Part shown: positions 1 to 26,359 of the stretch, one piece after another
How the letters are laid out: each line of letters opens with the position of its first letter
Numbering within the stretch: the first letter of the stretch is position 1
Notes under the pieces: generated by a model
Database searches by the model: none
Told to the model about the DNA's origin: nothing
What the model saw: the letters and a program-made list of their open reading frames with translations, nothing else
Translations under genes and position numbers: made by a program
Assembly (NCBI GenBank): GCA_018648925.1
Contig: JABGQE010000002.1
Location: 1-26,359, forward strand
Origin: a bacterium
GTDB taxonomy: Bacteria > Patescibacteriota > Minisyncoccia > Phycocordibacterales > UBA2163
Length of the DNA: 26,359 bases
Direction: 5' to 3'

Positions 1-953
1 AATTCCCCTTCTATATTTGGAATATAAATATTTACATTATTAGCTACTCTTTCTTCTCTACTTCCATTTAATTTTACTTCTGGGATTTTATTATTTAGTT
101 CTTCTATAAAATAATCTCTAAGCTCTGCAACTCTCCTTGTCTCATTCTCTCTATTCTTCTCCGCAAGCTCAAGCGCTTTTGTAAACCCGACAATAAGCGG
201 AACATTTTCTGTACCTGCTCTTATACCACCTTCTTGGTTTCTTCCTTTTACAATAGAGCTAATTTTTACACCTTTCTTAACATACAAACACCCAACACCC
301 TTTGGCCCATACATCTTCTGTCCGCCGAGTGTCATCATATCTACTCCAAGCTTTAAAGTATTTAACGATAGATATAATGGCGCTTGTGATGCATCGGTGT
401 GGAATAATATATTTGAGTTATATTCTTTTTTCTTACTTCTTACAGCTTTTGCTATCTCACTTACAGGCTGTATCGTCCCTATTTCATTGTTCACATACAT
501 TATAGACACTAGTATTGTGTTTTCTCTTATAGCATCTCTTACGTCTTTTGGATTCACCACTCCACTTTCGTCTACTCCTACATATGTAACATCAAGCCCT
601 TGCTTCTCCAAAGCTTTAAATACTTCCAGAACAGATGGATGTTCTATTGTAGATGTAACTGCATGTGAGTTTTTAATATCGTCTATACTACCTACAATAG
701 CCAAGCTGTTGGACTCAGTACCACCTGATGTAAATATTATCTCCTCACTTCTAGCATTTAAAACATCTGCCACGCTCTTACGTGCACTATCAAGCACTTC
801 TTTTGCCTTCACACCTTCTTCGTGGATAGAGTTTGCATTACCAAAATCCTCGGCAAAATACGGCATCATAACTTTAAGCACATCTGCATCAACTGGAGTA
901 GATGCTGCATAGTCCATATATATTCTTTTGTCCTTTTTATTGTTCCAAAACAT
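1..953 (-). CDS. iscS: Cysteine desulfurase (IscS/NifS family), 3' end runs off the left edge of the window
   Basis: Not in the ORF track because no stop falls in the window. Manual translation from ATG at 953 gives MFWNNKKDKKNIYMDYAASTPVD, then IIFTSGGTESN, EHPSV, FHTDASQA, LGGQKMYGPKG (PLP lysine) and RAGTENVP. Confidence 0.93.
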   Translation of the reverse strand, partial: MFWNNKKDKRIYMDYAASTPVDADVLKVMMPYFAEDFGNANSIHEEGVKAKEVLDSARKSVADVLNARSEEIIFTSGGTESNSLAIVGSIDDIKNSHAVTSTIEHPSVLEVFKALEKQGLDVTYVGVDESGVVNPKDVRDAIRENTILVSIMYVNNEIGTIQPVSEIAKAVRSKKKEYNSNILFHTDASQAPLYLSLNTLKLGVDMMTLGGQKMYGPKGVGCLYVKKGVKISSIVKGRNQEGGIRAGTENVPLIVGFTKALELAEKNRENETRRVAELRDYFIEELNNKIPEVKLNGSREERVANNVNIYIPNIEGE

Positions 954-1036
954 AATTATTTGTATTGTAGCGTGTGTATTAGTTTTTTGCAAAAAACTCA
1001 TTTTAATTGTATAATACAAGCTTATGTATTATCTAT

Positions 1037-1528
1037 ATGCCTTTTGATATTTCTTCAATCTCAATTCAAATGTATTTAATATATGCGCTTGGCGCTATTT
1101 TGATTTTTCTTGTAATCTGGATTATGCAGCTTGAAAGAAAGGTCAGAAACTTCACAAGAGGAAAGAACGGCAAAAGCCTTGAAGACTCAATGGTAATGCT
1201 AAAGAAAGGACAAGACGACCTTATAGGCTTCCGAAAAAATATGGAAGACTACCTTAGAGAAGTAGAGAAACGCTTAAGAAGGAGTACTCAAAGCATAGAG
1301 ACCATTCGCTTCAACCCTTTCAAAGGAAGTGGTTCTGGAGGCAATCAGAGCTTTGCAACAGCATTCCTAGATGAGAACGGAGACGGACTAGTAATGTCTA
1401 GCCTTTACGCAAGAGACAGAGTAAGTATCTTCTCAAAGCAGATAAAGAAATTTAAATCAGAAGTGGAGCTTTCAGAAGAGGAAAAGAAAGCGGTAGATGA
1501 TGCAAAAAAGAAACTGGAGTTAAAGTAG
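1037..1528 (+). CDS. DUF4446-family membrane-anchored protein
   Basis: N-terminal TM segment and coiled coil, then IRFNPF...GGNQSFATAFLDENGDGLVMSSLY...LSEEE, typical of DUF4446. Start chosen at MPFD (1037); the track start at 1007 overlaps the putative -10 box. Confidence 0.75.
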   Translation: MPFDISSISIQMYLIYALGAILIFLVIWIMQLERKVRNFTRGKNGKSLEDSMVMLKKGQDDLIGFRKNMEDYLREVEKRLRRSTQSIETIRFNPFKGSGSGGNQSFATAFLDENGDGLVMSSLYARDRVSIFSKQIKKFKSEVELSEEEKKAVDDAKKKLELK

Positions 1529-1546
1529 GTATGATAATCAACTATT

Positions 1547-3031
1547 ATGACAAAAGAAAAGTCAGACAAAAAAATACAGAGATCCCCCGTTATTGTTGTA
1601 ATGGGACATATCGACCATGGTAAGTCGGCGCTTCTTGACTATATTCGAAAAACAAAGATCGTTGAGAGTGAGTCTGGAGGTATTACTCAACACATCTCTG
1701 CATATGAACTTACACACAAAGACAGAAAAATTACATTCTTAGATACACCAGGGCATGAAGCATTTAAAAAGATGCGCTCACGTGGTGCTGAAGTTGCGGA
1801 CATTGCAATTTTAGTAGTATCAGCAGAGGAAGGTGTAAAAGCTCAAACTCTTGAAGCACTGAAATGCATACGTGAAAGTAAAACTCCTTTTATCGTCGCT
1901 ATCAATAAGATAGACAAGCCAGCGGCAAATGTTGAGAAAATCAAAACTAATTTATCAGAGAATGAAATCTACCTAGAAGGATTAGGAGGTGACGTACCAT
2001 TTGTACCAGTATCTGCTAAAACAGGCGAGGGTATTCCTGAGCTTCTAGACATGATGCTTTTAGTAGCAGACCTTGAAGAGCTTTCAGGCGACACTACGAA
2101 GAATGCAGAAGGTATAGTGATAGAATCCAACCTTGACCAAAAGAAAGGTATTTCTGCATCACTTGTGATAAAAGACGGTACACTTAAATCTGGAATGTTT
2201 GTAGTAGCAGGCGACAGTATGTCCCCAGTGCGAATAATGGAAGATTTTCAAGGATTGCCAATCAAGGAAGCCAGCTTCTCTTCTCCGATAAGAATAGTTG
2301 GCTTTAGCAAAGTGCCACAAGTTGGAGCAAAGTTCTCTACATTTGATAAAAAGAAAGATGCAGAGAAAGCCACAGCAGAAACAAATAAAGAAGTTGGTAA
2401 TAATGAAAATGTTGGTAATGATAAAAACCTTATAGAGCTACCTATCGTACTTGTTGCAGACGTACTTGGTACACTTGATGCAATAGAGCATGAATTTGAA
2501 AAACTTAAGAACGATAGTGTTGAAATACGAATAATCAAAAAGGGTGTCGGGTGTATATCAGAAGATGATATAAAGACAGCTAGTGGAAATGAGAATACTC
2601 TTGTTGTCGGATTCAATACGAAGATTGACGGGCCTGCACAAAGCCTTGCGAATAGACTTGAAATCGAAATAAAGACATTTGATATTATTTATAAAATAAC
2701 AGAATGGCTAGAAGAAGTAATAAAAGAAAGAACCCCTAAAGTAGAGGTGGAAGAAAAGACAGGTGAAGCTAAAATCTTAAGGATATTTAGCAAGACAAAA
2801 GACAAACAAGTATTAGGAGGGAGAGTGCTTGAAGGAGAGATCGCTCTCAGAGGAAACGTGAACATACTACGAAGAGGTGAGAATATTGGCAAAGGAGTAA
2901 TCGTAAACTTACAACAAAGTAAAGCAAATATAAAACATGTGTCAGAGGGTGAATTTGGCGCACAGATACAGACCAAAACAGAGATATCCGAAGGAGACAC
3001 AATTGAGGGCTTTGTAGTTAAAACAAAATAG
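1547..3031 (+). CDS. infB: Translation initiation factor IF-2 (short form without N-terminal domain)
   Basis: G1 [29 protein letters not shown], followed by domain II, C1 and C2 regions; lies upstream of rbfA. Confidence 0.97.
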
Positions 3032-3037
3032 GATATT

Positions 3038-3358
3038 ATGTCACTTAGAACAGAAAGAGTTTCAGAACTTGTAAAAAAGCTTGCCGCAGAGTTCCTTTCT
3101 AGAGAGGCGGATAAATCTTCTATCATTACAGTTACAAGAGCAAATATTTCAGATGACCTAAAAAATGCCACTATATTTTTTAGTGTATATCCGGAAGCAA
3201 GTGAGGACGCAGCACTTAACTTTGCAAAGAGAAAACGAAGTGAACTTAAAAAACATGTAAAGTCAAAACTGCGAATGAAACGAATTCCATTCTTTGATTT
3301 TGAGATTGATTACGGAGAGAAAAACAGACAACGGATTGACGAACTTTCAAATAAATAA
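3038..3358 (+). CDS. rbfA: Ribosome-binding factor A
   Basis: RTERVSELVKK, ITVTRANISDDLKNATIF and RMKRIPFFDF match the RbfA KH fold; conserved infB-rbfA order. Confidence 0.92.
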   Translation: MSLRTERVSELVKKLAAEFLSREADKSSIITVTRANISDDLKNATIFFSVYPEASEDAALNFAKRKRSELKKHVKSKLRMKRIPFFDFEIDYGEKNRQRIDELSNK

Positions 3359-3362
3359 TAAT

Positions 3363-3434
3363 GGCCTGGTCGCCAAGTGGTAAGGCAGCGGTTTGCAAAA
3401 CCTCTATACGCGAGTTCGATTCTCGCCCAGGCCT
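3363..3434 (+). tRNA. tRNA-Cys (GCA)
   Basis: Acceptor GGCCTGG/CCAGGCC, D loop AAGTGGTAA, anticodon loop TT-GCA-AA, T arm GCGAG-TTCGATT-CTCGC, U73. CCA not encoded. Confidence 0.95.
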
Positions 3435-3467
3435 CAAGGTGTTAAAATAACACAAACATACACCCAT

Positions 3468-3549
3468 GCCGGGGTGGCGGAACTGGTATACGCGCACGAC
3501 TTAAAATCGTGTCTCGAAAGGGATGCGGGTTCGATCCCCGCCCTCGGCA
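3468..3549 (+). tRNA. tRNA-Leu (TAA)
   Basis: Acceptor GCCGGGG/CCTCGGC, anticodon arm CACGA-CTTAAAA-TCGTG, long variable arm, T arm GCGGG-TTCGATC-CCCGC, A73. Confidence 0.95.
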
Positions 3550-3561
3550 CAATTTATTGGC

Positions 3562-3607
3562 ACACAATTAAAAAACAGCACTTTTGAGTGCTGTTTTTTA
3601 ATTGTGT
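3562..3607. terminator. Bidirectional intrinsic terminator between convergent tRNA pairs
   Basis: Perfect 21-bp inverted repeat ACACAATTAAAAAACAGCACT-TTTG-AGTGCTGTTTTTTAATTGTGT with A and T tracts. Confidence 0.85.
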
Positions 3608-3679
3608 CCGCCCGGTAGGATTTGAACCTACGACATTCTCCTTAAGAGGGAGCTGCTCTACCAACTGAGCTACGGGCGG
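3607..3679 (-). tRNA. tRNA-Lys (CTT)
   Basis: Minus strand CCGCCCG-TA-GCTC-AGTTGGTA-GAGC-A-GCTCC-CTCTTAA-GGAGA-ATGTC-GTAGG-TTCAAAT-CCTAC-CGGGCGG-A, 73 nt. Confidence 0.93.
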
Positions 3680-3692
3680 TATTATTTACTTG

Positions 3693-3774
3693 TGCCGGGG
3701 AGAGGACTTGAACCTCCACGGATTGCTCCACTAGTTCCTAAGACTAGCGCGTCTACCAATTTCGCCACCCCGGC
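3693..3774 (-). tRNA. tRNA-Leu (TAG)
   Basis: Minus strand acceptor GCCGGGG/CCCCGGC, anticodon arm CTAGT-CTTAGGA-ACTAG, long variable arm, T arm GGAGG-TTCAAGT-CCTCT. Confidence 0.95.
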
Positions 3775-3790
3775 ATATTTTGTATATATT

Positions 3791-3819
3791 ATCATACTTA
3801 ACTTCTATAGCATAGACAA
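3791..3819 (-). promoter_or_regulatory. Putative sigma70 promoter for tRNA-Leu(TAG)/tRNA-Lys
   Basis: Minus strand TTGTCT-17 nt-TATGAT, ending 16 nt before the tRNA-Leu 5' end. Confidence 0.5.
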
Positions 3820-3826
3820 AAGATAT

Positions 3827-5347
3827 TTAAAACACAAACTTAAACAGCGTTATAAAGATATTTTTTATACTATTGAAAAACCTTATTGCAACTCCCCTTT
3901 CATATTGCGAGTCTTTAGAACTAATAACTGATGCCACTAAACTAGATGGGTCGTTTATATTATTTAAATCTTCTGATACATCTACATTAGAAAGTTCATC
4001 ATCAAAACCTACAGCAAGTGATGTATCTGAAGCGCCATCTTCTATACCTATATTTAAATCGTCTGGAATCGGTAACCCTTGTGCACGTAATGACTCTAAT
4101 AAATTACGGAAGTCTATAACTTCTTTTTGTTCGTCTTGAGTCAAAGCGTCAAGCTTAAAATCAATAAATTTATTACAATAAATCTCATTTATCTTCTTCA
4201 TTGTTGTTATATAAACATAACCAGTACTTGAATCCATGTCCCATGGTTCAAGAATATCTGATGAATATTTTTCTTGAAAAGTTTTAACGGCATTAAAAGT
4301 AGCAATGTCATAAGTACCTGTCACTTCTAAATCAAAACCTTCAAAATCGTTTAAAAAAGTCTGAAGCTTTAGAACTTCTACAATATCATTGTCTGCCCCA
4401 AATTTTATTGGTTTAAGTAAATATTCAGTACAAACTGTTGGCTCATCTGGCGCTACAACTTCTGGAGTAGTAGACGCTGCTTGCTCTGGTATACCTCCTT
4501 CCGGCAAAAGAGATAATTCTATTCCACCTACATTATCACTAAATCTATATGCAGCTGGTCTAAAATAATGAGGCATACTCAAATCAAGCCCAGTGATTGT
4601 CATAGAATGATTTGTAACAAATAGATTTGTTTTTAGAGTTGATGTCGCATATTCCACAAACGGTAATACTGCTGAAGTATACGAAGTTATATCATAAAAT
4701 ACCTTACTTAAAGCTTGCAGATTTGTGTCCCAAGTTACTAAAGCCGTACTTGTGGAAGTTTTTTCAACTCTTTCATTATTAATTTTAAATGTCGTTATCG
4801 TACCTCCTCCACCTCCTCCTCCCCCACTTAAGGGTGCAGGACTTGGTGTTGGTGTGGGAGTTGGTGGAGTAGAAGTCGCTGGTGGTGTTACGACTGGTGG
4901 AGTAGAAGTCGCTGGTGGTGGTGTTACGACTGGTGGTATAACTGGTGCATTTGTAACAGTAACAGAACTACTACAGCTTGCTGAAGAGCCACCAGATGCA
5001 ATGGACACAGAAGCTGTCTTAATACCAGTCGTTGTGTATGCCTTACTTACAGATCCAGAAGCACCCGCCAATGCCTCTGTTCCAGACCATGAGAAAGTAT
5101 ATGAACCAGTCCCTCCTGACACATTAGATGACCAAGTCACAGTGCCACCCACAGTCGGCGTAGTAGTACTAACAGAGCATGACACTGAAAGAGACTGCGC
5201 ATTAACTGTATTGATTAATAAAGTATCGACCAATGGTATGAACATAAACAATCCATGCAAAAATAACCCGATTATAAAACCGGCCATTATAGCGCCTAAA
5301 CTAGCACTAATATTCTTTATTATTTTTTGAGATTTGTTGTACTTCAT
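3827..5347 (-). CDS. Modular secreted/surface protein: PKD/Ig-like domain, Pro/Thr linker, FN3-like domain, peptidoglycan-binding-like domain
   Basis: Hydrophobic N-terminal signal ending ...VNA-Q; Ser/Thr-rich beta domain bounded by two Cys; PPVVTPPATST repeats and Gly7; TSTALVTWDTN FN3-like segment; EVLKLQTFLN...VTGTY...TFNAVKTFQEKY, a PG-binding-1-like motif. Confidence 0.75.
   Translation of the reverse strand: MKYNKSQKIIKNISASLGAIMAGFIIGLFLHGLFMFIPLVDTLLINTVNAQSLSVSCSVSTTTPTVGGTVTWSSNVSGGTGSYTFSWSGTEALAGASGSVSKAYTTTGIKTASVSIASGGSSASCSSSVTVTNAPVIPPVVTPPPATSTPPVVTPPATSTPPTPTPTPSPAPLSGGGGGGGGTITTFKINNERVEKTSTSTALVTWDTNLQALSKVFYDITSYTSAVLPFVEYATSTLKTNLFVTNHSMTITGLDLSMPHYFRPAAYRFSDNVGGIELSLLPEGGIPEQAASTTPEVVAPDEPTVCTEYLLKPIKFGADNDIVEVLKLQTFLNDFEGFDLEVTGTYDIATFNAVKTFQEKYSSDILEPWDMDSSTGYVYITTMKKINEIYCNKFIDFKLDALTQDEQKEVIDFRNLLESLRAQGLPIPDDLNIGIEDGASDTSLAVGFDDELSNVDVSEDLNNINDPSSLVASVISSKDSQYERGVAIRFFNSIKNIFITLFKFVF
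4862..4937. repeat. Intragenic tandem repeat (33 and 36 bp units) encoding the PPVVTPP(P)ATST linker
   Basis: TGGTGGAGTAGAAGTCGCTGGTGGT(GGT)GTTACGAC occurs twice in tandem, then a partial third copy. Confidence 0.9.
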
Positions 5348-5558
5348 AGTTAAATAAAAGCACTACAAAGAACAACACTTGCGACATGGCAGATTTTAAC
5401 CTGCACTTCCTTAAAGACCTATGTTTGTCACTACTTTATCTTTATAACAAACCCTAGTCAACCAAAATTATGATACAGATAACCATATTTAATACATGTC
5501 AATGTATATTTAAGATGTCCTTTAGAAATGTCTTTTATAAATGGCTTTATATAGATAC

Positions 5559-5596
5559 AAAAAAGGAGGTAATAAGCTCTTAACTTACTACCCCCT
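5559..5596 (-). terminator. Intrinsic terminator downstream of the lipoprotein locus
   Basis: Minus strand GGGGGTAGTAAG-TTAAGAG-CTTATTACCTCC (two G-U pairs) followed by six T. Confidence 0.75.
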
Positions 5597-5622
5597 CTGT
5601 ATGTTTACATACAAACTATTAA

Positions 5623-6034
5623 CTACGGCCCCGTTGTTGCAGTTGCGGCTGCTTCTCCACCATCTCCACCATCTGCAGTTACGATTGTAGTGTCAGATTG
5701 CTGCTTAGCAGCCTCATACTGAAGTAATCCAAGCGTTAAAGCAGGTGCTACATTTTTGGCAGTTCCTCCAATACCCGCAAGGAATGCTCTGACTCCTGTC
5801 GTTCCAGATTTTGGAATTATAACTAAATTACTACCCTGTTCATTTTGAAGTATCCTTCTTATCCTTATATGCTTCCACAGCTTTTTGATTCGGTTGGACA
5901 TACTCAAAGCGCCAGTTTGATATTCCTTCTTCAGAATTACTACTTTCCGATACCTCTCTTTTAGGCATAGTACACCCTGATACAAAGAATCCTATTAACA
6001 CCAAAACTAAAATAACTGACTTGAAATACTTCAT
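5623..6034 (-). pseudogene. Small lipoprotein split by a single-base frameshift (ORFs 5840-6034 and 5623-5985)
   Basis: GAGGAGG Shine-Dalgarno site, lipoprotein signal with lipobox VSG-C, early TGA at 5840. The +1 frame continues with protein-like sequence to TAG at 5623, followed by a terminator. Joined product would be about 136 aa. Confidence 0.6.
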
Positions 6035-6182
6035 AATACTTTCCTCCTCAATTTTTGACCAAAATATAAATGAATTTGTATATATTAAATTAAATCAAGA
6101 ACTCGCAGAAATAAAATTCGAACTTTCTATTAAGATGTTTACACTACTTTAACAACTTTGTCAACCAATACTAAACAAAAAG

Positions 6183-6220
6183 GCTTCATAATTTACGTTA
6201 CAAACTGTAAATTATGAAGC
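6183..6220 (-). terminator. Intrinsic terminator for the 6242-6751 gene
   Basis: Perfect 14-bp inverted repeat GCTTCATAATTTAC/GTAAATTATGAAGC, followed on the minus strand by CTTTTTGTTT. Confidence 0.75.
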
Positions 6221-6241
6221 ACTTTATTATGACGCCTAGCA

Positions 6242-6751
6242 CTACCTTATCTCAAATTGATCTATGAACCTCCAATTTAAGATAGAGTCGTCATGCTTAG
6301 TAGGTTTCCCATCCCAATTATCCGGAGCAACGGTTATCAAAGAATTCTTTTTTTGTATTCCACCATTACTAGTGTATAAAAGAGTGAGTTCATAAGCTTT
6401 CAGATAAAATTTCATATTTGCAGTATTTTTTTTAATATTATAATTACGCAAAACCTCTGCTTCTGAAATCTTTGGCGTCTTTTTTATACGAGATCCACTT
6501 ATAACTCCTCCATCTGCCAGATCCATCATTTTAAACATCTCTTTAGCAAGATTTTTTCCTACTGGAAGCGGTGTTTTTGCAATCTTTGAGATTATAAGAC
6601 TATAATCTTTTAGATCACTTTTTGTAGAAATAGACGGAACTTCAAATAACCAAAAGAATCCAACCCCTCCGATAATAAGCGTAACGATTACAAAAAAAAT
6701 CTTTATCTTCCATTCCCTAGGCATTCCAAACTCTCTTATCCTTTTATTCAT
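6242..6751 (-). CDS. Hypothetical membrane-anchored protein
   Basis: 169-aa ORF with one N-terminal TM helix, bracketed by a consensus promoter and a terminator. No family recognised. Confidence 0.7.
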   Translation of the reverse strand: MNKRIREFGMPREWKIKIFFVIVTLIIGGVGFFWLFEVPSISTKSDLKDYSLIISKIAKTPLPVGKNLAKEMFKMMDLADGGVISGSRIKKTPKISEAEVLRNYNIKKNTANMKFYLKAYELTLLYTSNGGIQKKNSLITVAPDNWDGKPTKHDDSILNWRFIDQFEIR

Positions 6752-6855
6752 TTCTTTTCCCAGCCTTTCTTTTCTTAGAAATTTTTTGAATTATCTTTTT
6801 ATTTTTTTGTAAAAAACAATAGATACATCGTCTTAGCTACTATCTATCTTCTGGT

Positions 6856-6884
6856 ATTATAGCAAATAATATATGTTTTGTCAA
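6856..6884 (-). promoter_or_regulatory. Perfect-consensus sigma70 promoter
   Basis: Minus strand TTGACA-17 nt-TATAAT with an extended -10 (TGC-TATAAT). Confidence 0.8.
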
Positions 6885-6895
6885 GTACCTATTGC

Positions 6896-6932
6896 AAACA
6901 AAATCCCGACCATAAATGTCGGGATTTTGTTT
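6896..6932. terminator. Intrinsic terminator closing the pilin array
   Basis: Perfect 15-bp inverted repeat AAACAAAATCCCGAC-CATAAAT-GTCGGGATTTTGTTT just past the last pilin stop. Confidence 0.8.
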
Positions 6933-6948
6933 TATTATCGTCTTTAAA

Positions 6949-7197
6949 TTATATTGTATTAAGAGTATTGCTTAATATGTTTATGATTGCATAAGCTCCA
7001 ACCATTATAAACATACCTACAATACCCCATACCATATGTTGTTTTCCTTTAGTCCTGCCCTCTTCACTGTCAGCATTCATTATAAACTGTGCCAAACCCC
7101 AAAGAAAAAATACTAATCCTGCTGCAAACAAAAGTCCTATGAGTGGATTTATAATCAGGAACTCAATACTATCGATTAATCTATAAACCGAAGACAT
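6949..7197 (-). CDS. VirB2/TrbC-like (T4SS pilin family) membrane pilin 1, no obvious signal peptide
   Basis: NPL motif and helical hairpin LVFFLWGLAQFIMNADSEEGRTKGKQHMVWGIVGMFIM, clearly paralogous to its neighbours. Confidence 0.8.
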   Translation of the reverse strand: MSSVYRLIDSIEFLIINPLIGLLFAAGLVFFLWGLAQFIMNADSEEGRTKGKQHMVWGIVGMFIMVGAYAIINILSNTLNTI

Positions 7198-7203
7198 ATA
7201 TTT

Positions 7204-7545
7204 TTAGAGAGTTACAGACGGTATGTCTATTGTTGAGCCGTCGTTTACTTCAAACGTATTAGCAAGAAGGTTTACTAATCCCCATACAGAAACCATTACA
7301 AAGAGTGCAATAATTCCCCAAAGCATTATATTCCTTCCTTCCCCTTTCTTCTCTTCATCTCCAGAGTTCATTATGTACATTGCAAGACCCCAGAAGAAGA
7401 ATAGGAGTGCAAGAGCTACAACGATAGGAGTTGCAGTACCTATAATACTTCCAAATGTATCCAATACAGAATCTGCATCAGCAGCTAAAGCCATGACTGG
7501 AGTTATTGCTAAAATACTTAGACCAAAAACAGTAAATTTTTTCAT
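7204..7545 (-). CDS. VirB2/TrbC-like pilin 2
   Basis: Signal peptide (MKKF...ALA-A), then VVALALLFFFWGLAMYIMNSGDEEKKGEGRNIMLWGIIALFVMVSVWGLV. Confidence 0.85.
   Translation of the reverse strand: MKKFTVFGLSILAITPVMALAADADSVLDTFGSIIGTATPIVVALALLFFFWGLAMYIMNSGDEEKKGEGRNIMLWGIIALFVMVSVWGLVNLLANTFEVNDGSTIDIPSVTL
7387..7407. repeat. 21-bp exact direct repeat, copy 1 (copy 2 at 7805-7825)
   Basis: ACCCCAGAAGAAGAATAGGAG is identical in pilins 2 and 3 (encodes LLFFFWG). Confidence 0.9.
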
Positions 7546-7602
7546 TTTTTTATAAATAATAAGTAATTAATAGACGACCAATAAATTCTAATCTATAAGA
7601 GT

Positions 7603-7632
7603 ATTATAGTATCTTATTGGTAGTTGTGTAAA
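7603..7632 (-). promoter_or_regulatory. Putative promoter for pilins 2 and 1
   Basis: Minus strand TTTACA-18 nt-TATAAT. Confidence 0.45.
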
Positions 7633-7663
7633 TAGCGGTAATGTGGATTGTTTAAGCTATATC

Positions 7664-8095
7664 CTAAAAGAACGTATTTGCGAGGATATTGACTATCTGC
7701 CATACAAAAAGCATTACAAATAGCGCTACAATACCCCATACCATAATACTCTTACCTTCTCTTCTCTTCTCTTCATTGTCTGCATTGAGTATAAACCTAG
7801 CAACACCCCAGAAGAAGAATAGGAGCGCCAAAGCCACGACCAAGATAACAGCTTGGTTTATGATATTAATCATAAAGTATATTATGTCCGTAATAGTTGA
7901 TCCTGTGCCGTATACATAATTTGAAGCAAAGCTTCCAGATCCACCGGTACCAAATCCATAGTTAGAACCGTAGTTATATCTAGAGTTGCGGTTCTGTCTA
8001 AATACACTATTAGTTTGTGCAAATGATATGAGTGGCATAAAAAATACCATTGCGCTAAATAAAAATAATTTAATTTTTTTAATGTGTTTTTTCAT
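7664..8095 (-). CDS. VirB2/TrbC-like pilin 3 with N/Y/G/S-rich insertion
   Basis: Signal peptide, a 40-aa low-complexity segment, then the same pilin hairpin (VVALALLFFFWGVARFILNADNEEKRREGKSIMVWGIVALFVM). Confidence 0.85.
   Translation of the reverse strand: MKKHIKKIKLFLFSAMVFFMPLISFAQTNSVFRQNRNSRYNYGSNYGFGTGGSGSFASNYVYGTGSTITDIIYFMINIINQAVILVVALALLFFFWGVARFILNADNEEKRREGKSIMVWGIVALFVMLFVWQIVNILANTFF
7805..7825. repeat. 21-bp exact direct repeat, copy 2
   Basis: Identical to 7387-7407. Confidence 0.9.
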
Positions 8096-8102
8096 ATAAA
8101 TA

Positions 8103-8495
8103 TTATGTTAACTCTATTGTATAACTAGACTGTACGACATCTCTTCTTATCTCATCTACAGTCCCTTGTATTGCATATGAAAGAAGCGATGCACCAAGTA
8201 TTACAGCAGCACCTATAAGTGTCCACATCAGTGCTTTTTTTGCTGTTATTAGGTCCTCTGGTTTTCCTTGCGCCTTTACAAACAAAAAACCTGAATAAAT
8301 AATCATAATCACTATGATAGGTATAGCAATAGTTATCACAACATCAAGAAGCGCTCTTAGAAAATCTGGGATTGAAGTGTACCCATCTTTTAGAGGGTTT
8401 TGAAGAGAGTTTGAACCTTGAGCAGAAACAATAGCAAAAGGAGAAAACAACATTACTGCAATCATACTAAAATAAATCTTCTTTATATTTTTCAT
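8103..8495 (-). CDS. VirB2/TrbC-like pilin 4
   Basis: Signal peptide from MKNIKK (alternative start 8525), LQNPLK motif, IIYSGFLFVKAQGKPEDLITAKKALMWTLIGAAVILGA hairpin. Confidence 0.85.
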   Translation of the reverse strand: MKNIKKIYFSMIAVMLFSPFAIVSAQGSNSLQNPLKDGYTSIPDFLRALLDVVITIAIPIIVIMIIYSGFLFVKAQGKPEDLITAKKALMWTLIGAAVILGASLLSYAIQGTVDEIRRDVVQSSYTIELT

Positions 8496-8532
8496 ACTAG
8501 AATTATCTCTTATTATCTGAACCATATCAATA

Positions 8533-9834
8533 CTATCTACTGCGTAACAACAAGTCTAACTCTTTATCGGCAAGGCTTACAGCATCCCCTAAGCGCACCC
8601 TACCAGATGTAACAGACTCTATTAAGTTTCTAAATATATCGTCAGTCTTTCCGCTATCTGGATCAAGCCAAGATTTTGACATCAAAGCAGCGTCATAGAA
8701 GACCGAATTAACTGCGTCTGTTGGTTTGTTTACAAGTATGTCACGTCTTACAGGAGGCAAGTTAAAATCTGCAGATGATTGCATTATACTTTCAATATTT
8801 GTAAGAGCTAGCCCTACGATGAGCGCTCCTGCTTGGTTTTTAGAATTACCTGGAATAGTAAAGGCTGACATCTTACCGTATGTTATTTTCGTATTAGCAT
8901 CTCGGAGCTGTGGCAGTGGGCTAATGTTGAAATTTAGATTTGGATTAGATCTAATGATTGTTTCAAACTCACTTGCAAATCCAAAGTATATTGCCAAATC
9001 ACCTGCTACAAATAACTCTTTGGAATTTGGAAGTGATTTATTCCACGAATACACAGACTTCACAGGGTTTGAAAACTCTGTATAAAATCTTACTGCGGCT
9101 TCTGCTGGAGGTGTCGCAAAATCAAGCTTCTCATTGATTATGGACTGAAGTCCATTTGCCGTAGGTACGACAATCCTATTACCAGACTGGATTATGAAGG
9201 CGGAAAGTATTTCTTTTGCATTTTCTACATTAGTAAACTCACCCAATGCTGTAAAACTTCTTGTAATATTTGATGCTGTATCACGTTGTGTAATCTTTGG
9301 ACTTAATGTAAAAAGTTCATCCCAAAACTCTGGCGGATTTGCTATACCCACGCTCTGGAATATGTCTCTATTCCAATACATAATCATAGGGTCTATAGTA
9401 AATGGCAATCCTAACACACCATTGTCTGTAAGATATATTTCACCTTCTTCTACAAAAGTATTTTTAAAATCACGCTCGGAAATAGTATCGTAAGGAATCT
9501 CAATTATCTTTTCTCTATTTCGTACAACCCCATCATGTGCAAGTAGCAACAAATCTGGCCCAGCTCCAGCAGCTAACGCTTCTATAAATTCTTCTTGATA
9601 TGTTTCTTTATTTTTTTGCGTATAAGTTACTGCAGAAAAACGACCATTGTTAGAATTTAGTTGAGTTATTAATTTGTTCATTGTCTCCGCCGGTACGGTG
9701 CCCCATATCTCTACCGTACCTATCTCTTGATCAGAGTTCCCTAACCCACCTACACCAGCAAATACGAGCATACCTGCGATCGCAAGTACTACAAATATAG
9801 CCATTACTACAATTTGAAAATTTGTCATGTTCAT
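8533..9834 (-). CDS. Extracellular solute-binding protein (family 1, carbohydrate-type), N-terminal membrane anchor
   Basis: VEIWG, AAGAGPDL, GLPFTIDPMIMYWNRDIF, PPEFWDEL and FVAGDLAIYFG are family-1 SBP motifs. No ABC permease or ATPase nearby. Confidence 0.85.
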   Translation of the reverse strand: MNMTNFQIVVMAIFVVLAIAGMLVFAGVGGLGNSDQEIGTVEIWGTVPAETMNKLITQLNSNNGRFSAVTYTQKNKETYQEEFIEALAAGAGPDLLLLAHDGVVRNREKIIEIPYDTISERDFKNTFVEEGEIYLTDNGVLGLPFTIDPMIMYWNRDIFQSVGIANPPEFWDELFTLSPKITQRDTASNITRSFTALGEFTNVENAKEILSAFIIQSGNRIVVPTANGLQSIINEKLDFATPPAEAAVRFYTEFSNPVKSVYSWNKSLPNSKELFVAGDLAIYFGFASEFETIIRSNPNLNFNISPLPQLRDANTKITYGKMSAFTIPGNSKNQAGALIVGLALTNIESIMQSSADFNLPPVRRDILVNKPTDAVNSVFYDAALMSKSWLDPDSGKTDDIFRNLIESVTSGRVRLGDAVSLADKELDLLLRSR

Positions 9835-9848
9835 AAGCCTAGTATATT

Positions 9849-10382
9849 TTAATTATTATTTTTATGAAAAATCAGACCGTAATGATGTTCTCCTGCATCA
9901 AACCTACTATCAAACTCAAAACCTTTTTCTGTAAAAATCCCTCTTGCTGTGCTTTCTGTCACTATATTACTAGCTTGTGGACCCATACCACCAAAAGAGT
10001 CACTCCAATCTACAACCATTAGCCTGCCATTAGCTTTCAGTACACGACGTATCTCTATTGCTGTCGTACCTTTGTCTTCTAGTTGGAAAAGTGTATTTGC
10101 GATAATCACAGCATCCACTGACTCGTCACCAAGCTTTGTCCCATCGACAGTCTCAATATCTCCCCAGAGAACATCCACATTTTCTCTCTTTGCATCTTCT
10201 ACCATCCTTTTTACTTTTTGCAAAAGTGATTGCTGTAAGTCTATCGCATATACACGACCTCTGTCTCCCACCAACTCACTTACTGCCATCACATAGTGAC
10301 CAGAACCAGAACCGAAGTCTGCAACTGACATCCCTTCAGTCAAATGTAATTGTTTTATATTATTTTTGGGATCTGAAAACAT
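9849..10382 (-). CDS. Class I SAM-dependent methyltransferase
   Basis: Motif I VADFGSGSGHY, VYAIDLQ, SVDAVIIANTL and RRVLKANGRLMVVDW. Confidence 0.9.
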   Translation of the reverse strand: MFSDPKNNIKQLHLTEGMSVADFGSGSGHYVMAVSELVGDRGRVYAIDLQQSLLQKVKRMVEDAKRENVDVLWGDIETVDGTKLGDESVDAVIIANTLFQLEDKGTTAIEIRRVLKANGRLMVVDWSDSFGGMGPQASNIVTESTARGIFTEKGFEFDSRFDAGEHHYGLIFHKNNN

Positions 10383-10404
10383 TACTAATAGTATACAATT
10401 TATT

Positions 10405-12900
10405 TTATAAGCATACGAGTGCAGCTATGCTATCTCCTGCTCTAAGTTTCATTATTCGCACTCCTTGTGTCTGTCTTCCAAGAGACGGCACTTCTTTTAG
10501 GTCAAGCCGTATCACCTGCCCTTTCTTTGACATAGCCACAAGCTCTAAGTCATCTGAACCATCGGAACCTATTGCTTTTGCTGCTATTAGGTTACCTGTC
10601 TTTGTAGTTACCTTTGCTGTTTTGATACCAGAACCACCGCGGTTTTGTACTTTATATTCTTTTATTTTTGTTTTCTTTCCGTATCCAGATGCGCTCAATA
10701 CTAGAATCTCCGCTGTATTATCACCAGCTTTTACAACACCTGCGCTTATTACCTTATCGTCACTTCCTATCTTTATAGCGCGCACTCCTGCTGCATTTCT
10801 ACCCATCTCTCGTATGTCGTCTCCCTTAAAGCGGATTGACTGTCCTTTTGTTGTAGCTACCACCACTTCATCGCCCTTTTCAAGTAGTGATGCAGATATA
10901 AGCCTGTCTTCTTTGCCAAGCGTAATAGCGATGAGTCCACTTCGTCTTACATCGTAGAAATTCTCAGCTGCGACCCTCTTTGCAGTACCGTTCTCTGTTA
11001 CCATCACAAGTGACAAAGCATCTTTCTTTGCATCCTTTGGAAGCGCTAATACTGAAGTTATGTTCTCACCTTGTGGAAGCGACAAGAAATTCATAATAGA
11101 CTTTCCTCGTGTAGCCCGCCGTCCTTCTGGAATGTCATACATCTTCATCTGGTAAACCTTTCCTCGGTCAGAGAAAAATAGCATGTCACTGTGTGTACTT
11201 GCTGTTAGGAATGTAGTTACAAAGTCTTCTTCTTTTGTATTAAGATCAACCACTCCTACTCCACCTCGTTTTTGTTTTTTGTATTCGTCAGGATTAGTTC
11301 TTTTGATATAACCACCTGATGTAAGTACTAATATACTTTCCTCGTCAGGTATTAGGTCTTCGACAGAAATAGACTTTACTCCACCTTTAACTACTTTTGT
11401 TCTTCGCTCGTCGCCATACTTCTCAATAATCTCTTTGAGTTCGTTCTTAATAGTAGTAAGGATCTTTTTAGGACTTCCTAGGAGTTCTTTGAGGTCTTTA
11501 ATAAGTTGTTGAATTGCCTTTAGCTCATCTTCTATCTTTTTTCGCTCAAGCCCTGCAAGCTTCTGTAGTCGCATCTCAAGTATTGCTGTAGCTTGTTTAT
11601 CAGAGAATTTAAATTCTTTCATCAGAGCAGCATGTGCAGATGGAGCGTCTTTGGATGCTTTTATAGTCTTTATAATCTTGTCTATATGATCAAGAGCCTT
11701 TTTAAGGCCGAGTAATATATGCTCACGGTCCTCTGCCTTCCTGAGGTCAAACTCTGTTCTTCGTTTTACTACTATTTGTCTGTGAGAAATAAACTCTTCT
11801 AAGATTCTTTTAAGTGAAAGTGTCTGTGGTACGCCGTCCACAAGCACCACCATATTGAAATGAAATGTCTCTTCAAGTTGTGTATGTTTATAAATATAAT
11901 TTAGAACGTTCTGTGGTTGTGCACCCCCTTTGAGCTCTACTACCACTCGTATATCTCCCTTTGCAGATTCGTCTCGTAAGTCTTTTATGCCTTCTAGTTT
12001 TTTGTCGCGTACGAGGTCTGCTATCTTTACTATCATGTCGGATTTGTTAACACGATATGGGATTGAACTAATTACAATATTAAAATTCCCTTTTTTGTCT
12101 TCTACTATCTCTGCGTCACCTCGGGTAAGCACACCCCCTTTACCGCTTGAGTACGCATGATGAATGTCTTTATGATTATAAATAATCCCACCGACTGGAA
12201 AGTCAGGGCCTTTGATATGCTTCATCAGGTCTTCTGTTCCTGCGTCTTTATTGTCTATGAGCTCTATGACGGCATTACAAACCTCACCAAGGTTGTGAGG
12301 TGCCATATTTGTTGCCATACCGACAGCAATACCAAGTGTACCGTTAAGAAGGATGTTTGGCACTGCCGCTGGCAAAACTATGGGCTCTTTTCTTGTACCG
12401 TCGTAGTTGGGACGCCACTCTACTGTGTCCTTCTCTAAGTCACGCAGAAGCTCACCTGAAAGCTTTGACATTTTTGCTTCCGTATAACGCATAGCAGCTG
12501 GAGAGTCCCCATCAATTGAACCGAAGTTACCTTGACCTATAACAAGCGGATATCTGTATGTAAAGTTTTGTGCCATTTTTGCCATACCGTCATAGATAGC
12601 CACGTCACCATGTGGATGGTATTTACCCATCACGTCTCCGATAACTGCTGCTGACTTTCTAAACTTCGCAGAGGAATTCAAGCCCATCTGATTCATGGTA
12701 TGTAAGACCCTTCTTGCTCCGGGCTTCAGGCCGTCGCGTACGTCAGGAAGAGCACGCATAGTGATGACGGACATCGCATAGTCCAAATAAGACTCTCTCA
12801 TTTCGGAGCTTATGCTTTGTTGTATTACGTTTTGATGCGGTACTATTTCCGCTTTATTACCGCCAGCTGGCGGTTTTTTTTCTTCCTCTTTCTTTGCCAT
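10405..12900 (-). CDS. gyrA: DNA gyrase subunit A
   Basis: [26 protein letters not shown] (catalytic Tyr), GyrA-box QKRGGVG and six beta-pinwheel repeats. No acidic tail; gyrB is not adjacent. Confidence 0.97.
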
Positions 12901-12941
12901 AATTGTGTCTAATTATAGCACATTTGGGATATTTTTGAAAG

Positions 12942-12982
12942 AAAAAAGGCGACTCACGGATATAAAATCCCGCGAATCGCCT
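12942..12982 (-). terminator. Intrinsic terminator for the 13009-13618 operon
   Basis: Minus strand AGGCGATTCGCGG-loop-CCGTGAGTCGCCT (two G-U pairs) followed by a T tract. Confidence 0.75.
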
Positions 12983-13008
12983 AATCTAAATAAGCAACAG
13001 TTTGTACT

Positions 13009-13182
13009 CTAAAATTTTATTGCCCAAACCCCCGCTGCAAGTAAAATACCTATAATAAAACAGAATAAATATCCTACATCTTTATAACTACGATAGTCGT
13101 CATTACGATGATGAATCATTCCCAGAATACCAACGATTGTCATAATAACTCCAACAACTAATATCCCAATGGACATAACCAT
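13009..13182 (-). CDS. Small two-TM membrane protein (57 aa), absent from the ORF track
   Basis: AAGGAG 6 nt before ATG. MVMSIGILVVGVIMTIVGILGMIHHRNDDYRSYKDVGYLFCFIIGILLAAGVWAIKF-stop, followed by a terminator. Confidence 0.75.
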   Translation of the reverse strand: MVMSIGILVVGVIMTIVGILGMIHHRNDDYRSYKDVGYLFCFIIGILLAAGVWAIKF

Positions 13183-13195
13183 AAATATCTCCTTT

Positions 13196-13618
13196 TTATA
13201 AAGATTCTTCTGTATTAGCTTTTATTATAAGGTGCATACTTCTTACAGAAAATATAGTTTTACCAGTCGCAGTTGTAAACAACCCATTCAAGAAGAAAAA
13301 TTGCTCTCTACCACCTTTACCATCTTCATCATCTTTTGTTTCAAACTCGCCTCTAATAAATAGACAATTCCCAGATACTCTTCTTGCACCTATTTGAAAA
13401 CTATCAATATTAGGTTCAGTAAATTTAACACTAAATAAGTCCTTCCCAACAAGATGGTTTGCTGCAATCCTTGCCATTCTTTCGCTCCATTCTTCACCTT
13501 CCTTACACAGATTAAGAGCAAACCACTTACCCTTGAATATCATAGCGCTATTTGTTAAACCAAGTCTTAGCTGAAGAGAAGCTAATGATTCCGGTTTTAC
13601 TATTGTATTCGTATCCAT
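13196..13618 (-). CDS. Hypothetical protein, possible hotdog (thioesterase/dehydratase-like) fold
   Basis: Start at MDTNT with AGGGA upstream. Helix followed by SVKFTEP...GNCLFIRGEF...FFFLNGLFTTATGKTIF resembles hotdog strand order (weak, by eye). Confidence 0.55.
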   Translation of the reverse strand: MDTNTIVKPESLASLQLRLGLTNSAMIFKGKWFALNLCKEGEEWSERMARIAANHLVGKDLFSVKFTEPNIDSFQIGARRVSGNCLFIRGEFETKDDEDGKGGREQFFFLNGLFTTATGKTIFSVRSMHLIIKANTEESL

Positions 13619-13665
13619 TTTCAAGTCCCTTTCACAAAAAGTTATACTGCAATATTCTGCTGCTG

Positions 13666-13694
13666 AGTATACCTTGGATATCAAGTCATGTCAA
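13666..13694 (-). promoter_or_regulatory. Near-consensus sigma70 promoter
   Basis: Minus strand TTGACA-17 nt-TATACT. Confidence 0.75.
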
Positions 13695-13703
13695 GAAAAT
13701 ACA

Positions 13704-13738
13704 TAAATACCTCATTCCTTGAAGAAACGAGGTATTTA
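13704..13738 (-). terminator. Putative intrinsic terminator
   Basis: TAAATACCTC/GAGGTATTTA core, extended by G-U pairs on the minus strand, downstream of the 13760-14032 gene. Confidence 0.6.
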
Positions 13739-13759
13739 GGGGCTTTTTAGCCTATTTTT

Positions 13760-14032
13760 TTACTGCTGGAAGATACCTTCAAGCTCTCTTCTGCTTTCAT
13801 CAAACTGTTCTCTACCCTCTTCAAACACTTCAGAAAATCCTTCCTTTACGCCTGCCACAAGAGATGGACTGTCTTGCTTTCTAACCACTTCTGCCTCTTG
13901 ACCAAACCTCAACCCAACTACTGAAAGCCATACTATAAATATTATCCCTGCGATTATTGCAGCGACTATGAAAGCTATTTTCATACGATATGATTCTGGC
14001 TTTTCTCTTAATTTGTCTACTGTATTTAACAT
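13760..14032 (-). CDS. Hypothetical single-TM protein
   Basis: LREKPESYRMKIAFIVAAIIAGIIFIVW followed by an amphipathic tail; 11 nt downstream of the MBL-fold gene. Confidence 0.75.
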   Translation of the reverse strand: MLNTVDKLREKPESYRMKIAFIVAAIIAGIIFIVWLSVVGLRFGQEAEVVRKQDSPSLVAGVKEGFSEVFEEGREQFDESRRELEGIFQQ

Positions 14033-14043
14033 AATAGATTTTG

Positions 14044-14682
14044 TTAATTTTTAAGAACCACTATTTCCCCCTCTTTACCATCTAAATCTTTTTTCTTTAT
14101 TGTTAGTTTATCAACAGGCTTGCCGTTCTCTCCTCCGTCTTCTTTTAAGAATTTTGCTAAAGCACTTTCTTTCCCTTCTTCTATTTCTCCGTAGTGCATC
14201 GGTATTACAATCTTTGGCTCAAGATCTACGGCAATAGCATGCGCATCTGCCGTACCAAGCACTCCGTTTCCACCGATAGGTACAAATAAAATATCAATAT
14301 TACCAAGAGCTTCTTTTACATCTGCATTAAGCTTTTTAGAATTAAGTGCACCTAAAAATACTAAGTTCATCCCTTCAAGCACTATAGAGTACACTGTGTT
14401 TATCCTATCACTTCCACCATATCCTGAAACACTCTGTAAACCTTTTATAAAAACTTTTTTAACTTCATATTCTCCGGGGCCTGTTATAGCGAAAGGTTCT
14501 TTGTCGCCATGAGTTACTTGCCCTATACCGTTAAAGTCTTTGTCATTCAAGCTAACAACAGCAATATCAGCACCAAATTTGGCGCCACTTAATTTTGATT
14601 CTTTTGAAATAGGGTTTATAGCGACCGTAGTATCCCCAAATGCCGCCTTAAAAAATTCCCCTCCGTGATATGTAATTACCAT
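14044..14682 (-). CDS. MBL-fold hydrolase-like protein (Lactamase_B_3-like) with degenerate metal site
   Basis: MVITYHGGEFF start, ITGPGEYEVKKVFI, IDILFVPIGG and PKIVIPMHY. The HxHxDH position reads SLNDKDF. Confidence 0.8.
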   Translation of the reverse strand: MVITYHGGEFFKAAFGDTTVAINPISKESKLSGAKFGADIAVVSLNDKDFNGIGQVTHGDKEPFAITGPGEYEVKKVFIKGLQSVSGYGGSDRINTVYSIVLEGMNLVFLGALNSKKLNADVKEALGNIDILFVPIGGNGVLGTADAHAIAVDLEPKIVIPMHYGEIEEGKESALAKFLKEDGGENGKPVDKLTIKKKDLDGKEGEIVVLKN

Positions 14683-14828
14683 AATCTCTATTGTAGCAGA
14701 TAATTGCAAAAGGTTAAGTTTTATAGTAATATTGAGAACATTGTTTTATTAATCCTTGTGTAGGAACTAACCCCACTCAATACTGTAATTGCAAGAGAAT
14801 GAGAGGACATCCTGCGCTATTTTAAATT

Positions 14829-15977
14829 ATGACAACAAAAACTGAAGACTTAGAAGATAAAGTAGAAGAAACAAAAGAAGAAGATTTAATACTACAAAAG
14901 AAGACTGGGAAAAAGGATTCCGTAATGGCGAAGCTATTAAACGATAGCCCTAATCCACCCGAATCAGGAGACCTTGTTGAAGGTCCTGTTATTGGCATTG
15001 AGAAATCAAGTGTATTTATTGATTTACATCCATTCGGAACTGGTATTATTTACGGAAAAGAATTCCTACAAGCATCTGACGTACTTAGGAAAGTAAACCT
15101 TGGCGACAAGGTCGCAGCAAAAGTAGTTGACCGAACTACAAATAAAGATGGTTATATTGAACTATCTCTCAAAGAAGCTCGACAAGCACTTCTTTGGAGT
15201 GAGGCAGAGATTGCTATTGCAAATAAAAGTATTATTGAAGTCCCTGTAAAAGAAGCAAACAAAGGCGGGCTTATACTTGAATGGAAGAGCATACAAGGTT
15301 TCTTGCCTGCATCACAACTTAAAGCAGGTCATTACCCACGAGTAACAGACGGCGACAAAGATAAAATCCTAAACGAATTAAATAAATTAGTAGGTACAAA
15401 ACTTTCAGTATCTATTATCACAGCAGATCCTAAAGAAGGTAAACTTATCTTCTCTGAAAAAGATCCAGAAAAGAAAGAGAAAGAAAAGATTGTAGACAAG
15501 TATGCAGTTGGCGATGAATTAGATGGAGAAGTAACAGGTATCGTTGACTTTGGTATCTTTGTAAAGATTGAGGAGGGGCTTGAAGGGCTTGTGCACATTT
15601 CTGAGATTGAATGGGGTCTAGTAGATGATCCTAAAGCACTCTTCAAAGTAGGAGACAAAACAAAAGTTAAAATTATAGAAATCAAAGACGGTAAGATCTC
15701 ACTTTCTATAAAAGCTATGAAGGAAAACCCTTGGAAGAGCGCGATAGATAAGTATAAAAAAGATGACAGTGTTACTGGCGTTGTAATCAAATACAATAAA
15801 CACGGAGCTCTTGCTTCAATAGAAGAAGGGGTTGCAGGACTAGTACATGTGTCAGAATTTGAAAACGAAGAAGAATTACGCAATACACTTGAACTTGGGA
15901 AGACTTACAATTTCAAGATAGCAGTATTTGAACCAAAAGAACAAAAAATGACGCTTTCGTTTAAGAAAGAAGCTTAA
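14829..15977 (+). CDS. rpsA: 30S ribosomal protein bS1 (four S1 repeats)
   Basis: ANKGGLI, GFLPASQL, IVDFGIFV...EGLVHISEI and GLVHVSE S1-domain motifs. Confidence 0.93.
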   Translation: MTTKTEDLEDKVEETKEEDLILQKKTGKKDSVMAKLLNDSPNPPESGDLVEGPVIGIEKSSVFIDLHPFGTGIIYGKEFLQASDVLRKVNLGDKVAAKVVDRTTNKDGYIELSLKEARQALLWSEAEIAIANKSIIEVPVKEANKGGLILEWKSIQGFLPASQLKAGHYPRVTDGDKDKILNELNKLVGTKLSVSIITADPKEGKLIFSEKDPEKKEKEKIVDKYAVGDELDGEVTGIVDFGIFVKIEEGLEGLVHISEIEWGLVDDPKALFKVGDKTKVKIIEIKDGKISLSIKAMKENPWKSAIDKYKKDDSVTGVVIKYNKHGALASIEEGVAGLVHVSEFENEEELRNTLELGKTYNFKIAVFEPKEQKMTLSFKKEA

Positions 15978-15994
15978 CAAGACAAACAAAATAC

Positions 15995-16034
15995 AAAAAT
16001 AAACAGCTCATCTCACGATGAGCTGTTTATTTTT
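15995..16034. terminator. Bidirectional intrinsic terminator after rpsA
   Basis: Perfect 18-bp inverted repeat AAAAATAAACAGCTCATC-TCAC-GATGAGCTGTTTATTTTT. Confidence 0.88.
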
Positions 16035-16040
16035 TAATCT

Positions 16041-16061
16041 ATCCAAGGTTCGACCTTGGAT
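16041..16061. repeat. REP-like palindrome copy 1
   Basis: ATCCAAGG-TTCGA-CCTTGGAT, 14 nt beyond the CDPS stop. Confidence 0.85.
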
Positions 16062-16075
16062 TTTATAAGACAATC

Positions 16076-16780
16076 TCAGTTCACATACGCTTCAAGTATA
16101 GCTATTTCATTTGTTACCTTTAGCTTTTCAGCAATTTCTGAGAATAATGTTTTATTACTTAATCCAACTATCAATTTATCTAATTTTGTAAGTCCAGGAT
16201 ATGGAATAAGAGTATAAGTTTTCCATTCGCCATTTTTAAATTGATATTTTGTTCCATTTATAAACACAGGTATTTCGTGGAGTACATATTCTGACAGGCT
16301 CTCTAATCTTACCTCGTCTAAGTTTCTGTCAGGTCTACCTTCTTTTATTATTGAGTAGACGTAATCATGAAATTCTTTATTGTTCTTAAAAGCATCACGA
16401 ACTACTTCTAGCCTGTGTTCATGATACTTAGTCTTACTAACATCTTTCCACCTAGCTATTGTTACTTTACTGGCTTCATCTTTTGGTAGAGTTGAGAGAA
16501 TCTCTTCTATCTTCTTTTGTTTTTCATCAGCCAATCTATAAGCTCTTTTTAAAGCTCTCGCTTTAGACCGACCATCTAATATCTCTATGTTGATTGCATA
16601 AATATCGTCTGCTATTAAAACAAGAACACCATCTTTTGTGTGTTGTAGTGCCCATTCAATATATTTTCTTATATTCTCCTTAGTAAAATATTTGTTTCCA
16701 AGACTGACACCAATCCATATATTGTGTTTTTTGGATTCAACTTCATCTTTTGTTGTGTTTACATATTGTTTAATTCTCAT
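16076..16780 (-). CDS. tRNA-dependent cyclodipeptide synthase (CDPS), XYP subfamily
   Basis: IWIGVSLGNKYF (catalytic Ser plus Asn), VLIAD, RWKDV, YVLHEIP (YxxxExP with catalytic Glu) and LIPYPG (Tyr-Pro); 234 aa, typical CDPS size. Confidence 0.85.
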   Translation of the reverse strand: MRIKQYVNTTKDEVESKKHNIWIGVSLGNKYFTKENIRKYIEWALQHTKDGVLVLIADDIYAINIEILDGRSKARALKRAYRLADEKQKKIEEILSTLPKDEASKVTIARWKDVSKTKYHEHRLEVVRDAFKNNKEFHDYVYSIIKEGRPDRNLDEVRLESLSEYVLHEIPVFINGTKYQFKNGEWKTYTLIPYPGLTKLDKLIVGLSNKTLFSEIAEKLKVTNEIAILEAYVN

Positions 16781-16805
16781 ATTCCAAAATATACCATAAT
16801 ATCTA

Positions 16806-17471
16806 TTATTCTAAGGCCTTGCCTTGGATATTATTGAATTCTTCTATGAGTTCCTTGAAATCATTCAATTGAGAAAAGTGTTCTGGAAAAGAATCTTTGC
16901 TAAGAATTAGCTTATCAGACCTATCCCCTAAAAAATAATCGTGATAGCTTGAATACTTATAATCATCTATAAAATTCTTAGCTTTTGTTGGGTTAGAAAT
17001 ACCCTCTTCTTTCCAATTTGAATCAACCAATTTAACAGGATTAAGATGTATGTATGAAAACACCCAATTTAAATATTCATCAGTATCAATATGTTTTGAA
17101 TTGAATTTACTTTCAAACAATGATCCCTTTCTTTCATATTTTTTATTAAAATACATTGAGTATGCTGTTAATAATTTTTGCATAAACAAACTAATACCAC
17201 CCTCTACTCTCTCATATAAAAGAATATGAAAATGATTAGGCATTAAACAATACGCTCCAATATCAACAAGGCTTTCTCCTCTTTCTATCTCATCCAAGGC
17301 CTTGCCTTGGATTAATTTAAATATAATAGATTTACTACTATTACACACAAACAAAAGTTTTATAAACCTTCTTTTATCTGCTTCATCTAAAAAGATAGTG
17401 TTCTTTAATATCCCTCGATTATATATATGATAATGTTCACCTATTACAAAAGGAGTTTTTCTTAAAGACAT
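16806..17471 (-). CDS. REP-associated tyrosine transposase (RAYT; HUH Y1, IS200/IS605 superfamily)
   Basis: YHIYNRG, AYCLMPNHFH (HUH), SLFESKF, YIHLNPVK (catalytic Tyr) and YKYSSY. Confidence 0.92.
   Translation of the reverse strand: MSLRKTPFVIGEHYHIYNRGILKNTIFLDEADKRRFIKLLFVCNSSKSIIFKLIQGKALDEIERGESLVDIGAYCLMPNHFHILLYERVEGGISLFMQKLLTAYSMYFNKKYERKGSLFESKFNSKHIDTDEYLNWVFSYIHLNPVKLVDSNWKEEGISNPTKAKNFIDDYKYSSYHDYFLGDRSDKLILSKDSFPEHFSQLNDFKELIEEFNNIQGKALE
16810..16828. repeat. REP-like palindrome copy 2, in frame at the RAYT C-terminus
   Basis: TCTAAGG-CCTTG-CCTTGGA (one wobble); encodes IQGKALE immediately before the stop. Confidence 0.85.
17292..17312. repeat. REP-like palindrome copy 3, in frame inside RAYT
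   Basis: ATCCAAGG-CCTTG-CCTTGGAT; encodes IQGKALD upstream of the HUH strand. Confidence 0.9.
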
Positions 17472-17479
17472 GTAATAAT

Positions 17480-17508
17480 ATTATAGAGGTATATTCTGCA
17501 CATTCCAA
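17480..17508 (-). promoter_or_regulatory. Putative RAYT promoter with -35 box inside REP copy 4
   Basis: Minus strand TTGGAA-17 nt-TATAAT, 8 nt before the ATG. Confidence 0.55.
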
Positions 17509-17522
17509 GGCAAGGCCTTGGA
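17504..17522. repeat. REP-like palindrome copy 4, loop inverted relative to copies 2 and 3
   Basis: TCCAAGG-CAAGG-CCTTGGA, between the pth stop and the RAYT start. Confidence 0.9.
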
Positions 17523-17528
17523 CAACAA

Positions 17529-18119
17529 TTATCTATTAAACTCATTCATTGCATTAGACCTTCCTTCTTTTATTATCACTTCAAGCGCTTCATTTACTTT
17601 TTTGAATACTTTCTTAAGTATTTCTGTTTCTTTCTTTTTAAAGTCCCCTAATATAAAATCTATTACTTTCTGTTCTGTTTTTATTTTTTTGATTTTCCCA
17701 GATGGTGTCGCAGGTGCAATACCAACCCTTATACGAATAAAATCTTTTGTTTTTATACTACGCACGATAGACTCTATTCCTTTATGCCCACCTGACCCCC
17801 TACCAAATGAGATCTTAATCTTACCAAGTGGCATATCAAGATCATCGTAGATAACAACCAAATTCTCTGCTTTCTTTTTACTTGTAATAAGTGGCTTTAT
17901 AGAAAGTCCCGACTTATTCATAAACCCTTGTGGCAATAAAAGCTCAATTTTTTGCTTTCCTATCTTCCCTTCAGTTACAAAAGCCTTTAATTTTTTATTA
18001 TTTTCAAAAGTAGCAAGTTTATTTTTCTTTGCAAAACTTTCCACAGAAAGAGCGCCCGTGTTGTGCCGAGTGTTTTCGTATTCTTCACCTGGGTTTCCAA
18101 GTCCTACTATGTAAATCAT
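17529..18119 (-). CDS. pth: Peptidyl-tRNA hydrolase
   Basis: IVGLGNPGEEYENTRHNTG, FMNKSG, YDDLD, GSGGHKG and RIRVGI. Confidence 0.96.
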   Translation of the reverse strand: MIYIVGLGNPGEEYENTRHNTGALSVESFAKKNKLATFENNKKLKAFVTEGKIGKQKIELLLPQGFMNKSGLSIKPLITSKKKAENLVVIYDDLDMPLGKIKISFGRGSGGHKGIESIVRSIKTKDFIRIRVGIAPATPSGKIKKIKTEQKVIDFILGDFKKKETEILKKVFKKVNEALEVIIKEGRSNAMNEFNR

Positions 18120-18185
18120 AAAAAGATTATATCACACACTTTTAAATATTGTGTCAAACAGATGTTTCAAGTACAATGTGTGTAA

Positions 18186-18734
18186 ATGGAACCTAAAAAA
18201 GAAAACTTTTTTAAAGAAGTTCTAAAATTCTCCCTCATTGCGATTCTTATAGTCGCTCCAATACGTATTTTTATTGCACAGCCATTTGTAGTAAGTGGTG
18301 CATCTATGCAACCGAACTTTGACAGTAGCCAATACCTTATAGTTGACCAATTAAGCTATCAGTTTGGTACACCTGAGCGTGGAGAGGTGATTATTTTCAA
18401 ATACCCCAAAGACCCCTCAACTTTTTTCATAAAAAGAGTTATAGGACTCCCAAATGAGACTGTTATTATGGATTCTGGGAATCTTATTATAAAGAACACT
18501 GATTTTCCTGACGGATTTGCCATAGAAGAACCTTATATAAAAGAAGCAACAGAGGATACTTTCATTACAAAATTAGCAGATGATGAATACTTTGTACTCG
18601 GAGACAACCGGAAGCACAGCTCCGACTCAAGAATATGGGGACCTCTCAATGATAAATTTGTTGTTGGGAAAGCTTTTTTGAGATTATTCCCAGTTAATAA
18701 GTTTGACGTACATCCTGGAGATTATAGTAAATAA
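18186..18734 (+). CDS. lepB: Signal peptidase I
   Basis: TM anchor, VSGASMQP (catalytic Ser), FIKRVIGLP (catalytic Lys) and GDNRKHSSDSR. Confidence 0.95.
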   Translation: MEPKKENFFKEVLKFSLIAILIVAPIRIFIAQPFVVSGASMQPNFDSSQYLIVDQLSYQFGTPERGEVIIFKYPKDPSTFFIKRVIGLPNETVIMDSGNLIIKNTDFPDGFAIEEPYIKEATEDTFITKLADDEYFVLGDNRKHSSDSRIWGPLNDKFVVGKAFLRLFPVNKFDVHPGDYSK

Positions 18735-18746
18735 TAATAAATACCT

Positions 18747-20003
18747 ATGATACATACAAAGACATTATCTAAATCAAATCCTACAGACTTATTAAAAAGA
18801 GCTATAGGTATTGCATCGTGTTATGGCTTTGACAATATAGATAAAGTAATAACACAAGAAAAAAAATGGACTTCTGATATGAAAGAGAAAAGCGATAAAG
18901 AAGAATTATTAAATACAAAAAAAGCTCCCGTACAAAATGTACGCCAGAAATGCATAAAGCAAAGCACAAAAACTTGCAACACTGACTCAGCTGGTGATGA
19001 AGCTCTTTGTGCACTAAAGACAGCCATTGATAATGGACTCCTACCATGTGAACATCCTCTTTTAATACACCAAAGTAATGTTGTAAATAATTTAAAAGAA
19101 AAGAAGCTACACTTTGGGCTTGTTGCAGTTGGTATGAAGAAAAGCATCGCTGAAGCGCTTATCATAAAGACAGCAACGGCTATACTGGAAGATATGGGTA
19201 TAGATAATATCCAAGTATGTATAAACAGCATCGGGGACAAAGACTCGTCTTCAAAATTTGTAACTGAACTTAATTCATACTTTAGAAAAAACATAAACTC
19301 TGTCCCCTCTCAAATAAGACAAACAATAAAGAAAGATATCTTCAAAGCATATGACCAGCTTCACAGAGGGTATAGTTCGGGCGAAGAAGAGATCCCACAA
19401 CCTATTAAATTCTTGTCAGACAGTAACAGAAAGCACTTGAGTGAAGTACTTGAATATATGGAGACGGGAGACGTGCCCTACGAAATAGATAATTTTCTTG
19501 TAGGAAGTAACGAATGTTATTCTCAAACACTTTTTGAAATACGTCATATGCAAGAATCAGAAGCTGAAGATATTTCTGTGCTTGCAAAGGGTGGTAGGTG
19601 CGACGAACTTGTAAAAAGAATGTTCAATGTTGATATTCCAACTGTTAGTCTTGTATTTGAATTTGAAAAGAAAAATATAAAAGAGAAAGAATTATTTGCA
19701 CTTAAAAGAACTCGTAAACCAAAAGTGTACTTCATACAGCTTGGCCCTGAAGCAAAAAGGCGAAGTCTTCCTATAATCGACATTCTGCGCAAATCAAATA
19801 TTCACACCCAACACTCATTAGATAGTGACAAATTAGCAGACCAGTTGTCTTTTGCACAATACTTTAAAGTCCCGTATGCAATAATAATGGGCCATCGTGA
19901 AGCGCTTGACGGCACTGTAATAGTGCGTGATATGAACACACAATTCCAACATACCGTACTAACAGACGACTTACCTCAATACCTAAAAGATATGCACGTT
20001 TAA
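18747..20003 (+). CDS. Histidyl-tRNA synthetase-like protein with degenerate catalytic domain and intact anticodon-binding domain
   Basis: HisRS-like AKGGRCD (motif 3 region) and C-terminal KVYFIQLG...QLSFAQYFKVPYAIIMGHRE...VIVRDM. No recognisable PRGTxD, motif 2 or LVRGLDYY. Confidence 0.75.
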   Translation: MIHTKTLSKSNPTDLLKRAIGIASCYGFDNIDKVITQEKKWTSDMKEKSDKEELLNTKKAPVQNVRQKCIKQSTKTCNTDSAGDEALCALKTAIDNGLLPCEHPLLIHQSNVVNNLKEKKLHFGLVAVGMKKSIAEALIIKTATAILEDMGIDNIQVCINSIGDKDSSSKFVTELNSYFRKNINSVPSQIRQTIKKDIFKAYDQLHRGYSSGEEEIPQPIKFLSDSNRKHLSEVLEYMETGDVPYEIDNFLVGSNECYSQTLFEIRHMQESEAEDISVLAKGGRCDELVKRMFNVDIPTVSLVFEFEKKNIKEKELFALKRTRKPKVYFIQLGPEAKRRSLPIIDILRKSNIHTQHSLDSDKLADQLSFAQYFKVPYAIIMGHREALDGTVIVRDMNTQFQHTVLTDDLPQYLKDMHV

Positions 20004-20049
20004 TATAGCATTGTAAATCTATATATTATGTGGTATCTTATATCACTAT

Positions 20050-20301
20050 ATGAGTATAAATGTTCGAGTAGAAAAAAATGACAAAGAAAATACAGCTGGC
20101 CTTCTGAGAAGGTTTACTAAGCGTGTGCGTGGGTCTGGGATACTCTCCAGAGTACGTGGTATCAGATACTATGACAGACAAAAATCAGACTATGTAAAGA
20201 AAAAGAAGACTCTAAAAAGAATCAGCAAAAGAGCAGATCGTGAAGAACAGATAAAACTTGGTAAAATAGTAGAACAAACAGGTAGATTTAGAAGAAGGTA
20301 A
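20050..20301 (+). CDS. rpsU: 30S ribosomal protein bS21
   Basis: Basic 83-aa protein with LLRRFTKRVRGSGIL...RYYDRQKS and a Lys-rich helix. Confidence 0.75.
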   Translation: MSINVRVEKNDKENTAGLLRRFTKRVRGSGILSRVRGIRYYDRQKSDYVKKKKTLKRISKRADREEQIKLGKIVEQTGRFRRR

Positions 20302-20304
20302 ACA

Positions 20305-20691
20305 ATGAAAAAATCGGATAATTTTTCAATAACAAATAAAACAAAAAGTAAGCCTAAAAGCTTACTTTTTGTTCGTATAAAAAATGACGTACTTGGCAAA
20401 GATTTTGAACTTAGCCTTGTATTTATAGGGAGTACTAAATCTAGAGCGTTTAATAAAGAATATAGAAAAAAAGACAAGCCCACTAATATCCTGACTTTCC
20501 CTCTCTCAAAAACAGAAGGTGAGATATTCATAACTCCAGAAGTGGCAAAGCGTGACGCTAAGAAATTTGATATGAAAGAGAATGATTTTATAGTGTATTT
20601 ATTCATACACGGACTACTTCACTTGAATGGCCTAAAGCATGGAGACAAAATGGACAAAGAAGAGGAAAAATTAAAGAAAAAGTATATTTAA
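20305..20691 (+). CDS. ybeY: rRNA maturation endoribonuclease YbeY
   Basis: NKEYRKKDKPTNILTFP, GEIFI and HGLLHLNGLKH zinc motif. Confidence 0.92.
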   Translation: MKKSDNFSITNKTKSKPKSLLFVRIKNDVLGKDFELSLVFIGSTKSRAFNKEYRKKDKPTNILTFPLSKTEGEIFITPEVAKRDAKKFDMKENDFIVYLFIHGLLHLNGLKHGDKMDKEEEKLKKKYI

Positions 20692-20735
20692 AATTTGGGG
20701 GTTTTGCGTGTTGTGTTGTATAATTATTTCATAAT

Positions 20736-21941
20736 ATGGCGCGTAATATCACAACAGGAATAGATATCGGTACATACCAAATAAAAGTGGTGGTAACAGA
20801 GTACGGTAAAAATGGAAACGGTAATATGCCTAAGATAATAGGTACCGGTTTTGCGCAATCTAAAGGTCTTCGTCATGGTTATATAATCAACCAGAACGAC
20901 ACAGTCAGAAGTATCACTACGGCAGTAGCACAAGCTGAAAAGTCAGCTGGTATAAAGATCAAAAAAGCATTCATCTCTATAGGCGGTGTAGGACTAGAGG
21001 AAGTACATTCCAAAGGAGGCGCTGTGGTTGCAAGAGCTGATTCAGAAATCACAGATTTAGATATTGAGAAAGCAATAAAAGACAGCGAGAAAAGAGTTGC
21101 ACAAAAAATCGCAAATAGAAAAATCCTACACGAAATCCCCCTTCAATACAAAATAGACGGACAAAAAGTTCTTGGTAAACCACAAGGAATGCGCGGGAGC
21201 AAAATTGAATTAGACGTACTTTTTGTTACGTGTCTTGAGCAACATTTAAATGACCTCATCTCATCTGTAGAAGATGCTGGTATCGTAGTAGAAGACGTGA
21301 TGGCGTCCCCTTTGGCTGGAAGTTTTGTCACATTAAGTCGAGCGCAAAAAGTAGCAGGCTCTGTACTTGCAAACATAGGGGCTGAGACTGTCTCTATAGT
21401 AGTATTTGAAAACAATATGCCTGTATCACTTAAAGTATTTTCAATTGGTGGGACAGATATAACAAACGATATAGCCCTAGGACTTAAGATCCCTCTTGAT
21501 CAAGCAGAGCGGGTAAAAACAGGTGCTCTCTCTGGTGCTGAATTCCCACAGAAAAAGCTAGACGAAATCATAAGCGCAAGACTTTCTGATATATTTGAAC
21601 TTATTGAATCGCATTTAAAAAAGATTGGCAAAAACGGATTACTCCCTGCAGGGATTATAATCACAGGTGGTGGCTCAGGCATAGCAACTATAGAAGACCT
21701 TGCACGCGCCGCACTTAAGCTTCCTTCAAAAACTTCTTCTGGTTTTGTCGGCGACAATGTCCTGCCTGCCGGCAGGCAGGGATCAGTAGTAGTACAAGGA
21801 AACGTACGGGACTCTTCATGGGCAGTTGCATACGGACTTTGTATCTGGGGACTCTCAACTGAGGAAGATGGCGTAGGAGTAAAGCTTGCAAAACAAACTG
21901 GTGGAAGCATCGTGCAGTGGGTAAAGCAATTTTTGCCATAA
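20736..21941 (+). CDS. ftsA: Cell division protein FtsA
   Basis: GIDIGT, KGLRHGYI, ANIGAETV, IIITGGGS and a C-terminal amphipathic helix; directly upstream of ftsZ. Confidence 0.95.
   Translation: MARNITTGIDIGTYQIKVVVTEYGKNGNGNMPKIIGTGFAQSKGLRHGYIINQNDTVRSITTAVAQAEKSAGIKIKKAFISIGGVGLEEVHSKGGAVVARADSEITDLDIEKAIKDSEKRVAQKIANRKILHEIPLQYKIDGQKVLGKPQGMRGSKIELDVLFVTCLEQHLNDLISSVEDAGIVVEDVMASPLAGSFVTLSRAQKVAGSVLANIGAETVSIVVFENNMPVSLKVFSIGGTDITNDIALGLKIPLDQAERVKTGALSGAEFPQKKLDEIISARLSDIFELIESHLKKIGKNGLLPAGIIITGGGSGIATIEDLARAALKLPSKTSSGFVGDNVLPAGRQGSVVVQGNVRDSSWAVAYGLCIWGLSTEEDGVGVKLAKQTGGSIVQWVKQFLP
21761..21780. repeat. Perfect 20-bp palindrome in frame within ftsA
   Basis: CCTGCCTGCC-GGCAGGCAGG, GC-rich against an AT-rich background; read as (V)LPAGRQ(G). 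Confidence 0.9.
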
Positions 21942-22046
21942 ACCTCATAAAAATTAAGACATAAACAGCACCTCTGTCAAAGTTCACAAGGTGTTTTTTA
22001 TCTGCTATTATGGTGACAAATTAACCAATATAAATATTAAAAATAT

Positions 22047-23252
22047 ATGAAACAAGTTAAACCTGATGTAGAATCTTTCGCAAGAATCCGAGTAATCGGA
22101 GTCGGAGGATCTGGAAATAACGCCATAAACCATATGATTAACTCCAAAGTTAAAGGGGTTGAATTTGTTTCTGTAAATACAGACGCTCAAGACTTACACC
22201 ATTCATCTGCAAAGAAGAAAATCCATATTGGTAAAAACCTGACACGCGGTCTCGGCACTGGTATGAATCCAGAGCTTGGAAGACGTGCAGCAGAAGAAAC
22301 AAAAGAAGAAATTCAAGAAGTTACAAAAGGTTCAGACATGGTTTTCATAACATGTGGACAAGGTGGAGGTACAGGTACAGGAGCAGCTCCAGTGATAGCA
22401 AATACAGCTCGTGAGTCAGGAGCACTTACAGTCGGTATAGTTACAAAACCATTCACATTTGAAGGACAACACAGAATGGAGCTTGCAGAAAAAGGACTTG
22501 AAAATTTGAAAAAAGAAGTTGATGCGCTTATTATAATTCCAAACGATAGACTTCTTGCAGTAGTAGACAAAGATACAAGTGTTAAAAATGCATTTGGTAT
22601 GTCAGATGATATATTACTTCAAGCAGTTGAGGGCATCTCTGACCTAATCACAACACCCGGAACAATCAATGTAGACTTCGCAGACATACGTTCAGTCATG
22701 GAGAATGCAGGTTCAGCACTTATGGGTATCGGTATTGCAGGTGGAGAGAAACGAGCAGAAGAAGCAGCACGAATGGCTATCTCATCTCCTCTTCTTGAAA
22801 TATCTATAAATGGTGCTAAAGGAGTATTATTTGCAGTTGCAGGTGGTGATGACTTAGGAATGCTTGAGATTCAAGAAGCGGCTAAAGTTATTACAGAATC
22901 TATAGACCCACATGCTAAAGTAATCTTCGGAACTATTAAAGACGACTCTATTAAGAAAAACGAAGTTAAGGTTACTGTCATCGCAACAGGATTTCCTGAT
23001 AATATCCTGCACAAAAGCCCTGCACTATTCCAGTCTGGTAGCGTGCATGAAGCTGATGAAAAAGTAAAAGACTTAGATAAAGACAAAGTACGAGGAAAGA
23101 TCTTCAATGCAATTAATAAAGATGCGGAAAAAGACATTCCAGCCCCCCAAGCTCCAAAGACACCAGACGAAGAGAACAAGAAGAAAGAAGATGACGACGA
23201 TGACGACTGGGGTGTAGTACCAGCATTTCTAAGAAGATCTAAAATTAAATAA
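22047..23252 (+). CDS. ftsZ: Cell division protein FtsZ
   Basis: [30 protein letters not shown] and C-terminal VPAFLRR. Confidence 0.98.
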
Positions 23253-23255
23253 AAA

Positions 23256-23295
23256 TACAAAAAAAGAAACTGGAAAATCAGTTTCTTTTTTTGTA
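23256..23295. terminator. Intrinsic terminator after ftsZ
   Basis: Perfect 17-bp inverted repeat TACAAAAAAAGAAACTG-GAAAAT-CAGTTTCTTTTTTTGTA. Confidence 0.85.
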
Positions 23296-23341
23296 TAATA
23301 TACCAACAATTTTCTTTTAATAACTAACAATAAAACCTACT

Positions 23342-24265
23342 ATGTATGATCTTATAATTATAGGCGGTGGTCCTGCAGGAGTTGCAGCAGGAGTCTATGC
23401 CTCACGCAAGAGGCTTAAAACCGCTCTCATAGCATGTGAGCTAAGCGGACAAAGCGCAGTTTCAGAAGATGTTCAAAACTGGATAGGAACAGTCTCAATC
23501 CCCGGGAGTGAGCTTGCAGAAAATATGAAAAAGCACCTTCATGCTTATGCAGAAGATGTTGTAGACATCATAGAAGGCGAAAAAATAAAAACTCTTTCAA
23601 AGTCAAATGATGATTTTATAGCTGTAACTGAAAATGGCAAAGAATATAAAGGTAAGAACGTACTCATAGCATCAGGTGCCAATAGAAGAAAGCTAACGGT
23701 CCCAGGTGCAGATATATTTGAACACAAAGGCCTTACTTACTGTGCATCATGTGATGGACCAGTATTCTCGGGTCAAGACGTAGTGGTTATAGGAGGAGGA
23801 AATGCAGGCTTTGAGACAGCTGCGCAACTTCTAGCATATACTAAAAGTGTTACACTTTTATGCAGAAAACCAGTATGTAAAGCAGATCCCGTTACTGTAA
23901 AGAAAGTCTCTGCTCATCCTAATATGACAGTACTTACAGAATCTGATATTACAGAAGTAAAAGGAGACGGTTTCGTAACAGGTATCTCATATAAAGATAT
24001 AAAGACAGGAGAAGTTAAAGACATACAAGTAAACGGCGTATTTGTAGAGATAGGAAATATACCATCAACAGACTTTGTAAAAGATGTAGTAAAACTAGAC
24101 GATTTCAGTAGAATAATCACAGATCCTAAGAACCAACAGACATCTACACCGGGTATATGGGCAGCAGGAGACGTCACAGACGAGCTATACCACCAGAACA
24201 ACATAGCAGCAGGGGATGCTGTAAAAGCTGTGGAGGACATCTACCAAGCGCACGCAGCACGATAA
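23342..24265 (+). CDS. trxB: Thioredoxin reductase-like FAD disulfide oxidoreductase (TrxB / AhpF C-terminal type)
   Basis: IIGGGPAG, YCASCDG redox pair, IGGGNAG and TSTPGIWAAGD. Confidence 0.85.
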   Translation: MYDLIIIGGGPAGVAAGVYASRKRLKTALIACELSGQSAVSEDVQNWIGTVSIPGSELAENMKKHLHAYAEDVVDIIEGEKIKTLSKSNDDFIAVTENGKEYKGKNVLIASGANRRKLTVPGADIFEHKGLTYCASCDGPVFSGQDVVVIGGGNAGFETAAQLLAYTKSVTLLCRKPVCKADPVTVKKVSAHPNMTVLTESDITEVKGDGFVTGISYKDIKTGEVKDIQVNGVFVEIGNIPSTDFVKDVVKLDDFSRIITDPKNQQTSTPGIWAAGDVTDELYHQNNIAAGDAVKAVEDIYQAHAAR

Positions 24266-24266
24266 T

Positions 24267-24293
24267 TAACAGCGAGGTTGAACCTCGCTGTTA
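24267..24293. repeat. 27-bp palindrome between convergent trxB and truB, with AGG-N5-CCT core
   Basis: TAACAGCGAGGTT-G-AACCTCGCTGTTA, overlapping the truB stop; no clear U tract. Confidence 0.8.
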
Positions 24294-25019
24294 GATTTTG
24301 ATGGAGTTTTTTATATCAAAATCCCCTACTTTTGTGCGAGTAAGTCCGAGGAGTACTCCTCCTAGAGAATGTGCTATAGAACGTATGTATGTCCCACTTG
24401 ACACATTGAATTTTACTTTTGCTACAAAATATTTATTTTCTTTATTCAAAACCTCTTGCCATTTATTTAAAATCTCTTCTTGTCTAAAATCCCCTTTTAC
24501 TAAGTTAATTTTTTCTGTAATTTTCTTGAGTAATTCTTCAGAACTTACCTCATAAGAATCCAAAACTTCAGTATCATGAATCTGTGTTGTTCGCTCTGGT
24601 ATTTCTATCTCGTCTAATTTCCCCTCCCTAGCCCACATAAAAAGAGGTTTACCATTTATCTTATATGAAGAATACGATGGAAGTGGTAATGAGATTTCGC
24701 CTTTTAAATTTCCTATCTCTCTTTTAGCACTTTCAAGCGTTTTCTTGAATACCTCAACCGGTTGAGGTATTCCCAAAATATCATACGTATCTGTCTCAAA
24801 TCCAAAAAGCATCTCTGCTTCATACTCTTTATCAAGCTTCATATATTCTTCTTTCTTATGTACTTCTTCTCCTGCAAGCAAAAGTAAGACTCCTTCTGCC
24901 AATGGATCTAACCGCCCAGCGTACGTTACTGACACACCTCTGTATTCAGGATTTTTCTCTTGCAAAAGCTTGATTACATCAAGCGGTGATATCCCTACTG
25001 GTTTGTAAACATTTATCAT
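24291..25019 (-). CDS. truB: TruB-family pseudouridine synthase, variant active-site motif, no PUA domain
   Basis: NVYKPVG, YAGRLDPLAEGVL (catalytic Asp), DKEYEA, GFETDTYD, PSYSSYKINGKPL and VSSGTYIRSI. Confidence 0.8.
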   Translation of the reverse strand: MINVYKPVGISPLDVIKLLQEKNPEYRGVSVTYAGRLDPLAEGVLLLLAGEEVHKKEEYMKLDKEYEAEMLFGFETDTYDILGIPQPVEVFKKTLESAKREIGNLKGEISLPLPSYSSYKINGKPLFMWAREGKLDEIEIPERTTQIHDTEVLDSYEVSSEELLKKITEKINLVKGDFRQEEILNKWQEVLNKENKYFVAKVKFNVSSGTYIRSIAHSLGGVLLGLTRTKVGDFDIKNSIKI

Positions 25020-26359
25020 ATAAATAATCTTGCTAAACGAAGTTCGTCAAATGTAAAGCTACTTCCTAAGATATTTCGCACAGGTGAAAGCTTTGTATCA
25101 CCAGACTTTGCAAACGCTTTCCTAATTTTTGCCATTCGCTCTTTTGGTATCGTCTTTTCTACATGACTAATATCAGGACACTCCCCTAGTTCACGCAACT
25201 TTTCTATATGTCCAACCACAGTACCTTTTGTCATTTCTCTTCTCTTTGCTATCTCATCTACAGTAAGTTCTTCAGCAAGCAGTAATCTTGTCCTCTCATA
25301 TGTAGAAAGTTTTTCCTCTTTTTCTTCGGCAGTTGGAGCTATTGAATTTAAAAACTCTTCTTGTTTCTTTTTATTATCTTTCAGATTTTTAAGGTCCATA
25401 ACTACCTTTTTTGACTCCACCAATAGCTCACCATCAAATTCTAAAATCTCATTGTTAACCCTAAGAGCTGTATCATTGAGACCCATTAATCTAAGTCCGG
25501 AGAGCGTCCTCACACGAGAAAGCGCCACATATCCCTGCCCTTCTACAAATGCCTTTGAGAGGTCCATTTCGGCTGCATCTAGGCTCATTCCTTGGCTTTT
25601 ATGTACTGTTATAGCCCATGCAAGACGAAGCGGTACTTGGCTTATTTCGGCCTTTGTCTTACCGTCTTCTTCTATTCGCCAGCTCTCAGGAAGCGCCAAA
25701 ATCTTCTCGCCATTTGTAATCTCTACTATTGGTAATTCTTGTTCATATTCCTCACTAAACTGAAAATCTATCACCTTACCAAGTGTTCCATTTACATAAC
25801 CTTTCTCAAAATTATTCTTAACAAACATTACTACTGCATTTTTTTTCAAGTACAAATACTCTGGGGCAAGACAACTTCGCTTCATAGTATCCTGAAGCCC
25901 ACGGGAACCATGGCTTTTCATTTCAAATATTTTATTATTCCCTGATAATTTATCAAGCTCTCTTGCATTGATATTATCAACATCCATATTGTGTGTATAA
26001 AGTTTTGTCGGCATAAGAACACCTTCAATATTCTTTTTATATCGGGCGCGTAGTGGTTCTAGAGTATGCTCTCCAGTATTGTTTGCACGAATATCGTTTA
26101 AAAGATTTAGAAGATTGTCATCTTCATGTCTGTGTTGTTCGTCCAAGTAGCACACCTTAAGCCCCATCGTATTCCAAATATTAGACTTATGTACGAAATG
26201 CGCTCGCTCACTTCCACGCGATATCGGTGGAAGCTGAAAGAAATCCCCTACTAGTATTACTTGCATCCCACCAAAAGGCTCTGAACTTTCTTTAAACATT
26301 TTGCAAACCTTGTCTACCATATCTAGACGAAAATGATGCAGCATTGACACCTCGTCTAT
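25016..26359 (-). CDS. Pif1/RecD-like SF1B helicase with C-terminal helix-turn-helix; 5' end lies beyond the right edge
   Basis: In-frame IDEVSML (Walker B) at the window edge, PFGGMQVILVGDFFQLPP, YVNGTLG, PLRLAWAITVHKSQGMSLD, GQGYVALSRV and TYERT...IAKRREMTKGTVVGHI HTH. Confidence 0.9.
   Translation of the reverse strand: MDEVSMLHHFRLDMVDKVCKMFKESSEPFGGMQVILVGDFFQLPPISRGSERAHFVHKSNIWNTMGLKVCYLDEQHRHEDDNLLNLLNDIRANNTGEHTLEPLRARYKKNIEGVLMPTKLYTHNMDVDNINARELDKLSGNNKIFEMKSHGSRGLQDTMKRSCLAPEYLYLKKNAVVMFVKNNFEKGYVNGTLGKVIDFQFSEEYEQELPIVEITNGEKILALPESWRIEEDGKTKAEISQVPLRLAWAITVHKSQGMSLDAAEMDLSKAFVEGQGYVALSRVRTLSGLRLMGLNDTALRVNNEILEFDGELLVESKKVVMDLKNLKDNKKKQEEFLNSIAPTAEEKEEKLSTYERTRLLLAEELTVDEIAKRREMTKGTVVGHIEKLRELGECPDISHVEKTIPKERMAKIRKAFAKSGDTKLSPVRNILGSSFTFDELRLARLFI

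Follow-up and report, generated by a model that had tools for sequence, protein, structure and literature searches.

A cyclodipeptide synthase (CDPS) gene sits between two palindromes, next to a RAYT-like transposase gene, in the gap between the core genes rpsA and pth. In our preferred reading, which we hold at about even confidence, a REPtron-like unit was resident in this gap and CDPS was gained horizontally at the 3' hairpin slot of the unit by a hairpin-directed join. RAYTs are regarded as movers of short REP/REPIN sequences only and have no known role in gene acquisition. At this one core-gene junction, alleles range from an empty site through a solo hairpin and a transposase alone to a transposase with different single genes, and two independent cargo alleles have equal hairpin-gene-hairpin geometry. 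The allele series and the two cargo alleles lead to a concrete, testable hypothesis of gene flux via hairpin-specific HUH enzymes or hairpins. The hairpins are probably the sites at which single genes come and go. In ultra-small genomes, from which most classical mobile elements are missing, hairpin-specific HUH enzymes or just their hairpins may drive gene flux.

Four palindromes in the rpsA-pth gap

The window is the whole stretch of 26,359 nucleotides that we analyzed. It comes from a tiny-genome marine bacterium with a 506-kb genome (G000). Genus relatives are designated G001 to G009, and other loci carry L numbers. The features discussed below are as follows.

14829-15977, plus strand: rpsA, the conserved gene on the left flank; encodes ribosomal protein S1 (382 aa) with four S1 domains (Pfam 6e-38)
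15995-16036, no strand assigned: likely bidirectional intrinsic terminator, common to rpsA and the pth-RAYT-CDPS strand
16041-16061, no strand assigned: REP1, ATCCAAGG-TTCGA-CCTTGGAT; fourth palindrome, terminator-proximal, bounds the cargo gene
16076-16780, minus strand: predicted CDPS, 234 aa, XYP type, the cargo gene; PF16715 and TIGR04539 above cutoffs
16788-16796, minus strand: putative extended -10 (TGG-TATATT) of CDPS, 7 nt before the ATG; a pattern match
16806-17471, minus strand: RAYT-like Y1/HUH transposase, 221 aa; motifs NHFH and YIHLNP
16808-16828, no strand assigned: REP2 (P3 of the RAYT unit), one stem mismatch; covers the RAYT stop codon
17292-17312, no strand assigned: REP3 (P2), in-frame internal palindrome at RAYT codons 54-59 (IQGKAL)
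17480-17508, minus strand: RAYT promoter-like site, -35 TTGGAA inside REP4, 17 nt, -10 TATAAT; a consensus match
17504-17522, no strand assigned: REP4 (P1), the upstream palindrome, whose loop is the inverse of that in REP2 and REP3
17529-18119, minus strand: pth (peptidyl-tRNA hydrolase), conserved right flank; Pfam 4e-54, TIGR00447

The original prediction held that four palindromes frame CDPS and the RAYT gene in the rpsA-pth gap, and our scan of the window confirmed this. Matches to the pattern CCAAGG-N5-CCTTGG start at 16043, 17294, and 17505 (all perfect) and at 16811 (one mismatch). These four matches compare with 0.02 expected, and 0 of 100 shuffles reached four. Elsewhere in the genome only about three further, unrelated sites match, and the chance of finding one palindrome in the rpsA-CDPS gap of about 100 nt is roughly 4e-4. 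Because the palindrome is rare genome-wide, chance bracketing of CDPS is unlikely, which bears out the earlier view that the bracketing is not coincidental. Folded as single-stranded DNA, the hairpins reach -7.8 to -8.7 kcal/mol (z -4 to -6), with a weaker value of -4.5 kcal/mol for REP2. REP1 starts 5 nt past the T-run of the rpsA terminator, REP2 spans the final RAYT codons and the stop (IQGKALE*), and 6 nt separate the end of REP4 from the stop codon of pth. No GT[AG]G tetranucleotide (a GTAG-like guide) at the hairpin feet is common to the flanks of the four copies.

Both flanking genes are widely kept: rpsA orthologs are 82-93% identical in the genus relatives, and pth orthologs are present in nine of nine. 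The terminator between rpsA and REP1 has a stem of 18 pairs. A T-run comes after the stem on the minus strand, and the plus-strand T-run was read directly. This hairpin is conserved in G005, G009, L107, and L177. We considered REP1 as a terminator for CDPS and rejected the idea, as no T-run follows REP1 on the minus strand; the likely bidirectional activity of the rpsA hairpin also counts against it.

The four palindromes are of two types. REP2, REP3, and REP4 have CCTTG/CAAGG loops. REP1 has the loop TTCGA, is the sole copy of this loop type in the G000 genome, and matches, at 20 of its 21 nt, the palindrome cognate to the L108/L109 RAYT, which belongs to a sister RAYT lineage. REP1 is thus of a type foreign to the resident RAYT. 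Its 20-mer is present in 64 metagenome contigs, where the TTCGA-type palindrome is a dispersed repeat with half of its copies in frame within unrelated ORFs. One pattern scan of metagenome data found no TTCGA-type RAYT locus with CDPS. The CCTTG type is not dispersed: the genome has four copies of the palindrome, all at the rpsA-pth locus. A dispersed 60-nt repeat was searched against Rfam together with the locus, and no family matched.

The RAYT-like transposase and its cognate palindromes

The RAYT-like protein scored 34.7 bits against Pfam Y1_Tnp (cutoff 23; 2e-8) and 42.3 bits against NCBIfam REP_Tyr_transpos (NF047646), below the cutoff of 80. NHFH lies at residues 79-82 and YIHLNP at 140-145, and H80, H82, and Y140 are invariant across 40 homologs. 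Read at the level of sequence, the catalytic HUH and Tyr motifs are intact. A phmmer search against the PDB gave no match, and a fold search was used instead. The best match to the AF2 model (pLDDT 86) was 4ER8, a structure of the E. coli RAYT in complex with a REP hairpin (E 1e-5, TM 0.65), and further structural matches include the IS608 and ISDra2 TnpA proteins. The modeled fold is 4ER8-like.

RAYTs had been assumed to be single-copy and domesticated. That assumption does not hold in this genome, which encodes seven diverged RAYT paralogs (31-62% identical), each with its own palindrome. The gene at the rpsA-pth locus is flanked by its cognate palindromes, REP4 upstream and REP2 over the stop codon, and the paralogs and roughly 60 homologs are flanked likewise. 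An internal palindrome is found at gene nt 152-187 in five of the seven paralogs and in many homologs, and in each of them its sequence matches the flanking copies. In the AF2 model, the P2 codons map to the stretch that links helix 30-42 to strand 69-76. Across the seven paralogs and roughly 60 homologs, the three palindromes change in step with their RAYT. A stop-codon palindrome occupies the equivalent position in G006, L106, L107, L108, L177, and many order-level homologs. The promoter-like site upstream of RAYT matches the consensus at 10 of 12 positions, the best in the region, and an equivalent geometry can be read in L106, L107, L108, and L177. L032 at first appeared to carry a variant RAYT allele and was rejected; the difference is an N scaffold gap at the internal palindrome.

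Alleles at the pth-rpsA junction

We compared the junction across genomes. The original prediction described the unit as an insertion/deletion polymorphism with palindromes as its edges, and it expected an empty allele, RAYT-only alleles, and alleles with different cargo. All of these exist. The site is empty in four genus members (G001, G003, G007, and G008), and in G003 one symmetric terminator is common to both genes, as foreseen. G009 has a solo palindrome with the loop GCGAC; its left flank matches the sequence left of REP1 and its right flank matches the sequence right of REP4, which sets the edges at the palindromes. RAYT-only alleles occur in G005, G006, and L107, and P3 of L107 lies 6 nt from the terminator. 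Other genes follow RAYT in L177, L108/L109, L219, and L106. After P3, L108/L109 encodes a 234-aa HEIIH protein and an XRE HTH protein, with no palindrome within 85 nt beyond this cargo, and L219 encodes a LamG-like protein.

L177 is an independent replicate of the G000 layout with different cargo. It reads pth, P1, RAYT with P2, P3, a 103-aa ORF, a fourth palindrome, 4 nt, the rpsA terminator, and rpsA. At seven more RAYT loci (L048, L050, L073, L179, L181, L190, and L200) one gene is bracketed by an extra cognate palindrome. In a compact genome, however, a palindrome copied to the nearest intergenic gap will bracket one gene, so the nine bracket cases are not proof of capture.

This point underlies a rather unlikely alternative, in which the hairpins had no part in the entry of CDPS, which came in by ordinary recombination, illegitimate or homologous. 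The fourth palindrome would then be an older relic or a later copy in the nearest gap, bracketing would be a by-product of tiny intergenic spaces, and the locus would be an ordinary variable islet beside a REPtron-like gene. Cognate palindromes do lie one gene away, on either side of RAYT, at about 15% of the surveyed loci. In L048 and L050 the bracketed gene is a homologous, syntenic TPR gene and may be a mere neighbor, and solo palindromes follow pth in G009 and L156. The G009 loop GCGAC and the REP1 loop TTCGA are also more like each other than either is like the REP2-4 loops, so REP1 could be an old terminator-proximal copy. Other observations are harder to fit. In both independent cargo alleles, G000 and L177, the extra palindrome is 4-5 nt from the terminator, a position at which alleles without cargo have P3 alone. 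If REP1 were an old P3, a new in-frame P3 would have had to arise over the RAYT stop codon. Finally, copies seeded by the resident RAYT should be of the CCTTG type rather than TTCGA.

The palindromes could also be regulatory or terminator elements, such as operators for RAYT or another protein, with P1 as a -35 box and P3 as a -35-like element for CDPS. Gene turnover would then follow DNA uptake and proceed through homologous recombination within the core genes on either side. The -35 hexamer of the best promoter-like site comes from the right arm of P1, and the CDPS ATG is 30 nt downstream of REP2. At another place in the G000 genome, an HTH regulator gene is flanked by two identical 28-nt palindromes, which are 100% conserved in other species, as an operator might be. 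We consider this explanation quite improbable: it leaves unexplained the co-variation of palindromes with each transposase paralog, the in-frame position of so many TTCGA-type copies in unrelated ORFs, and the indel boundaries exactly at palindromes. Roles in regulation and recombination are not mutually exclusive.

CDPS is a late gain on the G000 lineage

The cargo is a true cyclodipeptide synthase gene by its predicted function. Its product scored 64.7 bits against PF16715 (cutoff 27) and 82.8 bits against TIGR04539 (cutoff 45). It contains the G-x-S-x-G-N motif with its Ser, the Y-x-x-x-E pair, and the Y-P of the XYP subfamily; G24, S26, G28, N29, Y165, E169, Y194, and P195 are invariant in a 21-sequence CDPS alignment. 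We take the catalytic residues to correspond to S37, Y178, E182, and Y202 of AlbC. The nearest solved structures are the 7QAT-series entries, a distant match (E 9e-27; 97 bits over 215 aa) that we take to be the CDPS of Parcubacteria bacterium RAAC4_OD1_1.

CDPS was gained late, on the G000 lineage only. We built a genus tree from nine proteins, which replaced a two-gene tree of slightly different topology. G000 falls within a clade of CDPS-less genomes, with G009 as its sister genome, and the tree requires one gain versus at least three losses. The nearest relative of the gene, at L028, is about 87-88% identical in DNA over 717 nt, and a dN/dS of 0.12 between the two copies reflects purifying selection. 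Homology to L028 begins 19 nt ahead of the ATG and runs until 7 nt short of the stop, which places the ends of the imported block about 10-20 nt from each palindrome. The TATATTTT block of the putative CDPS -10 is also kept in the L028 copy. CDPS adjoins glmS at L028, in flanks unrelated to those of G000, and G000 has no glmS. Upstream of the L028 gene, the inverted 9-mers AGGTTCGAA and TTCGAACCT resemble REP1; with the contig breaking off 18 nt past the gene, this is a weak lead. We checked these 9-mers for a tRNA and found none. The picture that emerges is of a stand-alone CDPS exchanged among CPR bacteria as a single-gene module, which is relevant to how CPR episymbionts acquire small-molecule chemistry.

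The original prediction went further and proposed RAYT and CDPS together as one compact mobile module. Bracketing by palindromes and the allele series stand; joint travel of the two genes is not supported, as the genus tree has CDPS arriving on the G000 lineage only. About 19 CDPS homolog loci elsewhere have no RAYT/Y1 transposase and no bracketing palindromes, and the G000 genome has a single site with no second copy of the RAYT-CDPS unit. The circular or alternative junctions that had been suggested were also not seen. Across 15600-17900, contigs from four runs (2012-2019) contained no alternative joints at the palindromes, no excision or circle junction, and no CDPS-less allele, in a comparison of assembled contigs, which hide rare variants. 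One contig from each run spans this interval with 0 differences. Two joints listed in this check proved to be short spurious pieces. The locus is identical in about 196 metagenome blocks and thus gives no sign of current activity.

A block arrival of REP1 to REP4 as one mobile cassette, for example replacing an older TTCGA-type RAYT by recombination in pth and a palindrome, is in our judgment improbable. RAYT identity does not track the host: it is 79% to L108, whose host is the more distant one (pth 76%, lepB 74%), and 72-76% to G005 and G006, which are closer. Related RAYTs (73-79% identical) occupy other loci (L110/L111 and L221), which indicates that the RAYT unit moves or is exchanged, and the sister genome has the solo palindrome only. 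Against arrival as a block, L106 and L107 have the same CCTTG-type RAYT at the same locus without CDPS, and the searches above gave neither another CDPS locus with a Y1 transposase nor a second copy or junction. The outer ends are also not a matched pair because REP1 differs in type from REP2-4.

A model for gene entry at the stop-codon palindrome

We return to the reading we prefer, hairpin-directed gain of CDPS beside a resident unit. A RAYT-like gene with P1 on its -35, P2 in frame, and P3 on its stop codon sits in the pth-rpsA gap of the genus, and the stretch from P3 to the rpsA terminator would act as a slot for foreign genes. The slot may have taken up a single functional CDPS gene with its own -10 box via horizontal transfer. 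CDPS is now bounded by P3 (REP2) and by REP1, which has the same stem and the loop of a sister RAYT lineage. We infer that the most likely route was the joining at P3 of a DNA segment made up of the gene and one palindrome, either by RAYT-catalyzed single-strand cleavage and ligation or by recombination between palindromes. Such a join would leave one palindrome on each side of the gene.

A broader and more tentative possibility, which we think somewhat unlikely, is that Patescibacteria RAYT-like HUH enzymes and hairpins form a gene-capture platform. It would resemble a miniature integron that works by single-strand hairpin cleavage: genes carrying one palindrome would be spliced beside the stop-codon palindrome, and cargo would vary by lineage at one site.

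Comparison with known systems

We searched the literature on RAYTs in Patescibacteria, CDPS with transposases, and IS605 passenger genes, and found no description of this arrangement. Integron attC cassettes offer an analogy, not a homology. There too, imperfect palindromes, read as single-strand hairpins, delimit single genes close to a promoter, and different cassettes occupy one chromosomal platform. The locus described here differs in having no IntI tyrosine recombinase and no attI, and at most one or two genes; the enzyme would be an HUH nuclease.

IS200/IS605 elements and non-autonomous PATEs share sub-terminal hairpins that a Y1 transposase recognizes as single-stranded DNA. Anything between two IS200/IS605 ends can in principle be moved. 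Unlike those elements, the locus has no tnpB and no near-identical copies (paralogs are 31-62% identical), the loop orientation of its ends is not conserved, and its YIHLNP motif is of the RAYT class, not Y---Q.

A CDPS has been described from Parcubacteria bacterium RAAC4_OD1_1 (PMC7613923). It is likewise a stand-alone CDPS in a reduced CPR genome with the same Ser, Tyr, Glu, and Tyr-Pro residues. The match to it is distant, and a setting beside a RAYT was not reported.

By its motifs, the RAYT would be assigned to TnpAY1 subclass 2.1 (Bertels group 1), the TIRYT of the "TIRtron" (PMC6006769, PMC3733652). The two share the motifs NH[YF]H and Y[IV]HLNP and a C-terminal extension, and they are about 220-240 aa long. 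In both, a genome has several diverged copies, and the flanking repeats can overlap gene ends. Quentin et al. 2018 found no REP-like structures for subclass 2.1, and their in-frame REPs belong to subclass 2.4 and lie between HuH and Y (PMC6006769). Here, in contrast, perfect hairpins flank RAYT and the internal hairpin precedes HuH.

The REPtron is represented by the E. coli RAYT (TnpA-REP, YafM, PDB 4ER8) with its REP/BIME sequences and by the Pseudomonas REPIN-RAYT system. It has in common with this locus a Y1/HUH enzyme with a Y---NP motif, a gene with copies of its cognate, co-evolving palindrome on its flanks, and related palindromes that are dispersed, often inside genes (PMC6006769, PMC3733652). 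The locus departs from the REPtron in lacking a GTAG foot, in its four local palindrome copies, and in belonging to a set of seven paralogs rather than being one gene. Its palindromes occupy fixed places (P1 at the promoter, P2 in frame before HUH, and P3 at the stop codon), and a protein-coding gene lies between two of them. The palindrome of a sister paralog in the same genome has five extra copies.

Palindromes frame a cyclodipeptide synthase and a RAYT gene between rpsA and pth

We examined the rpsA-pth region in the genome to which the window belongs as contig C15 (G000; 506 kb, 37% G+C, estimated 93% complete). Genome size and protein relatives assign G000 to the Patescibacteria. Gene calls and profile matches gave the gene order that the original prediction had described:

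14829-15977, + strand: rpsA, followed by a bidirectional terminator
16076-16780, - strand: cyclodipeptide synthase (CDPS), 234 aa
16806-17471, - strand: Y1/HUH transposase-like gene (RAYT), 221 aa
17529-18119, - strand: pth

The palindromes said to frame CDPS and RAYT were confirmed as well, with four copies of CCAAGG-N5-CCTTGG within 1.5 kb against 0.02 expected. The pattern fits only ~3 further sites in G000, all unrelated, so bracketing by chance through sheer palindrome abundance is not borne out. Numbered from the pth side, the copies are P1, P2, P3 and, nearest rpsA, REP1 (16041-16061). P2 read in frame encodes IQGKAL (RAYT codons 54-59), and P3 spans the 3' end of RAYT including its stop codon. 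In REP1 the 8-bp stem is unchanged, but the loop is TTCGA in place of CCTTG.

Both genes look functional from their sequences. CDPS scores above both curated profile thresholds, and the Ser, Tyr/Glu and Tyr-Pro residues that are invariant over 21 relatives are intact in it. Among solved structures it is closest to the 7QAT-series CDPS entries, and dN/dS against its closest relative is 0.12. The RAYT motifs NHFH and YIHLNP are invariant across 40 homologues. The AlphaFold model of RAYT (mean pLDDT 86) is matched best by 4ER8, the E. coli REP-associated tyrosine transposase with its REP hairpin, and next by the IS608 and ISDra2 transposases. Its motifs are like those of subclass 2.1 as defined by Quentin et al. 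(PMC6006769), who found no REPs for that subclass and reported in-frame REPs, located between HuH and Y, in subclass 2.4.

The palindrome triplet belongs to the transposase family

G000 holds seven RAYT paralogues that are mutually 31-62% identical. Six lie outside the window:

C17:14289-14957, RAYT-like
C6:5330-5962, RAYT-like
C22:19389-20123, RAYT-like
C23:12751-13497, RAYT-like
C16:7296-7934, RAYT-like
C16:13916-14566, RAYT-like

Each of the seven has its own, distinct palindrome upstream of the ATG. A matching internal copy lies ~150-190 nt from the ORF start in five (four of the six outside the window), and most, with or without the window's gene, have a copy at or after the stop. Orthologues in the genus relatives G005 and G006 carry GTACAAGGG-TCG-CCCTTGTAC, and the pattern is also held by closer metagenomic relatives and by most of 69 order-level homologues examined, where any internal copy falls at nt 152-187. 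The encoded peptide varies with the palindrome (IQGKAL, VQGRPL, YQGSTL and others), which indicates that the DNA is conserved and not the peptide. Loop orientation is inverted between close orthologues. The palindrome triplet is thus a property of the RAYT family, which is present in 68 of 121 sampled genomes of the order (1-12 copies per genome) and has >6,000 database relatives at E < 1e-40. The palindromes could instead be purely regulatory; in the window, the right arm of P1 provides the -35 hexamer for the best-matching promoter-like sequence. We consider a purely regulatory role quite improbable.

Alleles at the pth-rpsA junction

We compared the junction in nine genus genomes and in metagenomic contigs with closer RAYT relatives (76-85% identical).

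Alleles at the junction (G, genus genomes; L, loci from relatives or metagenomes)
G001, G003, G007, G008: rpsA and pth abutting, or one terminator common to both
G009: terminator and one palindrome, ATCCAAGGGCGACCCTTGGAT
G005, G006: RAYT and its three palindromes, no CDPS
G002, G004: other genes after pth
L107: RAYT with three copies of the window's CCTTG palindrome, 6 nt between P3 and the rpsA terminator, no cargo
L106: RAYT of the L107 type, different DNA beyond P3
L108/L109: RAYT, three palindromes TCCAAGG-TTCGA-CCTTGGA (the REP1 sequence), then a 234-aa HEIIH protein and an XRE regulator
L219: RAYT, then a LamG-like gene
L177: pth, P1, RAYT with P2, P3, 103-aa unknown ORF, fourth palindrome, 4 nt, rpsA terminator

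Empty, RAYT-only and different-cargo alleles were all found. L177 has the window's architecture with a different cargo. In G009, the sequence to the left of the solo palindrome aligns with that to the left of REP1, and the sequence to its right with that to the right of P1.

A concatenated nine-protein tree (3,327 columns) gave the topology (G005, G002, (G006, (G000, G009))), with support of 100/100, 99/97 and 86/91. On this tree, CDPS is most simply read as one gain on the G000 branch, versus at least three losses, and G009 most simply lost RAYT and retained a single palindrome. RAYT similarity does not track host relatedness, and related RAYTs occupy further sites (L110/L111, L221), which indicates that the RAYT unit itself has been exchanged or has moved over evolutionary time.

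Several other features were recorded. In G002 and G004 (L100, G002:C24; L103, G004:C28) rpsA is still close to pth; the intervening genes encode, in G002, a secreted LamG-like protein alongside a small coiled-coil ORF and, in G004, a WG-repeat protein. A RAYT paralogue with 35% identity also lies in this part of G002. A more distant relative (L156:3740-4550) has an extended TCGAA-type palindrome after pth and then, before rpsA, ~750 nt without a long ORF, which may hold a non-coding RNA or decayed cargo. In two assemblies (G000 C29:16671-16856; L032:2375-2477), scaffold N-gaps coincide exactly with perfect palindromes; we set these aside as an assembly artefact able to mimic variant alleles.

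CDPS probably arrived separately from RAYT

The interpretation given in the original prediction was supported in part: it anticipated the alleles at the junction correctly, but its view of RAYT and CDPS as a single mobile unit was not supported. About 19 other CDPS loci examined had no Y1 gene or bracketing palindromes, and the unit is single-copy in G000. The locus is identical in ~196 metagenome blocks. One spanning contig from each of four runs (2012 to 2019) showed no altered form and no joints at the palindromes, although rare variants may escape such assemblies. A true RAYT+CDPS cassette is therefore improbable.

L028 carries a copy of CDPS whose DNA is 87% identical over a stretch that begins 19 nt upstream of the ATG and ends 7 nt short of the stop. 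This copy adjoins glmS, which is absent from G000, and its flanks are unrelated to the window's. These limits indicate that the imported block ends within about 10-20 nt of P3 and REP1. REP1 is of a foreign type. This type is a dispersed repeat, with its 20-mer found in 64 metagenome contigs; when both loop orientations are counted the total is 76 copies, of which 39 fall within ORFs of 100 aa or more.

Our best reading, to which we give about an even chance, is that a REPtron-like RAYT unit is resident at the pth-rpsA junction and that the hairpin on its stop codon was the point where single foreign genes were joined in. CDPS would have been joined there with one foreign-type palindrome, by an enzyme that we infer. 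Alternatively, the insertion was unrelated to the hairpins and the fourth palindrome is a relic or was locally seeded. At seven further RAYT loci a single gene lies between RAYT and an extra cognate palindrome (a DUF1706/DinB-like protein, a flippase-like protein, TPR proteins and unknowns). In compact genomes such as these, copying a palindrome into the closest gap automatically brackets a gene, so this count alone is no proof of capture, and two of the seven cases are a syntenic TPR gene. However, cargo and a second, terminator-proximal palindrome occur together at the same position in G000 and L177, whereas L107, G005 and G006 have no cargo. This pairing favours a mechanistic link, and we regard the unlinked alternative as somewhat unlikely.

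Other palindromes and repeats in G000

ATAAAGGACWGTCCTTTAT, the palindrome that belongs to the C17 paralogue, recurs at five extra sites (C1:54776, C23:17985, C27:20745, C9:3591, C28:15879). Three lie within long ORFs; the rest are intergenic with A/T runs alongside, like bidirectional terminators. A G+C-rich family, CCTGCCTGCCGGCAGGCAGG, for which we identified no cognate transposase, also has five copies (window 21761-21780, in ftsA; C1:55424, C21:12449, C29:1046, C33:2102). Two identical 19-nt palindromes, ACAAAGGTTAGACCTTTGT, at C25:1729-1747 and C25:2637-2655 enclose a secreted ORF of 220 aa; gene content around it differs between members of the genus. An intergenic repeat of ~60 nt, relatively rich in G+C (C25:1646-1709, C25:985-1048 and, reversed, C25:3878-3923), corresponds to no Rfam family or tRNA. 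With blastn it gives some 10-40 matches in each of G000, G002, G005, G006, G008 and G009. An identical 28-nt palindrome at C5:3210-3237 and C5:3742-3773 brackets a 153-aa helix-turn-helix-like ORF; it is 100% conserved at other loci of G005, G006 and G009 and is thus probably an operator. Homology of this contig with G006, G009 and G002 stops exactly at the second copy, at which point G000 carries ~685 extra nt.

What the first reader, a model, noticed from the sequence alone, without database searches (positions are those of the whole stretch)
16806..17312. The transposase gene contains its own putative target palindrome twice, in frame, as the peptide IQGKAL
Copies 2 and 3 lie in the same orientation and reading frame, giving IQGKALD in the variable region before the HUH strand and IQGKALE at the C-terminus. 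These hairpins also lack a shared GTAG/GTGG-type tetranucleotide at the foot, which defines canonical REPs; flanks differ in every copy. This points to a distinct REP class and possibly self-targeting, where the enzyme could nick its own gene and excise the 482-bp interval between the copies as a self-limiting switch.
Basis: partly seen in the sequence, partly recalled or inferred. Interest (0 to 1): 0.75.

Follow-up and report, generated by a model that had tools for sequence, protein, structure and literature searches.

The report
Transposase-like gene carrying its own hairpins
A small DNA-cutting, transposase-like gene of a tiny-genome marine bacterium carries its own private DNA hairpin in its promoter, in frame inside its coding sequence and on its last codons; this is a conserved layout in its gene family, not a one-off self-destruct switch, and a similar layout is already published for a related subclass.

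Summary
Gene 16806-17471 (-) is an intact RAYT-like Y1/HUH nuclease: HUH at H80/H82, Tyr140, and a fold closest to PDB 4ER8.

A 19-21 nt palindrome (TCCAAGGC-NNN-GCCTTGGA) occurs three times, and nowhere else in the 506-kb genome:
- over the -35 box of the promoter (17504-17522);
- in frame as codons 54-60 (17292-17312);
- on the last codons (16810-16828, one mismatch).

- Five of the seven paralogues in this genome carry their own, different hairpin at both the upstream and the internal site.
- The orthologues in two sister species carry a changed hairpin at all three sites.
- About 25 of 87 family members carry a matching internal hairpin.
- The internal hairpin adds no length, so it is a maintained DNA-level feature.

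The self-excision idea has no support.
- No deletion form appears in four metagenome runs, though these are contigs only.
- No clear truncated stub appears among 90 matches in 61 genomes.
- The 3' copy is degenerate.
- Relative loop orientation varies between genes.

I read the hairpins as the enzyme's own recognition sites, in a REPtron-like unit. In-frame REPs inside tnpAREP genes were already published for subclass 2.4 (PMC6006769). This scan has also reported the same layout in at least seven other Patescibacteria genomes. I class it as a new variant of a known kind, of moderate interest.

The parts
16806..17471 (-). RAYT-like Y1/HUH nuclease gene, 221 aa, intact
   Evidence: ORF. Pfam Y1_Tnp scores 34.7 bits against a cutoff of 23. 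The AF2 model has pLDDT 93.8 and its best PDB match is 4ER8_A.
17504..17522 (-). Upstream copy of the private hairpin (8-bp stem, loop CTT in gene sense). Its 3' arm holds the -35 box.
   Evidence: Folds at -8.0 kcal/mol, z -4.7.
17480..17508 (-). Best sigma-70-like promoter of the region: TTGGAA, 17-nt spacer, TATAAT. The -10 box ends 8 nt before the ATG, implying a leaderless or near-leaderless mRNA.
   Evidence: 10 of 12 matches. The same spacing recurs across the family.
17292..17312 (-). Internal copy of the hairpin (9-bp stem, loop AAG in gene sense), translated as I54-D60 (IQGKALD).
   Evidence: In the model it lies between helix 51-54 and strand 69-76.
17226..17234 (-). HUH motif, codons H80-F81-H82.
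   Evidence: Invariant in the alignments.
17052..17054 (-). Catalytic tyrosine Y140 in the motif YIHLNP.
   Evidence: Invariant in the 7 paralogues and at least 90% conserved in 67 sequences. The Y---NP signature of class 2 is given in PMC6006769.
16810..16828 (-). 3' copy of the hairpin with one mismatch, translated as the last codons (IQGKALE), followed by the stop codon.
   Evidence: It is a weak fold at -3.3 kcal/mol.
16042..16060 (.). Solo hairpin of a related subtype (TCCAAGGT-TCG-ACCTTGGA). It is identical to the hairpin of the RAYT genes in loci L018 and L029. It bounds the CDPS gene on the far side.
   Evidence: Folds at -8.2 kcal/mol, z -6.3.
16076..16780 (-). Neighbouring cyclodipeptide synthase gene. 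It lies between hairpins 16042 and 16810 and was not found at this site in any same-genus genome searched.
   Evidence: Pfam CDPS at 1.3e-17. Synteny.

Best explanation
The gene encodes an intact RAYT-like single-strand DNA nuclease of the Y1/HUH type. The three palindromes are copies of its own cognate hairpin. Together they form a REPtron-like unit in which the hairpin sits at three fixed stations:
1. over the -35 box of the gene's leaderless promoter;
2. in frame between helix A and the HUH strand;
3. across the last codons.

Shown here:
- The layout is a trait of this Patescibacteria gene family.
- Each gene uses its own hairpin sequence.
- All copies change together, with compensatory base changes.
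- The internal copy adds no length to the protein.
- Presence or absence of the whole gene in sister species is bounded by the hairpins.

Inferred:
- The enzyme binds, and perhaps nicks, these hairpins when the DNA is single-stranded.
- The copies are kept alike because all must fit the same protein, or because a hairpin-limited copying process homogenises them.
- The promoter and intragenic copies give the enzyme a handle on its own expression.
- The outer copies define the ends at which the unit is gained or lost.

The peptide IQGKAL is simply what this palindrome spells in that frame.
For: Enzyme identity:
- Pfam Y1_Tnp match.
- HUH and Tyr140 are conserved.
- The AF2 model has pLDDT 93.8.
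- The best PDB match is the E. coli RAYT-REP complex 4ER8, E 2.3e-6, followed by the IS608 and ISDra2 TnpA structures.

Private hairpin: the motif occurs only at this gene in the 506-kb genome.

Co-variation:
- Seven paralogues of 31-61% identity each have a different hairpin upstream. Five repeat it inside at about +155 to +175 nt, and most repeat it downstream.
- The orthologues in G005 and G006 sit at the same site with 77% nucleotide identity. They carry GTACAAGGG-NNN-CCCTTGTAC at all three stations, which means three compensated pair changes relative to this window.
- In 80 further loci, the internal hairpin matches the gene's own flank in 21 of 76 genes, against 2.6% for foreign flanks.
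- 16 of 18 perfect internal hairpins match their own flank.
- GC-containing hairpins occur in only 4 of 435 other 90-nt windows of these genes.

Not an insertion: the variable segment averages 48.9 aa with the internal hairpin and 48.5 aa without it.

Promoter overlap:
- The best promoter has its -35 box inside the hairpin arm.
- In 46 of 72 loci the -35 box lies in the hairpin, and the -10 box mostly ends 6-8 nt before the ATG.

Ends of the unit: at the exact site and with the same flanks, G009 has one solo hairpin and no gene. G003, G001 and G007 have neither.

The downstream hairpin overlaps the ORF end in 36 of 61 genes.
Against: - No biochemical or expression data exist. Binding, nicking and autoregulation are all inferences.
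- NCBIfam REP_Tyr_transpos scores 42 bits against a cutoff of 80.
- Only about 25-30% of homologues keep the internal copy. On the tree this trait needs at least 8-17 changes, so it is dispensable.
- Loop orientation is not conserved, even between the G005 and G006 orthologues. That fits a passive gene-conversion process as well as it fits function.
- The 3' copy in this window is degenerate.
- An earlier report in this scan proposed a rule linking a protein residue to a hairpin base pair. Its later check failed (e1-788396).
Confidence: 0.6

Rival explanations
1. Self-limiting switch. The enzyme nicks at the internal and 3' hairpins and excises the 483-bp interval. This leaves a 60-codon stub that lacks HUH and Tyr.
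For: The two copies are in the same orientation and frame, 483 nt apart. Y1 enzymes excise DNA between two hairpins on one strand; this is established for IS608 and ISDra2, whose structures are among the fold matches. The whole gene is lost or gained at hairpin boundaries in G009, so hairpin-to-hairpin events do occur in this lineage.
Against: - No deletion joint appears in four runs spanning 2012-2019, each of which holds the intact stretch with 0 differences (contigs only).
- 88 of 90 N-terminal matches in 61 genomes lie in full-length frames.
- The one 99-aa case is a frameshift, not a deletion.
- The 3' copy is a weak hairpin.
- Internal and 3' loops are inverted relative to each other in about a third of the genes.
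- In paralogue C17 the 3' copy is out of frame.
Confidence: 0.08
2. Neutral by-product. The cognate hairpin spreads locally and landed, or arose, in a tolerant surface segment of the gene. Gene conversion between the nearby palindromes keeps the copies alike. The internal copy does nothing.
For: - The internal copy is missing in about 70% of homologues and was gained or lost many times.
- Loop flips between close orthologues are what conversion between palindromes in either alignment would give.
- In-frame palindromes also sit in other genes of this genome, namely the ligA-like and ftsA genes.
- In-frame REPs in unrelated genes are known (PMC3733652).
Against: - The internal copy lies at the same site in paralogues of only 31-39% identity and in many clades.
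- It adds no length.
- Hairpins are about 25-fold enriched at that site over the rest of the gene.
- Identity ends exactly at the hairpin foot. That is a short tract for ordinary homologous conversion.
- The segment is well ordered in the model, with pLDDT 96.
Confidence: 0.22
3. RNA-level element. The internal and 3' hairpins act in the mRNA, for example as a translation pause, a decay barrier or a terminator, and not as DNA sites for the enzyme.
For: REPs downstream of genes are known to act in RNA (PMC3733652). The 3' copy sits at the stop codon in most family members.
Against: - With the predicted leaderless start, the upstream copy is not transcribed with the gene, yet it co-varies with the others.
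- No T-run follows the internal or 3' copy in gene sense.
- An RNA role would not require three identical sequences that are specific to each paralogue.
Confidence: 0.08
4. Protein-level motif. IQGKAL-like peptides are conserved for protein function, and the palindromes are a side effect of the codons.
For: Homologues without a perfect palindrome have similar peptides at the site, such as QNQPL and QNKPL.
Against: - The peptides at this site differ completely between paralogues (IQGKALD, FNKGLSFIE, YVKHSVFNI and others).
- In each gene the DNA matches the non-coding flanks of the same gene.
- The same sequence also occurs untranslated upstream of the gene.
Confidence: 0.02

Closest known systems
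REPtrons: RAYT/TnpAREP genes flanked by their cognate REPs (E. coli YafM, Pseudomonas, Stenotrophomonas; PMC2817692, PMC3116915, PMC6006769; structure 4ER8)
   Same: A Y1/HUH enzyme with the Y---NP signature. The gene is flanked on both sides by a palindrome specific to that gene. Several paralogues in one genome each have their own palindrome family. The fold is closest to 4ER8.
   Different: There is no GT[AG]G foot. There are 3 copies per genome instead of tens to hundreds, and 7 paralogues in a 0.5-Mb genome. The hairpin overlaps the -35 box, and one copy lies inside the ORF.
Subclass 2.4 tnpAREP genes with REPs inserted in frame inside the gene (Quentin et al. 2018, PMC6006769)
   Same: The cognate REP lies inside the transposase-like gene itself without breaking the reading frame. 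This is the published precedent for the core of the finding.
   Different: [quoted passage not shown] Here the site is before HuH, between helix A and strand 2. No length is added and there is no tag. The protein motifs (NHFH, FE/FQ, YIHLNP, SS) fit subclass 2.1, for which that paper found no REPs.
IS200/IS605 insertion sequences (IS608, ISDra2)
   Same: A Y1/HUH enzyme that reads subterminal hairpins on single-stranded DNA. The unit is bounded by hairpins. The empty site and the filled site differ exactly at a hairpin.
   Different: There are no identical copies; the paralogues share 31-61% identity. The motif is Y---NP rather than Y---Q. No tnpB gene was noticed next to it. The hairpins are near-perfect palindromes without evident guide and target tetranucleotides.
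In-frame palindromic repeats in genes (Rickettsia RPEs; intragenic REPs, PMC3733652)
   Same: Palindromic repeats are translated in frame in functional genes. Here this is also seen in a ligA-like gene and in ftsA of the same genome.
   Different: Those are insertions that add residues at varied sites. Here the copy sits at one conserved site of the enzyme's own gene and tracks the flanking copies.
HUH or Rep initiator genes that contain their own target site (phiX174 gene A origin; pT181 repC origin). This comparison is from my own knowledge and was not checked here.
   Same: The nuclease's recognition hairpin or nick site lies inside its own coding sequence.
   Different: Those are replication origins of phage or plasmid replicons. 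Nothing here indicates a replicon.

Membership tests
Y1/HUH transposase superfamily (Pfam PF01797) | Profile match above the curated cutoff | tested here: met
   34.7 bits against a cutoff of 23, residues 66-142.
Y1/HUH transposase superfamily (Pfam PF01797) | HUH motif, and a catalytic Tyr about 58-67 residues after it | tested here: met
   H80-F-H82 and Y140 are invariant or nearly invariant. The expected spacing is given in PMC6006769.
Y1/HUH transposase superfamily (Pfam PF01797) | Fold | tested here: met
   AF2 model with pLDDT 93.8. Foldseek best hit is 4ER8_A at E 2.3e-6, followed by IS608 and ISDra2 TnpA.
RAYT / TnpAREP (class 2) | Y---NP tyrosine motif | tested here: met
   YIHLNP. 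The signature is defined in PMC6006769.
RAYT / TnpAREP (class 2) | NCBIfam REP_Tyr_transpos equivalog cutoff | tested here: not met
   42.3 bits against a cutoff of 80.
RAYT / TnpAREP (class 2) | Gene flanked by cognate palindromes, each paralogue with its own | tested here: met
   The upstream arm equals the downstream arm in 53 of 87 genes.
Canonical REP | GT[AG]G tetranucleotide at the hairpin foot | tested here: not met
   4 of 151 family hairpins have one, and none of the copies in this window does.
Canonical REP | High-copy, dispersed, extragenic | tested here: not met
   Three copies, all at the gene. Other paralogues' hairpins have 2-8 copies, and sister genomes have 6-12.
Subclass 2.4 intragenic REP (PMC6006769) | [quoted passage not shown] | tested here: not met
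   The site here is residues 54-60, before HuH, and there is no length difference.
Subclass 2.1 (PMC6006769) | Motifs NH[YF]H, FQ, Y[IV]HLNP, SS, and length about 238 aa | tested here: met
   NHFH, LFE/LFQ, YIHLNP and YSSY, at 221 aa, compared by eye with Table 1. The paper's own HMMs were not available.
Subclass 2.1 (PMC6006769) | No REP-like structures near the gene; C-terminal HTH-like domain | tested here: not met
   Hairpins are present at both flanks. No HTH family was reported by Pfam at E<=0.01.
IS200/IS605 insertion sequence | Multiple near-identical copies; Y---Q motif | tested here: not met
   The paralogues share 31-61% identity. The motif is Y---NP.

The most novel reading that the evidence does not exclude
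The enzyme uses the three hairpins on its own gene in two ways. They act as operators, giving promoter occlusion plus an intragenic site. They also act as substrates for a hairpin-limited strand transfer that rewrites the copies. On this reading the gene's coding sequence at codons 54-60 is periodically overwritten by its own product, which would make it a self-editing gene. The same chemistry would account for gain and loss of the whole unit, and of neighbouring cassettes such as the CDPS gene, at hairpins.
Probability: 0.15. Interest if true: 0.8.

Novelty: new variant of a known kind. Interest (0 to 1): 0.45.

Why it matters
RAYT/REP systems are a long-standing puzzle. It is unclear what these domesticated transposases do and how REPs are copied. 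In this family the system is reduced to a minimum: one enzyme and three private hairpins, all on one 0.7-kb gene, in genomes of 0.5 Mb.

That makes the enzyme-hairpin relation directly testable with a handful of oligonucleotides. The seven paralogues in one genome provide natural specificity controls. The concerted, compensated change of coding and non-coding copies between sister species is a clean case for asking how palindromic repeats are homogenised.

The finding also extends published work. Subclass-2.1-like Y1 proteins were reported to lack REPs, but their Patescibacteria relatives have them.

Tried and rejected
- Dispersed REP family: rejected for this hairpin. It has only three copies, all at the gene. 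The hairpin of paralogue C17 has 5 dispersed copies.
- Insertion of a REP into the gene: rejected, because there is no length difference.
- Protein motif as the cause: rejected.
- Fixed loop-orientation rule across up, internal and down copies: none found.
- Cassette-style insertion at the S1/pth junction in all relatives: rejected. G002 and G004 hold unrelated genes there without GC-rich hairpins.
- Deletion or inversion forms in reads: none seen in the contigs of four runs. Contigs cannot show rare forms, so this is weak evidence.
- RNA evidence: no RNA holder is listed among the runs. The first call to that tool failed.
- Truncated stubs in relatives. G039:C32 turned out to be a frameshift directly after the internal hairpin. 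G047:C10 is a weak match (E 0.002) near a contig end and is uninformative.
- Residual palindrome signal in genes without a perfect internal hairpin: only slightly above control windows (p 0.014). Universal ancestral presence is therefore not shown.
- Literature search for the exact layout. Only PMC6006769 describes REPs inside tnpAREP genes. Nothing was found on Patescibacteria.

Full report
**1. What is there**

The window is contig C15 of a 506-kb, 39-contig genome of 37% GC and about 93% completeness. Its relatives are Patescibacteria/CPR MAGs. The locus is found in marine metagenomes.

ORF 16806-17471 on the minus strand encodes 221 residues. The evidence that it is an intact Y1/HUH nuclease is as follows.
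- It matches Pfam Y1_Tnp above the curated cutoff.
- It matches NCBIfam REP_Tyr_transpos only below cutoff.
- H80-F-H82 and Y140 (in YIHLNP) are invariant among the seven paralogues of this genome. In 67 family members, H80 and H82 stay invariant and Y140 is at least 90% conserved.
- An AlphaFold2 model built on that alignment is confident, with pLDDT 93.8 and pTM 0.90.
- The model's best solved neighbour is the E. coli RAYT bound to a REP hairpin (4ER8, E 2.3e-6). The IS608 and ISDra2 transposases follow.

**2.

The palindrome TCCAAGGC-NNN-GCCTTGGA occurs at three places.
- 17504-17522, 33 nt upstream of the ATG.
- 17292-17312, codons 54-60, spelling IQGKALD.
- 16810-16828, the last seven codons, spelling IQGKALE, followed by the stop. 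This copy has one mismatch, which is a synonymous TTG>TTA change.

A related copy with compensatory changes lies at 16042-16060. Four matches were found where 0.03 were expected by chance. In the whole genome the motif occurs only here.

The internal and 3' copies have the same loop orientation and start 483 nt (161 codons) apart. As single-stranded DNA, the upstream copy folds at -8.0 kcal/mol and the internal copy at -9.0 kcal/mol. The 3' copy folds at only -3.3 kcal/mol on the coding strand.

**3. The co-variation test passes at three evolutionary depths**

(a) Paralogues. The genome holds seven paralogues of this gene at 31-61% identity.
- Each has a different perfect hairpin 20-50 nt upstream of its start.
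- Five of the seven repeat that same hairpin inside the ORF at about +155 to +175 nt.
- Most repeat it again at or after the stop.

(b) Orthologues. Sister species G005 and G006 have the orthologue at the same chromosomal site, with 77% nucleotide identity.
- There, all three stations read GTACAAGGG-NNN-CCCTTGTAC.
- Relative to this window that is three base pairs changed on both arms, at all three stations.
- The surrounding codons align colinearly.

(c) Wider family. I examined 80 further loci from other Patescibacteria at 40-57% identity.
- Most genes have their own hairpin at -30 to -65 nt and again at the stop. The upstream arm equals the downstream arm in 53 of the 87 genes.
- 21 of 76 genes have an internal copy matching their own flank, against 2.6% for foreign flanks.
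- 16 of 18 perfect internal GC hairpins match their own flank.
- Such hairpins occur in only 4 of 435 other 90-nt windows of these genes.

**4. The internal copy is not an insertion or a protein motif**

The segment between helix A and the HUH strand averages 48.9 residues with the internal hairpin and 48.5 without it. The peptides at the site differ completely between paralogues, yet in each case the DNA matches the non-coding flanks of the same gene. The peptide is therefore just the translation of the palindrome.

In the model, the segment (residues 54-60) lies between a short helix and strand 69-76 and is well ordered, with pLDDT 96. The C-terminal copy lies at the poorly predicted end of the last helix.

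On a maximum-likelihood tree of 87 proteins, the internal hairpin (25 genes) needs at least 17 changes, of which at least 8 are forced by well-supported branches. It is nevertheless clustered, since only 4 of 500 label shuffles score as low. It is present in deep-branching paralogues and absent from a whole 18-member clade. Genes without it show only a slight residual palindrome signal. The internal copy is thus recurrent and maintained in some lineages, but dispensable.

**5. Anatomy around the gene**

*Promoter.* The best sigma-70-like site in the region has its -35 hexamer (TTGGAA, 17508-17503) inside the 3' arm of the upstream hairpin. It has a 17-nt spacer and a consensus -10 box that ends 8 nt before the ATG. 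That spacing suggests a leaderless mRNA.

The arrangement recurs across the family. In 46 of 72 loci the -35 box of the best promoter falls in the hairpin. In the 21 loci where it falls in the 3' arm, the -10 box ends 6-8 nt before the ATG in 17.

*Downstream hairpin.* Among the 61 genes with a perfect downstream hairpin, it overlaps the end of the ORF in 36 and starts within 30 nt after the stop in 23 more.
- In G006 the hairpin is translated in frame, as it is in this window.
- In G005 the ORF stops at a TGA in the loop.
- In paralogue C17 the hairpin starts at the stop codon in another frame.

The exact double peptide is therefore a frequent outcome but not a rule.

*Hairpin features.* Only 4 of 151 hairpins in the family have a GT[AG]G foot. 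The apex is mostly AGGN, and loops are 3 or 5 nt.

**6. Presence and absence in the genus**

The gene lies between a convergent S1-domain gene and pth. Same-genus genomes differ at this junction.
- G003, G001 and G007 have the two genes adjacent, with no REP-like hairpin.
- G009 has, at the same place and with the same flanks, one solo hairpin and no RAYT gene.
- G005 and G006 have hairpin, RAYT gene, hairpin.
- This genome additionally has a cyclodipeptide synthase gene between hairpins 16042 and 16810.
- G002 and G004 carry unrelated genes there without such hairpins.

Gain or loss of the unit is thus bounded by the hairpins. The junction is also a generally variable spot. In sister genomes, related hairpins occur in 6-12 copies, so they are weakly dispersed.

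**7. The self-excision hypothesis**

- Contigs of four marine runs (2012, 2016, 2018 and 2019) each cover 15700-17900 in one piece with no differences. None shows a joint between the hairpins. Contigs cannot reveal rare forms, and the runs may include the source sample.
- A search with the N-terminal 53 residues in 61 genomes of the order gave 90 matches. Of these, 88 lie in open frames of 214-301 residues.
- The 99-residue case (G039) is a frameshift directly after its internal hairpin, with the catalytic part still present. The other short case is a weak match near a contig end.
- The 3' copy is degenerate.
- Internal and 3' loops are in the same orientation in only about 10 of 15 genes that have both.

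Excision remains chemically possible but has no support. It cannot be the conserved reason for the layout.

**8. How it most likely works**

*Shown:* gene-specific hairpins at three fixed stations, concerted compensated evolution, overlap with the promoter, and hairpin-bounded gain or loss.

*Inferred from established Y1/HUH biology (hairpin recognition on single-stranded DNA, as in 4ER8, IS608 and ISDra2):*
- The hairpins are the enzyme's own recognition sites.
- The three copies stay alike either because all must fit one protein or because a hairpin-limited copying process homogenises them. Loop flips between G005 and G006 fit a process that can align palindromes either way.
- The promoter copy is well placed for autoregulation.

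I put 0.6 on this reading. I put about 0.22 on a neutral local-spread-plus-conversion account, and about 0.08 each on the excision switch and on an RNA-level role.

**9. Comparison with what is known**

RAYT genes flanked by cognate REPs, with one REP family per paralogue, are well described (PMC2817692, PMC3116915, PMC6006769). REPs translated in frame inside genes are also known (PMC3733652).

Most importantly, Quentin et al. [quoted passage not shown]

The present case differs in several respects.
- By its motifs, the protein fits their subclass 2.1, for which they found no REPs.
- The site lies before HuH.
- No length is added.
- The hairpins lack the GTAG tag.
- The copy number is minimal.
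- One copy forms part of the promoter.

This scan has already reported the same layout in at least seven other Patescibacteria genomes. One derived claim, a residue-to-base-pair specificity rule, later failed its check.

My verdict is a new variant of a known kind, of moderate interest.

Noticed in passing
window 16076-16780 (-): A stand-alone cyclodipeptide synthase gene (Pfam CDPS 1.3e-17) sits between two REP-like hairpins (16042 and 16810). No match to it at this site appeared in any same-genus genome searched, so it looks like a recent cassette-like gain next to the RAYT gene.
   Followed up: partly
window 16042-16060: A solo hairpin, TCCAAGGT-TCG-ACCTTGGA, is identical to the private hairpin of RAYT genes in two other MAGs (L018 and L029). 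No matching RAYT gene was found in this genome.
   Followed up: partly
window 21761-21780; also G000 C1:55424, C29:1046, C33:2102: A 20-nt GC-rich palindrome (CCTGCCTGCCGGCAGGCAGG) recurs four times in the genome, several times inside long ORFs. Similar palindromes flank RAYT loci L069 and L075.
   Followed up: no
G000 C27:16079-16122: Two adjacent palindromes lie in frame in a ligA-like ORF, just before its BRCT-like end. One shares the 13-nt apex AAGGCCTTGCCTT with this window's hairpin but has a different lower stem.
   Followed up: no
window 24267-24293 and 24747-24772: Further perfect hairpins occur here. The second belongs to a five-copy family (ACCTCAAC-NNNN-GTTGAGGT) and lies inside an ORF.
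   Followed up: no
L102 (G039:C32) 618-655: A homologue is frameshifted directly after its internal hairpin. The N-terminal part is in one frame and the catalytic part in another. This could be a pseudogene, an assembly error or slippage at the hairpin.
   Followed up: partly
L091 (G005:C10) about 3537-3551: In the G005 orthologue the stop codon is the TGA in the loop of the downstream hairpin. That hairpin's two arms are of two different subtypes (TCCAAGGG / CCCTTGTA), as if it were chimeric.
   Followed up: no
window 15700-17900: The whole stretch is identical (0 differences) in contigs of marine metagenome runs dated 2012, 2016, 2018 and 2019. The population therefore looks very stable, unless the runs share a source.
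   Followed up: no
G000 C17:14273-15007 and C1:54775, C9:3590, C23:17984, C27:20744, C28:15878: The hairpin of the closest paralogue (61% identity) has five extra dispersed copies, unlike the hairpin of this window's gene.
   Followed up: partly
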